Below are positions 1 through 64,000 of a stretch of 64,000 nt of DNA, piece after piece. The DNA comes from Patescibacteria group bacterium. GTDB lineage: Bacteria > Patescibacteriota > Minisyncoccia > Phycocordibacterales > UBA9973. How positions within the stretch are numbered: position 1 is the stretch's first letter; every line of letters starts with the position of its first letter. The notes beneath the pieces were generated by a model. The model saw only the letters and a program-made list of their open reading frames with translations, did not search any database and was not told the DNA's origin. The position numbers and the translations under genes are program-made. The stretch covers positions 247,206 through 311,205 of the forward strand of contig JAGWUB010000001.1 in the NCBI GenBank assembly GCA_028868715.1, read 5' to 3'.

Positions 1-1707
1 GCTCACGCCGGAATTCCTTATGATGAGAATGGTAAAATAACCGAAGAGAGAGTAGAAGCTAGACTCAAAACAGAGCCAGGTGTGATTTCCCGTATGGAAA
101 TTGATTTTATAGATGTTGCCGCCAACCAAGCTTTCTCAATCGCAACTTCTCTCATCCCATTCCTAGAACACAACGATGCCAACAGAGCACTGATGGGATC
201 AAATATGCAGAAGCAAGCTGTGCCTTGCGTGCTTCCCGAAGCTCCATTAGTCGCAACGGGTGTTGAGGAATTAGCTTCAAGAGATTCAGGTAGACTAATT
301 ATTGCCCAAGAAGATGGCGTTGTTTCTTATTTAGATGCAAAGAAAATAATAGTTACCAATAAAGCTGACAAAAAGAAAACTTATGACCTTGTTAACTTTA
401 TGAGAAACAACAATTTCTCTGTATTTCATCAACGTCCAGCTGTGGATGTCGGAGATAAAGTTAAAAAGGGTGATGTGCTTGCAGACACCAGCAGTACAGT
501 TGGAGGTCAGATTTCAATCGGGCAAAATATTTTCGTAGCTTTTCTGTCTTGGTCTGGATCAAACTATGAAGATGCGATTATTATTTCGGAGCGTTTGGTT
601 AAAAATAGTAAATTTACCAGTATTTATCTTGAAGAATTTACTTGCGTGGTTCGGGATACTAAGCTAGGGCCCGAAATTACCACTCGCGATATACCAAACA
701 TTGGAGAACTCAAACTAAAAGACTTAGATGAAGACGGAATTGTTCGTATCGGCGCTGAAGTCAGAGAAAATGATATTTTAGTTGGTAAAATTACTCCAAA
801 GGGTGAGACAGAACTTACTCCAGAAGAAAGATTGCTCCGCAGTATCTTTGCTGAGAAAGCTCGTGATGTCAAAGATACATCACTCCGTATGGAGCATGGT
901 AAGCGTGGACGTATTATTGGAGTAAAGATCTTTTCTCGTGATCTTGGACACTCACTCGAGGCTGGGATTATTAAAAAGATTGTTATTGAAGTTGCCCAGA
1001 TAAGAAATATTTCAATCGGAGACAAACTTTCTGGAAGACACGGAAACAAGGGTGTTATCTCAACCATCCTTCCAGAAGAAGACATGCCTTATACTGCGGA
1101 TGGTACTCCTATTGATATTATTCTTTCACCACTCGGTGTTCCTTCTCGTATGAACTTGGGACAGATACTAGAAATGCATTTAGGTATGGCTGCTCACACC
1201 CTCGGCTACCAAGCAATCACTCCACCATTTTTAGGAGCGAGACAAGAGGAAATAACCGAAGAATTGAAAAAGGCTGGATTACCTGAAAATGGCAAATTAA
1301 AACTTTTTGATGGACGCACTGGAGAAGCTTTCAAACAAGATGTGGCCGTAGGTTATATGTATATGTTGAAACTTCACCACATGGTGGAAGACAAAATTCA
1401 CATGCGTTCCATCGGGCCCTACTCACTTATCACCCAACAACCTTTGGGCGGAAAAGCTCAAGGTGGGGGACAGAGATTCGGAGAAATGGAAGTCTGGGCA
1501 CTCGAAGGTTATGGCGCAGCTTATACTTTGCGTGAAATGTTAACTATTAAATCTGATGATATCGCAGGTCGTAGCGCTACTTTTGATTCTATTATCAAAA
1601 ATGAAACAATCAGACCACCTAATTCTCCAGCATCATTTAACGTCTTGTTAAATTATTTGAGAGGACTTGCTCTGGATGTGAACTTAATGAAAAATAAAGA
1701 TAAATAA
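1..1707 (+). CDS. rpoB: DNA-directed RNA polymerase beta subunit, C-terminal part. The gene starts upstream of the window.
   Basis: The frame is open from nt 1. I see RpoB C-terminal motifs such as GEMEVWALEGYGAAYTLREMLTIKSDD and SGRHGNKGVIS. rpoC follows 2 nt later. Confidence 0.95.
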   Translation, partial: AHAGIPYDENGKITEERVEARLKTEPGVISRMEIDFIDVAANQAFSIATSLIPFLEHNDANRALMGSNMQKQAVPCVLPEAPLVATGVEELASRDSGRLIIAQEDGVVSYLDAKKIIVTNKADKKKTYDLVNFMRNNNFSVFHQRPAVDVGDKVKKGDVLADTSSTVGGQISIGQNIFVAFLSWSGSNYEDAIIISERLVKNSKFTSIYLEEFTCVVRDTKLGPEITTRDIPNIGELKLKDLDEDGIVRIGAEVRENDILVGKITPKGETELTPEERLLRSIFAEKARDVKDTSLRMEHGKRGRIIGVKIFSRDLGHSLEAGIIKKIVIEVAQIRNISIGDKLSGRHGNKGVISTILPEEDMPYTADGTPIDIILSPLGVPSRMNLGQILEMHLGMAAHTLGYQAITPPFLGARQEEITEELKKAGLPENGKLKLFDGRTGEAFKQDVAVGYMYMLKLHHMVEDKIHMRSIGPYSLITQQPLGGKAQGGGQRFGEMEVWALEGYGAAYTLREMLTIKSDDIAGRSATFDSIIKNETIRPPNSPASFNVLLNYLRGLALDVNLMKNKDK

Positions 1708-1708
1708 T

Positions 1709-4700
1709 ATGAAAACTCTAAATACAACTGAATTTGATCAAATTGCGCTAAGGCTTGCATCCCCAGAGCAAATCCAAGAATGGTCTTTTGGTGAAGTCAC
1801 AAAACCAGAGACAATAAATTACCGAACTGGTCGCAGTGAACGCGGAGGTCTTTTTGACGAGAAAATCTTTGGTCCAGAGAAAGATTATGAATGTTACTGC
1901 GGAAAATATCGCAGAATTCGTTACAAGGATATTATTTGTGAAAAATGTGGAGTGGAAGTTACTCGTTCTATCGTCAGAAGAGAGCGAATGGGCCATATTG
2001 AGCTCGCTACTCCTGTGTCACATATTTGGTTTTTACGTGGAGTACCTTCTCGTATGAGTATTCTTTTGAATATTTCTGTTTCTGATCTTGAGAAAGTGAT
2101 CTACTTTGCTGGATACATAATTGTTAAAGTTCACGAGGAAGAGAAAAAAACTATAATTTCTAATTTGGAAAAAGAATATAAATCTAAATTAAAAAATTCG
2201 ACCGATGATGACGTCCGCGAAAAATTAAAGAGCCTACTTTCTATTACTAAAAAAGAAATAACAGAAATTTATGAAGGTAAGGTTCTAAATGAAATTTCTT
2301 TTCATCATTATTCTTTAAAATACGGAACTTGCTTTGAAGCTAATATCGGCGCAGAAGCTATTTATTCTATTTTTAAGAATCTAGATTTAAATAAATTAAA
2401 AATTCACACCGAAGCTATGTTGGAGAAGTCTAGTGTAGCTGAAAAAGAAAAATTACAGAAAAGACTTTCCTTAATTCGCGCTATGACTTATGCGGGAATT
2501 CGACCTGAATGGATGTTTTTGACTGTTATTCCCGTTATCCCACCTGTGCTTCGCCCGATGGTGGCGCTAGATGGTGGTAGACATGCAACTTCTGACCTAA
2601 ACGATCTTTATCGTAGAGTTATCAATAGAAATAATCGTTTAAAGAAATTGAAGGAAATAAATGCTCCGGATGTTATTCTTCGAAACGAAAAAAGAATTAT
2701 CCAAGAAGCAGTAGATGCCTTGATCGATAACTCAATTGCTAAACAAAACGACTCTACGGCAATGAGTCAATCCCAGAGACGTCCACTCAAATCTCTTTCT
2801 GATAACCTAAAATCCAAGCAAGGTCTTTTCCGTCAAAACTTACTTGGAAAGCGTGTGGACTATTCAGGTCGTTCAGTTATTGTCGTCGGTCCTGAGCTAA
2901 AGCTTAATCAATGTGGATTGCCGAAACATATGGCGCTGGAACTCTTTAGACCATTTGTAATTTCCAAGATTTTACAAGCTGAACTTGCTTTTAATATTCG
3001 TGGAGCTAACAAACTTATAGAGGAACGTGAAGGAGTTATCTGGGCAATATTGGAAGAAATCATCGAGGGTAAATATGTTCTTCTAAACCGCGCGCCAACC
3101 CTGCACCGTTTAGGTATTCAAGCTTTCAATCCGATTCTAATTGAAGGAAATGCTATTCAAGTACACCCACTAGTCTGTGAAGCTTTCAACGCTGACTTCG
3201 ACGGAGACCAAATGGCTGTCTACGTTCCTCTTTTGGAGGAAGCACAATCTGAAGCAAAGGAATTGATGGCGGCAAACAAAAACTTGCTTAAGCCACAAAA
3301 TGGAGATCCAATCGTTCACCCTAGTAAGGATATAGTGCTTGGAAGTTATTGGATGACCAAAGATATCACTGGAGAAGAAGGAGAAGGAAAATATTTCTCA
3401 AATCCCAACACAGCCATTTTAGCATTTGAATATGGAGTCGTATCTCTCCGAGCTAAAATAAACGTGCTGGCTACTGATCGAGAAAAATACAAAAAATTTA
3501 ATGGAGGAATGTTTGAAACCTCAGTTGGAAAACTTCTTTTCAATAGTATTTTGCCAAATGATTTTTCTTATGTGAATGATGAAATGACTCAAGGAAGACT
3601 ATCCTCACTCTTAGATGAGCTCATTATGCAATACGGCGTAGATGATACCCCTCCAATCTTGGACAAGATTAAAGCTTTCGGCTTTAAGTATTCAACAGTT
3701 TCTGGTACTACTTGGGGATTGGACAATGTCAGTGTGCCTACTCAAAAACCAAAAATTATAGAAAAAAGTAAAATTTTAGAAGAAGAAATTATATCACAAT
3801 GGAGCGACGGTCTGCTTTCAGGGGAAGAAAAATATCAAAAGGTTATTGAAATCTGGGCAAGTGCTAAAAAAGAATTAGAGAAAATTTTGCCAAGTACTCT
3901 TGATATTAATGGATCTACCTATGACCTGTTTACTTCTAAGGCTAGAGGTACCATGACTTCTCTGGTTCAGATGATCGGAATGAAAGGACTTATTCAAAAC
4001 AACCAAGGTAAAACATTGGAATTTCCAATTATTTCTTGTTACCAAGAAGGACTTTCTCCACTCGAATATTTCATAACCACTCACGGAGCTAGAAAAGGAG
4101 CATCAGATACCGCTCTTAATACCGCAAAGGCTGGGTACCTAACTCGAAGATTAGTTGACGTGGCGCAGGACGTGGTTATCACTGAAGAAGACTGTGGCAC
4201 CAAAGAAGGAAAGATAGTCTCAGCTGAAAATATTTCTGGAATTGAAATACCACTTTCAAAAAATATTCGTGGAAGAGTTTTGGCTGGCGATCTAAAAGAT
4301 GAATCTGGTAAAGTTGTCTACAAGAAAGGATTTTTAGTTACTAAAGAAGAAGCTTACAAAATAGAAAAGCAGGGCTTCAAGGAAGTATTTGTTCGTTCTC
4401 CACTTACTTGTCATACAGTGCATGGACTTTGCGTGATGTGTTATGGACTCGATTTGGGGCGAAACCACTTGGTGCAACTAGGTGAAGCTGTCGGGATTAT
4501 TGCGGCTCAAGCCATCGGCGAACCAGGAACCCAGCTTACGCTTCGTACCTTCCACGCTGGAGGTGTCGCCGGTACAGATATCACTACAGGTTTACCACGT
4601 ATTGAAGAAATATTTGAAAGAAGAATTCCTAAAAATCCAGCAATTGTTTCCGAGACAGACGGAGAAGTTATTTCTATCACCTCTAAGGATGGAGAAGAAA

Positions 4701-5317
4701 AGATAATAAAAGTACTTTCTGACACCAAAGCTGATGGTAAGAAAAATGAGATAGAGTATATAGTAGCTTTTCGTAGAATTCCAACAGTAAAAGTTGGTGA
4801 TAAAGTTAAAATGGGTGAACTTCTCACAGATGGTTCCGCAGATATTGCGCAAATATTCAAATTCGGTAATAAGGAATTTGTTGAAAAATATATAATTCGT
4901 GAAATTAATAAAGTTTATGAACTCCAGAACGCATCTATTTCTAGAAAACATACTGAAATAATTGTTCGTCAGATGTTTTCACGCCGAAAAATAAAAGATG
5001 CTGGAGAGACTAATTTCTCTACTGGTGACATCGTGGAACACACTACCTTCATGGAAGAAAATGCTCGCATGTCTGACACTGGTGGCGAAGTCGCTAAGGC
5101 AGAAACCGTGGTTCTAGGTATTACTGAAGTTTCACTGCGTACCAAGAGTTGGCTTTCAGCTGCTTCATTCCAAAACACAAACCGAGTCTTGATTGAAAAT
5201 GCTATCAAAGGCGGAGTAGATTCTCTACGTGGTCTAAAAGAAAATGTCATCATCGGACGATTAATCCCAGCTGGAACTGGATTTAAAAGTAAAGTTTCTT
5301 CCAAAAAAGAGGAATAA
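1709..5317 (+). CDS. rpoC: DNA-directed RNA polymerase beta' subunit
   Basis: 1202 aa with the catalytic [11 protein letters not shown] motif and an N-terminal zinc-binding Cys cluster (CYCGKY...CEKCGVEV). It lies directly downstream of rpoB. Confidence 0.95.
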
Positions 5318-5326
5318 AAAAAGTTT

Positions 5327-7093
5327 ATGAACTCTCCCGTTGATAAAATTAAGGAGAGACTGTCAATCGAAGAAGTAGTCTCTTCTTACATAAAGTTAGA
5401 AAAAGCAGGCGCAAACTTCAAAGCCAAGTGTCCCTTTCATAATGAAAAGACTCCATCGTTTTTTGTGTCGCCAGGGAGGGGAAGCTATTATTGTTTTGGT
5501 TGCAGTGCTTCGGGTGACATCTTTACTTTTGTTGAAGAATTCGAAGGTCTTGATTTTAAAGGCGCCTTAAAACTTTTAGCCAACAAGGCGGGAGTAATAT
5601 TAGAGAACTTTAATCCAAAGGAAGAGAGTGAAAAGGAAAAGATTTATCGGGTAATGGAAGAGGTAACCAAGTTCTTTGAAAATAATCTAAAAGAAAATCA
5701 GGAGGCAGTGGCTTACTTAAAGAGTAGAGGCCTTAATGATGAAAGTATAAAAAATTTCCGTATCGGTTTTATTCCTGAAGCTTGGCGTGACCTGCATGCG
5801 TATCTTACAAAGAAAGGATGGAATGAAGTTGAGATGGAACGTGCTGGTCTGGTCAAAAAAACTGAAAAAGGTTTTTATGATAGGTTTCGTAATCGAATTA
5901 TGTTTCCGATTTCGGACTCCAGCGGACGCGTCATAGCTTTTTCTGGAAGGTTGTTTAAAGATGATGAAAAATCAGCAAAATATTTAAACAGTCCTGATAC
6001 ACCGATTTTTAATAAATCTGCTGTTTTATACGGACTGGATAAAGCCAAAGAATCAATTCGAAAAAATAACTTTTCTATTTTAGTCGAAGGTCAAATGGAT
6101 TTGATATTGTCACATCAGGCTGGTTTTAAAAATACTGTAGCCACTTCTGGCACGGCATTATCTGACGCCACAGTGAGTAAAGAAAATGTAGTCTCCAACC
6201 TAGGCCTCGTACGTAGACTTTCAGAAAATATAGTCTTGGCATTTGATGCTGACAAAGCTGGCTTAAGTGCAACCTTGCGGGCAGGGAAAATTGCTTTATC
6301 ACTTGGCATGGATGTGAAAGTCGCAAACATAGAAGAGGGCATTGACCCCGCAGACTTGATTTCAAAGAACGGGGTGGATGCTTGGCGCGAAGCCATTAGA
6401 GGCTCCAAGCACCTGATAGAGTTTTTGCTTGCCAGAGTATTGAAGGATGCAAAGGAAGACAATCGTAAAGCGGGCAGAGAGATAAAAGATAAAGTACTAC
6501 CTTTTATAGATGCGGTTGATAGCTCTATCGAACAAATGCATTTTATAAAAAAAATATCCGATATTTCGGCAATTCCAGAAGAAGCGCTCAAAGATGATTT
6601 AAAGAAAATACAACAAGAGTTAAAATTTGAAAAACGTGAAATAGATGAGATAAAAAGCACAGGAAGTAAAATATTTAAAAAAGATTATATTGAAAGACAT
6701 TTGCTCGGCATTATCCTTTGGCAGAAAACCATAGCTAGCCCTAGTATTGATATAGATGAGACAATGACAGAGTTAGTTCGCATTTTAAATGTTAAAGAAG
6801 CAATTTTATTAGAAAAAACAACCAACGATAGAGAAGACCTAATTTTTGAAGCAGAAGTTTTCTATGGCGGAGACGAAAAGAATATGAATTTAAAAAAAGA
6901 TGTGAATGAGTTAATGTTAAACTTAGAGGAAGAATATCTAAATGAAGACAGATTTAAAAAAATGCAGGAATTGCATATATATGAAGAAAAACGAGACCTA
7001 GAGAAGGGTAGACAAATATTAAAAGAAATAAATGAGATTAACAACAAAATACAAAATATTAAAAATAGTCGTATAAATACTAAGTTTATCTAA
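5327..7093 (+). CDS. dnaG: DNA primase
   Basis: It has a CHC2 zinc finger ([30 protein letters not shown]) and Toprim-like segments ([19 protein letters not shown]). Confidence 0.9.
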
Positions 7094-7100
7094 AATAGTT

Positions 7101-8321
7101 ATGAAAACAAAAAAGAAAAAAATAAATAAAAAGCCAAAAGGAAAGGTTTTAAAGAAAAAGAAAAAAGTGGCAAAAATCAAGAAAAAGCCTACCAAAAAGC
7201 TTTTAAAGAAAAAAGCCGTAAAGAAACTTCCAAAAAAAATTAGTAAGGGAGAACTAAAAGAACAAAAACTCAACCGCCTTTCGGATGAATTGATAGAAAA
7301 AGGACGCAAACGAGGATTCATAACTTACGATGAGATACTAAAGATTTTTCCAGATATTGAAAACAATATATTCTTTTTAGATGAACTTTATGAGAAATTT
7401 GCTCGAGCCTCTATTGATGTCTTAGAAGGTGGAAACTTACTCGACCTAGATGTTGATCTGACTGACAAGGACCTAAACAAGGGCTCAATGCACGACTCCA
7501 TTCAGATGTATTTGAAGGAAATAGGCCAATACCCACTTATCCGCGCTGGTGAAGAAAAAGATTTGGCTAAACGCATAGAACACGGTGACTTGGAGGCTAA
7601 AAATTTATTAGCCAGAGCTAACCTGCGTTTAGTCGTCTCAATTGCCAAAAAATACGTAGGCAGAAGTGCTAATCTAAACTTGCTTGATTTGATTCAAGAA
7701 GGAAACTTGGGATTATTTAAAGCAGTAGAAAAATTTGATTGGACTAAAGGCTATAAATTTTCAACTTATGCGACATGGTGGATTCGTCAGTCTATAACTC
7801 GTGCTTTAGCAGACCAGAGCCGAACTATCCGCATACCAGTGCACATGGTAGAGACAATTTCTAAATACAAACAAGTGATGAGGAGACTTAGTCAAGATTT
7901 AGGCAGGGAACCACTGGCTGAAGAAATTGCTACCGAGATGGATATTCCCGTAGAAAAAATTCACGTAATTGAAAAAATTAGTCAGGACACTATCTCGCTG
8001 GAGCAACCAATCGGAGACGATGACGATAAATCAACTTTAGAAAACTTTATTCCAGATGATAAAATTTTGCGCCCTGATCAAGAATCTTCTCGTCGAATTC
8101 TTTCTGATCAAATTCGTGAAGTATTAGACGAGCTTAATCCCAAAGAACGCAAAATACTTGAAATGCGCTACGGGCTCCTAGATGGCATTCAACATACTCT
8201 AGAGCGAGTAGGGGAAGAATTTGGTGTGACCCGCGAACGCATTCGTCAGATTGAAGCCAAGGTGCATGAAAAACTCCGTCAGCACGATAAAATCTCTCGT
8301 TTGAAGAATTACTTTGACTAA
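7101..8321 (+). CDS. rpoD: RNA polymerase primary sigma-70 factor with a lysine-rich N-terminal tail
   Basis: Region 2 reads [40 protein letters not shown]. Region 4 reads [10 protein letters not shown]...[20 protein letters not shown]. The N-terminus is a KKKP-rich repeat. Confidence 0.92.
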
Positions 8322-8358
8322 AAAAATCCCGCCCAGTTAAACCAAGGGCGGGATTTTT
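8321..8358. terminator. bidirectional rho-independent terminator between the convergent rpoD and dsbA-like genes
   Basis: The stem is AATCCCGCCC / GGGCGGGATT with a 12-nt loop. It is flanked by an A-run on one side and a T-run on the other. Confidence 0.8.
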
Positions 8359-8374
8359 ACTTCGAGGGTCGGTT

Positions 8375-9064
8375 CTATTTTAAAGCGCTATCTAGTTTTG
8401 TTTTGACTGTGGTAAATGGTTCAGCACCGTCGATGGTGTCAACAACTTTACCACCCACCAAGATAAATCCTTTAGGTGTGCCAGTTACCCCAGCAGTTCC
8501 TCCTTCATTTTTTGCATCATTGATTACTTGGACATATTTTCCAGCATCCAGACATCCATTAAAAGTAGCGCTGTTTAAGCCTAGGTTTTTGGCAAAAGAT
8601 TTCAAGCTTGGATCCGCAAAAGCTCCCTGGTTTTCTCCGCTTTGATGAGTAAAGAGATAGTCATGATATTCCCAAAACTTTCCTTGGTCGCCAGCACATC
8701 TTGCCGCTTGGGCTGCTCTATCTGATTCTGGGCCCAAGAAAGCAAAGTCTCTGTAGACGAACTGCACACTTCCAGTTTGGACATAGGTACTTCTAATAGT
8801 TTCTTCTGATTCCTTGAAGAACTTACCGCAGAAAGGACACTGAAAGTCCTCATACATCACTAAGGTAACTTTTGCTTGTGGATTGCCGATTACTCTATCA
8901 GATGCTCCAACCGGAGCCAAAGCAGTCACGGTAGTGCCAGCATCTTTTATAGGAATATTAGCTGTGGCTGAGGGCTTGCTTCCTTTAAGCAAAATTGCTC
9001 CAGCGATCAAAACTCCAGCTATAATAATTGCACTAATTATTGGTTTTTGGTCTGTATTTGGCAT
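8375..9064 (-). CDS. membrane-anchored DsbA/BdbD-like thiol-disulfide oxidoreductase
   Basis: It has an N-terminal TM helix and an FQCPFCGKF CxxC active site in a thioredoxin-fold context. Confidence 0.8.
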   Translation of the reverse strand: MPNTDQKPIISAIIIAGVLIAGAILLKGSKPSATANIPIKDAGTTVTALAPVGASDRVIGNPQAKVTLVMYEDFQCPFCGKFFKESEETIRSTYVQTGSVQFVYRDFAFLGPESDRAAQAARCAGDQGKFWEYHDYLFTHQSGENQGAFADPSLKSFAKNLGLNSATFNGCLDAGKYVQVINDAKNEGGTAGVTGTPKGFILVGGKVVDTIDGAEPFTTVKTKLDSALK

Positions 9065-9196
9065 ATTTTTTGGTTAAAAATTGTAATGCACTTATTGTAG
9101 CATTTTTCCTAAAATAATAGTATACTTAGGACATTAATAACCAAAGGTCTTTATTAATTTTTAATGCACTTGAGCTCCTAAGGCTCAAAAAAATAT

Positions 9197-9505
9197 ATGA
9201 TGAATTCTGGCTGTAATTGTAAATGGGGTGGATGTGTTCCATCCAAAATTGCTAAGATTCTATTGTTTATAGGAGGATTAAATTGGGGTTTGGTGGGTAT
9301 TGGAATGTTTATGAACACCAATTTAAACATTGTACACATGATCCTAGGATCAGTGCCAATGCTTGAGGCAATCGTCTACATACTTGTAGGTGTTGCAGCC
9401 ATTATGAAAATTTTTGGTTGTAAGTGTAAAAAGTGTAAGGCAAATTGTGCTGCTTGCTCTTGCTCCACTGGTTCCAGTGACAACAAGACGGAAGTTGGCA
9501 TGTAG
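9197..9505 (+). CDS. small membrane protein with a DUF378-like core (GGLNWGLVG) and Cys-rich N- and C-terminal extensions
   Basis: The core GGLNWGLVGIGMF matches the DUF378 signature as I recall it. The extra segments are CNCKWGGC at the N-terminus and GCKCKKCKANCAACSCS at the C-terminus. Confidence 0.55.
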   Translation: MMNSGCNCKWGGCVPSKIAKILLFIGGLNWGLVGIGMFMNTNLNIVHMILGSVPMLEAIVYILVGVAAIMKIFGCKCKKCKANCAACSCSTGSSDNKTEVGM

Positions 9506-9539
9506 TTTTATTTAAGTTTGATAATGTTTTAATGTATAT

Positions 9540-10796
9540 ATGGCTCCAATCGTAAATGTAATATTTTACATATTAATCTTTTTATCTGTCTACGCGCAGG
9601 TGTTTTTTCTCGTTACCTTTCTGGAGAATAGAAAGAAAATAGTTATTCGAGAAGGAAAGATAAAACTTGCGACATACCCAGCGGTAACGATTGTGGTGCC
9701 TTGTTGGAACGAAGAGCGCACGGTATATAAAACAGTACGTTCAGTATTAAATCTAAATTATCCAAAAGACAAGCTAAAAATTTTTCTGATTGACGATGGC
9801 TCCACTGATGGGACCTTGAGTATTATTCAAAAGTTTTCAAAATATCCAAATGTAAAAGTTTTCCATAAAGAAAATGGAGGAAAATATACTGCACTTAACC
9901 TTGGTCTAGAGAATACCGAAACGGATTTCTTTGGTGGCCTAGACGCTGACTCATTTGCTGAGCCCGAATCATTGATGCGGATTATGAGTTATTTTGAGAA
10001 TGACCCTAGTATTATGGCTGTGGCTCCTTCGGTGACCGTGGATAACCCTAAAACCTTTATTCAACATGCTCAGAAAACAGAATACTATATGGGTGTCTAC
10101 TTGAAAAAAATGCTTAGTTTTCTAGGAGCTATCAATGTGACCCCAGGACCGCTTACAATTTTTAGAAAAAAAGTCTTTGATGATTTAGGTCCATATCATC
10201 ATGGTCACAACACAGAAGACATGGAAATCGCTTACCGCATGCAGAAAAACCATTATAAAATTGAGCATTGCAATGATGCTTATGTTTATACCAATACTCC
10301 AAAGACGGTAATGAAACTCTATCGACAACGATTACGCTGGATTTATGGTTTTATTAATAACACCCTTGATTATCGCGACGTTCTTTTCAGAAAGAAATAC
10401 GGAAATTTTTCTATTTTTACATTGCCAACCGGAGTGATATCTATTTTCTCTGTTAGCTATCTTTTCGGCAATATGGTTTACAATCTCGGTGATTTTATAT
10501 ATACAAAATTTATATTTTTTAGAACGGTAGGTTTTCATTTTGGTTCTCCTGGTAAATTTATTTCAAAATTTGATCCTTTCTTTATAAATACCCAGGCACT
10601 TGTATTTTTAGTTATTGTTATCTATGCCTTGGTCATCTTTGCGATGATTTTCGGCAAGAGAATGGCCGATCAAAAATGGTCCTTTTCTTTTTCTATGCTC
10701 TACTTCTTTCCTGTTTTCAGTATCATTGCTCCGTTTTGGCTTTTAAAAGCAGTTTATAATACTATTTTAACGAGGCACCCACCAGCTTGGAGGTAA
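9540..10796 (+). CDS. processive family-2 glycosyltransferase (cellulose/chitin/PNAG synthase-like) with TM helices
   Basis: Motifs: VPCWNEE, DDGSTDGT, DAD, TED and QRLRW (QxxRW). C-terminal TM helices are present. Confidence 0.8.
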   Translation: MAPIVNVIFYILIFLSVYAQVFFLVTFLENRKKIVIREGKIKLATYPAVTIVVPCWNEERTVYKTVRSVLNLNYPKDKLKIFLIDDGSTDGTLSIIQKFSKYPNVKVFHKENGGKYTALNLGLENTETDFFGGLDADSFAEPESLMRIMSYFENDPSIMAVAPSVTVDNPKTFIQHAQKTEYYMGVYLKKMLSFLGAINVTPGPLTIFRKKVFDDLGPYHHGHNTEDMEIAYRMQKNHYKIEHCNDAYVYTNTPKTVMKLYRQRLRWIYGFINNTLDYRDVLFRKKYGNFSIFTLPTGVISIFSVSYLFGNMVYNLGDFIYTKFIFFRTVGFHFGSPGKFISKFDPFFINTQALVFLVIVIYALVIFAMIFGKRMADQKWSFSFSMLYFFPVFSIIAPFWLLKAVYNTILTRHPPAWR

Positions 10797-10800
10797 AATT

Positions 10801-11487
10801 ATGACTAAGATTGATTGGAAAAAATATTTTATTGTATTTTTAATTACTGTCGGACTTTTTTTGACGGCCATTTATTTGAGCAATTATTTTGGTAATAAAA
10901 AAATTGATCAAATTAAATCAATCCAAGACAAGATAGCCATCGATATTCTTTCTTCAGAAACTCAATTTTCTTTGCTGTCAGAACTTTCCTGCAATAATAT
11001 CTCTGATGCTGTTTTTTCAAGTGAACTTGGTGAGCTTGGGAACAAGCTAGAGTGGGGGCAAGAAAACCTTGGTAATAAAGATGAATTGACCTACTTAAAA
11101 AAGTATTATTCATTGCTTGAAATTAAAGATTATATTTTAGCTAAAAAAATCTCTGAACGTTGTAAAGTAAAATCCGCCTTTATTCTTTATTTTTATACAA
11201 CCGTAGAAAACTGCAGTGTTTGTGAGAGGGAAGGGATAGTGCTTTCCAGTCTGCGTGACAAATACCCAGAACTTCGTGTTTACTCTTTTGACTATACGAC
11301 CGATCTTTCAGCTTTGAAAGCCATGCTTCAGATTTATAAAATTAAAGATACTGAGCTTCCAGCTGTCGTCCTAGATGATCAAGTACTGACCGGCTTTCAC
11401 AGCGTAGAAGAGCTAGATGCCATGGTACAAAAGTCTTTTAAACTTCAAGAAGTAAATCCTACACCTACCACTAAAAAGAGTTCTTAA
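10801..11487 (+). CDS. membrane-anchored protein with a CxxC (CSVC) thioredoxin-like C-terminal region
   Basis: It has an N-terminal TM helix. The CSVC motif sits in a beta-alpha context (AFILYFY...CSVCEREGIVL). An SD sequence GGAGGT lies upstream. Confidence 0.45.
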   Translation: MTKIDWKKYFIVFLITVGLFLTAIYLSNYFGNKKIDQIKSIQDKIAIDILSSETQFSLLSELSCNNISDAVFSSELGELGNKLEWGQENLGNKDELTYLKKYYSLLEIKDYILAKKISERCKVKSAFILYFYTTVENCSVCEREGIVLSSLRDKYPELRVYSFDYTTDLSALKAMLQIYKIKDTELPAVVLDDQVLTGFHSVEELDAMVQKSFKLQEVNPTPTTKKSS

Positions 11488-11488
11488 C

Positions 11489-11564
11489 TGGAGCCGGAAG
11501 AGGGATTCGAACCCACGACCTTCGCTTTACAAAAGCGTTGCTCTACCAACTGAGCTATTCCGGC
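11489..11564 (-). tRNA. tRNA, probably tRNA-Thr (anticodon UGU)
   Basis: The minus-strand cloverleaf has acceptor GCCGGAA/TTCCGGC, a GTTCGAATC T-loop, anticodon loop TTTGTAA and an encoded CCA. Confidence 0.8.
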
Positions 11565-11585
11565 TTGATATAAACATTAGCACAC

Positions 11586-11990
11586 TTACGAATTATTTTC
11601 CTCTTCTGTTATCTTATGCTTAATTTCCTTGATTTTATGTGAATAGCCCGAGATTGCCTTCAAAAACTTTGAGACCTCAGCTCTTTCAGACACTTCACCA
11701 TTTGGATGTTTTTTAATATGGATATGCTGTATTTTAATTTTTATTTCTTGAAATTTATTCTTAAAAAAGTTCATTGATTGAATATAAGACTTTACCACTG
11801 CCACCAAGCCCATATGTTCATACTTTTTTATGTTTTCTGTCAGTACGTGCTTGATTTCTTTTAAGTATGGAATTTCAAAAGAAGCACCTTCGTCTATTTG
11901 TCCGTTTTCCAACAACATCAATTTTCTGCCAATCATAAAAATGATGGATACGAGTGATGCAAAGAAAAGAGTTAGAATAAAATAGATCAT
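11586..11990 (-). CDS. hypothetical small membrane protein
   Basis: It has an N-terminal TM helix. It lies downstream of tsf in the same orientation. Confidence 0.4.
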   Translation of the reverse strand: MIYFILTLFFASLVSIIFMIGRKLMLLENGQIDEGASFEIPYLKEIKHVLTENIKKYEHMGLVAVVKSYIQSMNFFKNKFQEIKIKIQHIHIKKHPNGEVSERAEVSKFLKAISGYSHKIKEIKHKITEEENNS

Positions 11991-12009
11991 ATTTTTGTTT
12001 AGTAATATC

Positions 12010-12789
12010 TTATATTGAAGAACGCTTTACTTCCTTTATTTTTGCTCCAGATTTTTCTAAAAGTTTTCCAACTGTTTCCTCTGGGTTCTTAATAAATAAT
12101 TGCTCGGGTAAGGTCTTTTCCTTAAAGTATGTGTTTATTTTTCCTTCCAACATTTTTTTCTTTATATCTGCTGGTTTATCTATTGTCGCTACCTCTTTTT
12201 CAAAAACTTCTGTTATGGTCTTTTTTACGTCTTCACTTATTTCAGATTCGCTCATATATTCAGGTTTCATCGCGGTTATATGCATTGCAATGTCTCTCGC
12301 AAGATCTGGAGTGCCTCCAACTAAGCTCACAATGACCCCAGACTTGTTGTTGTGTACATAAGTACCCAAAACCTCTCCAAGTACTTCATAAACCTCTCCG
12401 AGCTGGATATTCTCTCCAGTTTTTTGGATGACAGGATCGATAAAATCTTTTGATCCTTCTTTCATTTTTGGAATACCATCAGCAATGGCTATGTCCGCTA
12501 GTTTTTGAAGTAAATTTACAAAGTCTTCATTTCTAGACACGAAATCAGTCTCACAGTGGAGTGATACCATTACTGCTTTCTCACCATTAGTTTTTATACA
12601 AACACTTCCATCTTTAACTTCTCGGTCTCCCTTTTTTAAGGCAATATCAGAACTTGTTTTTTTCAAGATAGCCAAGGCCTTTTTCATATCTCCTTCGGCT
12701 TCTTCCAAGGCTCGTTTACACTGCATTACAGAGATGCCAGTGCTATCTCGTAATTCTTTTATAAGTTCTGTTGTTATTTGTATAGCCAT
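12010..12789 (-). CDS. tsf: translation elongation factor Ts
   Basis: The N-terminus reads MAIQITTELIKELRDSTGISVMQCKRALEEAEGDMKKAL. It lies downstream of rpsB. Confidence 0.9.
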   Translation of the reverse strand: MAIQITTELIKELRDSTGISVMQCKRALEEAEGDMKKALAILKKTSSDIALKKGDREVKDGSVCIKTNGEKAVMVSLHCETDFVSRNEDFVNLLQKLADIAIADGIPKMKEGSKDFIDPVIQKTGENIQLGEVYEVLGEVLGTYVHNNKSGVIVSLVGGTPDLARDIAMHITAMKPEYMSESEISEDVKKTITEVFEKEVATIDKPADIKKKMLEGKINTYFKEKTLPEQLFIKNPEETVGKLLEKSGAKIKEVKRSSI

Positions 12790-12839
12790 ATAATATTATT
12801 CCTTCAGTAAATTCCTGAAGAAAGAGTTACTAGTTAATT

Positions 12840-13595
12840 TTATTGAGTCTCTTGTTTCAGTTCTACTTTTTTATCTAGAGCTGGAACTGATAGTGTTCCT
12901 TTTTTATAAGCATTGGCCAAGGCTAAAGTGAAGAATTTAATTGACGGGATGACGCCATCATTAGCCACGATAGGGTAGTCAATGTTTCTGATGTCTGAGT
13001 CAGAATTTACCAAAGAAATCACGGTTACTCCTGACTTTTTGCCTTCAGTTGCCGCAATATGCTCGTTTTTTGCATCTATGATAAACAAAGCATCTGGAAT
13101 TTTTTTCAAACCGATAAGTCCGGAATAATATCTGGAAAGTTTTTCCATTTTCTTTGCCATCATTACTCGTTCCTTCTTTGTATATTTTTCAAGCTCACCC
13201 ATGGCACTATCTTTTTGATAAGTTTCAAGCTCGGTAATTCTTTTTTTGATTTCTGGAAAGTTAGATATCGTGCCTCCAATCCAGCGCTCGGTAACATAGG
13301 GCATACCCAGTGATTCGGCTATCTCCTTTATCGCCACCTTGGCTTCAGGCTTGGTGCCGACGAAAAGCACGATTTTACCTTCTGCGCCCAGGGTCTGTAT
13401 ATGCTTTTTTGCCTCATCAAGCAAAACACTTGTCTTTTCAAGGTCAATTATATCGCCCTTATTTTTAGTCGTGTATATATATGAAGAGACCGAAGGGTGT
13501 CTTCGGGTCTTACTGTAGCCATAATGGGCTCCAGCTTTGAACATTTGTTCTACCACTGTATCATTACTATCTTTCACAATATCTCCTTTTTGCAT
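12840..13595 (-). CDS. rpsB: 30S ribosomal protein S2
   Basis: Conserved segments GAHYGYSKTRRHPSVSSYIY and DALFIIDAKNEHIA. Classic rpsB-tsf gene pair. Confidence 0.9.
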   Translation of the reverse strand: MQKGDIVKDSNDTVVEQMFKAGAHYGYSKTRRHPSVSSYIYTTKNKGDIIDLEKTSVLLDEAKKHIQTLGAEGKIVLFVGTKPEAKVAIKEIAESLGMPYVTERWIGGTISNFPEIKKRITELETYQKDSAMGELEKYTKKERVMMAKKMEKLSRYYSGLIGLKKIPDALFIIDAKNEHIAATEGKKSGVTVISLVNSDSDIRNIDYPIVANDGVIPSIKFFTLALANAYKKGTLSVPALDKKVELKQETQ

Positions 13596-13690
13596 CTGGT
13601 TATTCTAGCAGAAACCAAGGCCTTTTGCAAATCCCAGCTTATTTTTTTAGAAATATTTTAACTTTGCAAAAAAGGCTTTTTTCAGGTAAG

Positions 13691-14959
13691 ATGAGCTCTA
13701 TGAGACAATCTAAACTTTTTACTAAAACTCGCAAAGAAGCCCCAGCAGATGAAATATCCAAAAATGCTCAGCTTCTCATTCGTGGAGGCTTTATAAATAA
13801 AGAAATGGCTGGGGTTTATAGCTATCTACCACTCGGTCTAAAAGTTTTTAAAAAAATAGAAAATATTATTCGCGAGGAAATGAACGCTATTGGCGGGCAA
13901 GAAATTGTTCTTTCTTCACTGCAAGAAAAAGAAACTTGGGAACCGACCGACCAATGGAATGATGAAAACATAGATGTGTGGTTTAAGACAAAATTAAAAA
14001 ATGAAACCGAGCTTGGACTGGCGGTGACGCACGAAGCTGCGATAACGAAAATGCTAAAAAACTTTTTGCAATCTTATCGTGATTTACCACAATACGTTTA
14101 TCAATTTCAGACAAAATTTCGTAACGAAATCAGGGCCAAAAGTGGAATTATGCGTTGCCGTGAATTTGTGATGAAAGATCTGTACTCGTTTGATATTGAC
14201 GAAAAAGCTCACTTGGAGTTTTACGAGAAATCAAAAAAAGCATACAAGACCATATTTGAACGAGTTGGCATCGGGCACCTTACTTACCTCACATTTGCTT
14301 CAGGAGGCATGTTTTCACCTTTTTCACATGAATTTCAGACGCTTACTAGCGCTGGAGAAGATACTATATATGTGGATGAGTCCAAGGGTATCGCTATAAA
14401 TAAAGAAGTAAATAATGACGAAGTTTTAGCAAAACTTGGAGTCAAAAAGGAGGATCTGGTTGAACACCGCGCCGTTGAAGTCGGTAATATATTTACTCTT
14501 GGGACACGGTTTTCAGACGCCCTTGATTTGAAATACCAAACAGAGGAAGGAGAAAAAAAGTCTGTATTCATGGGTTCATATGGAATTGGACCAGGGCGGG
14601 TGATGGGTACAGTTGTAGAAGTTCTCTCTGATGATAAGGGCATAATTTGGCCAGAAGCTATAGCACCTTTTCGTGTTCACTTACTTTCGCTTGGCGAAGA
14701 CGAGGCTATAATAGCTGAAGCAAATAAAGTTTACGAAACTCTGGTAAAAAATAAAGTTGAAGTTTTATTTGATGATCGTATAGGCATGTCAGCTGGAGAG
14801 AAGTTTGCTGATGCTGATTTATTGGGTATGCCACTGCGCGCAGTTGTATCACAAAGGAGTATTAAAGAGCTGGGCATAGAACTTAAAAAACGTACCGAGG
14901 AAAAAGGACAGGTCGTATCACTGGACGAATTATTAAAAATGTTAGAGACGAAAGCCTAG
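13691..14959 (+). CDS. proS: prolyl-tRNA synthetase, short form without the editing insertion
   Basis: Class II aaRS motifs and ProRS N-terminal similarity (LLIRGGFI, FRNEIRAKSGIMRCREFVMKDLYSFD). I chose the internal ATG at 13691 rather than the ORF-track start at 13625. Confidence 0.8.
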   Translation: MSSMRQSKLFTKTRKEAPADEISKNAQLLIRGGFINKEMAGVYSYLPLGLKVFKKIENIIREEMNAIGGQEIVLSSLQEKETWEPTDQWNDENIDVWFKTKLKNETELGLAVTHEAAITKMLKNFLQSYRDLPQYVYQFQTKFRNEIRAKSGIMRCREFVMKDLYSFDIDEKAHLEFYEKSKKAYKTIFERVGIGHLTYLTFASGGMFSPFSHEFQTLTSAGEDTIYVDESKGIAINKEVNNDEVLAKLGVKKEDLVEHRAVEVGNIFTLGTRFSDALDLKYQTEEGEKKSVFMGSYGIGPGRVMGTVVEVLSDDKGIIWPEAIAPFRVHLLSLGEDEAIIAEANKVYETLVKNKVEVLFDDRIGMSAGEKFADADLLGMPLRAVVSQRSIKELGIELKKRTEEKGQVVSLDELLKMLETKA

Positions 14960-14974
14960 AACGTTACATATTTT

Positions 14975-16021
14975 ATGTTTGATAAATTTTATAAATTAAT
15001 TTCTAATGATATTGGCATAGACTTGGGGACATCAAATACCTTGGTGTATTTGAAAGGTCACGGTATCGTGATAAACGAGCCTTCGGTGGTGGCAGTCAAT
15101 ATCAAAACAAATCAAATTCTGGCCGTCGGTATAAAAGCAAAAGAAATGCTCGGCAGAACTCCAGGACACATCAAGGCTGTCCGACCACTAGTCGACGGCG
15201 TTATTTCAGATTTTGAAGTTACGGAAGAAATGCTTTCCTATTTAATAAATAAAGCTGATAAAATTTCTAAAAAGCTTGCCAGGCCTAGAGTTGTCATCGG
15301 AATACCGTCTGGGACAACCAACGTTGAATCCCGAGCTGTGTACGATGCGGCACATTCAGCTGGCGCCAGAGAAGTTTTTTTAGTAGAGGAACCAATGGCA
15401 GCAGCCGTCGGTATCCGTTTACCAATCAAAGAACCAGTCGGCTCTATGGTTATAGATATTGGTGGTGGCACCACAGACATTGCCGTAATTTCATTGGGTG
15501 GAATTGTTAAGTCAAAAAATTTAAAAATAGCTGGTGATAAACTAAACAACGATATTATCACATACATGCGTGATGAGTTTAAGATATTGATTGGTGAAAG
15601 GACTGCTGAAATGGTCAAAATTGCCATTGGCTCTGTTGCCCCAGGCATTTACATGGAAAGCCAAGTTCATGGACGAGATCTGTTGACTGGATTGCCAAGA
15701 GCTGTGGTGGTAACTGATGCTGACATCCGTGAAGCACTTTCACTATCAATCAGGGAATTGGTGGAAGGTATAAAAGATATGTTGGAGACAACACCACCTG
15801 AAATTTTATCCGACATAATGCATACTGGGATTACTCTATCTGGTGGCGGGGCATTGATATCCGGACTTGCTGAATTTTTGCAAAAAGTTCTCAAAATACC
15901 AGTTTACGTGGTAGAAGATCCGCTTTCAGCTGTGGCGAGAGGTACAGGAGTAATTTTAGATAATATGGAATTTTATAAAGAAGTTTTGATTAGTAATCAA
16001 AATGAGCTACCTCCTAGATAA
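14975..16021 (+). CDS. mreB: rod-shape determining protein MreB
   Basis: Actin-fold motifs DIGIDLGTSNTLVY and VIDIGGGTTD. Confidence 0.92.
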   Translation: MFDKFYKLISNDIGIDLGTSNTLVYLKGHGIVINEPSVVAVNIKTNQILAVGIKAKEMLGRTPGHIKAVRPLVDGVISDFEVTEEMLSYLINKADKISKKLARPRVVIGIPSGTTNVESRAVYDAAHSAGAREVFLVEEPMAAAVGIRLPIKEPVGSMVIDIGGGTTDIAVISLGGIVKSKNLKIAGDKLNNDIITYMRDEFKILIGERTAEMVKIAIGSVAPGIYMESQVHGRDLLTGLPRAVVVTDADIREALSLSIRELVEGIKDMLETTPPEILSDIMHTGITLSGGGALISGLAEFLQKVLKIPVYVVEDPLSAVARGTGVILDNMEFYKEVLISNQNELPPR

Positions 16022-16901
16022 AAGCCGAAAAAGGAATAGGTTTCTGAAAATTATTTTTGGTATTTTCTTTTTCATTATTTTATTTTATTTTCGAGCAGGT
16101 ATTTTTAATGGACTTTCGTATATAAGTGGAGGCGTTTTTCGCCCAGTTTTAATTTCTAGCAATGGTATTGGTGGAAAAATTAATGATCTTGGCTCATATT
16201 TTTCTTCTAAGAATTCTCTCTATAAAGAAAATTTGGACTTAAAATCTAAGCTGGACGGCAGTGCTGCAGATAGAGCCAACTATGATTCAGTAGTGGCAGA
16301 GAATCAAAGCCTGAAAGAAATTTTAGGCAGAAAAAATATCCAGGCTAACATGATCTTGGGAGCTATTTTAGCAAAGCCAAATCAGAGTTTATATGATACG
16401 CTCTTAATTGATGTGGGTAGTGAACAAGGCATAAAAATGGCAGACAGAGTTTTTGCTTATGGAAATATTCCGATAGGCTACATAGCAGAAGTTAATTCAA
16501 AATCTTCAAAAGTAATTTTACTTTCAAATAGTGGAGAGGTGACACAAGTCGTGGCTTCTATTACTCATAACCCCGCTGACGAGGCAAACAAGCCAATACA
16601 GAGTGACACAGTGACGGTGGACCAAATTACACCTAGCCCTAGTGTTGTCCCTACTCCCGTTGCGCAAGGTAAAAACGTTTCTTTGGAAATAATTGGACGT
16701 GGTGGTGGAAATTTTGAAATGGCTATACCAAACGGACTTAATTTATTTAAAGGAGATCAAGTCGTTTTGCCAGGTATGTCATCTTATGTAGTTGGTATTG
16801 TAGAGACTATCATTTCTGATCCACGTAATTCTTTCCAAAAAGCCTTATTAGTATCTCCAGTTAATATTCAAGGACTTAAATTTGTGGAAGTGCAAAATTG
16901 A
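16002..16901 (+). CDS. mreC: rod-shape determining protein MreC (likely)
   Basis: It overlaps the mreB stop. It has an N-terminal TM helix, a coiled-coil and a beta-rich C-terminal part. Confidence 0.6.
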   Translation: MSYLLDKSRKRNRFLKIIFGIFFFIILFYFRAGIFNGLSYISGGVFRPVLISSNGIGGKINDLGSYFSSKNSLYKENLDLKSKLDGSAADRANYDSVVAENQSLKEILGRKNIQANMILGAILAKPNQSLYDTLLIDVGSEQGIKMADRVFAYGNIPIGYIAEVNSKSSKVILLSNSGEVTQVVASITHNPADEANKPIQSDTVTVDQITPSPSVVPTPVAQGKNVSLEIIGRGGGNFEMAIPNGLNLFKGDQVVLPGMSSYVVGIVETIISDPRNSFQKALLVSPVNIQGLKFVEVQN

Positions 16902-18199
16902 TGGATTTTAAAATTGAGAAAAAGTTAAAAAATAGTCTTGGGCGGGCTGGGGTATTAAAAACTGCTCATGGGGAAATCCATACTCCAGCTTTCGTGCCCG
17001 TGGGAACGAAAGCTACGATCAAGGCTCTCACTACTGAACAGGTTTTGGAGCTTGGCGCCGAAGTTATTTTAGCTAATACATACCATCTTTATTTACAACC
17101 AGGAGATGAAATTGTAAGAGATGCCGGTGGCTTACATAAATTTATGAACTGGAATGGTCCAATCATCACCGACTCTGGTGGTTTTCAAGTTTTTTCTTTG
17201 GGCGCTGCTTACGGAAAAGAGATTTCCAAGGTAACAAAGATAACTGATCCTTCACTTTTGATCCCAGAACGTTTTGACGACAGCGATGCTCCGCGGCTGG
17301 CAAAAATTGGACAAGATGGAGTTTCCTTTAAGTCACATCTTGATGGCTCGGTGCATTATATTACTCCCGAAAAGTCTATTGAAATTCAACACAACCTAGG
17401 CGCAGATATTATTTTTGCTTTTGATGAATGTACTAGCCCAACTGAGGACTTACGTTATCAAGAAGAAGCACTGGAGCGAACGCATCGATGGGCAGAGAGA
17501 AGTTTAGCGGAGCATGAAAAATTAAAGAATTCAAAAAAGCAACTTTCTCACGACTCGCACTCTGTCCTGAATATGACTGACCGAGCTTTGGATGCGAAGG
17601 TCGAAGAAAGTTCTTTTTCGAATTCTTCTAAAAATTTTTCTTCCGCACTTTTTGGTATTGTGCAGGGTGGGCGGGATGAAAATTTGCGCAAGAAATCAGC
17701 TCATTTTATGAGTAAGCTAGATTTTGATGGATTTGGGATTGGTGGGAGTTTTGCCAAGGAAGATATGTCTACGGCTGTGAAATGGGTAAATAAGATTTTG
17801 CCAGAGGAAAAACCTCGCCATTTACTTGGTATCGGTGAACCAGAAGATTTGTTTATGGGTATAGAAAATGGGGTGGATCTTTTTGACTGCGTAGCGCCAA
17901 CTCGCAACGCCAGAAATGGTTCGCTGTATACCAAAGGTGGAAAAATAAATATTACAAATACGAAATACCGAAATGACTTTTCAAAAATAGAAGAAGCTTG
18001 CGAGTGTTACACCTGCAAAAGCTATACTCGTGCCTATTTAGCACACCTCTTCCACGGTAAAGAAATGTTAGCTGGAACACTCGCCACAATACACAATCTT
18101 TATTTTATTGTTAGCTTAGTTAAAAAAATTCGACGATCAATCATAGACGAAAACTTCTTCGAATTCAAAAAGGAGTTCTTGAGCGAGTATTCACAATAG
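16898..18199 (+). CDS. tgt: queuine tRNA-ribosyltransferase with a roughly 33-aa in-frame insertion
   Basis: The N-terminus reads LKTAHGEIHTPAFVPVGTKA. The zinc site is CECYTCKSYTRAYLAHL. The gene is about 55 aa longer than a typical Tgt. Confidence 0.9.
   Translation: MMDFKIEKKLKNSLGRAGVLKTAHGEIHTPAFVPVGTKATIKALTTEQVLELGAEVILANTYHLYLQPGDEIVRDAGGLHKFMNWNGPIITDSGGFQVFSLGAAYGKEISKVTKITDPSLLIPERFDDSDAPRLAKIGQDGVSFKSHLDGSVHYITPEKSIEIQHNLGADIIFAFDECTSPTEDLRYQEEALERTHRWAERSLAEHEKLKNSKKQLSHDSHSVLNMTDRALDAKVEESSFSNSSKNFSSALFGIVQGGRDENLRKKSAHFMSKLDFDGFGIGGSFAKEDMSTAVKWVNKILPEEKPRHLLGIGEPEDLFMGIENGVDLFDCVAPTRNARNGSLYTKGGKINITNTKYRNDFSKIEEACECYTCKSYTRAYLAHLFHGKEMLAGTLATIHNLYFIVSLVKKIRRSIIDENFFEFKKEFLSEYSQ
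17527..17625. repeat. 99-nt GC-rich palindromic MITE/RPE-like element inserted in frame in tgt
   Basis: Terminal inverted repeats are GAATTCAAAAAAGCAACTTTCTCA and TCGAAGAAAGTTCTTTTTCGAATTC. Length is 33 codons. GC is far above the surrounding sequence. Confidence 0.6.
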
Positions 18200-18289
18200 C
18201 TTTACCCCCACACCTATAGTATACGTGTGGGGGTTTACATTTTGCGTGTGATTGTTATACTATTTTTACGTTTTAATTTTGCCAAAAAA

Positions 18290-19693
18290 GTGAAGAAATC
18301 AAAAAAACCGAAAAAGAAAGTAGGGAAAAACTGGAGGAAGTTTTGGAAGCTCGGAGCAGAAGAGTTTAACACTCAATTTTTTGACGTGAGTAAAGAGGGC
18401 GAACTGCTCGCTAAAGAAGGTCACCATATATATAATTTAAAAAATCTAGCTCAAAAATATGGTACACCCCTACAGGTAGTTTTGCCATTTATTATAGAAG
18501 ACCGTTTGAAAGATTTGATCGGTTATTTTCAGGCGTATATGAAAATATATGGCTACCGGGGTAAATTTTACTATCACTACCCGATGAAGGTTAATCAAAA
18601 TAAAGAATTTATTCTTTCTCTTATTTCTGAGGGAGCAAATCTAGAAGCAACATCTGCCAACGAACTTTGGCTTGTAAAAAAACTTTGGGAAGGAGAAAGG
18701 TTTAATAGTAAAATTCGCGTACTTTGCAATGGTCCAAAAACCGAACAGTATTTGGATTTAATAGAAGAATTGAGAGGTAAGGGAATGAATGTGGTTCCCA
18801 TTATGGAGTCTCTAGATGAGATTGATAGACTTTCAAAATACAAAGGCGACATCGGAGTGCGAGTAGATCTAAATGTTAAGGCTGACTCACACTGGGATAA
18901 AAAATTTGATCGATTTGGACTATCGGAAAAAGATGCCCTTGGTTTGAGCAAGATGAAAAATCTTAAAATTATGCACTACCATATGGGTTCTCAAATAAAA
19001 ACACAAAAAAGTATTTTTGATGGAGTGAAGCATGGATTTGGTATATATAAACAATTACAGAAAACACATCCAAACCTTGATACCCTAGACATCGGTGGAG
19101 GATTTGGTATTCCATATGAAAAGAAAAAGTTTTATACCGCCAAGGGTGTTTCTAGTAAAATTATTAAAATGTTGAAAAATTTATCAGACAAGGAGGGAAT
19201 CCGACATCCAAACTTGGTAATAGAATGGGGGCAATACATTGTAGCTCCGGCGCAGGTGACTATTTACAAAGTGCTTTCTGAAAAATCTATTCCAAAGGCA
19301 AACGCTAAATCTTGGTACATAGTTGATGGTAGTTTTATGAATGATCTAAAGGATACTTGGGCGATTCATCAAAAGTTTTACACAATTCCACTAAACAACA
19401 TGCATAGTCCCTTGAAGACGACTTGGTTTGCCGGTAGTACTTGTGACTCGGATGATAAATATACCGCTGGGGGAAATTACATTTTGATGCCAAAACTTTA
19501 TGAGGACAAAGATCAATATGTAGCTATTTTAGATACCGGTGCCTATCAGGACGGGCTAGCGTCTCACCACTGCCTACTTTCAGCACCAATGAAAATTGTG
19601 GCACAAGACGGTATGATAAAAATTGCTCGTAAGCGCGAAGGTCCAGATGCTATCAGTAAACTTTTTGGTTGGACAAACGGGGACCATAAATAA
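18290..19693 (+). CDS. PLP-dependent decarboxylase of the Orn/DAP/Arg decarboxylase (alanine-racemase fold) family with a Lys-rich N-terminal tail
   Basis: YPMKVNQNKEFIL resembles the PLP-lysine region. Other motifs are DIGGGFGIPY and CDSDD. The start at GTG 18290 is inferred because the ATG at 18227 lies inside a hairpin. Confidence 0.65.
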   Translation: MKKSKKPKKKVGKNWRKFWKLGAEEFNTQFFDVSKEGELLAKEGHHIYNLKNLAQKYGTPLQVVLPFIIEDRLKDLIGYFQAYMKIYGYRGKFYYHYPMKVNQNKEFILSLISEGANLEATSANELWLVKKLWEGERFNSKIRVLCNGPKTEQYLDLIEELRGKGMNVVPIMESLDEIDRLSKYKGDIGVRVDLNVKADSHWDKKFDRFGLSEKDALGLSKMKNLKIMHYHMGSQIKTQKSIFDGVKHGFGIYKQLQKTHPNLDTLDIGGGFGIPYEKKKFYTAKGVSSKIIKMLKNLSDKEGIRHPNLVIEWGQYIVAPAQVTIYKVLSEKSIPKANAKSWYIVDGSFMNDLKDTWAIHQKFYTIPLNNMHSPLKTTWFAGSTCDSDDKYTAGGNYILMPKLYEDKDQYVAILDTGAYQDGLASHHCLLSAPMKIVAQDGMIKIARKREGPDAISKLFGWTNGDHK

Positions 19694-19696
19694 TTT

Positions 19697-20206
19697 ATGA
19701 AAATTAGAAAAGGTTTCATCTACTCTTTTATTGTTGTCATTCTCTTTGTAGTGGCAGGGTTTGTTTTAATTAGCCGTTCTTCGGTAAATGTTAAACCAGA
19801 AATTTTAGAAATTCCAAATAACACCTCGCAAGCAGAAAATATAAAATACGTAAAAATAGCAGGGAAAAATATAAAAGTTGATTTGGCTTTGACTCCAAGT
19901 GAGCAGAGTCAGGGATTATCCGGACGCGCTTCCCTTGATGAAAATACAGGAATGTTGTTTGTTTTTGATCGACCCGATAAATATGCTTTTTGGATGAAAG
20001 ACATGAATTTTTCAATAGATATGATTTGGATTGGAGAGGATAATAAAATAGTTTTTATAAAAAAGAATGCCTTGCCAAAAGATTATCCAGAAACTTACCA
20101 GCCTGGCATGGACAACAATACCGCTAGGTATGTTTTAGAAATCACTGCTGGTTTTTCGGAAAAAAATAATCTAAAAATAGGGGACGAGGTAGTATTTACA
20201 TACTAA
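19697..20206 (+). CDS. DUF192 (COG1430) domain protein
   Basis: Pattern GMLFVFD...AFWMKDMNFSIDMIWIGEDNKIVFI. Confidence 0.65.
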   Translation: MKIRKGFIYSFIVVILFVVAGFVLISRSSVNVKPEILEIPNNTSQAENIKYVKIAGKNIKVDLALTPSEQSQGLSGRASLDENTGMLFVFDRPDKYAFWMKDMNFSIDMIWIGEDNKIVFIKKNALPKDYPETYQPGMDNNTARYVLEITAGFSEKNNLKIGDEVVFTY

Positions 20207-20229
20207 TATTTTATGATATAATGTTAAGT

Positions 20230-20526
20230 AGCCTTGTGTTAGATAGCTACTCTTCGATTTATATCGGAGAGAGGAAAGTCCGAACACATAGCCCTTTGGG
20301 TTAAACGTAGCGGGTAATTCCCGTCGTCCGCAAGGATAGAGGTGCGAACAGAGACGAGCTCCTTTAGTGGAGGTGAAACGGCAAAATCCTTACGCGTGTG
20401 CAAGATCGTGCTCCGACCTCGGTCGGAGAGAATCGCTTGAGTCCTGTAGTAATGCAGGACCTAGACAAATTGCTATCGCTCCGACCTCGGTCGGGGTCAC
20501 AAAATTCGGCTTATAGACACAAGGCT
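20230..20526 (+). ncRNA. rnpB: RNase P RNA (bacterial type, compact)
   Basis: P4 strands GAGAGGAAAGTCCGAACAC and ACAAAATTCGGCTTATA. A GGTGAAACGG motif. The P1 helix closes as AGCCTTGTGT...ACACAAGGCT. Confidence 0.85.
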
Positions 20527-20534
20527 AAAACATG

Positions 20535-20563
20535 AAAAATCCTCTCGCAAGAGAGGATTTTTC
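20535..20563 (+). terminator. rho-independent terminator after rnpB
   Basis: AATCCTCTC-GCAA-GAGAGGATT followed by TTTT. Confidence 0.75.
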
Positions 20564-20599
20564 TACTATACTTGCTTTTTTGTGAGAAGTATGCTATAT

Positions 20600-20692
20600 T
20601 GGCTCCGTGAGTGTAAGGAGTGATTCTTGCATTTATCGTAAACAATATATGTGCCGCAAAGGCCCACCGCAAGGTGGGTCTTTGTTTTTTTC
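20600..20692 (+). ncRNA. candidate small RNA or terminator-containing 5' leader upstream of mltG
   Basis: An extended -10 TGCTATATT lies at 20592-20600. It is followed by about 60 nt and a strong terminator (GCCCACC-GCAA-GGTGGGTC-TTTGTTTTTTT). Confidence 0.35.
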
Positions 20693-20722
20693 TGTTCTTT
20701 TCTGATATAATTATTATGCAAT

Positions 20723-21571
20723 ATGAAAAAACAAAAAATTTCAAGGAAGAGGAGATCTACCTTTGGCCGAAAACTAAAACTTCTTCTTGTGTTATTCTTT
20801 TTCGTAGCTGGCGGATTGTTTTACATAATTTTTCATTATGGTTTTGACCCGGCTCTTTTGGCAAAATTGTCATTTTACATAGATCTAGCTAATCCCTCTG
20901 TAAAAATTGTAAGAGTAGAAGAAGGTTTACGCAAGGAAGAGATTGCACAGGTTATGGCAGACAAGCTTGGCTGGGATGAGAAGGGTAAGTTAAGCTTCAT
21001 CAACGCAGAGCTTGCTCTAAATGACACAAATGCTGAGGGGCACTATTTTCCGGAAACATATCTGATCAACAAAGATGCCACTCCTACTGAAGTTAGTACT
21101 ATGATGTTTGATGAATTCTCAAAACAAACTGATAAAATTTTAAAACCGGCTACCAAAAAATCCAAGCAAATAATTAATCAAGATGCAGTGGTAACGATTG
21201 CCTCTATCATCCAACGAGAGTCTAACGGTAAAGGCGACATGAAATTAATTTCAGGTATTATCTGGAATCGTATTTTTAGCGGAATGAAATTACAAATGGA
21301 TGCCACGTTGCAATATGCAAAGGGAAATGAACAAAATGGTTGGTGGGGACAGGTTTCTCCTGAAGACAAAAAGATAGAATCTGCTTACAATACTTACCTA
21401 CATACTGGCTTTCCACCTGGAGCCATTGCCAATCCGGGGATAGCTGCCATTGACGCCGCCTACAATCCACAAAAAACAGACTGCCTTTTTTACTTACATG
21501 ACAAAAATAGACAAATTCATTGCGCCAAAACCTACGAAGAGCATAAGAAGAACATAGATAAATACTATTAA
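20723..21571 (+). CDS. mltG: endolytic murein transglycosylase (YceG/MltG family)
   Basis: It has an N-terminal TM helix and YceG-like motifs: EGHYFPETY, IASIIQRES, LQMDATLQY and YNTYLHTGFPPGAIANPG. Confidence 0.85.
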   Translation: MKKQKISRKRRSTFGRKLKLLLVLFFFVAGGLFYIIFHYGFDPALLAKLSFYIDLANPSVKIVRVEEGLRKEEIAQVMADKLGWDEKGKLSFINAELALNDTNAEGHYFPETYLINKDATPTEVSTMMFDEFSKQTDKILKPATKKSKQIINQDAVVTIASIIQRESNGKGDMKLISGIIWNRIFSGMKLQMDATLQYAKGNEQNGWWGQVSPEDKKIESAYNTYLHTGFPPGAIANPGIAAIDAAYNPQKTDCLFYLHDKNRQIHCAKTYEEHKKNIDKYY

Positions 21572-21614
21572 ATAGTTTGCTTTTTTATTAAAATGCTATA
21601 AAATGATTTCATCT

Positions 21615-21688
21615 GGGCCCTTAGCTCATCTGGCTAGAGCGCCTCATTTGCAATGAGGAGGTGGCAGGTTCGAGTCCTGTAGGGTCCA
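21615..21688 (+). tRNA. tRNA-Ala (anticodon UGC)
   Basis: Cloverleaf with acceptor GGGCCCT/AGGGTCC including the G3:U70 Ala identity pair. Anticodon loop TTTGCAA. Confidence 0.88.
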
Positions 21689-21708
21689 CCGAAAAGTTAG
21701 TTATTTTT

Positions 21709-21783
21709 TCCGGGGTAGCTCAGCGGTAGAGCGGTCGCCTGTTAAGCGATTGGTCGTAGGTTCGATCCCTACCCCCGGAGCCA
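21709..21783 (+). tRNA. tRNA-Asn (anticodon GUU)
   Basis: Cloverleaf with acceptor TCCGGGG/CCCCGGA, anticodon loop CTGTTAA, T-loop TTCGATC and an encoded CCA. Confidence 0.88.
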
Positions 21784-21876
21784 AGAAGGATGAACATCTG
21801 CGAAAGCAGGTGATTTATACACTCTCAAGGGCATTGAAGTGACGGATGATTTAAATAAGATGATAAACGACATAAA

Positions 21877-22935
21877 CTAGTGTATTGTGCTGAAACTCTG
21901 AATATTGCTATTTATTATGGAGTTAGTAGAATCTTTTGATATTACTTTATAATAGTATTTTGTTGCAATATTTAAATTTGAAAGGTTTACAATATGGCTT
22001 GTGGTAGCACTTAGGCCATTTACAGTGGTCGTATTACCTGTAGGTAGACTTACGTCCGTTGAGTAATCAACCTCGCTTGTGGAAGCCACATTAGTTGTCC
22101 AAATAACAGTTGCAGATTTTTGAGCAATGTTCGTAACCCCAACGTTAGATATGGCAAGCTTTGGCGCTAGTGGCGTAGAGGTTGTACTTGGTAAAGGCAA
22201 GGATTGTATCCCAGAAGATTGGCTTTGCAAATCAACTATCTGTGATTGTACTGTCGCTATGTCGGAATATAACTGCGATATCTGATTTTGTATATCTGTT
22301 GTGTTTGTTGGAATGCCATTAGTGTCTGTTTGCGAAGTTTGATTCTGCAAATCTGGAATAGAGGAAATATCTATAGGCTCAAATGTAGTTGTAGCATTTT
22401 CCTGGTCAAGCTCAATCATTGACTCGTAAAATTTTTCTCTCGTAGTCGAATCAAAAACACCAGTTTCAGTTAACCCTGACTGTGATTGAAATTGCTTCAC
22501 CACTGTCTTTGTTACGGTATCGTATAATCCTGTAACTTTATCTAAAGTAACAGTATCAGAGGAATAAATATCTGGGAATTGAATTAACAATTCTTGAAGC
22601 TTGCTAACATCATCTCCCTTGTCTCCTAACTTTAGGTTTCTTTTAAAAATATTTCTCAAATTTATAATTTCAATCTGGGAACTTAAGTCAGCCAGTTGAG
22701 TATTCTCCGACTGAATCTGATTTTCAAGCTGTCCCAACGCATCTGCAATCGTAAGTGTTTGAGCGGTTCCCTTACTAGTATTATTTGCCGTGGAATCTGC
22801 TCCTTGTATGCCAATTGCACTCAAAGAATCACTAATGAAGCCTGAAAAGTTGCCGATTTTTTTAACCACTACAAAAAAAGTTATTACGAATATAATACAA
22901 ACTAGTGATACACCAAATATAGCCTTCCTTTTCAT
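21877..22935 (-). CDS. membrane-anchored surface protein with a peptidoglycan-binding (PG_binding_1-like) domain, a Ser/Thr/Gln-rich linker and a C-terminal FN3-like domain
   Basis: It has an N-terminal TM helix. The PG-binding pattern is LKLGDKGDDVSKLQELL...TVVKQFQSQSGLTETGVFD. The C-terminus is beta-rich. Confidence 0.55.
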   Translation of the reverse strand: MKRKAIFGVSLVCIIFVITFFVVVKKIGNFSGFISDSLSAIGIQGADSTANNTSKGTAQTLTIADALGQLENQIQSENTQLADLSSQIEIINLRNIFKRNLKLGDKGDDVSKLQELLIQFPDIYSSDTVTLDKVTGLYDTVTKTVVKQFQSQSGLTETGVFDSTTREKFYESMIELDQENATTTFEPIDISSIPDLQNQTSQTDTNGIPTNTTDIQNQISQLYSDIATVQSQIVDLQSQSSGIQSLPLPSTTSTPLAPKLAISNVGVTNIAQKSATVIWTTNVASTSEVDYSTDVSLPTGNTTTVNGLSATTSHIVNLSNLNIATKYYYKVISKDSTNSIINSNIQSFSTIH

Positions 22936-23254
22936 AATTGTTTATTATATCACAACTATTAAAGATCTATATTATACGCAATAACTACTTTGACGGATCG
23001 AGCTGAAACTCTCTCAAGTCTGGAGCCATATCTCTTATGTATAATGACCAAGGGGAGTAATTTACATAATTTAGAAAAATCAGTTAGTGATATCTCAAAG
23101 CTAGTTTACACTGAAGTAAACGCAGGTACCGATTAATATAAAATAATACTCAGATCCCACATTTGGTTTTTTGTATTTATGTGGTATAAACAAGGAGAAT
23201 TTAGTTCCTAATTTTTTGACAATTTAGTGGCATAGGCCACAAAAGGAGGTTAAT

Positions 23255-23617
23255 ATGTATAGCAATTTTAGAGTTATACTTATTTTCGACATAGAAGCAA
23301 AGCTAAGCAGACGACTCCAAAATTGGATGGAGGAGAATTTCCTGTTAGCGATTCAAAGGACAGAGTGCTTCTTTGTGGGATTTGATAAGGGTATGGACAG
23401 AGAAACCAAGAGTCGGGAATTTCTCCACACGCTTATTTATATACTCAAGCCAAAGGACGAAGATCACTGGCAGGTGTTTAAAGAAGAATTTAGACCAAGC
23501 TTCCAACAGCAATTTTTGGAAGAGTGGGGAAATCTCTTGAACACCAACCGGCTAGTCGCCCACAAGGAAGTGGTCTGCTGGCTTCGAGAAGACGGTAATG
23601 TTTCCTTGGACCACTAG
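23255..23617 (+). CDS. hypothetical protein in a higher-GC islet
   Basis: A perfect SD AAGGAGGT lies 7 nt upstream of the ATG. It is followed by a terminator hairpin. I recognise no domain. Confidence 0.5.
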   Translation: MYSNFRVILIFDIEAKLSRRLQNWMEENFLLAIQRTECFFVGFDKGMDRETKSREFLHTLIYILKPKDEDHWQVFKEEFRPSFQQQFLEEWGNLLNTNRLVAHKEVVCWLREDGNVSLDH

Positions 23618-23627
23618 CCACATCATC

Positions 23628-23681
23628 AAGCCACCCACACAAGAAAGCCTACTGGCATATCTTGCGGGTGGCTTTTCTTTT
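23628..23681 (+). terminator. terminator hairpin
   Basis: AAGCCACCC...GGGTGGCTT stem followed by TTTCTTTTT. Confidence 0.6.
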
Positions 23682-23754
23682 TAAGATAAAGTATTTGAGT
23701 TTATTAATTTGCCTTTAGCCACTATAGGTATATAGTTAAGCTGGAGGTGAATAA

Positions 23755-24150
23755 ATGAAAGCCAAATTAAAAATTTTGGCGACATTTTTCGCCAAAATAT
23801 CAGTAATAATTGTTCTCTTTAGTTTTGTGGTTGCTGGGCAAAAAAGCCCCGCAGCAATAAGGACGATCCTGATCCCAGTTTTGACTCATAACAGTCTTCA
23901 CACAGACGAAGAGGAATTGTGGTCAAGTGTCGAAGTAGAGTATATAACTTTAGTCGACATTCAAAATGGTGGGTTTATGCACTACAGAGACCCCCAAGGG
24001 GAGTTTCTGGCAATGGGTTGGGACCTAGGAACAACCTTTGATGTTCCGAAGAACAGAGGACGATTTACTCTTGAGGGATGCTTCTTGATGCTTTATTGCA
24101 AGAAGCACAAAATGGCCTATCTTCTCAGGCAGGTTCAGTGCCTAGAGTAG
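23755..24150 (+). CDS. hypothetical secreted or membrane protein in a higher-GC islet
   Basis: An SD GGAGGTG lies upstream. It has an N-terminal signal or TM segment. A 12-bp perfect hairpin terminator follows at 24165-24200. Confidence 0.5.
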   Translation: MKAKLKILATFFAKISVIIVLFSFVVAGQKSPAAIRTILIPVLTHNSLHTDEEELWSSVEVEYITLVDIQNGGFMHYRDPQGEFLAMGWDLGTTFDVPKNRGRFTLEGCFLMLYCKKHKMAYLLRQVQCLE

Positions 24151-24164
24151 ATTTTATTACAACA

Positions 24165-24200
24165 AGCTACATTGAGAACCAATCTCAATGTAGCTTTTCT
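24165..24200 (+). terminator. rho-independent terminator
   Basis: AGCTACATTGAG-AACCAAT-CTCAATGTAGCT followed by TTTTCT. Confidence 0.75.
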
Positions 24201-24248
24201 ATTTAAGGGAGGATTGCTAAAATTTACTCATTTTAATACAATATATCT

Positions 24249-24440
24249 ATGGAAAAAATGCCACAAAAAGATGAAGAGAAATTTAAAATTAAGTGCGCAA
24301 ATTGCTCAAAAGAGGTGGAAGTAGCGTTGTTTCCTTGGAGTGGTGGTGGTTATACAGCAATTTGTCCAGTCTGCGGAAAGCTTGCTTATAACAGTAAAGA
24401 AAAACCACGCTTGAATTTAATTCAAGATAACATCAAATAG
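24249..24440 (+). CDS. small zinc-ribbon protein (two CxxC pairs)
   Basis: CANCSKE...CPVCGK. Confidence 0.45.
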   Translation: MEKMPQKDEEKFKIKCANCSKEVEVALFPWSGGGYTAICPVCGKLAYNSKEKPRLNLIQDNIK

Positions 24441-24441
24441 C

Positions 24442-24684
24442 ATGCTTGAAAAACTTTTTCCACATACCCATCATCACCCAGGAGAATCATTTCGTAGATC
24501 CGTAGTTAAAACAGTCACCTATAGAGTGGCCATTTTAATTATAGACTTTACCGTAATTTATTTATTTACTAGGCAGGTAAAGATAGCCGTAGGATTTATG
24601 ATTTTGAGTAATATTTATACTTCAATTTCTTATTTTTTCCACGAGAGAATATGGGACAATATTAAGTGGGGTAAAATTACTTAA
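24442..24684 (+). CDS. DUF2061-like small membrane protein
   Basis: Pattern SFRRSVVKTVTYRVAILIIDFTVIYLFT...ISYFFHERIWDNIKWG. Confidence 0.55.
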   Translation: MLEKLFPHTHHHPGESFRRSVVKTVTYRVAILIIDFTVIYLFTRQVKIAVGFMILSNIYTSISYFFHERIWDNIKWGKIT

Positions 24685-24690
24685 ACATTC

Positions 24691-26529
24691 TTAACCACCA
24701 AAAAATTCTTTGTGCCAGATAGCAAGCATCAAAAGTGTGAAAACTTTTCTAGAATTTTTACCTACAGATGTTTGATGGAAAGCTAGCATTTCTTCGATAG
24801 TCTTCAGATTGAAGTTGGTTTTTATATAAGTATTTTCAAGTATAATTTTTTCAATTTCGGAAAATTTCTCTTTGATCATTGATCCGACTGGGGTAGGGAA
24901 GCCTAATTTTTTTCGTGTACGGGTTGCTTCCGGAACAATGTCTTTCATTGATTCTCGCAATAGATACTTGGTTTGACCATTTCTCCATTTCATATCATCC
25001 GCCAAGGTTGAAGCAAAATTTGACACATCTATATCTAGGAATGGCACTCTTAACTCTAAAGAATTCGCCATAGTCATTTTGTCAGCTTTGGCCAATATGT
25101 CTCCGACAAGCCAAGTATTGATATCAACATACTCCATTTTGTCAGAATCAGAAAAATCTTTTACTTGGTCATAGTAATTTTTTAAATTCATTCTTTCTAG
25201 TTTTTCTCCTTTCCAAAGTTTTTCAACTTCGCCTTGGTTGAAGATGGAAGCATTGCCGATGTACCAATCTTCTGTTTTTTGTAATGATCTTTTTAAAAAC
25301 TTTACCCCGCGCAAATTTGGGGAAATTTTATTTAAAATTACGATAAAAATTTTCCTTACAAATACAGGAATAATTTGTAATTTTTTTCTGGCTAACGGCT
25401 CTAAATAAATATTGTAGCCACCGAAAAGTTCATCTGCGCCCTCGCCAGAGAGAACAACCTTCACTTTCTTTCTGGCTTCGCGAGCCAGAAAATATAGCTG
25501 AATTGCAGAAGGGTCTGACACTGGTTCATCAAAATGCCAGACAATTTTAGGTAGAATATCAAAATACTCCTTCCAATTTAAAACAATCTCATGATGGTCT
25601 GATTGTATGACTTTTGCTAGGTCACGGGCGTTGTCCCACTCATTGGCTTCTTTAAATCCAACCGTAAAGGTAGATAGTTTTTCGCCTGTTTTCTTTTTCA
25701 CTTTTGAAGCTAGCGAGGCGATGATTCCACTATCAATTCCACCACTTAAAAAAGAACCTACCGGAACATCAGCAATCATATGAGCTGAAACAGAGTCAGC
25801 CATTATATTTTCCAATGTTTTTTTGCCATTTTCTAAATCAATAATTTCTGGTTTGAAACTAAATGACCAATATTTTTTATCTTCAAATGATTGATCAGCC
25901 AGATTTACTTTTAAATAATGCCCAGGCAAAAGCTTGAATATATTTTTAAAAAATGTTTCTGAGAGGGGATTATATTGAAAAAATAAATAATTATATACCG
26001 CTTCGTTATTCATTTCTTTTTTATATACTGGATGTTGCAATAGGCTTTTTATTTCAGAACCAAAGGCTAAAATTTGATTGTTTTGTTTTATATAATAAAG
26101 TGGTTTAATGCCAAAATAATCACGAGCAATAAAAACTGAATTTTCTTTCTTGTTAAAAATTGCAAAGGTAAACATTCCTCGCAATTTGCCCAGCATCAGT
26201 TCTTTCTCGGCTATATAAAGATTTAAAATAACCTCTGTATCAGTTTCTGTTTTAAATTTGAAACCTTTTTCCTGAAGTTCTTTCCGGAGAGCTATATAGT
26301 TATAAATTTCACCATTAAAAATTATTGTGTAATTACCATCATCAGAGCCGATTGGTTGCTTGCCAGTCTTTAGGTCGATAATGGAAAGACGGCGCATAGC
26401 TAAAGCTACATTTTCAGCATAAAAAAAACCATCATCATCCGGACCACGATGAGTTATAAGCTCATTCATTTTTTTGAGAGTTTCTTCTCTGTCTTTTGGG
26501 TTTCCAATTATTCCAACTATGCCACACAT
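24691..26529 (-). CDS. asnB: asparagine synthetase (glutamine-hydrolyzing)
   Basis: The N-terminus has the nucleophile MCGIVGIIG. A PP-loop SGGIDSG is present. Confidence 0.9.
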   Translation of the reverse strand: MCGIVGIIGNPKDREETLKKMNELITHRGPDDDGFFYAENVALAMRRLSIIDLKTGKQPIGSDDGNYTIIFNGEIYNYIALRKELQEKGFKFKTETDTEVILNLYIAEKELMLGKLRGMFTFAIFNKKENSVFIARDYFGIKPLYYIKQNNQILAFGSEIKSLLQHPVYKKEMNNEAVYNYLFFQYNPLSETFFKNIFKLLPGHYLKVNLADQSFEDKKYWSFSFKPEIIDLENGKKTLENIMADSVSAHMIADVPVGSFLSGGIDSGIIASLASKVKKKTGEKLSTFTVGFKEANEWDNARDLAKVIQSDHHEIVLNWKEYFDILPKIVWHFDEPVSDPSAIQLYFLAREARKKVKVVLSGEGADELFGGYNIYLEPLARKKLQIIPVFVRKIFIVILNKISPNLRGVKFLKRSLQKTEDWYIGNASIFNQGEVEKLWKGEKLERMNLKNYYDQVKDFSDSDKMEYVDINTWLVGDILAKADKMTMANSLELRVPFLDIDVSNFASTLADDMKWRNGQTKYLLRESMKDIVPEATRTRKKLGFPTPVGSMIKEKFSEIEKIILENTYIKTNFNLKTIEEMLAFHQTSVGKNSRKVFTLLMLAIWHKEFFGG

Positions 26530-26545
26530 ATATTTTTCATAAAAA

Positions 26546-27445
26546 TTATTCTACCACTACGGCTTGATTAGTAAGATTACCCAGCATGTTCATATGAGTC
26601 ATTAAACGTTTTGTGCTCCAATAAACACTTTCACCAGTCAGGGGATCATTCAAGAAAAAACCAACTGGGTTATCTTTATCACCAACGACCGATGTGATTA
26701 CTCGCACATGTTCTCCACGATAAGCTACGATTTTTTTACCTGCTTCTGTTTTCCATGAATATTTAATTATTGGTGATCCTGGATTAAAAAATCCCCAGAC
26801 AATGACCGGATGTTTTTCGTATATTTCAGAGGCTAAAAAAGTAGCTGAAACCCCGAGATAAGCTTTTGCCGTCCTCCCAAAAGAAATAGCAGCTTTGGCT
26901 ATCGGTGGGGCAAAAGTTCCATAACCACTTTTTGTCGTGTCATCAATAAAACCGACAAACATTTCGTTGGGGTCTCCCCAAATACCGTTGTCTGCGTCAA
27001 ACGCAACTGGGTCATAGCCAACTTGTTTTACGATGTCCATATCAGTCGCTTCAATGTTATAGTAGGCGAGAACCATGCGCAAAGATGCTTCCTCGCAACT
27101 TCTTGCATAACTTTGTTTTAAAATAGGAACGTTTAAGCTAACTACATTAAACAACGAAAGATCGGGAGGCACTTCTTTTTTTAAAGTAGCCATAAATGGG
27201 TCTGGCGGTATTGGCTTGGTGGCAGGTGCTGGCTCACCCTTGGTCGGTGTTTCTACTGGAACCGAAGCTGTACTTGTAGGGCTTATAGGAAGGGTATTAT
27301 CCTCCTTGGCGCTATAAAGCAAAGTTTGGTTTAAAATGGAAATTCTCTGGTGTTCCGCTAGGATATAAACTAGAAAGACTACAACCACCAAAGAAATCAA
27401 TATTTTTATATAAGTTGAAAAACTGGACATATAGTTGCTATTCAT
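26546..27445 (-). CDS. membrane-anchored protein with a papain-like Peptidase_C39-like domain
   Basis: It has an N-terminal TM helix. A YARSCEEASLRMVLAYY Cys pattern resembles the C39_2 catalytic region. Confidence 0.5.
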   Translation of the reverse strand: MNSNYMSSFSTYIKILISLVVVVFLVYILAEHQRISILNQTLLYSAKEDNTLPISPTSTASVPVETPTKGEPAPATKPIPPDPFMATLKKEVPPDLSLFNVVSLNVPILKQSYARSCEEASLRMVLAYYNIEATDMDIVKQVGYDPVAFDADNGIWGDPNEMFVGFIDDTTKSGYGTFAPPIAKAAISFGRTAKAYLGVSATFLASEIYEKHPVIVWGFFNPGSPIIKYSWKTEAGKKIVAYRGEHVRVITSVVGDKDNPVGFFLNDPLTGESVYWSTKRLMTHMNMLGNLTNQAVVVE

Positions 27446-27463
27446 TATACACTTTTTAACGAG

Positions 27464-28021
27464 ATGGAGAAGACTAAAGATATAGATAAAAATATCCTAA
27501 TTCGAGCCAAGACTGGAGACTTGGAAGCTTTCGAGTATATATTGTCTTTTTATGAAAAGGCCATATATAACTATTGTTTGCGGATGATAAAAAATTCTCA
27601 GAATGCAAAAGACATAACTCAAGAAACTTTTATAAAAGTATACACTCATCGTAAAGAAATAGATCCAGAAAAAAATATTAAAACTTGGATATTTACTATC
27701 GCCACAAATACCACGTATGATTTTATTAGAAGTAAAAAAAGAAAACGAGAAACGAGTTTGGATGAAAAAACTGAGAGGAATGAAACAATACCCAATCTCG
27801 AAGCGTATTACCCGAGAGAGGGACTTGTTTCTGATGTCGAGAGGGCTTTGGAGCAAATTAATCCCAAATACGGGGAAGCCCTTATCTTGTTTTATCAACA
27901 GGGTTTTGAATACAAGGAAATAGCCGAGATACTTAATATTCCCATCAATACAATCAAAACGCACATTAGCAGGGGCAAGGATCAATTAAAAGATATACTT
28001 AAAGAATATGGAAAAGATTGA
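27464..28021 (+). CDS. ECF-family sigma-70 factor
   Basis: Region 2 (DITQETFIKVYTH) and region 4 (ALILFYQQGFEYKEIAEILNIPINTIKTHISRGKDQLK). Confidence 0.85.
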   Translation: MEKTKDIDKNILIRAKTGDLEAFEYILSFYEKAIYNYCLRMIKNSQNAKDITQETFIKVYTHRKEIDPEKNIKTWIFTIATNTTYDFIRSKKRKRETSLDEKTERNETIPNLEAYYPREGLVSDVERALEQINPKYGEALILFYQQGFEYKEIAEILNIPINTIKTHISRGKDQLKDILKEYGKD

Positions 28022-28376
28022 CGAACAATTAAATAATCTTTCTTCAATGGAAGTTCCAGACAAGGTACATAACTCTGTGATGCAGAGAATTCACAATAGT
28101 CGCTTGCTACCAATGCTATTTATCATCTTTACTATTCTTGTACTCAGTCTTTTGATAAATATTTTTTATATAAACTCTAAATTAATAGATGTTGAGTTTG
28201 TTGACATGATGCGAGATTTTCTTGATGTCTTTAGTTTTAGTTTTGCTTTTATAAATGTAATGCTGGTAAGTTTTTTTGAAATAATCTCTCCGATGTTTGT
28301 CTTGTTTGCAGTCTTTTGTTTTATAGCGGCAATATATGTTATAAATAAAATTCGATTGTATCGACTTCCTAAATAA
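28008..28376 (+). CDS. putative membrane anti-sigma factor
   Basis: It overlaps the sigma gene stop by 14 nt. It is a small protein with TM helices. Confidence 0.5.
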   Translation: MEKIDEQLNNLSSMEVPDKVHNSVMQRIHNSRLLPMLFIIFTILVLSLLINIFYINSKLIDVEFVDMMRDFLDVFSFSFAFINVMLVSFFEIISPMFVLFAVFCFIAAIYVINKIRLYRLPK

Positions 28377-28385
28377 AGTTTCAAT

Positions 28386-28418
28386 AAAAAAAACACCCTA
28401 GCGAGGGTGTTTTTTTTA
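28386..28418. terminator. bidirectional rho-independent terminator
   Basis: A-run, CACCCT-AGCG-AGGGTG stem, then T-run. Confidence 0.75.
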
Positions 28419-28434
28419 TAATAATTAAGAATAA

Positions 28435-28995
28435 TTATTTCTTTGGGCAAGCTTTAACAGCAGCTGTGTATGCACTCCAAGCAGCTTTCACTGAAGCAGC
28501 TTGTGTAACAGCAATGCTCTTAAGAGCTGACTTGTAAGTCATATTAGCTGTCTTTACAGCAGATGCGTAAGCAGAGTTAGCTGTCTTTACAGCAGATGCG
28601 TAAGCAGAGTTAGCAGCTTTTAATGCAGCCGCACCAGCTACCTTGTCTGTATTTGCCTTAGCAGCAGCTACAGCAGTATCTCTGGTTGCTTTTGCAGCAG
28701 CAACAGCTGAAGTTCTAGCTGCTTTTGCTGTAGCAATAGCAGAATCTCTAGCAGTCTTTGCAGTATCTTTAGCTGCTTTTGCTGTATCGGAAGCCGCCTT
28801 AACAGCAGCGACACGAGCAGTTCTAGCGTTAGCTACACATACTTTTGGAGTTATAACTGTTGTATTACCTGTAGTTCCACCTGTTGTGCCTTGGGCAAAA
28901 GCAGATCCTGAGCTACCAAGTAAAAGGGCAATAGCTAAAACTGGGATCGCAAATTTCATTTTATTTGTCATATTTTTAGTAAGATTTATTAACAT
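28435..28995 (-). CDS. secreted alanine-rich repeat protein (amphipathic 11-residue repeats)
   Basis: Signal peptide MTNKMKFAIPVLAIALLLGSSGSAFA. Repeats of the A-K-A-A-x-D-T-A / SAYASAVKTAN type. Confidence 0.7.
   Translation of the reverse strand: MLINLTKNMTNKMKFAIPVLAIALLLGSSGSAFAQGTTGGTTGNTTVITPKVCVANARTARVAAVKAASDTAKAAKDTAKTARDSAIATAKAARTSAVAAAKATRDTAVAAAKANTDKVAGAAALKAANSAYASAVKTANSAYASAVKTANMTYKSALKSIAVTQAASVKAAWSAYTAAVKACPKK
28545..28610. repeat. perfect 33-nt tandem duplication inside the Ala-rich protein gene
   Basis: TTAGCTGTCTTTACAGCAGATGCGTAAGCAGAG occurs twice. It encodes SAYASAVKTAN twice. Confidence 0.85.
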
Positions 28996-29048
28996 ATTAA
29001 TTCGACCTTACCCTTAATACGTCAAGGTATACCATTTTGTTTCAATAT

Positions 29049-29057
29049 TGATATAAT
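29049..29057 (+). promoter_or_regulatory. extended -10 element (TGATATAAT) 9 nt upstream of the start codon, implying a leaderless transcript
   Basis: TGnTATAAT consensus. The ATG is at 29067. Confidence 0.5.
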
Positions 29058-29066
29058 ACAGACATA

Positions 29067-29582
29067 ATGCAAAAAGAGGTTATAAATAACGACAAAGTTC
29101 TATCTGAACAAAAGATAGAACACGAATTGTTTGATATTGGTATTTTACTTAAAGGTATTCATGCGCTCATAGAAATTATTGGTGGCGCGTTTACTTTTTT
29201 GATAAGCCCCCATTTTGTCTTGCGGATCGTTACCAAGATTACCCAAGGAGAACTTTTTGAAGATCCTAATGATTTTTTGACACGATATTTTGTTGACTTT
29301 GCTCACAGTATTTCGGTTGGCACCAAGCAATTTATCGCATTCTACTTACTTTCACACGGAATTACTAACTTGATCTTAGTGATAGGTCTTTTTAAAAAAA
29401 AGATTTGGGCGTATCATGCTTCATTTGTTGTGCTCACACTTTTTGCCCTTTATCAAATATACAGGTATATTTATCACCCCAGTATTTGGATGATTATATT
29501 AACTATCTTTGACTTCATAGTTCTATGGTTGATCTGGAGAGAGTATGAAAGAATAAAGGGTAAGTGGAAACCAATAATCTAG
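29067..29582 (+). CDS. DUF2127-like membrane protein
   Basis: Four TM helices. The C-terminus reads FDFIVLWLIWREYER. Confidence 0.5.
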   Translation: MQKEVINNDKVLSEQKIEHELFDIGILLKGIHALIEIIGGAFTFLISPHFVLRIVTKITQGELFEDPNDFLTRYFVDFAHSISVGTKQFIAFYLLSHGITNLILVIGLFKKKIWAYHASFVVLTLFALYQIYRYIYHPSIWMIILTIFDFIVLWLIWREYERIKGKWKPII

Positions 29583-29588
29583 AGAGTT

Positions 29589-29969
29589 TTACTTCTTCTT
29601 TATAATTTCCAAAATTTTGTCTAACTTGTCATTCTCAATTGAGTCCAATCTTTTCATTAAGGTTTCGATATCTTTTTTTGCTTCTAGGTTTGTCTCATAA
29701 TCTGCATCTGCTCGTAATTCTGAATGTTTGCTTTGCAAATTCTGCCCCACCATAATTATTGATAACAGGACGAGTTGTAGAAAAGTCTGAGCTATCCATG
29801 AAATTGTAGTGGCTGTGCCTCCGTGTACTGCCTCTGGCAGGCTGATTAAGGCCAAGACCGTGAAAGCTATCGCACACCACATTGTGCCGACTATGTTGGT
29901 TATAAAAATAGCAGCTTTATCAAGCAGAGTTAATCTATCCCTATGCTCTTTGTTTACATTTCTGACCAT
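29589..29969 (-). CDS. DUF1003 membrane protein
   Basis: IIMVGQNLQSKHSELRADADYETNLEAKKDIE matches the DUF1003 ILMsQNRQ...dyevNl region. Confidence 0.6.
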   Translation of the reverse strand: MVRNVNKEHRDRLTLLDKAAIFITNIVGTMWCAIAFTVLALISLPEAVHGGTATTISWIAQTFLQLVLLSIIMVGQNLQSKHSELRADADYETNLEAKKDIETLMKRLDSIENDKLDKILEIIKKK

Positions 29970-30089
29970 AGCTTAATTATATATTAAAAATAAAGCTTAA
30001 CAAGCAAAACAGGGGAGCTAGTTGACAAAAGGGTTGATTTAGAATATACTTAGGCTACCTAACTATTAGGTAGTTAAATATTAATATAT

Positions 30090-30512
30090 ATGGCAAACAA
30101 AGGCCCAAAATACAACCTCGAAGAATTACTGCTCCTTTTTAAAAGGAGTATTCGAGATATAATTAAAAAGGAAGGATTTAAAGATGATCTTACCTTTTCG
30201 CAAGTAGAAGTTTTACGTTTTGTTGGTCTTTCTGGGAAAAGGACAATGAAGAACATCGCTGACTATTTAAAAATTACTCCACCGTCAGCCAGCCAAATAA
30301 TTTCTGAAATGGAAAAGAAAAACTTGATCAAAAGAAAAAGTGACGAAAATGACCGCAGAGTTGTATTTATCATTTTATCCGATAAGGCCAAAAAACTTTT
30401 TACTTCACTATCCGACCACAAAGATGCTGTTTTTGAAAAAATGATTTCAAAATTAAATGGTTCGGATCGAAAAACCCTTGAACGTATTATTAGAATTCTT
30501 ATTACAGAATAA
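30090..30512 (+). CDS. MarR-family transcriptional regulator
   Basis: Winged helix motif SQVEVLRFVGLSGKRTMKNIADYLKITPPSASQIISEMEKKNLIKRKSDENDRRVV. Confidence 0.85.
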   Translation: MANKGPKYNLEELLLLFKRSIRDIIKKEGFKDDLTFSQVEVLRFVGLSGKRTMKNIADYLKITPPSASQIISEMEKKNLIKRKSDENDRRVVFIILSDKAKKLFTSLSDHKDAVFEKMISKLNGSDRKTLERIIRILITE

Positions 30513-30552
30513 TTCCAGTAGTAGAATAAGTTCACTACAGGACAAACAATTT

Positions 30553-31641
30553 ATGAAACAACACATTAAAACTTTACATCATCATCCTAAACGAGTAATT
30601 ATTATTTCTTTGACAATTGCTCTTATTATAGGATTTTTAGGCTACTTGGCAATAAGTAAAAGTCGAAATTTTACTCCAAGTGATAACAGTGCATTGATAA
30701 ACCCAAACGAAAATTCTCCTTCCGTACGTAACCTTACTCTTGGATTTCTTGCTGCTGGCAGAATTAAATCTGTCTCGGTTAAAGCAGGTGATGTAGTCAA
30801 AAAAGGTCAAGTTCTAGCCACTCTCGACGCCGGAAATGTAGTGGGAGCCCTAGACCAAGCTAAAGCCTCTTATGCCATAGCCCAGGCTAATTATCAAAAA
30901 ATAATTAACGGAGCAACAGGCCCGACCATTGATGTGGCCAAAGCTACCGTGAATACCGCTAAAGTTAGTTTAAATGAAATAACCAAACAACAAGAAGTTT
31001 TAGTGAACAATGCCTATAAGTCTCTCCTTAATTCTTCCATTCAAGCGGTAGCCGTGAGTGATTATGGTGCTATCACTGCTCCAGTGATAACTGGAACTTA
31101 CGACTGTAGCAACGAAGGTGTTTACAACTTAAATACTTACACTTCCTCCAACGGTACTTCTGTATATTACACAGGTCTTGAAACGGGATCAGTATTATCA
31201 ACAAACGCTCCTAAAGCAATTGGAACCTGCGGTTTATTCTTGTCGTATCCTAGTTCAGCCGGAATACTTACACCTGTAGCTCAATTTGTTATTCAAATAC
31301 CAAACAAAAGTGCCGCAAATTATACTAGTAATTTGAACGCCTATCAGCTGGCATTACAGAATAAAGAACAAGCAATTGCCGGAGCACAAGCAACTCTTGA
31401 CCAAGCCAATGCAAATTTAACTTCCATAGTAACTACTGCTCGCCCCGAAGACGTAGCTACGGCTCAAGCTCAAATGGAAAATGCCAACGGAGCACTAAAA
31501 ATCGCACAGGCAGCCTATGACAACACAATTATCGTAGCTCCTGCTGATGGAACTGTGACTTCAGTGGCGATTACTCCCGGACAGATAGCGGTGCCAAATG
31601 CGTCGGCTATAGAATTTATCAGTAATAGTTCTTCAAATTAA
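30553..31641 (+). CDS. membrane-fusion (HlyD-like) protein, N-terminal type: TM helix, lipoyl half and long alpha-hairpin
   Basis: Motifs GRIKSVSVKAGDVVKKGQVLATLD and IVAPADGTVTSV with long coiled-coil segments. I chose the internal ATG at 30553, after the marR stop. Confidence 0.65.
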   Translation: MKQHIKTLHHHPKRVIIISLTIALIIGFLGYLAISKSRNFTPSDNSALINPNENSPSVRNLTLGFLAAGRIKSVSVKAGDVVKKGQVLATLDAGNVVGALDQAKASYAIAQANYQKIINGATGPTIDVAKATVNTAKVSLNEITKQQEVLVNNAYKSLLNSSIQAVAVSDYGAITAPVITGTYDCSNEGVYNLNTYTSSNGTSVYYTGLETGSVLSTNAPKAIGTCGLFLSYPSSAGILTPVAQFVIQIPNKSAANYTSNLNAYQLALQNKEQAIAGAQATLDQANANLTSIVTTARPEDVATAQAQMENANGALKIAQAAYDNTIIVAPADGTVTSVAITPGQIAVPNASAIEFISNSSSN

Positions 31642-31646
31642 AAGTT

Positions 31647-32297
31647 ATGGAAAAAGAAACAAAACAAACTGCAAAAAATGTACACCTTTTTAAAAGGCCT
31701 TGGATGCATAGTCTGATCGCCTTTTTAGTTATCTTTGGATTACTCTCAGTATTTTTGTTTTGGCAGGCAAATCGAAACACAGTTTATATTGAAAATGCAG
31801 ACCTAGAGGCGCCAATCATAAACTTAACTGCTTCTTCACCTGGAGTGTTAAATGCTTTATACGTCAAAGAAGGGGACAATGTGGCAGCTAATACTCAGAT
31901 AGCCTTAGTTGGTTCACAAATTATTTCTACTCAAAATGCTGGAGTGGTAGCTTCAGCGCCAATGTTACTTGGGGCATACTTTATGCCGGGACAAACCGTA
32001 GTATCCATCGTCAACAATCAAGAAATGAAAGTGGTCGGACAAATAGAAGAAACTAAAGGATTGAGTGATTTAAAAGTAGGACAAAAAGCAGCTTTTTCTG
32101 TGGATGCTTTTCCTGGAAGAATGTATGAAGGCCTAGTGTCTGAAATTAGTCCTGTCTCAAATGACAATGGTATTATTTTTTCTATTTCGGATCAACGTCC
32201 AATCAAAAAATTTGATATTAAAGTAAGCTTTAAGGTGGCAGACTATCCTGAGTTAAAGAGTGGTATGTCTGCCAAGATAACAGTTTATACTAAATAA
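31647..32297 (+). CDS. membrane-fusion (HlyD-like) protein, C-terminal type: TM helix, lipoyl, beta-barrel and membrane-proximal domains
   Basis: Motifs GVLNALYVKEGDNVAANTQIALV, VVGQIEETKGLSDLKVGQKAAFSVDAFPGRMYEGLVSEISP. Confidence 0.65.
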   Translation: MEKETKQTAKNVHLFKRPWMHSLIAFLVIFGLLSVFLFWQANRNTVYIENADLEAPIINLTASSPGVLNALYVKEGDNVAANTQIALVGSQIISTQNAGVVASAPMLLGAYFMPGQTVVSIVNNQEMKVVGQIEETKGLSDLKVGQKAAFSVDAFPGRMYEGLVSEISPVSNDNGIIFSISDQRPIKKFDIKVSFKVADYPELKSGMSAKITVYTK

Positions 32298-32302
32298 AAA
32301 AT

Positions 32303-33799
32303 ATGGAAGGGCTCGATGACAAAAAAAAAGGATCCAACCTGCGTTGGTGGATATTACTTACCGTTATAATTGGAACTTTTTTAGGTCGCCTAGATCAAAC
32401 GATAGTGAACTTGGCTCTGCCAAAAATCATTAATGATTTTGGCATTTCGGTTACCGCGGCTGGATGGATAGCTACAGCTTATATTTTAGCTAATGCTGTT
32501 TTCGTGCCGATTTGGGGTAAATTGGGCGATACTATTGGAAGAAAAAAAGTTTACATTATTGGTTTCAGTATTTTTATTTTCGGTTCTGTCTTGGCGGGAC
32601 TTTCATGGAATCTTTCTTCAATGATTGTCTTTCGGGTGATTCAAGCTATAGCCGGATCAGCTGATTATCCGACAGCCATGGCGATATTAGCCGTGACTTT
32701 CAAAAATGGAAAAGAACGTGCGCAAGCACTCGGCATTTGGTCCTCTTCTTTCGCCGCCGCGGCTGTTTTTGGACCACTTTTAGGTGGTCCTTTGATAGAC
32801 AATTTTGGCTGGCGTTCAGTTTTTCTAATCAATCTTCCAATTGGTATTTTAGGTATCATCATGGCCGTTCGTTTTATCAATGAATCACGTTCAGAACAAA
32901 AAACCACATACTTTGATTGGTGGGGATCGCTTTCATTGGGAGGTATGCTTTCTATGTTGGTGCTCGTTTTAGACAAAGGATTAACTTGGGGTTGGTTTTC
33001 AACCGCAAGTCTAATATGTTACTTTTTGATAATTTTCCTCTTGTGGTTATTTATCAGAATAGAAAAAAATGCCAAAGACCCGATTGTGGATTTGCGTTTT
33101 TTCAAAATTCCTGCTTTTGTCAATACTCTGATTAATAACTTTATTGTTTTTATGGGTATGATTGGCGGAATTTTCTTGATACCTATATTTGCGCAAACGT
33201 TTCTCGGGTATACCGCTACTCAATCAGGATATCTTTTTATTCCGATGGCTGCAGCCTTGATGCTAGCAGCTCCAATAGGAGGCGCACTGACTGGGCGAGT
33301 CCAAGCGCGCTACGTGATTTTTGCCAGTACCTTGGTGGCAGCCATCGGTATTTATTTCTTCTCCTTTCTTGATCCCAAGTCCGGTGCTCTGGCTATAATA
33401 ATTCCGCTTTCGGTCATGGCTTTTGGTCTTGGTTTTGGAATGGCGCAACGAACGAATGTTATTGCTTCCGTAGTAAACCCAAATGAAATCGGCATTGCTT
33501 CTTCAATTTTGGCCCTAGCTCGCAATATTGCTGGCGCTTTTGGAATTGCTATTTTTGGAACAATTTTAACAAACCGAGTTTATACAAACGTAATGTCTAT
33601 AAACAATTTTAGCGTTATTCGTAGTACCAATCCGATTGATATAAGTAAATACGTTGGACTAGTAGAACTAAAAGCTCAAGTCAATGCTTACAACTATGTT
33701 TTTTTGGTTGCATCCATTATAGTTTTTGTCGGAGCCTTTGCGGTGCTCTTTATGAAAATTAAACATGAACGCACGGATATAACTGTGCACGTAGAGTAA
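32303..33799 (+). CDS. MFS drug:H+ antiporter, DHA2 (EmrB/QacA-like, 14 TM helices)
   Basis: Motifs LPKIINDFGISVTAAGWIATAYILANAVFVPIWGKLGDTIGRKKVYIIG and VFRVIQAIAG. 498 aa. Confidence 0.85.
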   Translation: MEGLDDKKKGSNLRWWILLTVIIGTFLGRLDQTIVNLALPKIINDFGISVTAAGWIATAYILANAVFVPIWGKLGDTIGRKKVYIIGFSIFIFGSVLAGLSWNLSSMIVFRVIQAIAGSADYPTAMAILAVTFKNGKERAQALGIWSSSFAAAAVFGPLLGGPLIDNFGWRSVFLINLPIGILGIIMAVRFINESRSEQKTTYFDWWGSLSLGGMLSMLVLVLDKGLTWGWFSTASLICYFLIIFLLWLFIRIEKNAKDPIVDLRFFKIPAFVNTLINNFIVFMGMIGGIFLIPIFAQTFLGYTATQSGYLFIPMAAALMLAAPIGGALTGRVQARYVIFASTLVAAIGIYFFSFLDPKSGALAIIIPLSVMAFGLGFGMAQRTNVIASVVNPNEIGIASSILALARNIAGAFGIAIFGTILTNRVYTNVMSINNFSVIRSTNPIDISKYVGLVELKAQVNAYNYVFLVASIIVFVGAFAVLFMKIKHERTDITVHVE

Positions 33800-33817
33800 T
33801 TTATTTTTTTAATATTT

Positions 33818-35356
33818 CTAGGCGAAGCCAGGGAAGAAATCAATCTTTATATTTTTTCTTTTTACTCCCATAGACCTGAGTGTGTCTTCAAACGCAGTAA
33901 CCATACCACGTGGTCCCGAAATATAAAAAGTTTTATTAAGATAATCAGAAACTTCTCTTTGGATAATTCGTGCATCAACAAAGCCATTGTACATAAAGCT
34001 GCCAACGGGCACCTCGCCCTTATCAGTGACGGCATAAATAGTTTTTATGCCGAGTTCTTTTTGGGCTTTATCAAATACCTCTTTATAGGCTATGTCGGAA
34101 ACTTTTTTATTTGAATAAAGTAAGGTAATATCTCTTTTTTCATTATTATCCAATAAATATTGGATCATACTTCGGAAAGGCGTGATGCCGATACCGCCGG
34201 CGATAAATACCAACCCTCTCTTTTCAGTTGTTGGCAAGACAAAGTCTCCAGACTTTTGAGCAACGACTATTTCTCCCAATTTTGGTAATGCCAATAATCT
34301 ATTTTTAAAACTACTCGGCTCAGGATAGAATTTTACTCCTAGATGTATTTCCGGTTCTGTGGGCGATGAAGCTAAAGTAAAGTAACGACGATTACCACGC
34401 GTATCGGGGCTACGATGCTTGAGTGTCCATTCCATATATTGCCCAGGTCTAAAATTAAACTTTTTATCTTTGTAAAAAATAAAATCAAATGTATCTGTAC
34501 CTACTTTTACACGTTCTTTCAACTTTAGAAAAAGTTTTTCCTTTGGACTGACGATATAGGCAAAAATGTTTCCCACCACCAAAGCCAGTTCTGGCGTAGA
34601 ATAAAATGGCCCGATTTGTAGTGCTGGGGCAGACAAAATACCCACCAATACACCAAAAGCCATACGCCACCACCTAGTGGTGGGAGAGGTGAGTGGTTCC
34701 GTTAACATCACAAAAGCAAAGAAAAGTATGGCTGTATTGTCTAGGGTTGATATCAAAGTATGGACAATATTTTGGGCACTCGCTCCTTTTTGTGCTGACA
34801 AGATGATAATTGTGGTTATTACAGAAATTAAGAAACTAAAAAACAAATCCCAATGACGAAGTTTTCTTATAATTAAAAATCCACCTATAATCACGACAGG
34901 CAACATTGCCGGCGTTCCGATCCACCAACTAGCGGATTGATTTATGGTGAAGGCCACTAGAACAAGAGCAATCGCCGCAGGGTTAAAAATATGTTTTCTC
35001 CCAATTGCAAAAATATACTTTGAAGCCATCGCCCATACGCTAGCCCAAAATGCTAGTGGTAAAAACTGTGAGTACACACCACCTTGAGCGGGGGTGATAA
35101 TAAAAAACAAAATTAAAGCCGTTATATAAATAGATTCTACGTTGGTCGGAGCTTCATAGACATAAGCAAAGATAATATTGGTTATGTAAGATACCAATAA
35201 AATAATCAAAAAAGATGCCATTAGATCAATGGGTGTATACGGTAAAAACTTGAAGATTGATAGAACCACAGCGGAACCCAAAAAGAAACACAGAACATAA
35301 AGAACTATGCGATACATCGTTATTCTATTTAGAAAATTGTCTATGAAATTAAGCAT
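33818..35356 (-). CDS. polytopic membrane protein (about 270 aa, 7-8 TM helices) fused to a cytoplasmic ferredoxin-NADP reductase-like FAD/NAD(P)-binding domain
   Basis: FAD site RRYFTLASSP (RxYS/T). NAD site GGIGITPFRS (GxGxxP). The C-terminal motif is YISGPRGM. The hydrophobic N-terminal half contains HIFNPAAIALVL. Confidence 0.7.
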   Translation of the reverse strand: MLNFIDNFLNRITMYRIVLYVLCFFLGSAVVLSIFKFLPYTPIDLMASFLIILLVSYITNIIFAYVYEAPTNVESIYITALILFFIITPAQGGVYSQFLPLAFWASVWAMASKYIFAIGRKHIFNPAAIALVLVAFTINQSASWWIGTPAMLPVVIIGGFLIIRKLRHWDLFFSFLISVITTIIILSAQKGASAQNIVHTLISTLDNTAILFFAFVMLTEPLTSPTTRWWRMAFGVLVGILSAPALQIGPFYSTPELALVVGNIFAYIVSPKEKLFLKLKERVKVGTDTFDFIFYKDKKFNFRPGQYMEWTLKHRSPDTRGNRRYFTLASSPTEPEIHLGVKFYPEPSSFKNRLLALPKLGEIVVAQKSGDFVLPTTEKRGLVFIAGGIGITPFRSMIQYLLDNNEKRDITLLYSNKKVSDIAYKEVFDKAQKELGIKTIYAVTDKGEVPVGSFMYNGFVDARIIQREVSDYLNKTFYISGPRGMVTAFEDTLRSMGVKRKNIKIDFFPGFA

Positions 35357-35358
35357 TT

Positions 35359-36109
35359 TTATATCTTTGTGTAATTATTAAAACCCTTGGTCATTGTGGC
35401 TATACCATTTTTATCAATTGAGTATCCCTCAAATCCACTCAATTTTTCTATGAAAAATATACCATTTTTACCCATAGCAAAAGCTGCGGTCGCATATTTG
35501 TCAGCTTCCAGAATATTTGGTCCGACAACCGTTATACTTACTATGTCCTTTAAATGATCATTTTTATCCTTGGGATTGTATACGTGTTCTCCGCGAATAT
35601 AGTTGCCAGAGGTGGCTATACCATTATCAGTTAAATAAACTTTTTTTTACAACCTCTCTTTTTTTATTAAAGGGGTTTTGAATGCCAATGCACCATGGTT
35701 CATTTTTATCATTTTTACCGCATGCTTGGATGTCTCCTCCTGCTTCTACATAAAAATTTTTAATACCATGACCCTTTAAAATATTACTGGCATTAAAAAT
35801 AGACCAACCTTTTACCATCCCCGAAGGATCATAAGCTCCTGTTGGGGTAACAATATCAAAATACCCATCTGTTAATTCTTTAGTTTCCTCTGAAAGCCTA
35901 AAGACTGTTTTCATATCCTCGCTCCAGTCTCTCTCATTTATTTTTTTATTGTTAATTGCCGTAATCTCACTATCTTCTTTATAGGTGCTGAATTTTTCAT
36001 CTACATATTTAAAATAATTAAAAACCTCATCAAAAAACTCCTGTTTTGCCTCGGAGTCCCTAACCTCAAGAATAACGGGTGTACCCATAATGATTTGAAC
36101 CTGCTTCAT
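35359..36109 (-). pseudogene. apbE: ApbE-family FAD:protein FMN transferase, interrupted by a +1 frameshift at an A8 homopolymer
   Basis: The N-terminal ORF 35627-36109 (MGTPVILEV...AGGDIQACG) is ApbE-like. The downstream region 35359-35640 encodes the ApbE C-terminus (SITVVGPNILEADKYATAAFAMGKNG) in the -1 frame. The frames meet at the T8 tract at 35641-35648 on the plus strand. Confidence 0.75.
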
Positions 36110-36115
36110 TTTTAT

Positions 36116-36619
36116 TTAATTTAATGCTTGCGAGAGAGCACTTGCTAAAGACTCACGAAATGCGGCACTCGTGAATGATGCTCCAGAAACAGTGTCTACG
36201 TTAGAACCTTGCGCAGTAATAGCCTCACTGATTAGGTATGGCATTGCGAATGAATTTATGCGAATTGAATTCTGTCTATCTTGTGGGTAGTCTAAAAATT
36301 GTACATCGGTGATTTTGCCACCAGAAATTATAGCTTTGACTTGCACATTGCCATAGGTCGCATCTGCCACACTACCGGTATAACTTCCGTTTTTATACTT
36401 TCCAGTATTTGCGATAGGTGTCTGTGTTGGTTTTGGTTTTGTAGAAGTGGGGGATTTTGTTGTCGTTGTATTATTGTATTGTGGGAGCGATAAGGTAACG
36501 TTTGGCTTGTTGGGCTCAGGTGCCAAGGTAACTGGAGCTTCCGTTCCAATGATACGTACATATAATACATATGCCGTAAACGTGAATATTAACAATAAGG
36601 ATAAGGCCGCTTTTTTCAT
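36116..36619 (-). CDS. exported FMN-binding domain protein (ApbE flavinylation substrate; NqrC/RnfG-like FMN_bind)
   Basis: N-terminal signal or anchor, a Thr/Pro-rich linker, then the FMN_bind pattern GSYTGSVADATYGNVQVKAIISGGKITDVQF...AQGSNVDTVSGASFTSAAF. DTVSGAS matches the Dxx(s/t)gA(s/t) flavinylation motif. Confidence 0.75.
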   Translation of the reverse strand: MKKAALSLLLIFTFTAYVLYVRIIGTEAPVTLAPEPNKPNVTLSLPQYNNTTTTKSPTSTKPKPTQTPIANTGKYKNGSYTGSVADATYGNVQVKAIISGGKITDVQFLDYPQDRQNSIRINSFAMPYLISEAITAQGSNVDTVSGASFTSAAFRESLASALSQALN

Positions 36620-36665
36620 AAGTTTTATTATATCACATACCCAATAATGAAATTGGGCCTAATTT

Positions 36666-37844
36666 TTAATCTTCTACGTGAAAATCTGAGTTATCAGATG
36701 ATGACCTAGGGGATTCTATGCCAGGTGTAGTTTGATGGTTTTCATTTTCCAATAGATTATCATCTTCAATATCTCCTCCATTATCAACACCCATATCATC
36801 TTCAATTTCTCCTTTTATTACATTAGATAGCATCAATAATTTTATTGAATTAACGTCAGTTATGACTAGTTGAAATCTATTAATTGCATTTGCGTAATCA
36901 CTGGAAGTCATAAATGTTTTACCTTCCTGTAAAGAAGTTTCTGCTAGCGCAAGCTTGCTATCAATCTGAGTTTGTATATTTGTTGAAAGTTTTAATTTTT
37001 CTTTTTGGTACGAAAGTTTTATTAAATTTAATAAATTTTCTGCCGCAGTTTGTTTACCAAGCGCAGAAGCAGAATCTGGTGTCGTTGATGTAGCAGAGCT
37101 ATCTCCTTCATTTACCCCAAGGTTTAAATCAAACTTTGCTTGGCCGTCCATCTCTTTATTCTTAGACTCCTCTAGGGTAGAAACCAATTTGTCAGTTTCA
37201 TTTTTAGTTTCTGTGTTAGTATTCGACTGCTCTGAAAGATTTTTTAATACATCTTGATAAGCCCTAAGAGAAGCCTGCAATCTTATATTTAAATCAGAAG
37301 AATTTCTAGATTTATCTTTTTCCAAAGCAAGCTCATTTGCGCTTGTGTTAAATTCATCAATCTGACTTTTTATTTTAGTTTCCAAAATAACTCTTTTGGA
37401 TTCGTCAAAATTATTTCTAGCAACAAGCTTTTGGGCTTCTTTGAGCCTACGTTCCACCAGTCTTTCTCGCCATTCTGTTTTTTCTTCTTTTGTTAAAGCA
37501 AATATACCAGCGACTGGTTCATTCACGGATGTTTTTATTCCGTAAAGTAGATCACCAGGCACAGCCCTTTCTGCAAAAGCAGAAGTACCACCAGTGATAA
37601 TGATAATAAGAATTACGATAAATGCGGGAACAAATTTACTTTTATTATTCATAAAATTGTATTTTTTTATGTTTTGATAATAATAATATATACGACTTGT
37701 ATTTGATTTTACTATATTGTCATGCGTTAAATTTTGAACGGGAGAAACTTTATCGAGCAAATTAGTGCGCATTAATGCCTTCTCACTTTCAGTGAGTTTA
37801 ATATTTTTTACCGCCTTAATTATAGATTCAAATTCTTTATCCAT
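36666..37844 (-). CDS. putative anti-sigma factor (single TM helix, extracytoplasmic coiled-coil, acidic C-terminus)
   Basis: It overlaps the ECF sigma stop by 8 nt. TM helix FVPAFIVILIIIITGG. The remainder is long, helical and low-complexity. Confidence 0.5.
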   Translation of the reverse strand: MDKEFESIIKAVKNIKLTESEKALMRTNLLDKVSPVQNLTHDNIVKSNTSRIYYYYQNIKKYNFMNNKSKFVPAFIVILIIIITGGTSAFAERAVPGDLLYGIKTSVNEPVAGIFALTKEEKTEWRERLVERRLKEAQKLVARNNFDESKRVILETKIKSQIDEFNTSANELALEKDKSRNSSDLNIRLQASLRAYQDVLKNLSEQSNTNTETKNETDKLVSTLEESKNKEMDGQAKFDLNLGVNEGDSSATSTTPDSASALGKQTAAENLLNLIKLSYQKEKLKLSTNIQTQIDSKLALAETSLQEGKTFMTSSDYANAINRFQLVITDVNSIKLLMLSNVIKGEIEDDMGVDNGGDIEDDNLLENENHQTTPGIESPRSSSDNSDFHVED

Positions 37845-38355
37845 TTTTATTATCTACATTTTTTAATAATTCTCGAAGTTTTTCTCTTGCTCGGCTTACT
37901 CTTACTGATATTGTATTTTCTCGCTCGTCCAGCAATTCAGCCATATCCTTTGGACTCATATCCTCTACATATCGTAGCACAATAATCTCTCTGTCAGAGG
38001 GTGATAATTTATCCAATAATGAAAGAAAAATTGAATAATCAAGATAAGTTTCCATGTTGTCTTTTGCCGCGATAGATTCAAAAAATCCATCAGGGAGACT
38101 ATTTTCGGTGATACTTTTACTTTTTCTCCAAAAATCAATAACGGTATTTTTTGCAACAGTATAAATAAAACTCTTATGACTGCCTACCTCCTCTTTTTTT
38201 AAATGGTTAAATACTTTTATAAAAACGTCCTGAGCAAGGTCTTTGGCCACCTCTCTATCTCCCGTCTTAAAATAGCAAAAGCGGAAAATAGCATCTCCAT
38301 AGGTGTCATAAAGTTCAATGAACATAGTTCTTTTGTTGTCTTCTTCAGTATCCAT
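37837..38355 (-). CDS. ECF-family sigma-70 factor
   Basis: Region 2 (DLAQDVFIKVFNH) and region 4 (REIIVLRYVEDMSPKDMAELLDERENTISVRVSRAREKLRELL). Confidence 0.85.
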   Translation of the reverse strand: MDTEEDNKRTMFIELYDTYGDAIFRFCYFKTGDREVAKDLAQDVFIKVFNHLKKEEVGSHKSFIYTVAKNTVIDFWRKSKSITENSLPDGFFESIAAKDNMETYLDYSIFLSLLDKLSPSDREIIVLRYVEDMSPKDMAELLDERENTISVRVSRAREKLRELLKNVDNKNG

Positions 38356-38467
38356 AGTTAATTACGATTAGTCACTTGACTTTATTACATTATAATACAT
38401 TTAGCTATTTATGCCTACAGGCTACGCAAAGTAGACAACCAGTCTTGATTTTCATATACTTATACCT

Positions 38468-38932
38468 ATGACATATAACGTTCATCCGATATTTGTTCAC
38501 TTTCCAATTGTTTTGCTTCTGCTTTATTCTATTGTAAAGATATTACCCCTTGATAAATTTTTTCCCAGAGTTTCCTGGAAGCAAATTGAACGTTTTTTAC
38601 TCGTACTAGGATTTTTAGGAGCATTGGCTGCTATTTATACTGGCGGTATTGCTAGACATTTAATCCAGCCAAATCGACAGCTGGTAGGCATGCATTCAAC
38701 TTTCGCTACGGCATCCACTTGGATTTATGGATTTTTATTATTCCTAGAAATTATTGCAATAGTAAAATCAAAGTATGCCAAATTTTCTGATGGATTATTT
38801 TCAAAACTTTTGGCGTTGGTGGGACTCATCAGTATTTCAATCACTGGTCTACTTGGGGGAGTTATCGTTTATGGAGTAACCGCTGATCCTCTCGCGGGCA
38901 TAGTCTTAAAGTTACTTGGAATTAATTTATAA
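38468..38932 (+). CDS. DUF2231-like membrane protein
   Basis: HPIFVHFPIVLLLL...AAIYTGGIARHL. Confidence 0.5.
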   Translation: MTYNVHPIFVHFPIVLLLLYSIVKILPLDKFFPRVSWKQIERFLLVLGFLGALAAIYTGGIARHLIQPNRQLVGMHSTFATASTWIYGFLLFLEIIAIVKSKYAKFSDGLFSKLLALVGLISISITGLLGGVIVYGVTADPLAGIVLKLLGINL

Positions 38933-38936
38933 TTTT

Positions 38937-39101
38937 ATGGATTCAAAACCTCTTATCTGGATTTTTTTATTTATAGGTTCCACAATTGGTGGGTTTATTC
39001 CGACTCTGTGGGGTGCCGGATTTTTTTCAGTATCATCTGTAGTTTTAACGGCGGTCGGAGGAATATTTGGTATCTGGTTGGGCTATAGATTAAGTAATTA
39101 A
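38937..39101 (+). CDS. small two-TM membrane protein
   Basis: Short hydrophobic ORF. Start chosen at the internal ATG. Confidence 0.3.
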   Translation: MDSKPLIWIFLFIGSTIGGFIPTLWGAGFFSVSSVVLTAVGGIFGIWLGYRLSN

Positions 39102-39124
39102 GATTTTTGTGTTAAAATAATTAA

Positions 39125-39709
39125 ATGAAATTTGCTATTGCCATAATTGCTGCGCTGGTTGCAATTGCCGGCAACGCGCCATACCTCCGAGATGTTCTCT
39201 TAGAAAAAGTTAAACCACATCCATATACTTGGTTGGTTTGGTCAATAGTATCTGGGGTAACTTTTTTTGGGCAATTTGCCAAGGGTGCTGGTGTTGGCGC
39301 ACTGCCGACCGCCGTGGCCGAGATTTTTACTCTTATAATTTTTGTGTTCTCATTAAGGTATGGTTTTAAAAATATTAAAAAAATTGATACTTATTTTTTA
39401 ATTTTTGCATTGCTCGGTCTAATTCCATGGGTGCTTACCAAAGATCCTACAATCTCTGTCATTATAGTTGTGGCCATAGACTTAATTGCTTTTATTCCCA
39501 CCTTGCGAAAAACTTGGCATTATCCAAAAACTGAAGCCCCAATTTTATATGGTTCCAACGTCTTGCGCCATATTTTAACCTTATTTTCATTGCAAGCTTA
39601 TAATGTGGCCACAGTTCTCCATTCAATTTCAATGATTATTACCAACTCACTAATGGTGGCCTTTATCTTTTTTCGTCCCTCGAAAACCTTGAAACCAGAT
39701 AAGCAATAG
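39125..39709 (+). CDS. hypothetical polytopic membrane protein
   Basis: Five to six predicted TM helices. I recognise no motif. Confidence 0.45.
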   Translation: MKFAIAIIAALVAIAGNAPYLRDVLLEKVKPHPYTWLVWSIVSGVTFFGQFAKGAGVGALPTAVAEIFTLIIFVFSLRYGFKNIKKIDTYFLIFALLGLIPWVLTKDPTISVIIVVAIDLIAFIPTLRKTWHYPKTEAPILYGSNVLRHILTLFSLQAYNVATVLHSISMIITNSLMVAFIFFRPSKTLKPDKQ

Positions 39710-39721
39710 AGTAAAATTAAA

Positions 39722-40294
39722 TTGTATATGGATAAATTAAAATTTGCCCTTGTTTTAATAATTACTCTTGCAGTAGTAGGAGGAGCGGGTTATTGGGCCG
39801 TTACCACTTTGCAGTCTGGTAGCCAGTATGTAAATAACCAAAAAATAAAAAAACTAGAAAGTGAAAACGAAACACTCAAGCAACAAGCTGACCAACTCAA
39901 TAATCAACTTACGCTACTGCAAGGTTTTGGTACAGATAAAACAATCGTAGATACTACACCAACTCCACCAGTCAAACAAACACCACCTGTTACCCCAGTA
40001 AAAAAACCTACTACTCAAACTACATACAAGAATCAGACGTTGATAAATGAATTACAAAAACTGATCAACGCGAAGATCGTTTTAAAACTTAATTCTACCG
40101 GAGCACAGGTGGGCACAATACAAAAATTTCTAAATATTTATAATAAGACTTCAAATAAAGTTGATAATACCTATAGCGCCAACACCAAGACTGCAGTCAT
40201 AGCCTTTCAGAAAGCCCAAGGTGTAACCGCAACTGGCCAAGTGGGTAGCACCACTCTTGGTAAGATGGTGACTTGGCTTAAAAAACAAGGATAA
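39722..40294 (+). CDS. membrane-anchored coiled-coil protein with a C-terminal peptidoglycan-binding (PG_binding_1-like) domain
   Basis: N-terminal TM helix, coiled-coil, TPPV-rich linker, then GAQVGTIQKFLN...AVIAFQKAQGVTATGQVGSTTLGKM. Confidence 0.55.
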   Translation: MYMDKLKFALVLIITLAVVGGAGYWAVTTLQSGSQYVNNQKIKKLESENETLKQQADQLNNQLTLLQGFGTDKTIVDTTPTPPVKQTPPVTPVKKPTTQTTYKNQTLINELQKLINAKIVLKLNSTGAQVGTIQKFLNIYNKTSNKVDNTYSANTKTAVIAFQKAQGVTATGQVGSTTLGKMVTWLKKQG

Positions 40295-40303
40295 TCACTT
40301 TTA

Positions 40304-40996
40304 ATGAGCAACAACGAGAACAAAATAATAATTGACCCCATTTTTCATGCCAGCTTGATTTTAGAGTGGAATGGAGTAGTGATATATGCTGATCCGATAG
40401 ATGAAGACAAAAAAAATATATATGCAGGCAAACCTGCCCCTGATATAATTTTGATCACTGACATTCACCATGACCACCTTGATATTGAGGTACTAAAAAA
40501 AATTACATTAGAAAAAACTATCCTCATAGTCCCAAAAGTAGTGGCGGATCAAATCTCACCAGAAATTAGTTCGAAAATTTATATCTTAAACAATGACGAG
40601 ACAATGGAACACATGGGATTTAAAATAGAGGCGATCCCTATGTACAATTTACCAGGGCCAAGTGAAAGTTATCACATCAAAGGTAGAGGCAACGGCTATG
40701 TGATAGAGCAGGGTGGTACGCGGGTATATATTTCCGGCGATACTGCTGGAATTCCAGAAATGAGAAATTTAAAAAATATTGACACAGCTTTTGTAGCTAT
40801 GAACTTGCCTTATACGATGGATCCACAAGAAGCAGCTAGTGCCGTGCTCGACTTTAAACCAAAGACAGTATATCCATATCACTATCGCCAACACCCGACA
40901 AACGATTTTAGTGATGTGGCGAAATTCAAGGAAAAAGTGAACAGTCAGAATCCTGAGATAAAGGTCGTTCAGGTAGATTGGTATCACAAAAATTAA
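40304..40996 (+). CDS. metallo-beta-lactamase-fold hydrolase
   Basis: LITDIHHDHLD (HxHxDH) and a downstream GDT...H. Confidence 0.7.
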   Translation: MSNNENKIIIDPIFHASLILEWNGVVIYADPIDEDKKNIYAGKPAPDIILITDIHHDHLDIEVLKKITLEKTILIVPKVVADQISPEISSKIYILNNDETMEHMGFKIEAIPMYNLPGPSESYHIKGRGNGYVIEQGGTRVYISGDTAGIPEMRNLKNIDTAFVAMNLPYTMDPQEAASAVLDFKPKTVYPYHYRQHPTNDFSDVAKFKEKVNSQNPEIKVVQVDWYHKN

Positions 40997-41030
40997 ATAA
41001 AACATTATAAACATTTAAGATAATAAAAAA

Positions 41031-41462
41031 ATGAAAAATGAGAAAATGGTTTATACCATCTTGCGTTATGTAATGAGTTTTATATTTCTTTGGGCATTTT
41101 TTGATAAAGTTTTTGGTTTAGGGTTTGCGACAACAAGTGCACAAGCTTGGATTCATGGAGGATCACCAACCGCGGGCTTTCTTTCTATGGCCGTAAATGC
41201 AAAAAGTCCGTTTGCTTCTTTTTTCCATAGCCTTGCAGGGGTGGTTGTCGTTGACTGGATGTTTATGCTCGGACTTCTTTTCGTCGGTCTGACACTAGCA
41301 TTTAATAAATTTGTTAAATGGGGATGTTTGGCTGGTTCTGCAATGCTGGCGCTAATGTATTTGGCGCTGATGACTCCTCCAAACAATCCAATTATTGACG
41401 ATCATATTGTAAATATTCTAGTGCTTGCACTTATTGGGATGAGAGGAGAATGGTGGAAATAG
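41031..41462 (+). CDS. DoxX-like membrane protein
   Basis: Four TM helices. The N-terminus reads RYVMSFIFLWAFFDKVFGLG. Confidence 0.45.
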   Translation: MKNEKMVYTILRYVMSFIFLWAFFDKVFGLGFATTSAQAWIHGGSPTAGFLSMAVNAKSPFASFFHSLAGVVVVDWMFMLGLLFVGLTLAFNKFVKWGCLAGSAMLALMYLALMTPPNNPIIDDHIVNILVLALIGMRGEWWK

Positions 41463-41549
41463 AAAGGTTGAGTTAGTTGTAGATTTGGTCTATAATGTAG
41501 ATACATAGATTATAAATAACATAAAATACCGCCACAGGCGGCCAAGTAT

Positions 41550-41678
41550 ATGGCAAAAAGAAGTACTACGCTTAGTCCAAAAAAGAAATCTCGACGTTCT
41601 CATAAAACCAAGAAGCGACTAGCTATAAAAAAGACAATGCTAGCTAGTAAGTCTAAAAATAAAAAGAGAAGAGCTTAA
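41550..41678 (+). CDS. rpmH: 42-aa highly basic protein, probably ribosomal protein bL34. It is absent from the ORF track because it is under 60 aa.
   Basis: MAKRSTTLSPKKKSRRSHKTKKRLAIKKTMLASKSKNKKRRA aligns to bL34 ([42 protein letters not shown]), including the RSH motif. It has its own promoter-like TCTATAAT and is followed by a terminator. Confidence 0.55.
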   Translation: MAKRSTTLSPKKKSRRSHKTKKRLAIKKTMLASKSKNKKRRA

Positions 41679-41692
41679 AAAGTTTTAATCAC

Positions 41693-41722
41693 AAAAAAGG
41701 CGAGGAAATCTCGCCTTTTTTG
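41693..41722 (+). terminator. rho-independent terminator
   Basis: AAAAAAGGCGAG-GAAAT-CTCGCCTTTTTT. Confidence 0.8.
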
Positions 41723-41731
41723 TATGATTAT

Positions 41732-41740
41732 TGCTATAAT
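41732..41740 (+). promoter_or_regulatory. extended -10 (TGCTATAAT) 9 nt upstream of the mgtA ATG, implying a leaderless transcript
   Basis: TGnTATAAT consensus at 41732-41740. The ATG is at 41749. Confidence 0.5.
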
Positions 41741-41748
41741 ATAACGAT

Positions 41749-44379
41749 ATGAATTGGTTAAAACACATTTTTGCGAAAAGTAAAAAAGATGATGAGTTAA
41801 CCCAATCTCTCAAAAAAAGTCTTTTTGAAAAATTATATAAATTTGCAAAAAATGACCCAAATTTTTCGTTTAATGAATTAAACTCTAGAGAACAAGGGCT
41901 TGATGATGGGGAAGTACAGAAAAGATTAAAAATCTATGGCTCCAATGATATAGCTGATGAAAAAAAGACTAATCACTTTCTAAAATTGCTTGAAATCATA
42001 AAAAGCCCCTTGAATTTATTACTGTCGGCTCTAGCGCTAGTTTCTCTCTTTGTCGGCGACAAGGAATCCTTTACGGTCATTATAGTCATGGTTCTGTTGA
42101 GTATTTTTTTGAATTTTTACCAAGAAACAAAAGCAGCCATAGCCGCCGATAAACTAAAATCAATAATCCACACCAAGACCACAGTTATTCGGAATAATGT
42201 CAAACAGGAAATTCTTTTGAGAAATGTTGTTCCTGGGGATGTTGTTTATTTGTATTCAGGCACCATTATTCCTGGGGACGTTAGATTAATCTCATCCAAA
42301 GATTTATTTATTAATCAAGCCATGCTTACGGGTGAGTCTTTGCCAGTTGAAAAGCATGTAATAGATTCCAACTTAGACGAAAAAGGAGTAATAGAGTTTT
42401 GTAACTTATGTTTTTTAGGCACCAGCGTTGAGTCTGGAGTAGCTACAGCCCTCGTGTTAAATACCGGGAAGAATACTTATTTAGGAAGTGTGGCTTCTGA
42501 CATTAATAAAAATGACCATGTTTCTGATTTCAATACTGAATTAAAGAAGTTTGTTTTATTGATTTTGAAATTTATGGCCGTTATGGTGCCAGCTGTTTTT
42601 TTATTGAATGGAATTTTCAAAGGGAACTGGTTTGAAGCATTTTTGTTTGCTATTGCGGTAGCTGTCGGAGTTGCCCCAGAGATGATTCCAACCATCGTGG
42701 CTGTAAATTTATCAAAAGGAGCCATGGTTTTATCTAAAAATAAAGTTATCGTCAAACACTTAGATGCCATAGAAAACTTGGGAGTAATGGATATCTTATG
42801 CACCGACAAGACAGGAACACTTACCGAAGGTACGGTTGTTTTAGAAAAGCACTTAGATATTTATGGAAAAGATAGCGTCGAATCCCTACATTACGCATTT
42901 CTCAATAGTTATTTTCAAACTGGCGTAAAAAACATTATAAATGAAGCAATTTTGAAACACGATGAAGCTAAGGAAAAATTGGAAATAAACAATTATGTAA
43001 AAATAGATGAAATTCCGTTTGATTTCAATAGAAGGAAAATGTCTGTCATCGTTTCAGACACCAAAAGCAATAAATCTCTATTGGTTTGCACGGGAGCAGT
43101 AGAGGAAATTATTGCTTCTTGCGAAAGTGTTTTGATTGATGGAAAAATAATTTCCTTAAAAGATTTTACTGATGAGAAAAAAATACTAATTGAAGAAGAA
43201 TTAAACAAAGAAGGTTTTCGAGTGACAGCCGTAGCCTACAAAGAGACTGATTCAGCCAAAAAAGTTTTTTCAACTGACGATGAAGACAAATTGACCCTTG
43301 TCGGCTTTTTAGCCTTTTTTGATCCGCCAAAGCCAAGCGTCATTGAGACTATAAAAGATTTAAAAGAATTGGGCGTAAGTGTAAAAATTTTAACAGGAGA
43401 CAATGAAATAGTAACTAGAAAAATATGTGAAGAAGTTGGTATCGTGGTGGAAAAAATATTACTCGGCAAAGACATTGAAAAATTAAGTGATGAGGAGCTA
43501 AATAAAGAAGTAGAAGAGGTGGTGGTCTATGCCAAGCTGTCTCCATACGACAAAGAAAGAATAATTAAAAGTCTCCGTTCCCAAAATCATGTGGTAGGAT
43601 TTCTAGGTGATGGTATCAATGATTCTCTTTCACTGATCGCCGCTGACGTCGGCATATCGGTCGATACAGCGGCAGACATAGCTAAAGAATCATCTGATTT
43701 GATTTTATTAGAAAAAAGTTTACTGGTTCTCAAAGAAGGAATAAAAGAAGGCAGAAGGATATTTGACAATATAATTAAATACATAAAAATGGCCGCCAGC
43801 TCTAACTTTGGAAATATGTTTAGCGTAGTTGGTGGAAGTATTTTCTTGCCCTTCTTGCCAATGTTGCCGATCCAGATACTTACCAACAACATGCTTTATG
43901 ATTTTTCTCAAATGACCATTCCTACCGACAATGTGGATGAGGAGCGTCTAGTAAAACCTAAAAAATGGGATTTTAAACATATTAAGAGATTTATATTGTT
44001 TTTCGGCCCGATCAGTTCGCTGTTTGACTATGCGACATTTTTTGTAATGATCTTTATATTTCATGCATGGGGTAACCCAGCACTTTTCCACACCGGCTGG
44101 TTTGTGGAATCTCTCCTGACCCAGACTTTTATTGTGCATATTATTAGAACCAGCAAAATCCCATTCTTCCAAAGCTGGGCCAGCTGGCCACTTATAACCT
44201 CTACTTTATGTGTAATTTTAGTGGGGCTTTATTTGCCATTTTCCCCATTTGCCAAAGCCTTTCAATTCTTACCTTTGCCACCGCTTTATTTTGCCCTATT
44301 GTTTATTGGGTTAATATTATACTTCCTGATTACCCAGTTCTTGAAAGTATGGTTTATTAAAAAATATGAGTGGATATAG
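41749..44379 (+). CDS. mgtA: Mg2+-importing P-type ATPase (type IIIB, MgtA/MgtB-like)
   Basis: Motifs CTDKTGTLTEG, TGDN, GDGINDS and ten TM helices. 876 aa. Confidence 0.85.
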   Translation: MNWLKHIFAKSKKDDELTQSLKKSLFEKLYKFAKNDPNFSFNELNSREQGLDDGEVQKRLKIYGSNDIADEKKTNHFLKLLEIIKSPLNLLLSALALVSLFVGDKESFTVIIVMVLLSIFLNFYQETKAAIAADKLKSIIHTKTTVIRNNVKQEILLRNVVPGDVVYLYSGTIIPGDVRLISSKDLFINQAMLTGESLPVEKHVIDSNLDEKGVIEFCNLCFLGTSVESGVATALVLNTGKNTYLGSVASDINKNDHVSDFNTELKKFVLLILKFMAVMVPAVFLLNGIFKGNWFEAFLFAIAVAVGVAPEMIPTIVAVNLSKGAMVLSKNKVIVKHLDAIENLGVMDILCTDKTGTLTEGTVVLEKHLDIYGKDSVESLHYAFLNSYFQTGVKNIINEAILKHDEAKEKLEINNYVKIDEIPFDFNRRKMSVIVSDTKSNKSLLVCTGAVEEIIASCESVLIDGKIISLKDFTDEKKILIEEELNKEGFRVTAVAYKETDSAKKVFSTDDEDKLTLVGFLAFFDPPKPSVIETIKDLKELGVSVKILTGDNEIVTRKICEEVGIVVEKILLGKDIEKLSDEELNKEVEEVVVYAKLSPYDKERIIKSLRSQNHVVGFLGDGINDSLSLIAADVGISVDTAADIAKESSDLILLEKSLLVLKEGIKEGRRIFDNIIKYIKMAASSNFGNMFSVVGGSIFLPFLPMLPIQILTNNMLYDFSQMTIPTDNVDEERLVKPKKWDFKHIKRFILFFGPISSLFDYATFFVMIFIFHAWGNPALFHTGWFVESLLTQTFIVHIIRTSKIPFFQSWASWPLITSTLCVILVGLYLPFSPFAKAFQFLPLPPLYFALLFIGLILYFLITQFLKVWFIKKYEWI

Positions 44380-44409
44380 AATGCTGAAAGGAGTATATTA
44401 TTTAGAGGA

Positions 44410-44874
44410 ATGAAAAAGAAGTTGCCATCAAAAAAAGCGAAGAAAGTGGTGATGGTTAGTGGGGGATTTGACCCAATTCATATTGGGCACGTGCGCATGT
44501 TTCAGGAGGCAAAAAAACTAGGCGATGAACTTGTCGTAGTTATAAATAATGACCACTGGCTAAGATTAAAAAAGGGTTACGTTTTCATGGGAGAAAATGA
44601 ACGCAAAGAAATCATCGAAGCATTTGATTTTGTCGATAAAGTTATCTTAAGCAGTCATAAAAAAAATACAAAAGATATAAGTATTTGCAAAGATTTATTA
44701 ATTGTCCGACCACACATTTTTGCCAAGGGTGGTGATCGGCATTCAGGCAACATTCCCGAAGTTGCAGTTTGCGAAGAGATAGGCTGTTTGATAGTAAACG
44801 ATGTTGGTTTCGGCGGTAAAGTTCAAAGTTCGTCGGATTTAGTAAAAAAAGCAAAATTAAAAACAAAAAAATAA
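44410..44874 (+). CDS. cytidylyltransferase-like nucleotidyltransferase (RfaE domain II / TagD-like HxGH family)
   Basis: SGGFDPIHIGHVRMFQEAKKLGDELVVVINND. Confidence 0.7.
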   Translation: MKKKLPSKKAKKVVMVSGGFDPIHIGHVRMFQEAKKLGDELVVVINNDHWLRLKKGYVFMGENERKEIIEAFDFVDKVILSSHKKNTKDISICKDLLIVRPHIFAKGGDRHSGNIPEVAVCEEIGCLIVNDVGFGGKVQSSSDLVKKAKLKTKK

Positions 44875-44875
44875 A

Positions 44876-45643
44876 ATGAAACCATTAACCCAACTCTCAA
44901 AAAAAGATTTAAGTGAAATTAAAATGATAGTTTTTGATGTTGATGGAGTGATAGTTCCAAGGGGTACTAAAATAAAACAAATTGGAAATACTACTACACT
45001 GGAAACAAAAGTAATTAATCAAAAACAAATAGAACAAATAAAAAAACTAAACAAATTAGGTTTTTTGATAAATATTAGTTCTGGCAGGGGGCTTTATATG
45101 CTACAAGAGATGTTTAGAGATATCTTGCCGTTCATAAGTCTTACCTATGAATGCGGAAGTGCTACTTGGTATAAAGGAAAAATTTATCAACATATCAATA
45201 GCTTTGAACGTACTAAAAATATTTTTCCAAAATTAAAAAAGGTGGCAATTAAAAATAGCAACGTAAAGGGATTTGAACCCAAGGAATTTATTATAACAAT
45301 ACATTGCAAGCGACCAGATAAAAAGATTGAAGCAATAGTTAAAAAAGACAAGGGTTTGGTTACCCTATGGAATGGCGAAGCTTATGATGTTTTAATTAAA
45401 AAGGATCAAACCAAAGCCTTGGGTCTTCGGCATGCAATGGAAATTTTTAAACTTAACAAGAAGAATGTTATGGCCATAGGAGATAATTATAATGACCATG
45501 AATTGCTACAAGAAAGCGGAATACCGATATCTGCCGACAAAAGCAGGGTAAAAGGGAAGTTCTATGTTCCATTAAAAGGTAAATTTCTTCCAGCTGACGA
45601 ATTAATGCAAAAAATTCTGGCACTTAAGGGCGTTAAAAGTTAA
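44876..45643 (+). CDS. HAD-superfamily hydrolase (IIB/Cof-like sugar-phosphate phosphatase type)
   Basis: Motif I FDVDGV. Motif IV GDNYND. Confidence 0.65.
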   Translation: MKPLTQLSKKDLSEIKMIVFDVDGVIVPRGTKIKQIGNTTTLETKVINQKQIEQIKKLNKLGFLINISSGRGLYMLQEMFRDILPFISLTYECGSATWYKGKIYQHINSFERTKNIFPKLKKVAIKNSNVKGFEPKEFIITIHCKRPDKKIEAIVKKDKGLVTLWNGEAYDVLIKKDQTKALGLRHAMEIFKLNKKNVMAIGDNYNDHELLQESGIPISADKSRVKGKFYVPLKGKFLPADELMQKILALKGVKS

Positions 45644-45679
45644 TTGGTTAAAATAGTATTTAATTGTATAATATAAAAT

Positions 45680-46030
45680 ATGCAAGAATTTAAAGTATTT
45701 CAGGAGGAAAGACCATGGGGTAATTTCAGACAATTTACTCACAATACTCTTTCAACTGTAAAAATTCTTACGCTGAAGCCAAACCAAGCATTAAGCCTGC
45801 AAAGCCATGCTAAACGTTCAGAATTTTGCAGAATAATTAGTGGTAGTGGTATTATAGAAATAGGGGATAACAAGTATAATGTAAAGGAGGGCGACGAATA
45901 CAATATTCCCATAAACACCAAACATCGAGTTAGCGCTGGGGCATTAGGGGTTTCTTATTTGGAGATAAGTATTGGAGATTTTGAGGAGAATGATGAAGTT
46001 CGTTACGAAGATCAATATGGCCGCGCCTAA
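45680..46030 (+). CDS. cupin protein resembling the type II phosphomannose isomerase / ManC C-terminal cupin
   Basis: SLQSHAKRSEFCRIISGSG...HR...EISIGDFEENDEVRYEDQYGR. The terminal E-D-D-I-x-R-x-E-D-x-YGR-like signature is present. Confidence 0.65.
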   Translation: MQEFKVFQEERPWGNFRQFTHNTLSTVKILTLKPNQALSLQSHAKRSEFCRIISGSGIIEIGDNKYNVKEGDEYNIPINTKHRVSAGALGVSYLEISIGDFEENDEVRYEDQYGRA

Positions 46031-47222
46031 GAAAAAAACAATAAAAAAACCTGTCCGCAAGACCAAGAAAGTAAAACCCGTTAAGAAAAAAACAGTAGTA
46101 AAAAGAACTACTAAAAAAGTTGCTAAGAAAATACTAAAAAAGCCAATTAGCAGGAAGAAAAAAATTATTCCCCTTATTAAAAAGTTTAAGGGTAACCCAA
46201 TAGTAGGGCCGACCCACAATTCATTCTGGGAAGGGCAGGCAGTTTTCAATCCAGCAGCGATAGTGCACGATGGACGAGTGCATCTTTTTTATCGCGCGTT
46301 GGGGCATGATGGCATATCACGCTTGGGGTATGCTTCAAGCAAAGATGGCATTCATTTTGATGAGCGACTTCCTTATCCTGTTTATGTTGCTGAAAATAAA
46401 ATAGAAGCAGAAAGTCATTATCCATATACTTCACCCGCACGACTTGTTTATGATACGACCCTATATGCCTCTGGTGGTGGATGGGGAGGTTGTGAAGATC
46501 CGAGAGCAGTAAAAATTGAAGGACGTATATACATGACCTTCAACATGTTCAATGGCTGGGAATCCATGCGAGTAGCATTTACTTCTATCGACGAAAAAGA
46601 TTTGTCTCTCAAAAAATGGGATTGGAGTAAGTTTAGTTATCTTTCTCGCCCCGGTGATAGACAAAAAAATTGGGTTTTGTTCCCTGAAAAATTTAATGGG
46701 AAATTTGCTCTTTTCCACAACCTAGACAAAGGAGATCCCCATAAGGTACATATTGCCTTTTTAAATAAGCTTGATATGAAAGAAACGCCCTCCATGAAAG
46801 ACGCTCCAGATCCACATACTTTACCTGATCATATAGTCAAATGGCACAATCGCACACGTAGCGCTGCAGCACCGCCAATAAAGACGAAATATGGTTGGTT
46901 GTTGTTTTACCATGCAATGGACAAAGATGATCCTGGTCGCTATAAATTAGGGGCACTCTTGCTTGATCTCAAGGATCCTACCAAGGTTCTTTATCGATCT
47001 TCACGTCCAGTGCTTGAGCCAAATGAATGGTATGAAAATGACTGGAAGCCGGGAATAATTTATGCGAGCGGAGCGGTCGTGAAGGGAGAAACACTTTTTC
47101 TTTACTATGGTGGCGGTGATAAACATATTGCTGTGGCATCTGTAAATTTAGACGAATTTCTCCGTAAATTAAGAAGCAATGGAAACGCAGTTTTTTCAAA
47201 AAAATCTGTTGTCACTATATAA
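46017..47222 (+). CDS. GH130-family glycoside hydrolase/phosphorylase (beta-mannoside-active family) with a Lys-rich N-terminal tail
   Basis: AVFNPAAIVHDGRVHLFYRALG, GGCEDPRAVKIEGRIYMTFN and WHNRTRSAAAPPIKTKYGWLLFYH. The N-terminal 60 aa are KKP-rich. Confidence 0.75.
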   Translation: MAAPKKKTIKKPVRKTKKVKPVKKKTVVKRTTKKVAKKILKKPISRKKKIIPLIKKFKGNPIVGPTHNSFWEGQAVFNPAAIVHDGRVHLFYRALGHDGISRLGYASSKDGIHFDERLPYPVYVAENKIEAESHYPYTSPARLVYDTTLYASGGGWGGCEDPRAVKIEGRIYMTFNMFNGWESMRVAFTSIDEKDLSLKKWDWSKFSYLSRPGDRQKNWVLFPEKFNGKFALFHNLDKGDPHKVHIAFLNKLDMKETPSMKDAPDPHTLPDHIVKWHNRTRSAAAPPIKTKYGWLLFYHAMDKDDPGRYKLGALLLDLKDPTKVLYRSSRPVLEPNEWYENDWKPGIIYASGAVVKGETLFLYYGGGDKHIAVASVNLDEFLRKLRSNGNAVFSKKSVVTI

Positions 47223-47226
47223 TCTC

Positions 47227-49158
47227 ATGTTTGTTGTAAAAAGATCTCACCACAATCCAATTCTTGTTCCAGATAAAGACCATTACTGGGAGTCTTTTGC
47301 TACGTTTAATATGAGTGTTGTTAAAAAGGGTAAAACTTTTTATGGAGTTTATCGTGCAATTTCAGCCGAAGATGAATTACGTACACCTAAGCGAGTTTCA
47401 ATAATAGGCGTTGGGAAAAGTAAAGATGGTATAGATTTTGAAGACCGAGTTCCACTCATTACCCCAGAAAAAGAATGGGAAAAGTATGGTTGTGAAGATC
47501 CCCGCGTTACTTTTTTTGAAGGAAAATACTATATATTCTATACAGCACTCTCGCATTATCCATTTGACGCCGATGGAATTAAGGTTGCCGTAGCAATAAC
47601 TGATGATTTTAAAAAAATCAAAGAACGTCATTTGGTAACTCCGTTCAATGCCAAAGCTATGTCTCTTTTTCCGGAACGTATCAATGGCAAGGTGACTGTA
47701 ATTGTGGCGATCCATACAGATATGCCTCCAGTGAAAATTGCAGTTGTGCAAGTCGATGAGATAGAGCAATTATGGGACCCAGATTTTTGGAAAGAATGGT
47801 ATAAAGACATAGACAAACACTCCATTGATTTAAAAAGATCTCAGTATGACCACATTGAAGTCGGTGCTTCTCCGGTTAAAACTAAAAGTGGGTGGCTTTT
47901 GGTATACTCACATATCCAGAATTATTTTTCTTCTCCTCGAAATTTGGATCGAATCTTTGGAATTGAAGCCGTGTTGTTGGATTTTGCTAATCCCTTGAAT
48001 ATCTTGGGGCGTACGAATGGCCCAATGCTAGTACCCAGTGAGCCCTATGAACTTTTTGGATACATGAGTAATATTATTTTTCCTTCTAGCGCAATCTTAG
48101 AAAAGAATAAATTGTCTATATATTATGGCGCCACCGATACGACAGTTTGTATGGCTCACGTAAATATAGATGATCTTGTTTCCACAATGCGTACAGAGAC
48201 TAAGGCATCATGGCATTTTGAGCGCTCTGAACTGAACCCCATTATCTCTCCTATTAAGGAAAATCCATGGGAAGCAAAGGCAACTTTTAACCCCGCGGCT
48301 ATTAGGATAGGAGATACAACTCATATATTATATAGGGCACTTTCAGAGGACAATACTTCCTCTATTGGGTATGCATCGTCAAAAGATGGACTACAGATTG
48401 ATGAAAGATTTTCAGAACCTATATATGTCCCAACAGAGAAATTTGAATTAAAAAAAGTTAATGGAGTAAATTCTGGCTGTGAAGATCCACGGTTAACTAA
48501 AATAGGCACGAATATTTATATGTGTTATACAGCATTTGATGGGATTGGCCCACCACGAGTAGCCATTACCTCAATTACAGAGAAAAATTTTTTAAAAAAG
48601 AACTGGCAATGGACAAAACCGATTGTAATTACCCCGGAAGGATTTGACGACAAGGACACCTGTATTTTTCCAGAAAAAGTGAATGGTCAGTATTTTATTC
48701 TGCATCGTGTTGGTGGAGAGATGTGTGGAGATTATTTTAAATCACTTAATTTTAGCACTCAAAAAGTTAAAAAATGTATCAGAATTATTGGTCCTAGAAT
48801 AAATACTTGGGACAGTCTGAGGGTCGGCATATCGGCGCCACCACTAAAGACAAAATACGGTTGGTTACTTTTATATCACGGTATTTCTAAAAGCAGTAAT
48901 ACTTATCGTATCGGGGCAGTACTTTTGGATCTCAATGATCCTGCTATTGTTCTCTCTCGTACTACTGACCCGATATTTGAACCAGAAAAACCATATGAAA
49001 AATCTGGAATTATAAATAACGTTGTTTTTCCATGTGGGATGACCGAGCAGAACGGTGTGCTGTATATTTATTACGGTGGAGCCGATACAGTCGTAGGAGT
49101 TGCTACGATGGAGCTTGATATTATTCTGAAAGCCCTTACCCGAGACATTAAAAAATAA
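47227..49158 (+). CDS. tandem double-GH130-domain protein
   Basis: Two complete GH130-like repeats: HNPILVP...GCEDPRVTFFEGKYYIFYT and ELNPIISP...ATFNPAAIRIGDTTHILYRALS...GCEDPRLTKIGTNIYMCYT. Confidence 0.75.
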   Translation: MFVVKRSHHNPILVPDKDHYWESFATFNMSVVKKGKTFYGVYRAISAEDELRTPKRVSIIGVGKSKDGIDFEDRVPLITPEKEWEKYGCEDPRVTFFEGKYYIFYTALSHYPFDADGIKVAVAITDDFKKIKERHLVTPFNAKAMSLFPERINGKVTVIVAIHTDMPPVKIAVVQVDEIEQLWDPDFWKEWYKDIDKHSIDLKRSQYDHIEVGASPVKTKSGWLLVYSHIQNYFSSPRNLDRIFGIEAVLLDFANPLNILGRTNGPMLVPSEPYELFGYMSNIIFPSSAILEKNKLSIYYGATDTTVCMAHVNIDDLVSTMRTETKASWHFERSELNPIISPIKENPWEAKATFNPAAIRIGDTTHILYRALSEDNTSSIGYASSKDGLQIDERFSEPIYVPTEKFELKKVNGVNSGCEDPRLTKIGTNIYMCYTAFDGIGPPRVAITSITEKNFLKKNWQWTKPIVITPEGFDDKDTCIFPEKVNGQYFILHRVGGEMCGDYFKSLNFSTQKVKKCIRIIGPRINTWDSLRVGISAPPLKTKYGWLLLYHGISKSSNTYRIGAVLLDLNDPAIVLSRTTDPIFEPEKPYEKSGIINNVVFPCGMTEQNGVLYIYYGGADTVVGVATMELDIILKALTRDIKK

Positions 49159-49174
49159 AGGTATAATATTCTTC

Positions 49175-49783
49175 ATGAATGCACCAATTGAATTATTACG
49201 CGTGTTTATTCTGGACCATAGGTCACTGGAATATATCATTATTTTTTTGGGAACAGCCCTGGGAGGGGAACTTGCTCTATTTGCTTTTGGTTTTCTGGCT
49301 GCTCAAAATTTTATTTCGCTTATACCTTTATTCATCTTTGGTTTTTTGGGAACTTTTTTTCCGAATATTTTGTGGTTTTTTATTGGTAAAACAAATACAG
49401 CCAGCCGAGTAATTTTAAATCGTTATGCTGACAATACCACTTCAATGATAACGCAGGCCGTGAGTAATATGAGTAAAGATAATCATTTTACAGCGCTGAT
49501 CATCATTAAATTTATTATAGGAACTCCATTTTTATTGATTATGTATGTGCATAAAACTGGACTATACCTAAAGCAGTTTCTTTACTACGAAACACCAGCA
49601 ATTCTTCTCTCGCTTTTGGTAGTTATTTTGATTGGTTTTATTTCTGGGCTTGGATTTACGATTCTTTCAGATATTTTCAATAATCTATATATAGCCATTG
49701 GGTTTATTCTAATAATTGCAGTAGTTATAATTATGGCTAAATTATGGATCAAAACACAATTTACCAAAAATATTTCAAAGTAA
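49175..49783 (+). CDS. DedA/VTT-domain-like membrane protein
   Basis: LEYIIIFLGTALGGELALFAFGFLAAQNFISLIPLFIFGFLGTFFPNILWFFIGK. Confidence 0.45.
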   Translation: MNAPIELLRVFILDHRSLEYIIIFLGTALGGELALFAFGFLAAQNFISLIPLFIFGFLGTFFPNILWFFIGKTNTASRVILNRYADNTTSMITQAVSNMSKDNHFTALIIIKFIIGTPFLLIMYVHKTGLYLKQFLYYETPAILLSLLVVILIGFISGLGFTILSDIFNNLYIAIGFILIIAVVIIMAKLWIKTQFTKNISK

Positions 49784-49800
49784 ACATGCATAAATATTTA

Positions 49801-49809
49801 TGGTATAAT
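49801..49809 (+). promoter_or_regulatory. extended -10 (TGGTATAAT) 6 nt upstream of the hpf ATG, implying a leaderless transcript
   Basis: TGnTATAAT at 49801-49809. The ATG is at 49816. Confidence 0.5.
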
Positions 49810-49815
49810 TAGGAT

Positions 49816-50214
49816 ATGCGAATAAATTTACAAGGCAAAAATATTGAGTTAACGGAGCCTATCAAAGATTATGTTTTAAAGAGAGTAACTAACTTGGAAA
49901 AATTACTTTCTGGGATTGAAAAAGGGGGAGGGGAAGTAGCAGTCACGTTTGAAGTTGGTAAAAGCACCAAGCATCACAAAGGAACTTCTATTTTTAATGC
50001 TTATTGTTTAATCAATACCAATGGCGAAGAATTTTATTCTAGCGCTGATGAGGAGGATTTATATACCGCGATTGATATAGTTAAAGAAAATCTCTTTAGG
50101 GAAATAAATAAAAACAAAGATCGTAAAAAGACATTGTTTAAACGAGGAGCCATGAGCGTCAAAAAAATGCTCAAAGGTCTTTCCAAGCGAAATCCTTTTA
50201 CTTCTAAGTACTAA
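49816..50214 (+). CDS. hpf: ribosome hibernation-promoting factor / RaiA family
   Basis: MRINLQGKNIELTEPIKDYVLKRVTNLEKLL...EDLYTAIDIVKENLFREINKNKDRKK. Confidence 0.85.
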   Translation: MRINLQGKNIELTEPIKDYVLKRVTNLEKLLSGIEKGGGEVAVTFEVGKSTKHHKGTSIFNAYCLINTNGEEFYSSADEEDLYTAIDIVKENLFREINKNKDRKKTLFKRGAMSVKKMLKGLSKRNPFTSKY

Positions 50215-51107
50215 TTTTTATAATCCATTTCTTTACCTCCCTCGGGGATAATTTTTTCTATAATGAATTGGTTATTTTCTAATTTTGCTTTAGTAATTAT
50301 TATTCTTTTTCCATCCTTAAAGAAGTAAGTTCTAGGCCAAGTGGCATAGGCACGAAATTTATTGTAATTTTTAACCGAGTCGTCAGAAAGATCTATTAAC
50401 CCATCTTCTTTTTTTATTTTAGTACAATAAGTTGCTTTTGTTTCATCTTGTCGAGTTGTTTTAATTGTTCCAGCTATAAATTCCGGTAGAGTTTTTACCA
50501 GAAGCTCACCTCCAAGTTTTATCAATCGCTTGCGAAGTTCTGGGGATTTTTCATCTGGCATTATTTCTGTCTTATCTATAGCAATGATTGGCCCGGAATC
50601 CATTTTGAATTCCATTTGTTGAATAGTTACCCCCGTCTCTGTGTCGCCATTTAAAATAGCAGATTCCACCGGTGAAGCTCCGCGATATTTAGGAAGCAAA
50701 GAATAGTGAAGGTTTATAGAGCCTAGCTTTGGTAGCTTCAGTATATTTTCTGGAATTATTTTTCCGTAAGCTACGACTAAGAAGAGCTCGGGGATATTTT
50801 TGCTTACACGCATATCCTGCTGGTGCAGGATTGCTTTTCTCGGCTCGTCAGCCTGCGAAGAGATCGCAAAAATATCCCCGAGCTCTTCTTTGAGTTTCTC
50901 TGGTTGTATGTATGGAATATTATTTTCCATAGCCCAAACCTTGGCTGGTGGGGGAGTAATGACCATTTTACGCCCCTGTGGGCGGTCAGGAGCAGTTACA
51001 ATAAGACTAGGTATATATCCAGCACTCTTTAGTATTTCCAAAGTCTCACTGGCCACATCTGGAGTACCCCAAAATACAAAATTTAACTTTTTACTATTAT
51101 CTTGCAT
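50211..51107 (-). CDS. fmt: methionyl-tRNA formyltransferase with a short in-frame repeat-derived insertion
   Basis: NFVFWGTPDVASETL and SINLHYSLLPKYRGASPVESAILNGDTETGVTIQ. Confidence 0.9.
   Translation of the reverse strand: MQDNSKKLNFVFWGTPDVASETLEILKSAGYIPSLIVTAPDRPQGRKMVITPPPAKVWAMENNIPYIQPEKLKEELGDIFAISSQADEPRKAILHQQDMRVSKNIPELFLVVAYGKIIPENILKLPKLGSINLHYSLLPKYRGASPVESAILNGDTETGVTIQQMEFKMDSGPIIAIDKTEIMPDEKSPELRKRLIKLGGELLVKTLPEFIAGTIKTTRQDETKATYCTKIKKEDGLIDLSDDSVKNYNKFRAYATWPRTYFFKDGKRIIITKAKLENNQFIIEKIIPEGGKEMDYKN
50800..50880. repeat. degenerate copy of the GC-rich palindromic element, inserted in frame in fmt
   Basis: TCTCGGCTCGTCAGCCTGCGAAGAGA matches the 25-nt core of the def element at 21/22 positions. 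An adjacent palindrome is ATCCTGCTGGTGCAGGAT. It encodes ..SSQADEPRKAILHQQD.. in fmt. Confidence 0.6.
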
Positions 51108-51111
51108 ATTA

Positions 51112-51693
51112 TTACTTAGGAAGTTCTTCTTTCACCTCCTTGGCATGGTCTATAAACAGTATGCCATTTAGGTGGTCGGTTTCGTGTTGGAAAATTTGAG
51201 CGAGCAAACCAGATGCTCCGCGAGTAAATTTTTTACCGTTTTCATCGTAAGCGGTGACAGTGGCTTTTTTTGATCTATTAACTTTTCCATAAAGCCAGCG
51301 GACAGAAAGGCACCCCTCTGGCAACCATTCCTTTTCACGCGAAAGTTTGGAAATTTTTGGATTGATAAACACCATATCTTTCTCCGCAGACTTTCTCAGA
51401 GCGGGGTCGCTATCTGTGCGTGCTCGCACAGCGCTCCCTCTCGGCTCGTCAACCTGCGAGAGACCCCGCCTTGAGAAGTCTGCTCCGAAAATTTTTCCTG
51501 ATACAACAAAAATTCTCAGGCTGTAACCAATCTGTGGAGCAGCTATGGCTACACCATCATGCTGGCTAGAGAGGGCCACAGACATCTCTTTTAATATCTT
51601 TTTTATTTTCGTAGTTTTAATATCTGGCAAAAGTACCTCTTTGGCAACTTTCCGCAAAGTCTTCTCTTTTTGTTGAAGAATTTTTTTTGGCAT
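51112..51693 (-). CDS. def: peptide deformylase carrying a 32-aa in-frame insertion between motifs 1 and 2
   Basis: Motif 1 GVAIAAPQIG, motif 2 EGCLS and motif 3 QHETDHLNG are present. The motif 1 to motif 2 spacing is about twice the usual. Confidence 0.9.
   Translation of the reverse strand: MPKKILQQKEKTLRKVAKEVLLPDIKTTKIKKILKEMSVALSSQHDGVAIAAPQIGYSLRIFVVSGKIFGADFSRRGLSQVDEPRGSAVRARTDSDPALRKSAEKDMVFINPKISKLSREKEWLPEGCLSVRWLYGKVNRSKKATVTAYDENGKKFTRGASGLLAQIFQHETDHLNGILFIDHAKEVKEELPK
51387..51482. repeat. 96-nt GC-rich MITE/RPE-like element with 22-bp terminal inverted repeats, inserted in frame in def
   Basis: CAGACTTTCTCAGAGCGGGGTC ... GACCCCGCCTTGAGAAGTCTG. An internal palindrome is GTGCGTGCTCGCAC. 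The core is TCTCGGCTCGTCAACCTGCGAGAGA. Length is 32 codons. Confidence 0.7.
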
Positions 51694-51700
51694 CCCAGTT

Positions 51701-53017
51701 TTAAAGCTCTTTTAAATAATCCAGAAGCTTATTTAATTTTACAGTATCTTGAGATCGATTGCCCATGTTTCTGACAATTACCGAATTGTCCAAAGCCTCC
51801 TTTACTCCAAAGATTATAGCGTAGGGGATAGCTAGCTTCTCGGCAATTGCGAGCTGGCTACCCAAGCTGTCCTTAGAGAGCGCTTGAGCTATAGGGACGT
51901 GGGCTTTTCTTAGTATTTCTATTATATTTAAACTTTTCAACTTTGCTTCCGAGCCCAACTGGATGAAATAAATTTTTGGTTTCTTTAATATGCGTGGTGA
52001 AAGTTTTTTATACCAAGGTGATGATACGATTCTGTCTACTCCAATAGAAAACCCCACAGCTGGAACATCACGCTTTGCACCAATTTGTCGGGCTAAATAA
52101 TCATAACGTCCGCCACCAGCGAGTGCCAATGGGGCACTACCTTCTTCTACTCCAGTTTCTATGACCTCAAAGACAGTACGGGTGTAGTAAGAAAGTCCAC
52201 GTACTAAATTTTTATTTATATTATATTGGATCTTCATTTCTTCTAAATACTCCAAAACTTCCTTGAAATGTTTCTTGCAAGAAGGGCAAAGAAATGAGAT
52301 AGAGTCCGGGGCTCGCTCATTGATCTCCTTCGTCTTTTCTTCTTTAGAGTCTAGGATGCGCAGGGGATTTATTTTTAAACGCTCTCTATCTATGGCCGGC
52401 AAGCTGCTTAAATTTTTTTTATAGAAGCTTGTAAGTTCTTTTATATAGGCACCTCTGCATTCTTTGTCACCAATGGAATTTATATCAATTGACAAGTTAG
52501 ATGCCCCAGCTTCTTCTAAGATACTCATACAAGTCTTTATGACTATCGCATCCATGATACTTTTTTCACTCCCAAGCGCGTCCACATCAAATTGCCAAAA
52601 TTGCCTATATCGTCCGCGTTGAGGTTTGTCATGTCTAAAAACTGGACCATAGTGGTAAAGCATCACTGGCTGAGGCATGCTCTGCATTCCGTGTTCGATA
52701 TAAGCGCGCATAACCGGCGCGGTGTGTTCTGGTAAAAGAGCCAAATGATCTCCACTCTTGGTTTTAAGAGTGTACATTTCCTTGTCTATAATGTCTGTGC
52801 CTTCACCAATACTAGATGTAAAAATTTCTTCATCTTCAATTATGTGGGTGGAGATTGGCTTGAAACCGTAATATACTGCCACCTCTTGAGCCTTTTCAAA
52901 AAACCCCTGAAAAGAATAATACTCTTCGTTCATTAAATCTCGCATCCCCTTAGGTGAAGTTATTTCCTTATTTTTATTTTTAACTTTCTTAACTTCGAGG
53001 TGTTTTATTTTTTTCAT
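51701..53017 (-). CDS. hisS: histidyl-tRNA synthetase
   Basis: Class II motifs and the HisRS signature YHYGPVFRHDKPQRGRYRQFWQFDVDALG. Confidence 0.9.
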   Translation of the reverse strand: MKKIKHLEVKKVKNKNKEITSPKGMRDLMNEEYYSFQGFFEKAQEVAVYYGFKPISTHIIEDEEIFTSSIGEGTDIIDKEMYTLKTKSGDHLALLPEHTAPVMRAYIEHGMQSMPQPVMLYHYGPVFRHDKPQRGRYRQFWQFDVDALGSEKSIMDAIVIKTCMSILEEAGASNLSIDINSIGDKECRGAYIKELTSFYKKNLSSLPAIDRERLKINPLRILDSKEEKTKEINERAPDSISFLCPSCKKHFKEVLEYLEEMKIQYNINKNLVRGLSYYTRTVFEVIETGVEEGSAPLALAGGGRYDYLARQIGAKRDVPAVGFSIGVDRIVSSPWYKKLSPRILKKPKIYFIQLGSEAKLKSLNIIEILRKAHVPIAQALSKDSLGSQLAIAEKLAIPYAIIFGVKEALDNSVIVRNMGNRSQDTVKLNKLLDYLKEL

Positions 53018-53022
53018 ATCTT

Positions 53023-53583
53023 TTATTCTGTTGGTTTATATTGACCTGGCATTACACTAATGTCAGTTAGTGGCAATAAACGCAAGAAGGCTTTTCCAAT
53101 TAAAAGATTACTTTTTACCGCACCCCAAAATCTAGAGTCGGAGCTGGCATTTCTGTTGTCACCCATCACAAAGTACTCATCACTCTTTAATACAAAGTGC
53201 GTATTATTATCTGATGGATCTTTTACGAAAGGCTCGTTAAGCTGGAAACCGTCTTTATGTTGGGCGTTGGTTATAGTTATGACACTACCCTTTATGTCTA
53301 CAGTTTCATTTGGTAGGCCAATTATTCTTTTAATAAAAAATTTAGTTTGATCATTAGGATATCTGAACACAACTACATCATCTCGTTTTGGACTTCCAAG
53401 TTCGTATGAAACCTTATCTACGATAAGATAGTCTCCATTCTTGAAAGTAGGGAACATAGAACTGCCTGATACTACGAATGGCTCTATGACATAGACGCGT
53501 ATCGGAATTACTATAATTAATGCAATGATTATAAAACGTACTAGCTCCCAAAACGACTGCTTTAGTGTTTTTTGTTGTTCCAT
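53023..53583 (-). CDS. lepB: signal peptidase I (S26)
   Basis: GSSMFPTF (Ser), KRIIGLPNE (Lys) and MGDNRNASSDSRFWG boxes. Confidence 0.85.
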   Translation of the reverse strand: MEQQKTLKQSFWELVRFIIIALIIVIPIRVYVIEPFVVSGSSMFPTFKNGDYLIVDKVSYELGSPKRDDVVVFRYPNDQTKFFIKRIIGLPNETVDIKGSVITITNAQHKDGFQLNEPFVKDPSDNNTHFVLKSDEYFVMGDNRNASSDSRFWGAVKSNLLIGKAFLRLLPLTDISVMPGQYKPTE

Positions 53584-53683
53584 CGCTATAATATATCATA
53601 CTCTAATATTGACAAAGTATCATGTCTTATTGGCTAATGATAAATTACAAATTAAGAATTACGAATTTTGTTATTATATAACA

Positions 53684-54211
53684 ATGAAAATCGTTGCTGG
53701 TTTAGGAAACCCAGGAAAAGAATATGAAAATACGAGGCACAATACCGGAAGGATTATGGTTTCGTTGGTGGAGAAAAAAATCACTAACTCTAAAATAAAA
53801 TTTATCACTCCGGATACTTTTATGAATAATTCCGGCAAGGCGATAGCACCTCTCGTAAAAACAAAAAAAGACTTAAATGACCTTGTGGTAATTTATGATG
53901 ACATAGATTTACCTCTTGGAAAAATAAAAATATCTTTCAATAAAAGCTCTGGTGGGCATAATGGCCTAGAGTCAATCATCAAGAAATTAAAATCTAGAGA
54001 ATTTGTGCGCATCAGGGTAGGCATAGCTCCAGTGACTCCATCGGGCAAATTACGTAAACCAACTGGTGAAAAAGCTGTGTTAAATTTTTTACTCGGTGAA
54101 TTTAAAAAGTCCGAACTTGAACAAATCAAAAAACTTTCCAAAAAGGTTACTGAAGCGGTGGAAATGATTTTTTCCGAAGGCCGAGAAAAAGCAATGAGTA
54201 TTTATAATTAA
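53684..54211 (+). CDS. pth: peptidyl-tRNA hydrolase
   Basis: MKIVAGLGNPGKEYENTRHNTG. I chose the internal ATG at 53684 rather than the ORF-track start at 53525. An extended -10-like TGTTATTAT lies 6 nt upstream. Confidence 0.85.
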   Translation: MKIVAGLGNPGKEYENTRHNTGRIMVSLVEKKITNSKIKFITPDTFMNNSGKAIAPLVKTKKDLNDLVVIYDDIDLPLGKIKISFNKSSGGHNGLESIIKKLKSREFVRIRVGIAPVTPSGKLRKPTGEKAVLNFLLGEFKKSELEQIKKLSKKVTEAVEMIFSEGREKAMSIYN

Positions 54212-54480
54212 TCTTCGTTTTCTTTTCTTGTAATTTTTTTTATAGCATTTATAAATTCCTGCTCTTCCTTATTTACTTGTCTTTTATTTTGTTTTATAAG
54301 TTTTTGGATTTGAACGCAAAAATCCTTAGCTTCTGCTATTTTGTTTAAGTTATAAGCTGACCAACCACCCTTAAGATATAGTCTCAATACATCTTCAGTT
54401 GCTACACTTTCTGTAGTAATGTTGTTTTCTTTTGTAAAATTTCGTATTACTTCTTTTGAATTTCTTGGTTTTTCTATCAT
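54208..54480 (-). CDS. hypothetical 90-aa protein
   Basis: ORF only. It overlaps the pth stop. Confidence 0.3.
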   Translation of the reverse strand: MIEKPRNSKEVIRNFTKENNITTESVATEDVLRLYLKGGWSAYNLNKIAEAKDFCVQIQKLIKQNKRQVNKEEQEFINAIKKITRKENED

Positions 54481-54509
54481 GGTTCAATAAATTTATATTG
54501 ATAATTGAT

Positions 54510-57500
54510 CTAAATTTCCTTGACTGCTTCTATTATAATGCTTTTTTCACCGTTACGGTTGGATATTTTTCCAGATAGAGCAACACACTTTTCAGAGACC
54601 AGTATATCAATTGTATCTTTAAAGATTGAAGGGAAGGCGACAGCTTCTATAGAATCGGTCAAATCTGAAATTTTTATAAAGGCCATTCGTTCATTGTTTT
54701 TGGTCACGACTTGTCTAGCATTTTCGATTATGCCAGCGATGGTTACAACCATGCCATTGCCAAATTCCTCTTTTATTTTTTTGATATTCACCTTTCTACT
54801 TTCCAGTTTGTCGCGCAGACGATCAAGCGGATGTCCAGAGATATAAAGTCCGAGTAGTTCTTTTTCCCAAAGCAGTTTTTCGGCCTGTGTTGCTTTTTCT
54901 CCTGGTTTGAGCCTAAAAGATGGTGGCTCAATACCTGTTTTCTTTTTTAAATCTCCAAAAAGAGAAATTTGATTTTCGTTTTGCTTAGAATTTTCATGAT
55001 TATATTCGAGCATCCCTTCCAAGTTTGCAAGCATTACTCCACGATCACCCCAATCATCCATACTTCCTGATTTTATCAAGGCTTCCATTGATTTTTTATT
55101 TAAATTTTTATGTTTAATTCTGTCCAAGAAGTCGGTGATTGATTTAAACTTACCATTTAATTTTCGTTCACTGACTATAGCATCTGAAATATCAGTACCT
55201 AAATTTTTTATAGTGTAAAACCCAAATCTAATTTTCTGACTTTTATTTTTCTCACTAATGATAGTATCAACTTTACTAGGTAAACAAGTGAAGCCTCCAT
55301 AGCTTTCATTGATATGTGGAGGCAAAACGGGGATGTTCATATTTTTACATTCTTCAATTATTTCAGATATTTTTTCTACATCGCCAGACTCAGCAGTAAG
55401 TATTGCCGCCATGTATTCAATCGGATAATTTGCTTTCATGTATGCTGTCTGGTAGGCAACCTTGCCATAAGATGCGGCATGAGCTTTATTAAATCCATAA
55501 GCTTGGAATGGTTCAAAAAGTTTCCAAAGTTTTTCGGCGAAAGCGGGTGTTTGACCGTTACTTATGATCCCTGCGGTAAATTTCTCTCTTTGCGCTGCCA
55601 TTTCTTTTGGAATTTTTTTACCGACGGCCTTACGAAATTTATCGGCTTCCTCCCAGTTATAACCCGCTAGCTCAATCGCACAAAAAAGAAGGTCGTCTTG
55701 ATAAACAATCAGCCCGTATGATTCGCCTAGGAATTTTTTCATCCTTGGGTCTAGATATTTTACTAAGTTTGGATTGTGTTTACGTTTAATATATTCTGGG
55801 ATTGATTCCATTGGTCCTGGGCGATAAAGCGCCACCATGGCATTGATATCATGAATTGAAGTAGGCTTTAATTCCTTTAAGTATCTTGTCATTCCACTAC
55901 CATTTAATTGAAACAAGCCCTCAGTCTGACCCTTTGCTAAAAGTGAAAACGTTTTTGGATCGTTTAATGGAATACGCTCTATATTTATATCTATGTTGTA
56001 GAATTTTTTAACTAAACTTATGGCGTCTGCCAAGATTGCCAAATTTCTGATTCCCAAGAAATCAAATTTTAAAAGCCCAGCATCTTCGATGCTGTACATA
56101 TCGTATTGAGTTATAATTTTTCCTCCCTTCGGATCAAACTGCGTTGGAGTGTAGTCAGAAATTTTTGAAGGGGATATGACAACCCCAGCCGCGTGGACTG
56201 AAATATGCCTGACACAACCCTCTAATTTTTTTGCCAAGTCTAATATTTCTTTGGTGTCTTTTTCTTTTTGATAAGCTTCCTTTAGCTCTGGTACTATATC
56301 CATGGCATAATCAATAGTCATCGGCATACCTTGCGAGCCTACAGGAATCATCTTAGAAATTCGGTCACCGATATTATACGGATGACCCAAGGCTCGAGAT
56401 ACATCACGCACGGCGCCACGCGCCATCATCGTACCAAAAGTTCCTATTTGCGCCACCTTATCCTCACCATATTTTCTTTTTGCATATTCAATCATTTCAT
56501 CCCTTCGGTTGTCGGCAAAGTCCATATCTATATCTGGTGGTGAAGGACGAAAAGGATTTAAAAATCTTTCAAAAGGTAGTTTGTATTCTATGGGGTCTAC
56601 ATTTGTAATTCCTATAAGGTAAGTAACCATAGAACCAGCAACGGAGCCTCTGATAGTGGTCAAAATGCCATTTTCTTTTGCGTGTCGTAGCAAGTCTCCG
56701 ACTACTAAAAAGTATGGTGAGTATCCTTTTTCAAAAATAATCTTCAGCTCATATTCTACCCGCTCTTTTATTTCTGCTGTTTCTTTTATATCTAGAGTTT
56801 TAAAACCAGCATAGGCAAGTTCACGTAACTTTTCGTCGTAAGTTTTACCTTTTTCAATTTCAAAATTAGGGAAAACCCATTTTCCTAATTCTAATTCTAA
56901 ATTGCACATATCTGCCACTTTGAGAGTGTTGGCTACAGCTTCCGGAATATCTTTAAAAAGTTCTGTGGCTACATCGCCACTGACAAAGGAATGGTCGTCC
57001 TCGCCAAAAGTAAATCTGTTTTCGTCTTTAATATCAGAATTTGTTTGAATTAAGAGCAGAGTTTCATGCGCCTTGTTGTCATCGGTGCACGGATAGTGCG
57101 AGTCCATAGTGGCGACCAACGGGACATTTAATTTTTTAGCGAGTTTGATTGTACCAGAGCGTACCGCTTCTCCATCAGGGAGTGTGCCATGTTTTTGCAC
57201 CTCCAGAAAATAATTTTCCTTACCAAAAATTTCTTGATATTCTTTGATTACTAATTCTCCTTTTTCTTCGTCATGGTTTGCCAGTGCCCGACCAAGTTCT
57301 CCACCCATACATCCGGACAAGGCAATCAGACCATCAGAATATTTTCGTAATATTTCTTTATCCATCCTAGGTTTGTAGTAGAAACCTTCCAGATTTGAAA
57401 GAGTAACTAATTTTATTAAATTTTTATAACCCTGAATATTTTTTGCGAGCAAGGTTAAATGGTATCTTTTATTATCAACCCCAGGATCTTTATCTAGCCT

Positions 57501-57734
57501 ACTACGATTGGCCACATATGCTTCTACTCCAATGATTGGCTTGATGCCCGCTTTTTTTGCCAGTTTATAAAATTCAATTGCACCATACATGTTGCCATGA
57601 TCAGTGATAGCTAAAGCCGGCATGTTGAATTCTTTTGCAAGTTTGATTAAGTCCTCAAGCTTAGAAAGCCCATCCAAGAGGGAATAATGGCTGTGGGTGT
57701 GTAGATGTATGAAACTCGCTTTATCTTTAGGCAT
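54510..57734 (-). CDS. dnaE: DNA polymerase III alpha subunit
   Basis: PHP domain [13 protein letters not shown], the polymerase core and a C-terminal OB fold. I chose the internal ATG at 57734 rather than the ORF-track start at 57821. Confidence 0.9.
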
Positions 57735-57760
57735 TTTCACTATAATAGCACATTTTTTCT

Positions 57761-57789
57761 TTGTTGTTTTTATTCGTTTTTGGTATAAT
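57761..57789 (+). promoter_or_regulatory. promoter for gap: -35 TTGTTG, 17-nt spacer, extended -10 TGGTATAAT. The ATG lies 6 nt after the -10, implying a leaderless transcript.
   Basis: Sequence geometry only. Confidence 0.5.
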
Positions 57790-57795
57790 TGTAAG

Positions 57796-58821
57796 ATGAA
57801 AAAAACAAGAGTTGGGATCAATGGTTTTGGCAGAATCGGTAGAGCATTTTTAAAGATAGCTTGGGAAAGGCCTGAAATTGAAATCGTAGCCGTAAATGAT
57901 TTGGGTGATGTGGTAAATATGGCTTACTTGCTTAAACACGATACTGTTTACCGAGAATGGAAACACGATATTAAAGTTGATGGACAAAATTTAATAATTG
58001 ATGGCAGGGCCGTAAAAGTTTTAGCTGAAAAAGATCCAGCTAAGCTTCCATGGAAAGATTTAAATATTGACGTTGTGGTGGAATCCACCGGACTCTTTGT
58101 AACCTATGAAAAATCCAAGGCACACTTAGACGCTGGTGCCAAAAAAGTTGTCATATCTGCTCCCGCTAAAGAAGGAGACGGAAGTGTAATGGGAGAAACT
58201 ATTTTACTGGGAGTGAATGAAGAAAAATTTGGCACTTGCGACATTACTTCAAACGCATCTTGTACCACGAACGCTGCTTCTCCACTCATTGCGATACTGG
58301 ATGAAGCGCTAGGTATTGAAAAAGCACTTTTAAATACGGTGCATGGCTATACCGCTAGTCAGTCGATCGTTGATGGACCAAACAAAAAAGATTTTCGGGA
58401 AGGTCGGGCGGCAGCACAAAATATTGTGCCAAGCTCTACCGGTGCGGCCATAGCAGTGACAAAAGCTTTTACAAAACTTTCCGGAATGTTTGATGGTATT
58501 TCCATGCGTGTACCAGTACCAGCCGGATCAATTGTAGACATTACTTTTATTTCTAAGAAAAACACTACCGCTGAAGAGGTGAACGCGATTTTAAAGAAAG
58601 CTGCTCAAGAACCTCGTTGGAAGGGAATTTTCACTGTCACCGAAGAAGAGCTTGTCTCTAGTGATATTTTGGGAAATCCACATGGTTCCATTGCTGACCT
58701 AGGATTTACTCGGGTAGTGGATGGAAACTTGGTAAAAGTTATGGGTTGGTATGACAATGAAATGGGGTATACATATACCCTAGTTGATCACGTTATAAAA
58801 ACAAGTAATACTATAAAATAA
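57796..58821 (+). CDS. gap: glyceraldehyde-3-phosphate dehydrogenase
   Basis: [11 protein letters not shown] and SNASCTTNA (catalytic Cys). Confidence 0.92.
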
Positions 58822-58822
58822 T

Positions 58823-59299
58823 ATGAAAATTTATATTGGTACAGATCATGCAGGGTATGTATTAAAAGAAAAAATTTTGACTTCCTTGAGAGCTCAAGGT
58901 TATGAGGTTATAGATAAAGGTGCCTTTGAATACAACGAAGGAGATGATTACCCAGATTTTGTGGTGCCAGTGGCAAAAGAAGTTTCTATCGATCCGGACA
59001 ATGTTAAGGGAATTATCTTGGGCGCTACCGGTGAAGGTGAAGCTATCACGGCTAACAGGTTTCCTCACGTTCGGGCGGTGGCCTATTATGGAGAATCAAA
59101 ATGTGTGGTGGATGATCACGCTGATATTATCATACGTTCCAGAGAGCACAACAATACAAATGTTTTATCACTAGGAGCTAGATACCTCACTGAAGAAAAT
59201 GTGATGGATGTAGTAAATCTTTGGCTCAATACTCCTTTTAGTAATGGTGAAAGACATATACGTCGTTTAGGTAAGATAGATCAAATTGTTTTGAAATAA
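58823..59299 (+). CDS. rpiB: ribose-5-phosphate isomerase B (RpiB/LacAB family)
   Basis: MKIYIGTDHAGYVLKEKI...GILGATGEGEAITANR. Confidence 0.8.
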   Translation: MKIYIGTDHAGYVLKEKILTSLRAQGYEVIDKGAFEYNEGDDYPDFVVPVAKEVSIDPDNVKGIILGATGEGEAITANRFPHVRAVAYYGESKCVVDDHADIIIRSREHNNTNVLSLGARYLTEENVMDVVNLWLNTPFSNGERHIRRLGKIDQIVLK

Positions 59300-59304
59300 A
59301 ATTC

Positions 59305-59997
59305 ATGGCTGAAATAATTCCGGCAATATTGTCAAAAAATTATGAAGATTTAAAAAATAAAATCTCACTAGTAAGAGGTATCGTTCCGATTGTGCAAATA
59401 GATATCTGCGACGGAATTTTTGTAAAAGCAACTACTTGGCCTTTTGAAACCAAATCACTAGACGAACATTTTACTAGAATTCAAAACGAACAAGAAGGGT
59501 TACCTTTTTGGGAAGATATTGATTTTGAGCTTGATTTGATGGTTCATGACGCAGTTTCCAATTTTGATGTTTACACCAAGCTTGGCCCAAGAAGAATAAT
59601 TTTTCATATCGAGGCTGTTGGCAATTTAGAAGAATTCAAACATTTTCTAGAAGGAATAGAGACTTACACTAGGGACATAATAGAAATCGGCGTGGCCATT
59701 AATCCCAGCACAGACATTGCACAAATTTTTCCACTAGTGAATTGTATTGATTTTGTGCAATGTATGGGCATTGAACATATCGGTTTACAAGGTGAAGGTT
59801 TCAGTGAGCAATGCTTGGAACAAATAAAAAAACTAAAAGAGAAATCTTCAGACCTAGTAGTTTCAGTTGACGGGGGAGTAAATTCAGCCTCGGCGCCAAA
59901 AATAATTGATGCTGGAGCTGATCGTCTGGTAATTGGCTCAGCAATTTTCAATACAGATGATATACTAGAAACAGTGGAGCAATTCAAGAATCTATAA
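59305..59997 (+). CDS. rpe: ribulose-phosphate 3-epimerase family protein
   Basis: IIPAILS, VQIDICDGIFV, MGIEHIGLQGEGF and VDGGVN. Confidence 0.65.
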   Translation: MAEIIPAILSKNYEDLKNKISLVRGIVPIVQIDICDGIFVKATTWPFETKSLDEHFTRIQNEQEGLPFWEDIDFELDLMVHDAVSNFDVYTKLGPRRIIFHIEAVGNLEEFKHFLEGIETYTRDIIEIGVAINPSTDIAQIFPLVNCIDFVQCMGIEHIGLQGEGFSEQCLEQIKKLKEKSSDLVVSVDGGVNSASAPKIIDAGADRLVIGSAIFNTDDILETVEQFKNL

Positions 59998-60002
59998 TTT
60001 TT

Positions 60003-60869
60003 ATGGCGTTTTTATCTGACAAAAAAATAAAAGAGTTGGAAATTACAGCGAACGATATTCGTAAGAGTATTATTGAAATGTTAGTGGAAGCGGGCAGTGG
60101 GCATACCGCTGGCCCACTTGGCATGGCAGATATTTTTACACTTTTTTATTTTCATATTTTAAAACATGATCCCAAGAATCCATTCTGGGAAGAACGCGAT
60201 AGGTTGGTGCTTAGCAACGGGCACATTTGTCCGGTATTTTACGCGACAATGGCCTACGCCGGATATTTTCCAAAGGAAGAATTAAAAACTTTACGTAAAT
60301 TAGGCACTCGACTCCAAGGTCACCCCCACAGAGAATATATGCCTTGGCTAGAAAATAGTTCTGGACCTCTCGGCGCTGGACTTTCACAGGCTGTCGGCAT
60401 GGCACTCGCTGATAAAATAGACAAAAAAGACAAAGACAGATTTATTTATTGTTTTATGTCTGATGGCGAGCTAGATGAAGGAAATTCTTGGGAGGCCATT
60501 ATGCTTGCTGGGAAAAATAAAGTGCGAAATTTAATCGCAGTTGTTGACCGAAACAACATTCAGATTGATGGTTTTACTGAAGATATAATACCACTTGAAC
60601 CACTGGCTGATAAATGGCGAGCTTTCAATTGGCACGTGATAGAAGTTTCGGGTCATGATTTTATGGCCTTAAACGAAGCAGTAGTAGAAGCACAAGCGGT
60701 GTATGAAAAGCCGACGGTTATTATCGCCCACACTATTCCTGGTAAAGGCGTGCACGAATTTGAGAGAGACTTTAGATGGCATGGTAAACCACCAAACAAA
60801 GAAGAAGCTAAAATGGCTTTGAATGAATTGCGGACTCTTGGCGGTAAGATAAAAAGCGAACATCAATAA
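60003..60869 (+). CDS. tkt: transketolase, N-terminal (TPP-binding) subunit
   Basis: GSGHTAGPLGMADI and GHxxP-like region. Split-gene form. Confidence 0.85.
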   Translation: MAFLSDKKIKELEITANDIRKSIIEMLVEAGSGHTAGPLGMADIFTLFYFHILKHDPKNPFWEERDRLVLSNGHICPVFYATMAYAGYFPKEELKTLRKLGTRLQGHPHREYMPWLENSSGPLGAGLSQAVGMALADKIDKKDKDRFIYCFMSDGELDEGNSWEAIMLAGKNKVRNLIAVVDRNNIQIDGFTEDIIPLEPLADKWRAFNWHVIEVSGHDFMALNEAVVEAQAVYEKPTVIIAHTIPGKGVHEFERDFRWHGKPPNKEEAKMALNELRTLGGKIKSEHQ

Positions 60870-60875
60870 AAATAT

Positions 60876-61886
60876 ATGTTAAATCCAGATTTAAAATTAA
60901 ATCCAAAAATTTTCAATGACGATGTCGCGCAAGCACCGATCCGAAAAGGCTTCGGGGAGGGGTTAGTTTTAGCTGGGGATCAGGATAAAAATGTAGTGGC
61001 CCTTTGCGCCGATTTGACCGAGTCCACCCAAATGATTTTTTTTAAAGAAAAGTTTCCAGAGAGATTTGTGGAAATTGGTGTGGCTGAACAAAATCTCGTT
61101 ACGGTTGCTTCTGGGATGGCAGCAATGGGCAAAATTCCTTTTTGTTCTTCTTATGCGATGTTTTCTCCGGGGAGAAATTGGGAACAAATCAGGACAACCA
61201 TAGCTTACAACGACCGACCGGTAAAAATAATTGGTTCACATGCGGGTATTTCTGTCGGACCGGATGGTGGCACACATCAAGCCCTGGAAGACATTGCTCT
61301 CATGCGCGTGGTACCAAACATGGAAGTCATTTCTCCTTGTGATTCAATTGAAGCCAAAAAAGCAACTCAAGCAATTACCAAAACTGGCAAACCAGCATAT
61401 TTACGACTAGCTAGAGAGAAAACTCCCATAGTCACCACAGAAGAAACTCCATTTACGCTTGGCAAGGCCGAAGTTTATTGGATGCCAGATGTGGGCATTC
61501 CTCAGGTAGGAATAATAGTAACTGGTGGGTTGATGCATCGGGCCCTACTCGCTGCTAAAGAATTACAAGACCAAGAGGAGCCACAGCGAATTAAAACAAA
61601 AGTAATGAATCTTTCATGCATCAAGCCGATAGATGTGAAAGCTATTGTGGCTTTAGCAAAAGAATGTAAAGCAATCGTAACTGTGGAGGAGCATCAAGTT
61701 GCTGGTGGAATGGGATCGGTAGTAGCAGAGGTACTCTCGCAAAATTTTCCGGTGCCGATGGAATTTGTCGGCGTGCAAGATAAGTTTGGGCAAAGCGGTA
61801 CACCAGACGAACTCATAGAACATTATGGTATGGGAAAAAATTCTATCAAAGAAGCGGTGAGGAAAGTGCTAAAACGAAAAATCTAG
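60876..61886 (+). CDS. tkt: transketolase, C-terminal (pyrimidine-binding) subunit
   Basis: FVEIGVAEQNLVTVASGMAAMG...SHAGISVGPDGGTHQALEDIALMR. Confidence 0.85.
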   Translation: MLNPDLKLNPKIFNDDVAQAPIRKGFGEGLVLAGDQDKNVVALCADLTESTQMIFFKEKFPERFVEIGVAEQNLVTVASGMAAMGKIPFCSSYAMFSPGRNWEQIRTTIAYNDRPVKIIGSHAGISVGPDGGTHQALEDIALMRVVPNMEVISPCDSIEAKKATQAITKTGKPAYLRLAREKTPIVTTEETPFTLGKAEVYWMPDVGIPQVGIIVTGGLMHRALLAAKELQDQEEPQRIKTKVMNLSCIKPIDVKAIVALAKECKAIVTVEEHQVAGGMGSVVAEVLSQNFPVPMEFVGVQDKFGQSGTPDELIEHYGMGKNSIKEAVRKVLKRKI

Positions 61887-61985
61887 GAAAGAGTTTTTAT
61901 AAAGCAATCTATCTGGCGTTGCTACGCCAGCGAACCTGCTCGGGCCGACGCCCTTGCGCAAGACTTTCTAAAAACTCTTTCCTAG
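61884..61985. mobile_element. 102-nt GC-rich MITE-like palindromic element between convergent tkt and pfkB. It has perfect 17-bp terminal inverted repeats.
   Basis: CTAGGAAAGAGTTTTTA ... TAAAAACTCTTTCCTAG. Internal hairpins are CTGGCG-TTGCTA-CGCCAG and GGGC-CGAC-GCCC. The two CTAG ends supply the TAG stop codons of both flanking genes. Confidence 0.65.
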
Positions 61986-62983
61986 ATCCTATTGGCCTTG
62001 TAGTTTGCAGGTGCGTTTTTTAGATATTCCTCTAGCTTTTCTCTGGATAAAAGTCCTGCTTGAGCACCGACTTTTTGCACTACAGACATAGAATTTACTG
62101 GCCCCCAAGCAAATGCTTCTAGAGGAGATTTTCCCAGAGCGAGTCCTGCTGTAATAGTGGAAGAAAAAGCATCTCCGGCACCAGTGCGCTCTAGTGGTGG
62201 AGCGATGTCAGGATATATTGGGATTTTCCATAGCTCATCATTTAAATATAAATATGCTCCGTTTGGCCCATCGCTAATACAAACTATTTTTGGTCCGAGA
62301 GCCATTAAGCCTTTTGATAAAGTAAGCACGTCTTTGCCTTCAATTCCCAAGATTTTTTCGGCTTCTTCCAGATTGCAGAAAAATATTTCTGTTCGTGCAT
62401 ATATTTCTTTTAATTTTTCTGCACCAAATTTTATTTGAAATGTTCCCGGCTGGAAAGCTAGCTTGGTTTCTGGGTGATTCTTTAAAAATTCTATTATAGC
62501 CAAATGATAGGGCAGGGAATGCTCTGCCAAAGAACTCAAGTAAATCCAGGATATTTTAGGTAATTTTGGAAGTTTGTATTCAAATTCCGTGTGTTTGATT
62601 AAAATTGTTCGATCAATATCGTACCACAAAACATAGTGGTAATTTGTAATTTTGTCTTTTTCAATTGCTATGTATTCTGTCGTTACTTTTTCATTTTTTA
62701 ATGACTCTAAGCAATCATTGCCATGTTTATCATTTCCAATACTGGCCACGAGTCCGACGTTTAGTCCTAGGCGTGAAGCTGAGACTGCCGCATTTGGGCT
62801 ATTGCCAACTGCTGGTACCACGGTTACAGATTCATAGGGAACTTTATCTCCAAAACGAAAACAAAGTTCACACGCATCTGTATCTATTCGGCAATGTACG
62901 TGGGCATCGTTTAATTTTATAAATGCATCTATGACAATGTCTCCAATTGCCAAAAGATCTATTTCACCCTCTTTTTCGTTCAT
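61982..62983 (-). CDS. PfkB-family carbohydrate kinase (ribokinase-like)
   Basis: C-terminal TGAGDAF motif. An N-terminal GG pattern. Confidence 0.75.
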   Translation of the reverse strand: MNEKEGEIDLLAIGDIVIDAFIKLNDAHVHCRIDTDACELCFRFGDKVPYESVTVVPAVGNSPNAAVSASRLGLNVGLVASIGNDKHGNDCLESLKNEKVTTEYIAIEKDKITNYHYVLWYDIDRTILIKHTEFEYKLPKLPKISWIYLSSLAEHSLPYHLAIIEFLKNHPETKLAFQPGTFQIKFGAEKLKEIYARTEIFFCNLEEAEKILGIEGKDVLTLSKGLMALGPKIVCISDGPNGAYLYLNDELWKIPIYPDIAPPLERTGAGDAFSSTITAGLALGKSPLEAFAWGPVNSMSVVQKVGAQAGLLSREKLEEYLKNAPANYKANRI

Positions 62984-63069
62984 GATATCATTGTACCTCG
63001 CAGTGAAACTTTTGTAAAATTCTATTATATGGTGTAATATAAAAAAATATAAGAAATAATAATAAAAAT

Positions 63070-63867
63070 ATGTCTAAAAAAGTAGTTTTATTTTTAGCGT
63101 TTATTATTCTATTAGCTCCGCGTTGTTTTATTTATGCTAACCTTGAAATAAATGAAGTTATGTACGATCTGCCAAGTGGCAGTGATGACGGTAGGGAGTG
63201 GATTGAAGTTTACAATAATTCCGACAGCGTCGTCGATCTCTCCACTTTTAAATTTTCTGAAGGTACCACTAGCGACAAAATTACAAATCACAAACTCATT
63301 CTCTCGCAAGGTGATGCAAATTTAATTGCGCATAATTACGCACTAATTGTTTCCAATCCAACAAAATTTAAAATTGATTATCCAAATTTTTCCGGAATTA
63401 TTTTTGATTCATCTTTTTCTCTAAATAACACTGGAGAAATTTTAATAATCAAAGACAAAAATTTAAATATCGTCGATCAATATATTTACAATTCTAAAAT
63501 GGGTGCCGCGGGCGACGATAACTCTCTGCAAAAAATTAATGGAGTGTGGCTAGCAACGAAACCGACACCAGGGATGGAAAATAAAATTTTTGTTGCGACT
63601 TCTGCAAAAATATCCGACGCAAATGACACAAAAAATATTCCCAAAGGCACTAAAAATAGAATTTTAGATCCTGCGGAGGTATTGACTCCTACACAAAATT
63701 TATTTGGTAATGTTGTTTCAAGTAATCTCCCAGAAAACAACAATTTTTACATTTTTTTAGCTATTCTTATGGTTATTATTGGCGCTGGTAGTGGAGCAGT
63801 CTATTTTGTCAGGAAAAATAAGGCTATTTCCAAAGAAGGGGATGATTTTGATATCCTTGACGAATAG
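63070..63867 (+). CDS. lamin-tail-domain (LTD) protein with an N-terminal signal and a C-terminal TM anchor
   Basis: EINEVMYDLPSGSDDGREWIEVYN...FSLNNTGEILIIKDKNLNIVDQYIY matches the LTD pattern. Confidence 0.6.
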   Translation: MSKKVVLFLAFIILLAPRCFIYANLEINEVMYDLPSGSDDGREWIEVYNNSDSVVDLSTFKFSEGTTSDKITNHKLILSQGDANLIAHNYALIVSNPTKFKIDYPNFSGIIFDSSFSLNNTGEILIIKDKNLNIVDQYIYNSKMGAAGDDNSLQKINGVWLATKPTPGMENKIFVATSAKISDANDTKNIPKGTKNRILDPAEVLTPTQNLFGNVVSSNLPENNNFYIFLAILMVIIGAGSGAVYFVRKNKAISKEGDDFDILDE

Positions 63868-64000
63868 AATTTATATAATAAAAATCCCTCACTATTAAAG
63901 ACTTAACGGGCGATTTTTAATTTGAATTTTTTCTGTGGATAACTGTTAGATATGCTGTATATATCATACTATAATATATAACGTATACGAACATATCGCC

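Follow-up and report, generated by a model that had tools for sequence, protein, structure and literature searches.

A palindromic element of 107 bp (positions 61881–61987) lies between the tktC and pfkB genes in the 64,000-nucleotide stretch of DNA analysed here, which is referred to below as the window. We consider it probable that this element is a copy of a dispersed, non-autonomous palindromic repeat family of the Paceibacteria, inserted at the overlapping stop codons of the two genes. The copies compared in this study have one layout, namely a long outer stem of terminal inverted repeats placed around a core of ~60 nt with two hairpins. The best reading of the junction element is one akin to MITEs or to the palindromic elements of Rickettsia (RPEs).

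The re-analysis of the sequence confirmed the palindromic element between tktC and pfkB. The 17-bp terminal inverted repeats described earlier were indeed perfect (CTAGGAAAGAGTTTTTA and TAAAAACTCTTTCCTAG), although they occupy positions 61883–61899 and 61969–61985 and the start given for them was off by one. The whole inverted repeat is longer than first reported. The left arm (ATCTAGGAAAGAGTTTTTATAAAG, 61881–61904, + strand) of the outer stem is complementary to the right arm (CTTTCTAAAAACTCTTTCCTAGAT, 61964–61987, + strand) at 23 of 24 nt (96%), and 59 nt separate the two arms. These 59 nt form the conserved core of type IIb (61905–61963, + strand), which has the layout of a three-way junction. 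The GC content of the core is 63% compared with 37% in the window and 25% in the arms, so the description of the element as GC-rich holds for the core but not for the arms. The two perfect internal hairpins were found as predicted. The hairpin P2 (61913–61930, + strand) has a perfect stem of 7 bp, CTGGCGT/ACGCCAG, with a TGCT loop, while the hairpin P3 (GGGC-CGAC-GCCC, 61942–61953) together with its 5′ CTC (61939–61953, + strand) reads CTC-GGGC-CGAC-GCCC and represents the family signature CTC-N4-CGNC-N4′. The predicted fold has a free energy of −48.4 kcal/mol (z −6.9) on the + strand and of −56.7 kcal/mol (z −8.1) on the − strand, and none of 200 shuffled sequences matched the stability of the junction palindrome.

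Both stop codons at the junction lie inside the arms. The tktC gene, coding the transketolase C-terminal subunit (60876–61886, + strand), and the gene of the pfkB-family carbohydrate kinase (61982–62983, − strand) were assigned by their open reading frames and Pfam domains. The stop codon of tktC is TAG at 61884–61886 and that of pfkB is seen as CTA at 61982–61984. Each of the genes ends with ATC-TAG there: in the left arm, positions 61881–61886 hold the final Ile codon of tktC and its TAG stop, and positions 61982–61987 of the right arm, read on the − strand, comprise the same two codons of pfkB. The original prediction held that the terminal repeats donate both stops. The location of the stops in the arms stands, but the word "donate" is too strong because both genes keep their native C-termini, and the stops are adjacent in relatives as well. 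The C-terminus of pfkB (…YKANRI*) corresponds to the family norm (…KKI*) among 120 homologues, and tktC ends with RKI* here, RKN* in L004 and RKM* in L006 with its length unchanged. The proposal that an insertion had truncated or extended both genes was thus not borne out, as both C-termini are of native length among homologues and relatives. The apparently donated stops would be a by-product of insertion at, or growth over, overlapping stop codons, and they do not count as evidence of gene remodelling.

The same junction was then compared in related genomes. The tktC and pfkB stops abut or overlap in L007, L014, L016, L032, L163 and others, the overlap being of 4 nt (CTAG in L032 and TTAA in L014). 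Seven relatives (L011, L012, L024, L043, L058, L140 and L158) carry family copies of other subtypes at this junction. The two stops are placed symmetrically within the arms in L011 (−3/−3), L043 (−12/−12) and L158 (−16/−16) as well as in the window (−6/−6). The contigs L002 and L003 terminate right at the tktC/pfkB junction.

The search for further copies revealed a dispersed family. The window contains three of them, and 128 were counted across 2.2 Mb of DNA from related Paceibacteria; it should be noted that the latter number comprises relaxed hits, obtained with crude ORF calls at loci that had been picked through homology to pfkB or through the core pattern. A strict structure-based scan gave 13 matches versus none in shuffled sequence, and the signature CTC-N4-CGNC-N4′ gave 28 versus four. 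A 21-nt core pattern was found in at least 120 metagenome contigs and had no matches among viral contigs. Since RNAalifold recovered P3 alone on the mixed MAFFT alignment, the copies were scanned by an explicit descriptor in place of a covariance model. The elements are ~85–135 bp in size and have no ORF of their own. All copies have in common a core that consists of a 7-bp hairpin with a TGCT loop followed by CTCGG-NN-CGNC-NN-CC. The termini GAATTACGAAAC…GTTTCGTAATTC are common to young copies and are seen at the ends of type I as well as type II copies. At an unrelated locus, the copy of L103, also of type IIb, has a core 81% identical to that of the window copy, and the identity is 85% when the inner arms are included. 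The inner 11 nt of the left arm, TTTTTATAAAG, are common to other type IIb copies, including that of L103, and are the only part of the family arms that the window copy retains.

The distribution of the copies was examined with respect to genes. Convergent junctions account for 28 of the 86 intergenic copies compared with a background of 13–17% (p from 3e-4 to 3e-6), and copies often adjoin stop codons. Meanwhile, 30 of the 128 copies (23%) lie within long ORFs and are translated in frame in unrelated proteins. Pfam confirmed Def, Fmt, TsaD, Tgt, RecG, UvrD and Dus among these hosts. Neither orientation with respect to the neighbouring or host genes is exclusive, the counts being 33/15 for tandem spacers and 18/12 within ORFs. 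The element-encoded peptides matched no NCBIfam model at E ≤ 10 and no Pfam model.

Two of these in-frame copies are located in the window. The second copy, of type IIa and 99 nt in length (51387–51485, + strand), lies inside def (51112–51693, − strand), where it encodes the peptide ADFSRRGLSQVDEPRGSAVRARTDSDPALRKSA; the def genes of the relatives L087–L089 are without the element. The third copy, with perfect 25-bp arms (50779–50890, + strand), lies inside fmt (50211–51107, − strand). Of 120 Fmt homologues from Paceibacteria, most have this site filled and a few, of 274–275 aa, have it empty, and the fmt gene of L087 is without the element. All three copies in the window have the core in common and are in the same orientation. 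The def element is therefore a relative of the junction element, as had been proposed, but not on the grounds of the shared 9-mer AGACTTTCT. The 9-mer has two matches where 0.9 are expected, 24 of 100 shuffled sequences reach two, and it occupies non-homologous positions in the two elements, so we regard it as coincidental. The homology sits in the core, CTATCTG-N4-TGCT-N4-CAGCG...CTCGG..CG.C..CC.TGCG, which has two exact matches versus 0.22 expected.

The alignments of orthologous sites show that it is the entire palindrome whose presence varies. Five pairs of filled and empty sites were found (L148/L099, L126/L200, L133/L179, L175/L199 and L097/L162), and the empty sites are without the arms as well as the core. 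This polymorphism and the shared terminal repeats indicate insertion, and they agree, together with the small size, palindromic form and dispersal of the copies, with the original description of the element as MITE-like. With flanks as diverged as 75–85% identity, the empty site of L099 has TTGTAAT twice, a possible 7-bp duplication, and no clear target-site duplication was seen in the other pairs. The 2.2 Mb of related DNA yielded neither a transposase nor an autonomous IS bounded by the family termini. Termini paired at a distance of more than 200 nt turned out to belong to separate elements. In L146 they belong to half-elements on either side of a YceG-like host gene, and L146 was accordingly rejected as an autonomous element.

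The sequence of the P2 stem is highly variable across the family and its complementarity is always kept: 96.7% of the alignment cells are paired, and five of the seven pairs have changed on both sides, none on one side. In P2 and P3, 97–99% is paired; double changes are numerous and one-sided changes absent. The covariation of P2 is purely Watson–Crick and G-U intermediates are absent, which fits a DNA palindrome or a constraint on both strands. Conservation is higher in the core than in the arms, and at the orthologous fmt, tsaD, tgt and uvrD sites the core is near-invariant, with the P2 helix alone changing. Passive junk accounts for such conservation less well than purifying selection or gene conversion do. 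At the fmt and tkt/pfkB sites the subtype and orientation differ between species, which may reflect either recurrent insertion or core replacement.

A broader reading, which we put forward tentatively and hold to be less likely than not, is that the family is class-wide in the Paceibacteria and is the counterpart of RPEs in CPR, its core being a recognition structure kept by selection or an RNA 3′-end module acting on two strands. If so, the family would add segments of 25–35 residues to the essential proteins Fmt, Def, TsaD, Tgt, RecG, UvrD and Dus and would cap convergent genes. The three-way-junction core, with its hypervariable and always Watson–Crick-paired helix, would not be decaying junk, and it could be recognised by ssDNA- or structure-specific machinery for mobilisation or gene conversion.

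The copies might instead represent a structured RNA under host-level selection, either a cis-acting 3′-end module or a small ncRNA, whose dispersal was old or secondary and which is not mobile DNA. The core is near-invariant across species whose proteins are only 55–80% identical, P2 and P3 covary, and the enrichment at convergent gene ends, often with adjoining stop codons, speaks for such an RNA; in addition, the reverse-complement strand has the more stable fold in 114 of 125 copies. We nevertheless regard this explanation as unlikely. The orientation of the copies is mixed, nearly a quarter of them are translated in unrelated proteins, P2 lacks G-U intermediates, and the filled and empty sites with common terminal repeats point to insertion. 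No Rfam family matched even at E ≤ 10: the search of the window and both elements against Rfam 15 gave nothing at the gathering threshold, with chance-level miRNA and snoRNA matches far below it, and the 534-bp GC-rich spacer of L004 had no match. An inspection of both strands by eye for a hammerhead or twister core was also negative, the candidate CUGACGAG on the reverse strand being the P3 hairpin. The asymmetry between G-U and A-C pairs was discarded as a test of RNA versus DNA, as it reflects a bias of the folding program and is not decisive.

Structure-reading HUH/Y1 enzymes recognise a pattern in which the flanks and the loop are conserved and the stem sequence is free, and the same pattern is seen around P2 and P3. 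The element could therefore be of the REP/REPIN type and be moved as ssDNA by a Y1 transposase (RAYT or IS200/IS605-like) reading P2, P3 and their flanks. A Y1_Tnp gene (PF01797) is located exactly at the tkt/pfkB junction in L005/L006 and has a homologue in L029, and the genomic distribution of the family is like that of REPs, which lie between convergent and unidirectional ORFs and in some cases within genes (PMC3733652). However, in L005/L006 as well as in L029, the hairpin that flanks the Y1 gene is another one, 17 nt long (CATAGGAAACTCCTATG), and the association of the family with it was rejected on these grounds. A Y1 homologue is absent from the window and from the surroundings of the family copies, the elements bear no terminal GTAG or CGTC tag, and with their long terminal inverted repeats and core of 60 nt they are unlike REPs, which measure 20–40 bp. 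Mobilisation of this kind thus appears improbable.

It is very doubtful that the arms are foreign to the element. According to this explanation, a short core would have entered an existing terminator palindrome or made an inverted target duplication, and the stops in the arms would be the original flanking sequence. Two copies of L011 do have identical 62-nt cores and apparently unrelated arms, core-less perfect palindromes are present at the tktC/pfkB junction in L020, L047 and L084, and the element exceeds the net increase in length of def (+15 aa) and fmt (+24 aa). On the other hand, arm identity between non-orthologous copies is 0.86 beside the core and decays gradually, becoming random by ~27–30 nt, while young copies have full 26-nt arms in common. 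The termini are identical across all subfamilies, and the arms are missing together with the core at empty sites. Locus-specific or target-derived arms are thus largely refuted for the family.

The element had also been proposed to act as a bidirectional terminator. On the − strand, the stem is followed downstream of pfkB by the U-rich tail UUUUCGUUUU, and a terminator role is plausible on this side, whereas on the + strand the stem following tktC is succeeded by CCUAUUGG with no U-tract. A simple terminator consensus scan did not call the junction hairpin because its loop is long, and equally stable copies lie within essential genes in both orientations. Altogether, the sequence argues weakly for a terminator role of the junction element and plausibly for the pfkB side alone. 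A locally evolved bidirectional intrinsic terminator belonging to no repeat family would suit the convergent junction, the very stable hairpin on both strands and the U-rich tail of pfkB, but the dispersed homologous copies, some of them inside genes, together with the missing U-tract on the tktC side and the negative scan leave it hardly any probability.

We therefore return to the insertion of a family copy. The mirrored ATC-TAG gene ends inside the arms would be explained by insertion at a palindromic stop overlap or by arm-to-arm correction. In the first case, the element would have entered into or beside overlapping stops of the ATCTAGAT type and CTAG would have been duplicated, and the expected empty allele would be AAAATCTAGATCC. 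In the second case, quasipalindrome template switching would have stretched the stem over the last codon and the stop of both genes. The element may persist as selfish DNA: within genes, its stop-poor, GC-rich core would allow read-through, and at the ends of genes the element would add nothing except a stable hairpin. This hairpin could serve as a 3′-end or terminator structure, more credibly for pfkB than for tktC.

CPR/Patescibacteria genomes are regarded as streamlined and repeat-poor. The family is widespread in these ultra-small bacteria and apparently undescribed, and no description of such palindromic elements in CPR was found in the literature. If our reading is true, it would be a second, independent RPE phenomenon, which affects essential translation, tRNA-modification and repair genes as well as convergent stop codons. 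It would also raise an annotation issue, that of unexplained inserts in conserved proteins, and offer a natural system for studying how perfect palindromes stay perfect while their sequence drifts.

Among known systems, bidirectional intrinsic terminators resemble the junction element in that a perfect palindrome fills the spacer between two stops, and plain palindromic terminators are present at the junction in L020, L047 and L084. The element differs from them by its 59-nt structured core in place of a loop of 3–8 nt, by a U-tract on one side only and by homologous copies inside genes. A REP is a palindrome of 20–40 bp that carries on one of its ends an unpaired, conserved tag, GTAG or CGTC, and REPs and REPINs share with the present family the location mostly between convergent or unidirectional ORFs, the long hairpins and the variation of stems with the structure kept (PMC3733652). 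In contrast, CTAT or CTGT stands before P2, CGTC is confined to the loop of P3, the RAYT-like genes of relatives are flanked by another hairpin, and the element is not a REP dimer but a single unit whose terminal inverted repeats enclose a unique core. Bacterial MITEs such as Correia, ERIC and the pneumococcal SPRITE can act like terminators through the hairpins of their transcripts (PMC10969869). The family is similar to MITEs in being small (<~500 bp), non-coding and multicopy, with terminal inverted repeats and insertion polymorphism, but neither a clear target-site duplication nor a parent IS was found in the 2.2 Mb, and its interior is more conserved than its termini. RPEs are palindromic repeats of ~100–150 bp with long hairpins and no known dedicated transposase, which in a small AT-rich genome often lie in frame in unrelated housekeeping genes and add a peptide segment to the products (PMC10969869, PMC3733652). 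The present copies are likewise palindromic and dispersed, have long hairpins, occur in frame in housekeeping genes and are kept at orthologous sites. Their host belongs, however, to another phylum, Patescibacteria, and not to the Rickettsiales, and no sequence relation to RPE-1 to RPE-10 was detected, their peptides matching no NCBIfam or Pfam model, which makes the family an analogue of the RPEs and not a member. Its conservation is centred on the ~60-nt two-hairpin core, around which the arms decay yet stay complementary, and many of its copies are located exactly at gene ends with the stop codons inside the arms.

The palindromic element between the convergent genes tktC (60876..61886, + strand) and pfkB (61982..62983, - strand) is laid out as AAA-ATC-TAG, GAAAGAGTTTTTATAAAG, a 59-nt core, CTTTCTAAAAACTCTTTC and CTA-GAT-CCT. 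Its perfect 17-bp arms (61883-61899 and 61969-61985) were present as originally predicted, though shifted by one base, and belong to a full inverted repeat of 24 nt (61881-61904 / 61964-61987) with 23/24 positions complementary. The two internal hairpins were indeed perfect: P2 (61913-61930) has 7 bp and the loop TGCT, and P3 (61942-61953) has 4 bp and the loop CGAC. Both stop codons lie within the arms, as had been noted (TAG at 61884-61886 for tktC, CTA at 61982-61984 for pfkB), and therefore both genes end in Ile-stop (ATC TAG), mirrored in the stem. The + strand folds at -48.4 kcal/mol (z -6.9) and the - strand at -56.7 kcal/mol (z -8.1), in both cases far more stably than shuffled sequences. 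The GC-richness ascribed to the element is limited to the core (63%); the arms have 25%, and the window as a whole has 37%. In the outer arm, the motif AAACTCTTTCCTAG (61974-61985) closely resembles (GAATTACG)AAACTCTTTCTAGG, a subterminal motif in the left arm of full-length copies (L186:5047-5085; L numbers denote the loci and metagenome contigs of Paceibacteria that were compared), its sense being inverted relative to the core.

The element in def (51387-51485) has a core in common with the tkt/pfkB copy, in the same orientation: CTATCTG-N4-TGCT-N4-CAGCG..CC..CTCGG..CG.C..CC.TGCG, with 2 exact matches against 0.22 expected. The two are thus relatives, as had been proposed, and the 9-mer AGACTTTCT said to link them occurs at chance level and at non-homologous positions. 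A window-wide inverted-repeat search revealed a third copy in fmt (50779-50890) with perfect 25-bp arms. The def and fmt copies are both in frame within - strand genes, the former adding 33 extra-looking residues, and Rfam gave nothing for any of the three. The products of pfkB and fmt are 100% identical to proteins encoded in a Patescibacteria MAG and have hundreds of homologues (55-83% identity) from Nomurabacteria and Paceibacterota. For the search of relatives, 80 species-level loci around pfkB were combined with 120 metagenome contigs containing a 21-nt core pattern, which has at least 120 matches and none in viral contigs. A descriptor scan for CTC-N4-CGNC-N4' plus the outer stem gave 13 strict matches, against 0 in shuffled sequence, and 128 relaxed matches in 2.2 Mb. 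One copy at an unrelated locus (L103) is 85% identical to the tkt/pfkB copy. Several subfamilies can be distinguished, the best defined being type I (...CTTTT-NNN-GGTAC-[P2]-TGAAGTT-CTCGGCTCGTCAGCCTCG-AAACCCC...), type IIa, which includes the def copy (GGGGTCGCTGTCT-[P2]-AGCGCTGCCT-CTCGGCTCGTCAGCCTGCGAGACACCCC), and type IIb, which includes the tkt/pfkB copy (TTTTTATAAAGCAATCTATCT-[P2]-AGCGAACTT-CTCGG...TGCGAAAGGCTTTTTAAAAA). The window also holds an imperfect 30-nt inverted repeat (33239-33351; 73% complementary, 53-nt spacer), GC-rich and in coding-looking sequence, which lacks the family core motif, as well as three tRNA genes (11492-11564; 21615-21780) and an RNase P RNA of bacterial class A (20231-20529), which at 299 nt is unusually short for a model of 367 positions.

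Two copies in L011 with identical 62-nt cores and unrelated arms suggested that the arms are locus-specific; this was overturned by three results. When 68 type I copies from 50 sites were compared, the arm identity of non-orthologous copies was 0.86 beside the core and decayed smoothly to random by about 27-30 nt. Young copies, three in L193 and two in L148, have full arms in common, and all subfamilies have the termini GAATTACGAAAC(TC)...GTTTCGTAATTC in common, with a total length of 112-113 or 132-135 nt. In filled/empty pairs (L148/L099, L126/L200 and L138, L133/L179, L175/L199, L097/L162) the indel is the whole palindrome including the arms. We therefore conclude that complete palindromic units were inserted. 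The arms drift fast yet stay complementary, presumably because quasipalindrome correction, or else selection acting on the hairpin, keeps them so. No transposase with matching ends was found in 2.2 Mb of related DNA, and target duplication was not established in the filled/empty pairs compared. Left and right half-elements with the termini GAATTACGAAAC and GTTTCGTAATTC surround a 295-aa YceG/MltG-like host gene (L146:733-800 and 1705-1750) and may reflect a rearrangement between two copies.

When the orthologous junctions were compared, the convergent tkt/pfkB order was conserved and the spacer variable. The stops abut or the genes overlap by 4 nt in L007, L014 (TTAA), L016, L032 (CTAG), L163 and others; in L020, L047 and L084 the junction holds plain terminators that are perfect palindromes; type I copies are found in L011, L012, L024, L043, L140 and L158, and a type II copy in L058. 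The proposal that the element donated the stops and truncated or extended the genes is not supported, since neither gene was remodelled: pfkB ends in ...YKANRI-stop, similar to the ...KKI-stop or ...KKIN-stop of 120 homologues, and tktC in RKI-stop, against RKN-stop or RKM-stop at equal length, so that both C-termini are native. The simplest account is that the element would have been inserted at a palindromic stop overlap, AAA-ATCTAGAT-CC, with CTAG duplicated. Alternatively, arm-to-arm correction may have spread the stem over a weakly constrained last codon. Correction is supported at least in L043 and L158, because both genes there end in identical, unusual codons for RKL-stop. In several junction copies the stops are symmetric within the arms (-3/-3, -12/-12, -16/-16 nt).

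Unrelated insertions also occur at this junction. A Y1 transposase gene (IS200/IS605 or RAYT-like, PF01797) lies between pfkB and tktC in L005:5863-6504 and L006:3498-4139, flanked by two inverted copies of the 17-nt hairpin CATAGGAAACTCCTATG; related sites are L029:9129 and L022:6065, and a solitary hairpin of this kind fills the 14-nt junction spacer of L029. These appear to form a REP/RAYT-type system of their own within the same clade. Spacers longer than 500 bp (L004:11000-11533, with no Rfam match, and L009, 595 nt) are GC-rich (about 50% GC) and appear highly structured in AT-rich genomes; a further inserted element or an unknown RNA may account for them. In the closest pfkB relatives (L002 and L003, 83% identity; two independent assemblies), the contigs end at the pfkB stop or no more than 4 nt beyond it, as a repeat at the junction would cause.

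In a gap-free alignment of 30 type II copies, P2 is 96.7% and P3 99% paired. The flanks of P2 are almost invariant; in 5/7 of its pairs both partners are altered, in 11-19 sequences, and neither one-sided changes nor G-U pairs occur. At least 20 different P2 helices were counted. Such Watson-Crick-only covariation fits a DNA palindrome or a two-strand constraint better than a one-strand RNA. The five inner pairs of P2 (61915-61919/61924-61928 in the window; columns 37-41/46-50 of alignment A5) vary completely from copy to copy, orthologous sites in tsaD, tgt, uvrD and fmt included, and the surrounding core is invariant; P2 is thus a hypervariable yet strictly Watson-Crick helix. Simple selfish decay does not account for this strong conservation of the core, in which P2 alone changes, and there is thus room for selection or gene conversion among copies. 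The reverse-complement strand (P3 to P2 sense) is more stable in 114 of 125 distinct copies (mean -46.4 vs -41.0 kcal/mol); the strands may be asymmetric, or the loop energies may produce an artefact.

Of the 128 copies, 48 lie in tandem, 28 in convergent and 10 in divergent spacers, 30 inside long ORFs and 12 at contig edges. Convergent spacers are enriched (28/86 against a 13-17% background, p 3e-4 to 3e-6). Pfam confirmed Def, Fmt, TsaD, Tgt, RecG, UvrD and Dus as in-frame hosts, in which copies run in either direction with respect to the gene; the encoded peptides matched no model of Pfam or NCBIfam. The def genes of the relatives L087-L089 lack the element. The fmt site is filled in most of 120 homologues and empty in a few, and its peptide exists in several versions, an opposite-strand reading among them. 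Across species, this position carries different subfamilies in both orientations (window 50779-50890; L088:4946-5057; L089:3403-3514; L090:297-412). The variety at fmt points to recurrent insertion at a filled site, to inversion, or to gene conversion that replaced the core. A 1048-aa UvrD/PcrA-like helicase ORF (L121:3585-6731, - strand) carries an intein-like insert (CLVKG...THNFIANGIVTHNC) and, further along, an in-frame copy. Since equally stable copies lie inside essential genes, the family is not an efficient obligatory terminator. For the tkt/pfkB copy, the proposed bidirectional terminator is unproven: the stem could plausibly serve as a terminator or 3' hairpin of the pfkB transcript, in which UUUUCGUUUU comes after it, and such a role lacks support for tktC, with CCUAUUGG after the stem.

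The term MITE-like proved right in kind, given the dispersed copies, common termini and filled/empty sites; the family has the features of a MITE apart from a parent IS, which was not found in the 2.2 Mb searched, and a target duplication, of which no clear one was seen. There is also overlap with REP/REPIN and MITE biology (PMC3733652). The family has neither a GTAG or CGTC tag nor a cognate RAYT flanked by these repeats, and does not belong to the REPs. A full-text literature search turned up no account of comparable elements in CPR. In its behaviour the Patescibacteria element matches the Rickettsia palindromic elements (RPEs), palindromes inserted in frame into housekeeping genes and for which no dedicated transposase is known (PMC10969869). 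It showed no homology to RPEs, comes from a different phylum and is not a member of them. The palindromic element at the tkt/pfkB junction is real; of greater interest is the family to which it belongs, a system of RPE-like palindromic elements in Patescibacteria.
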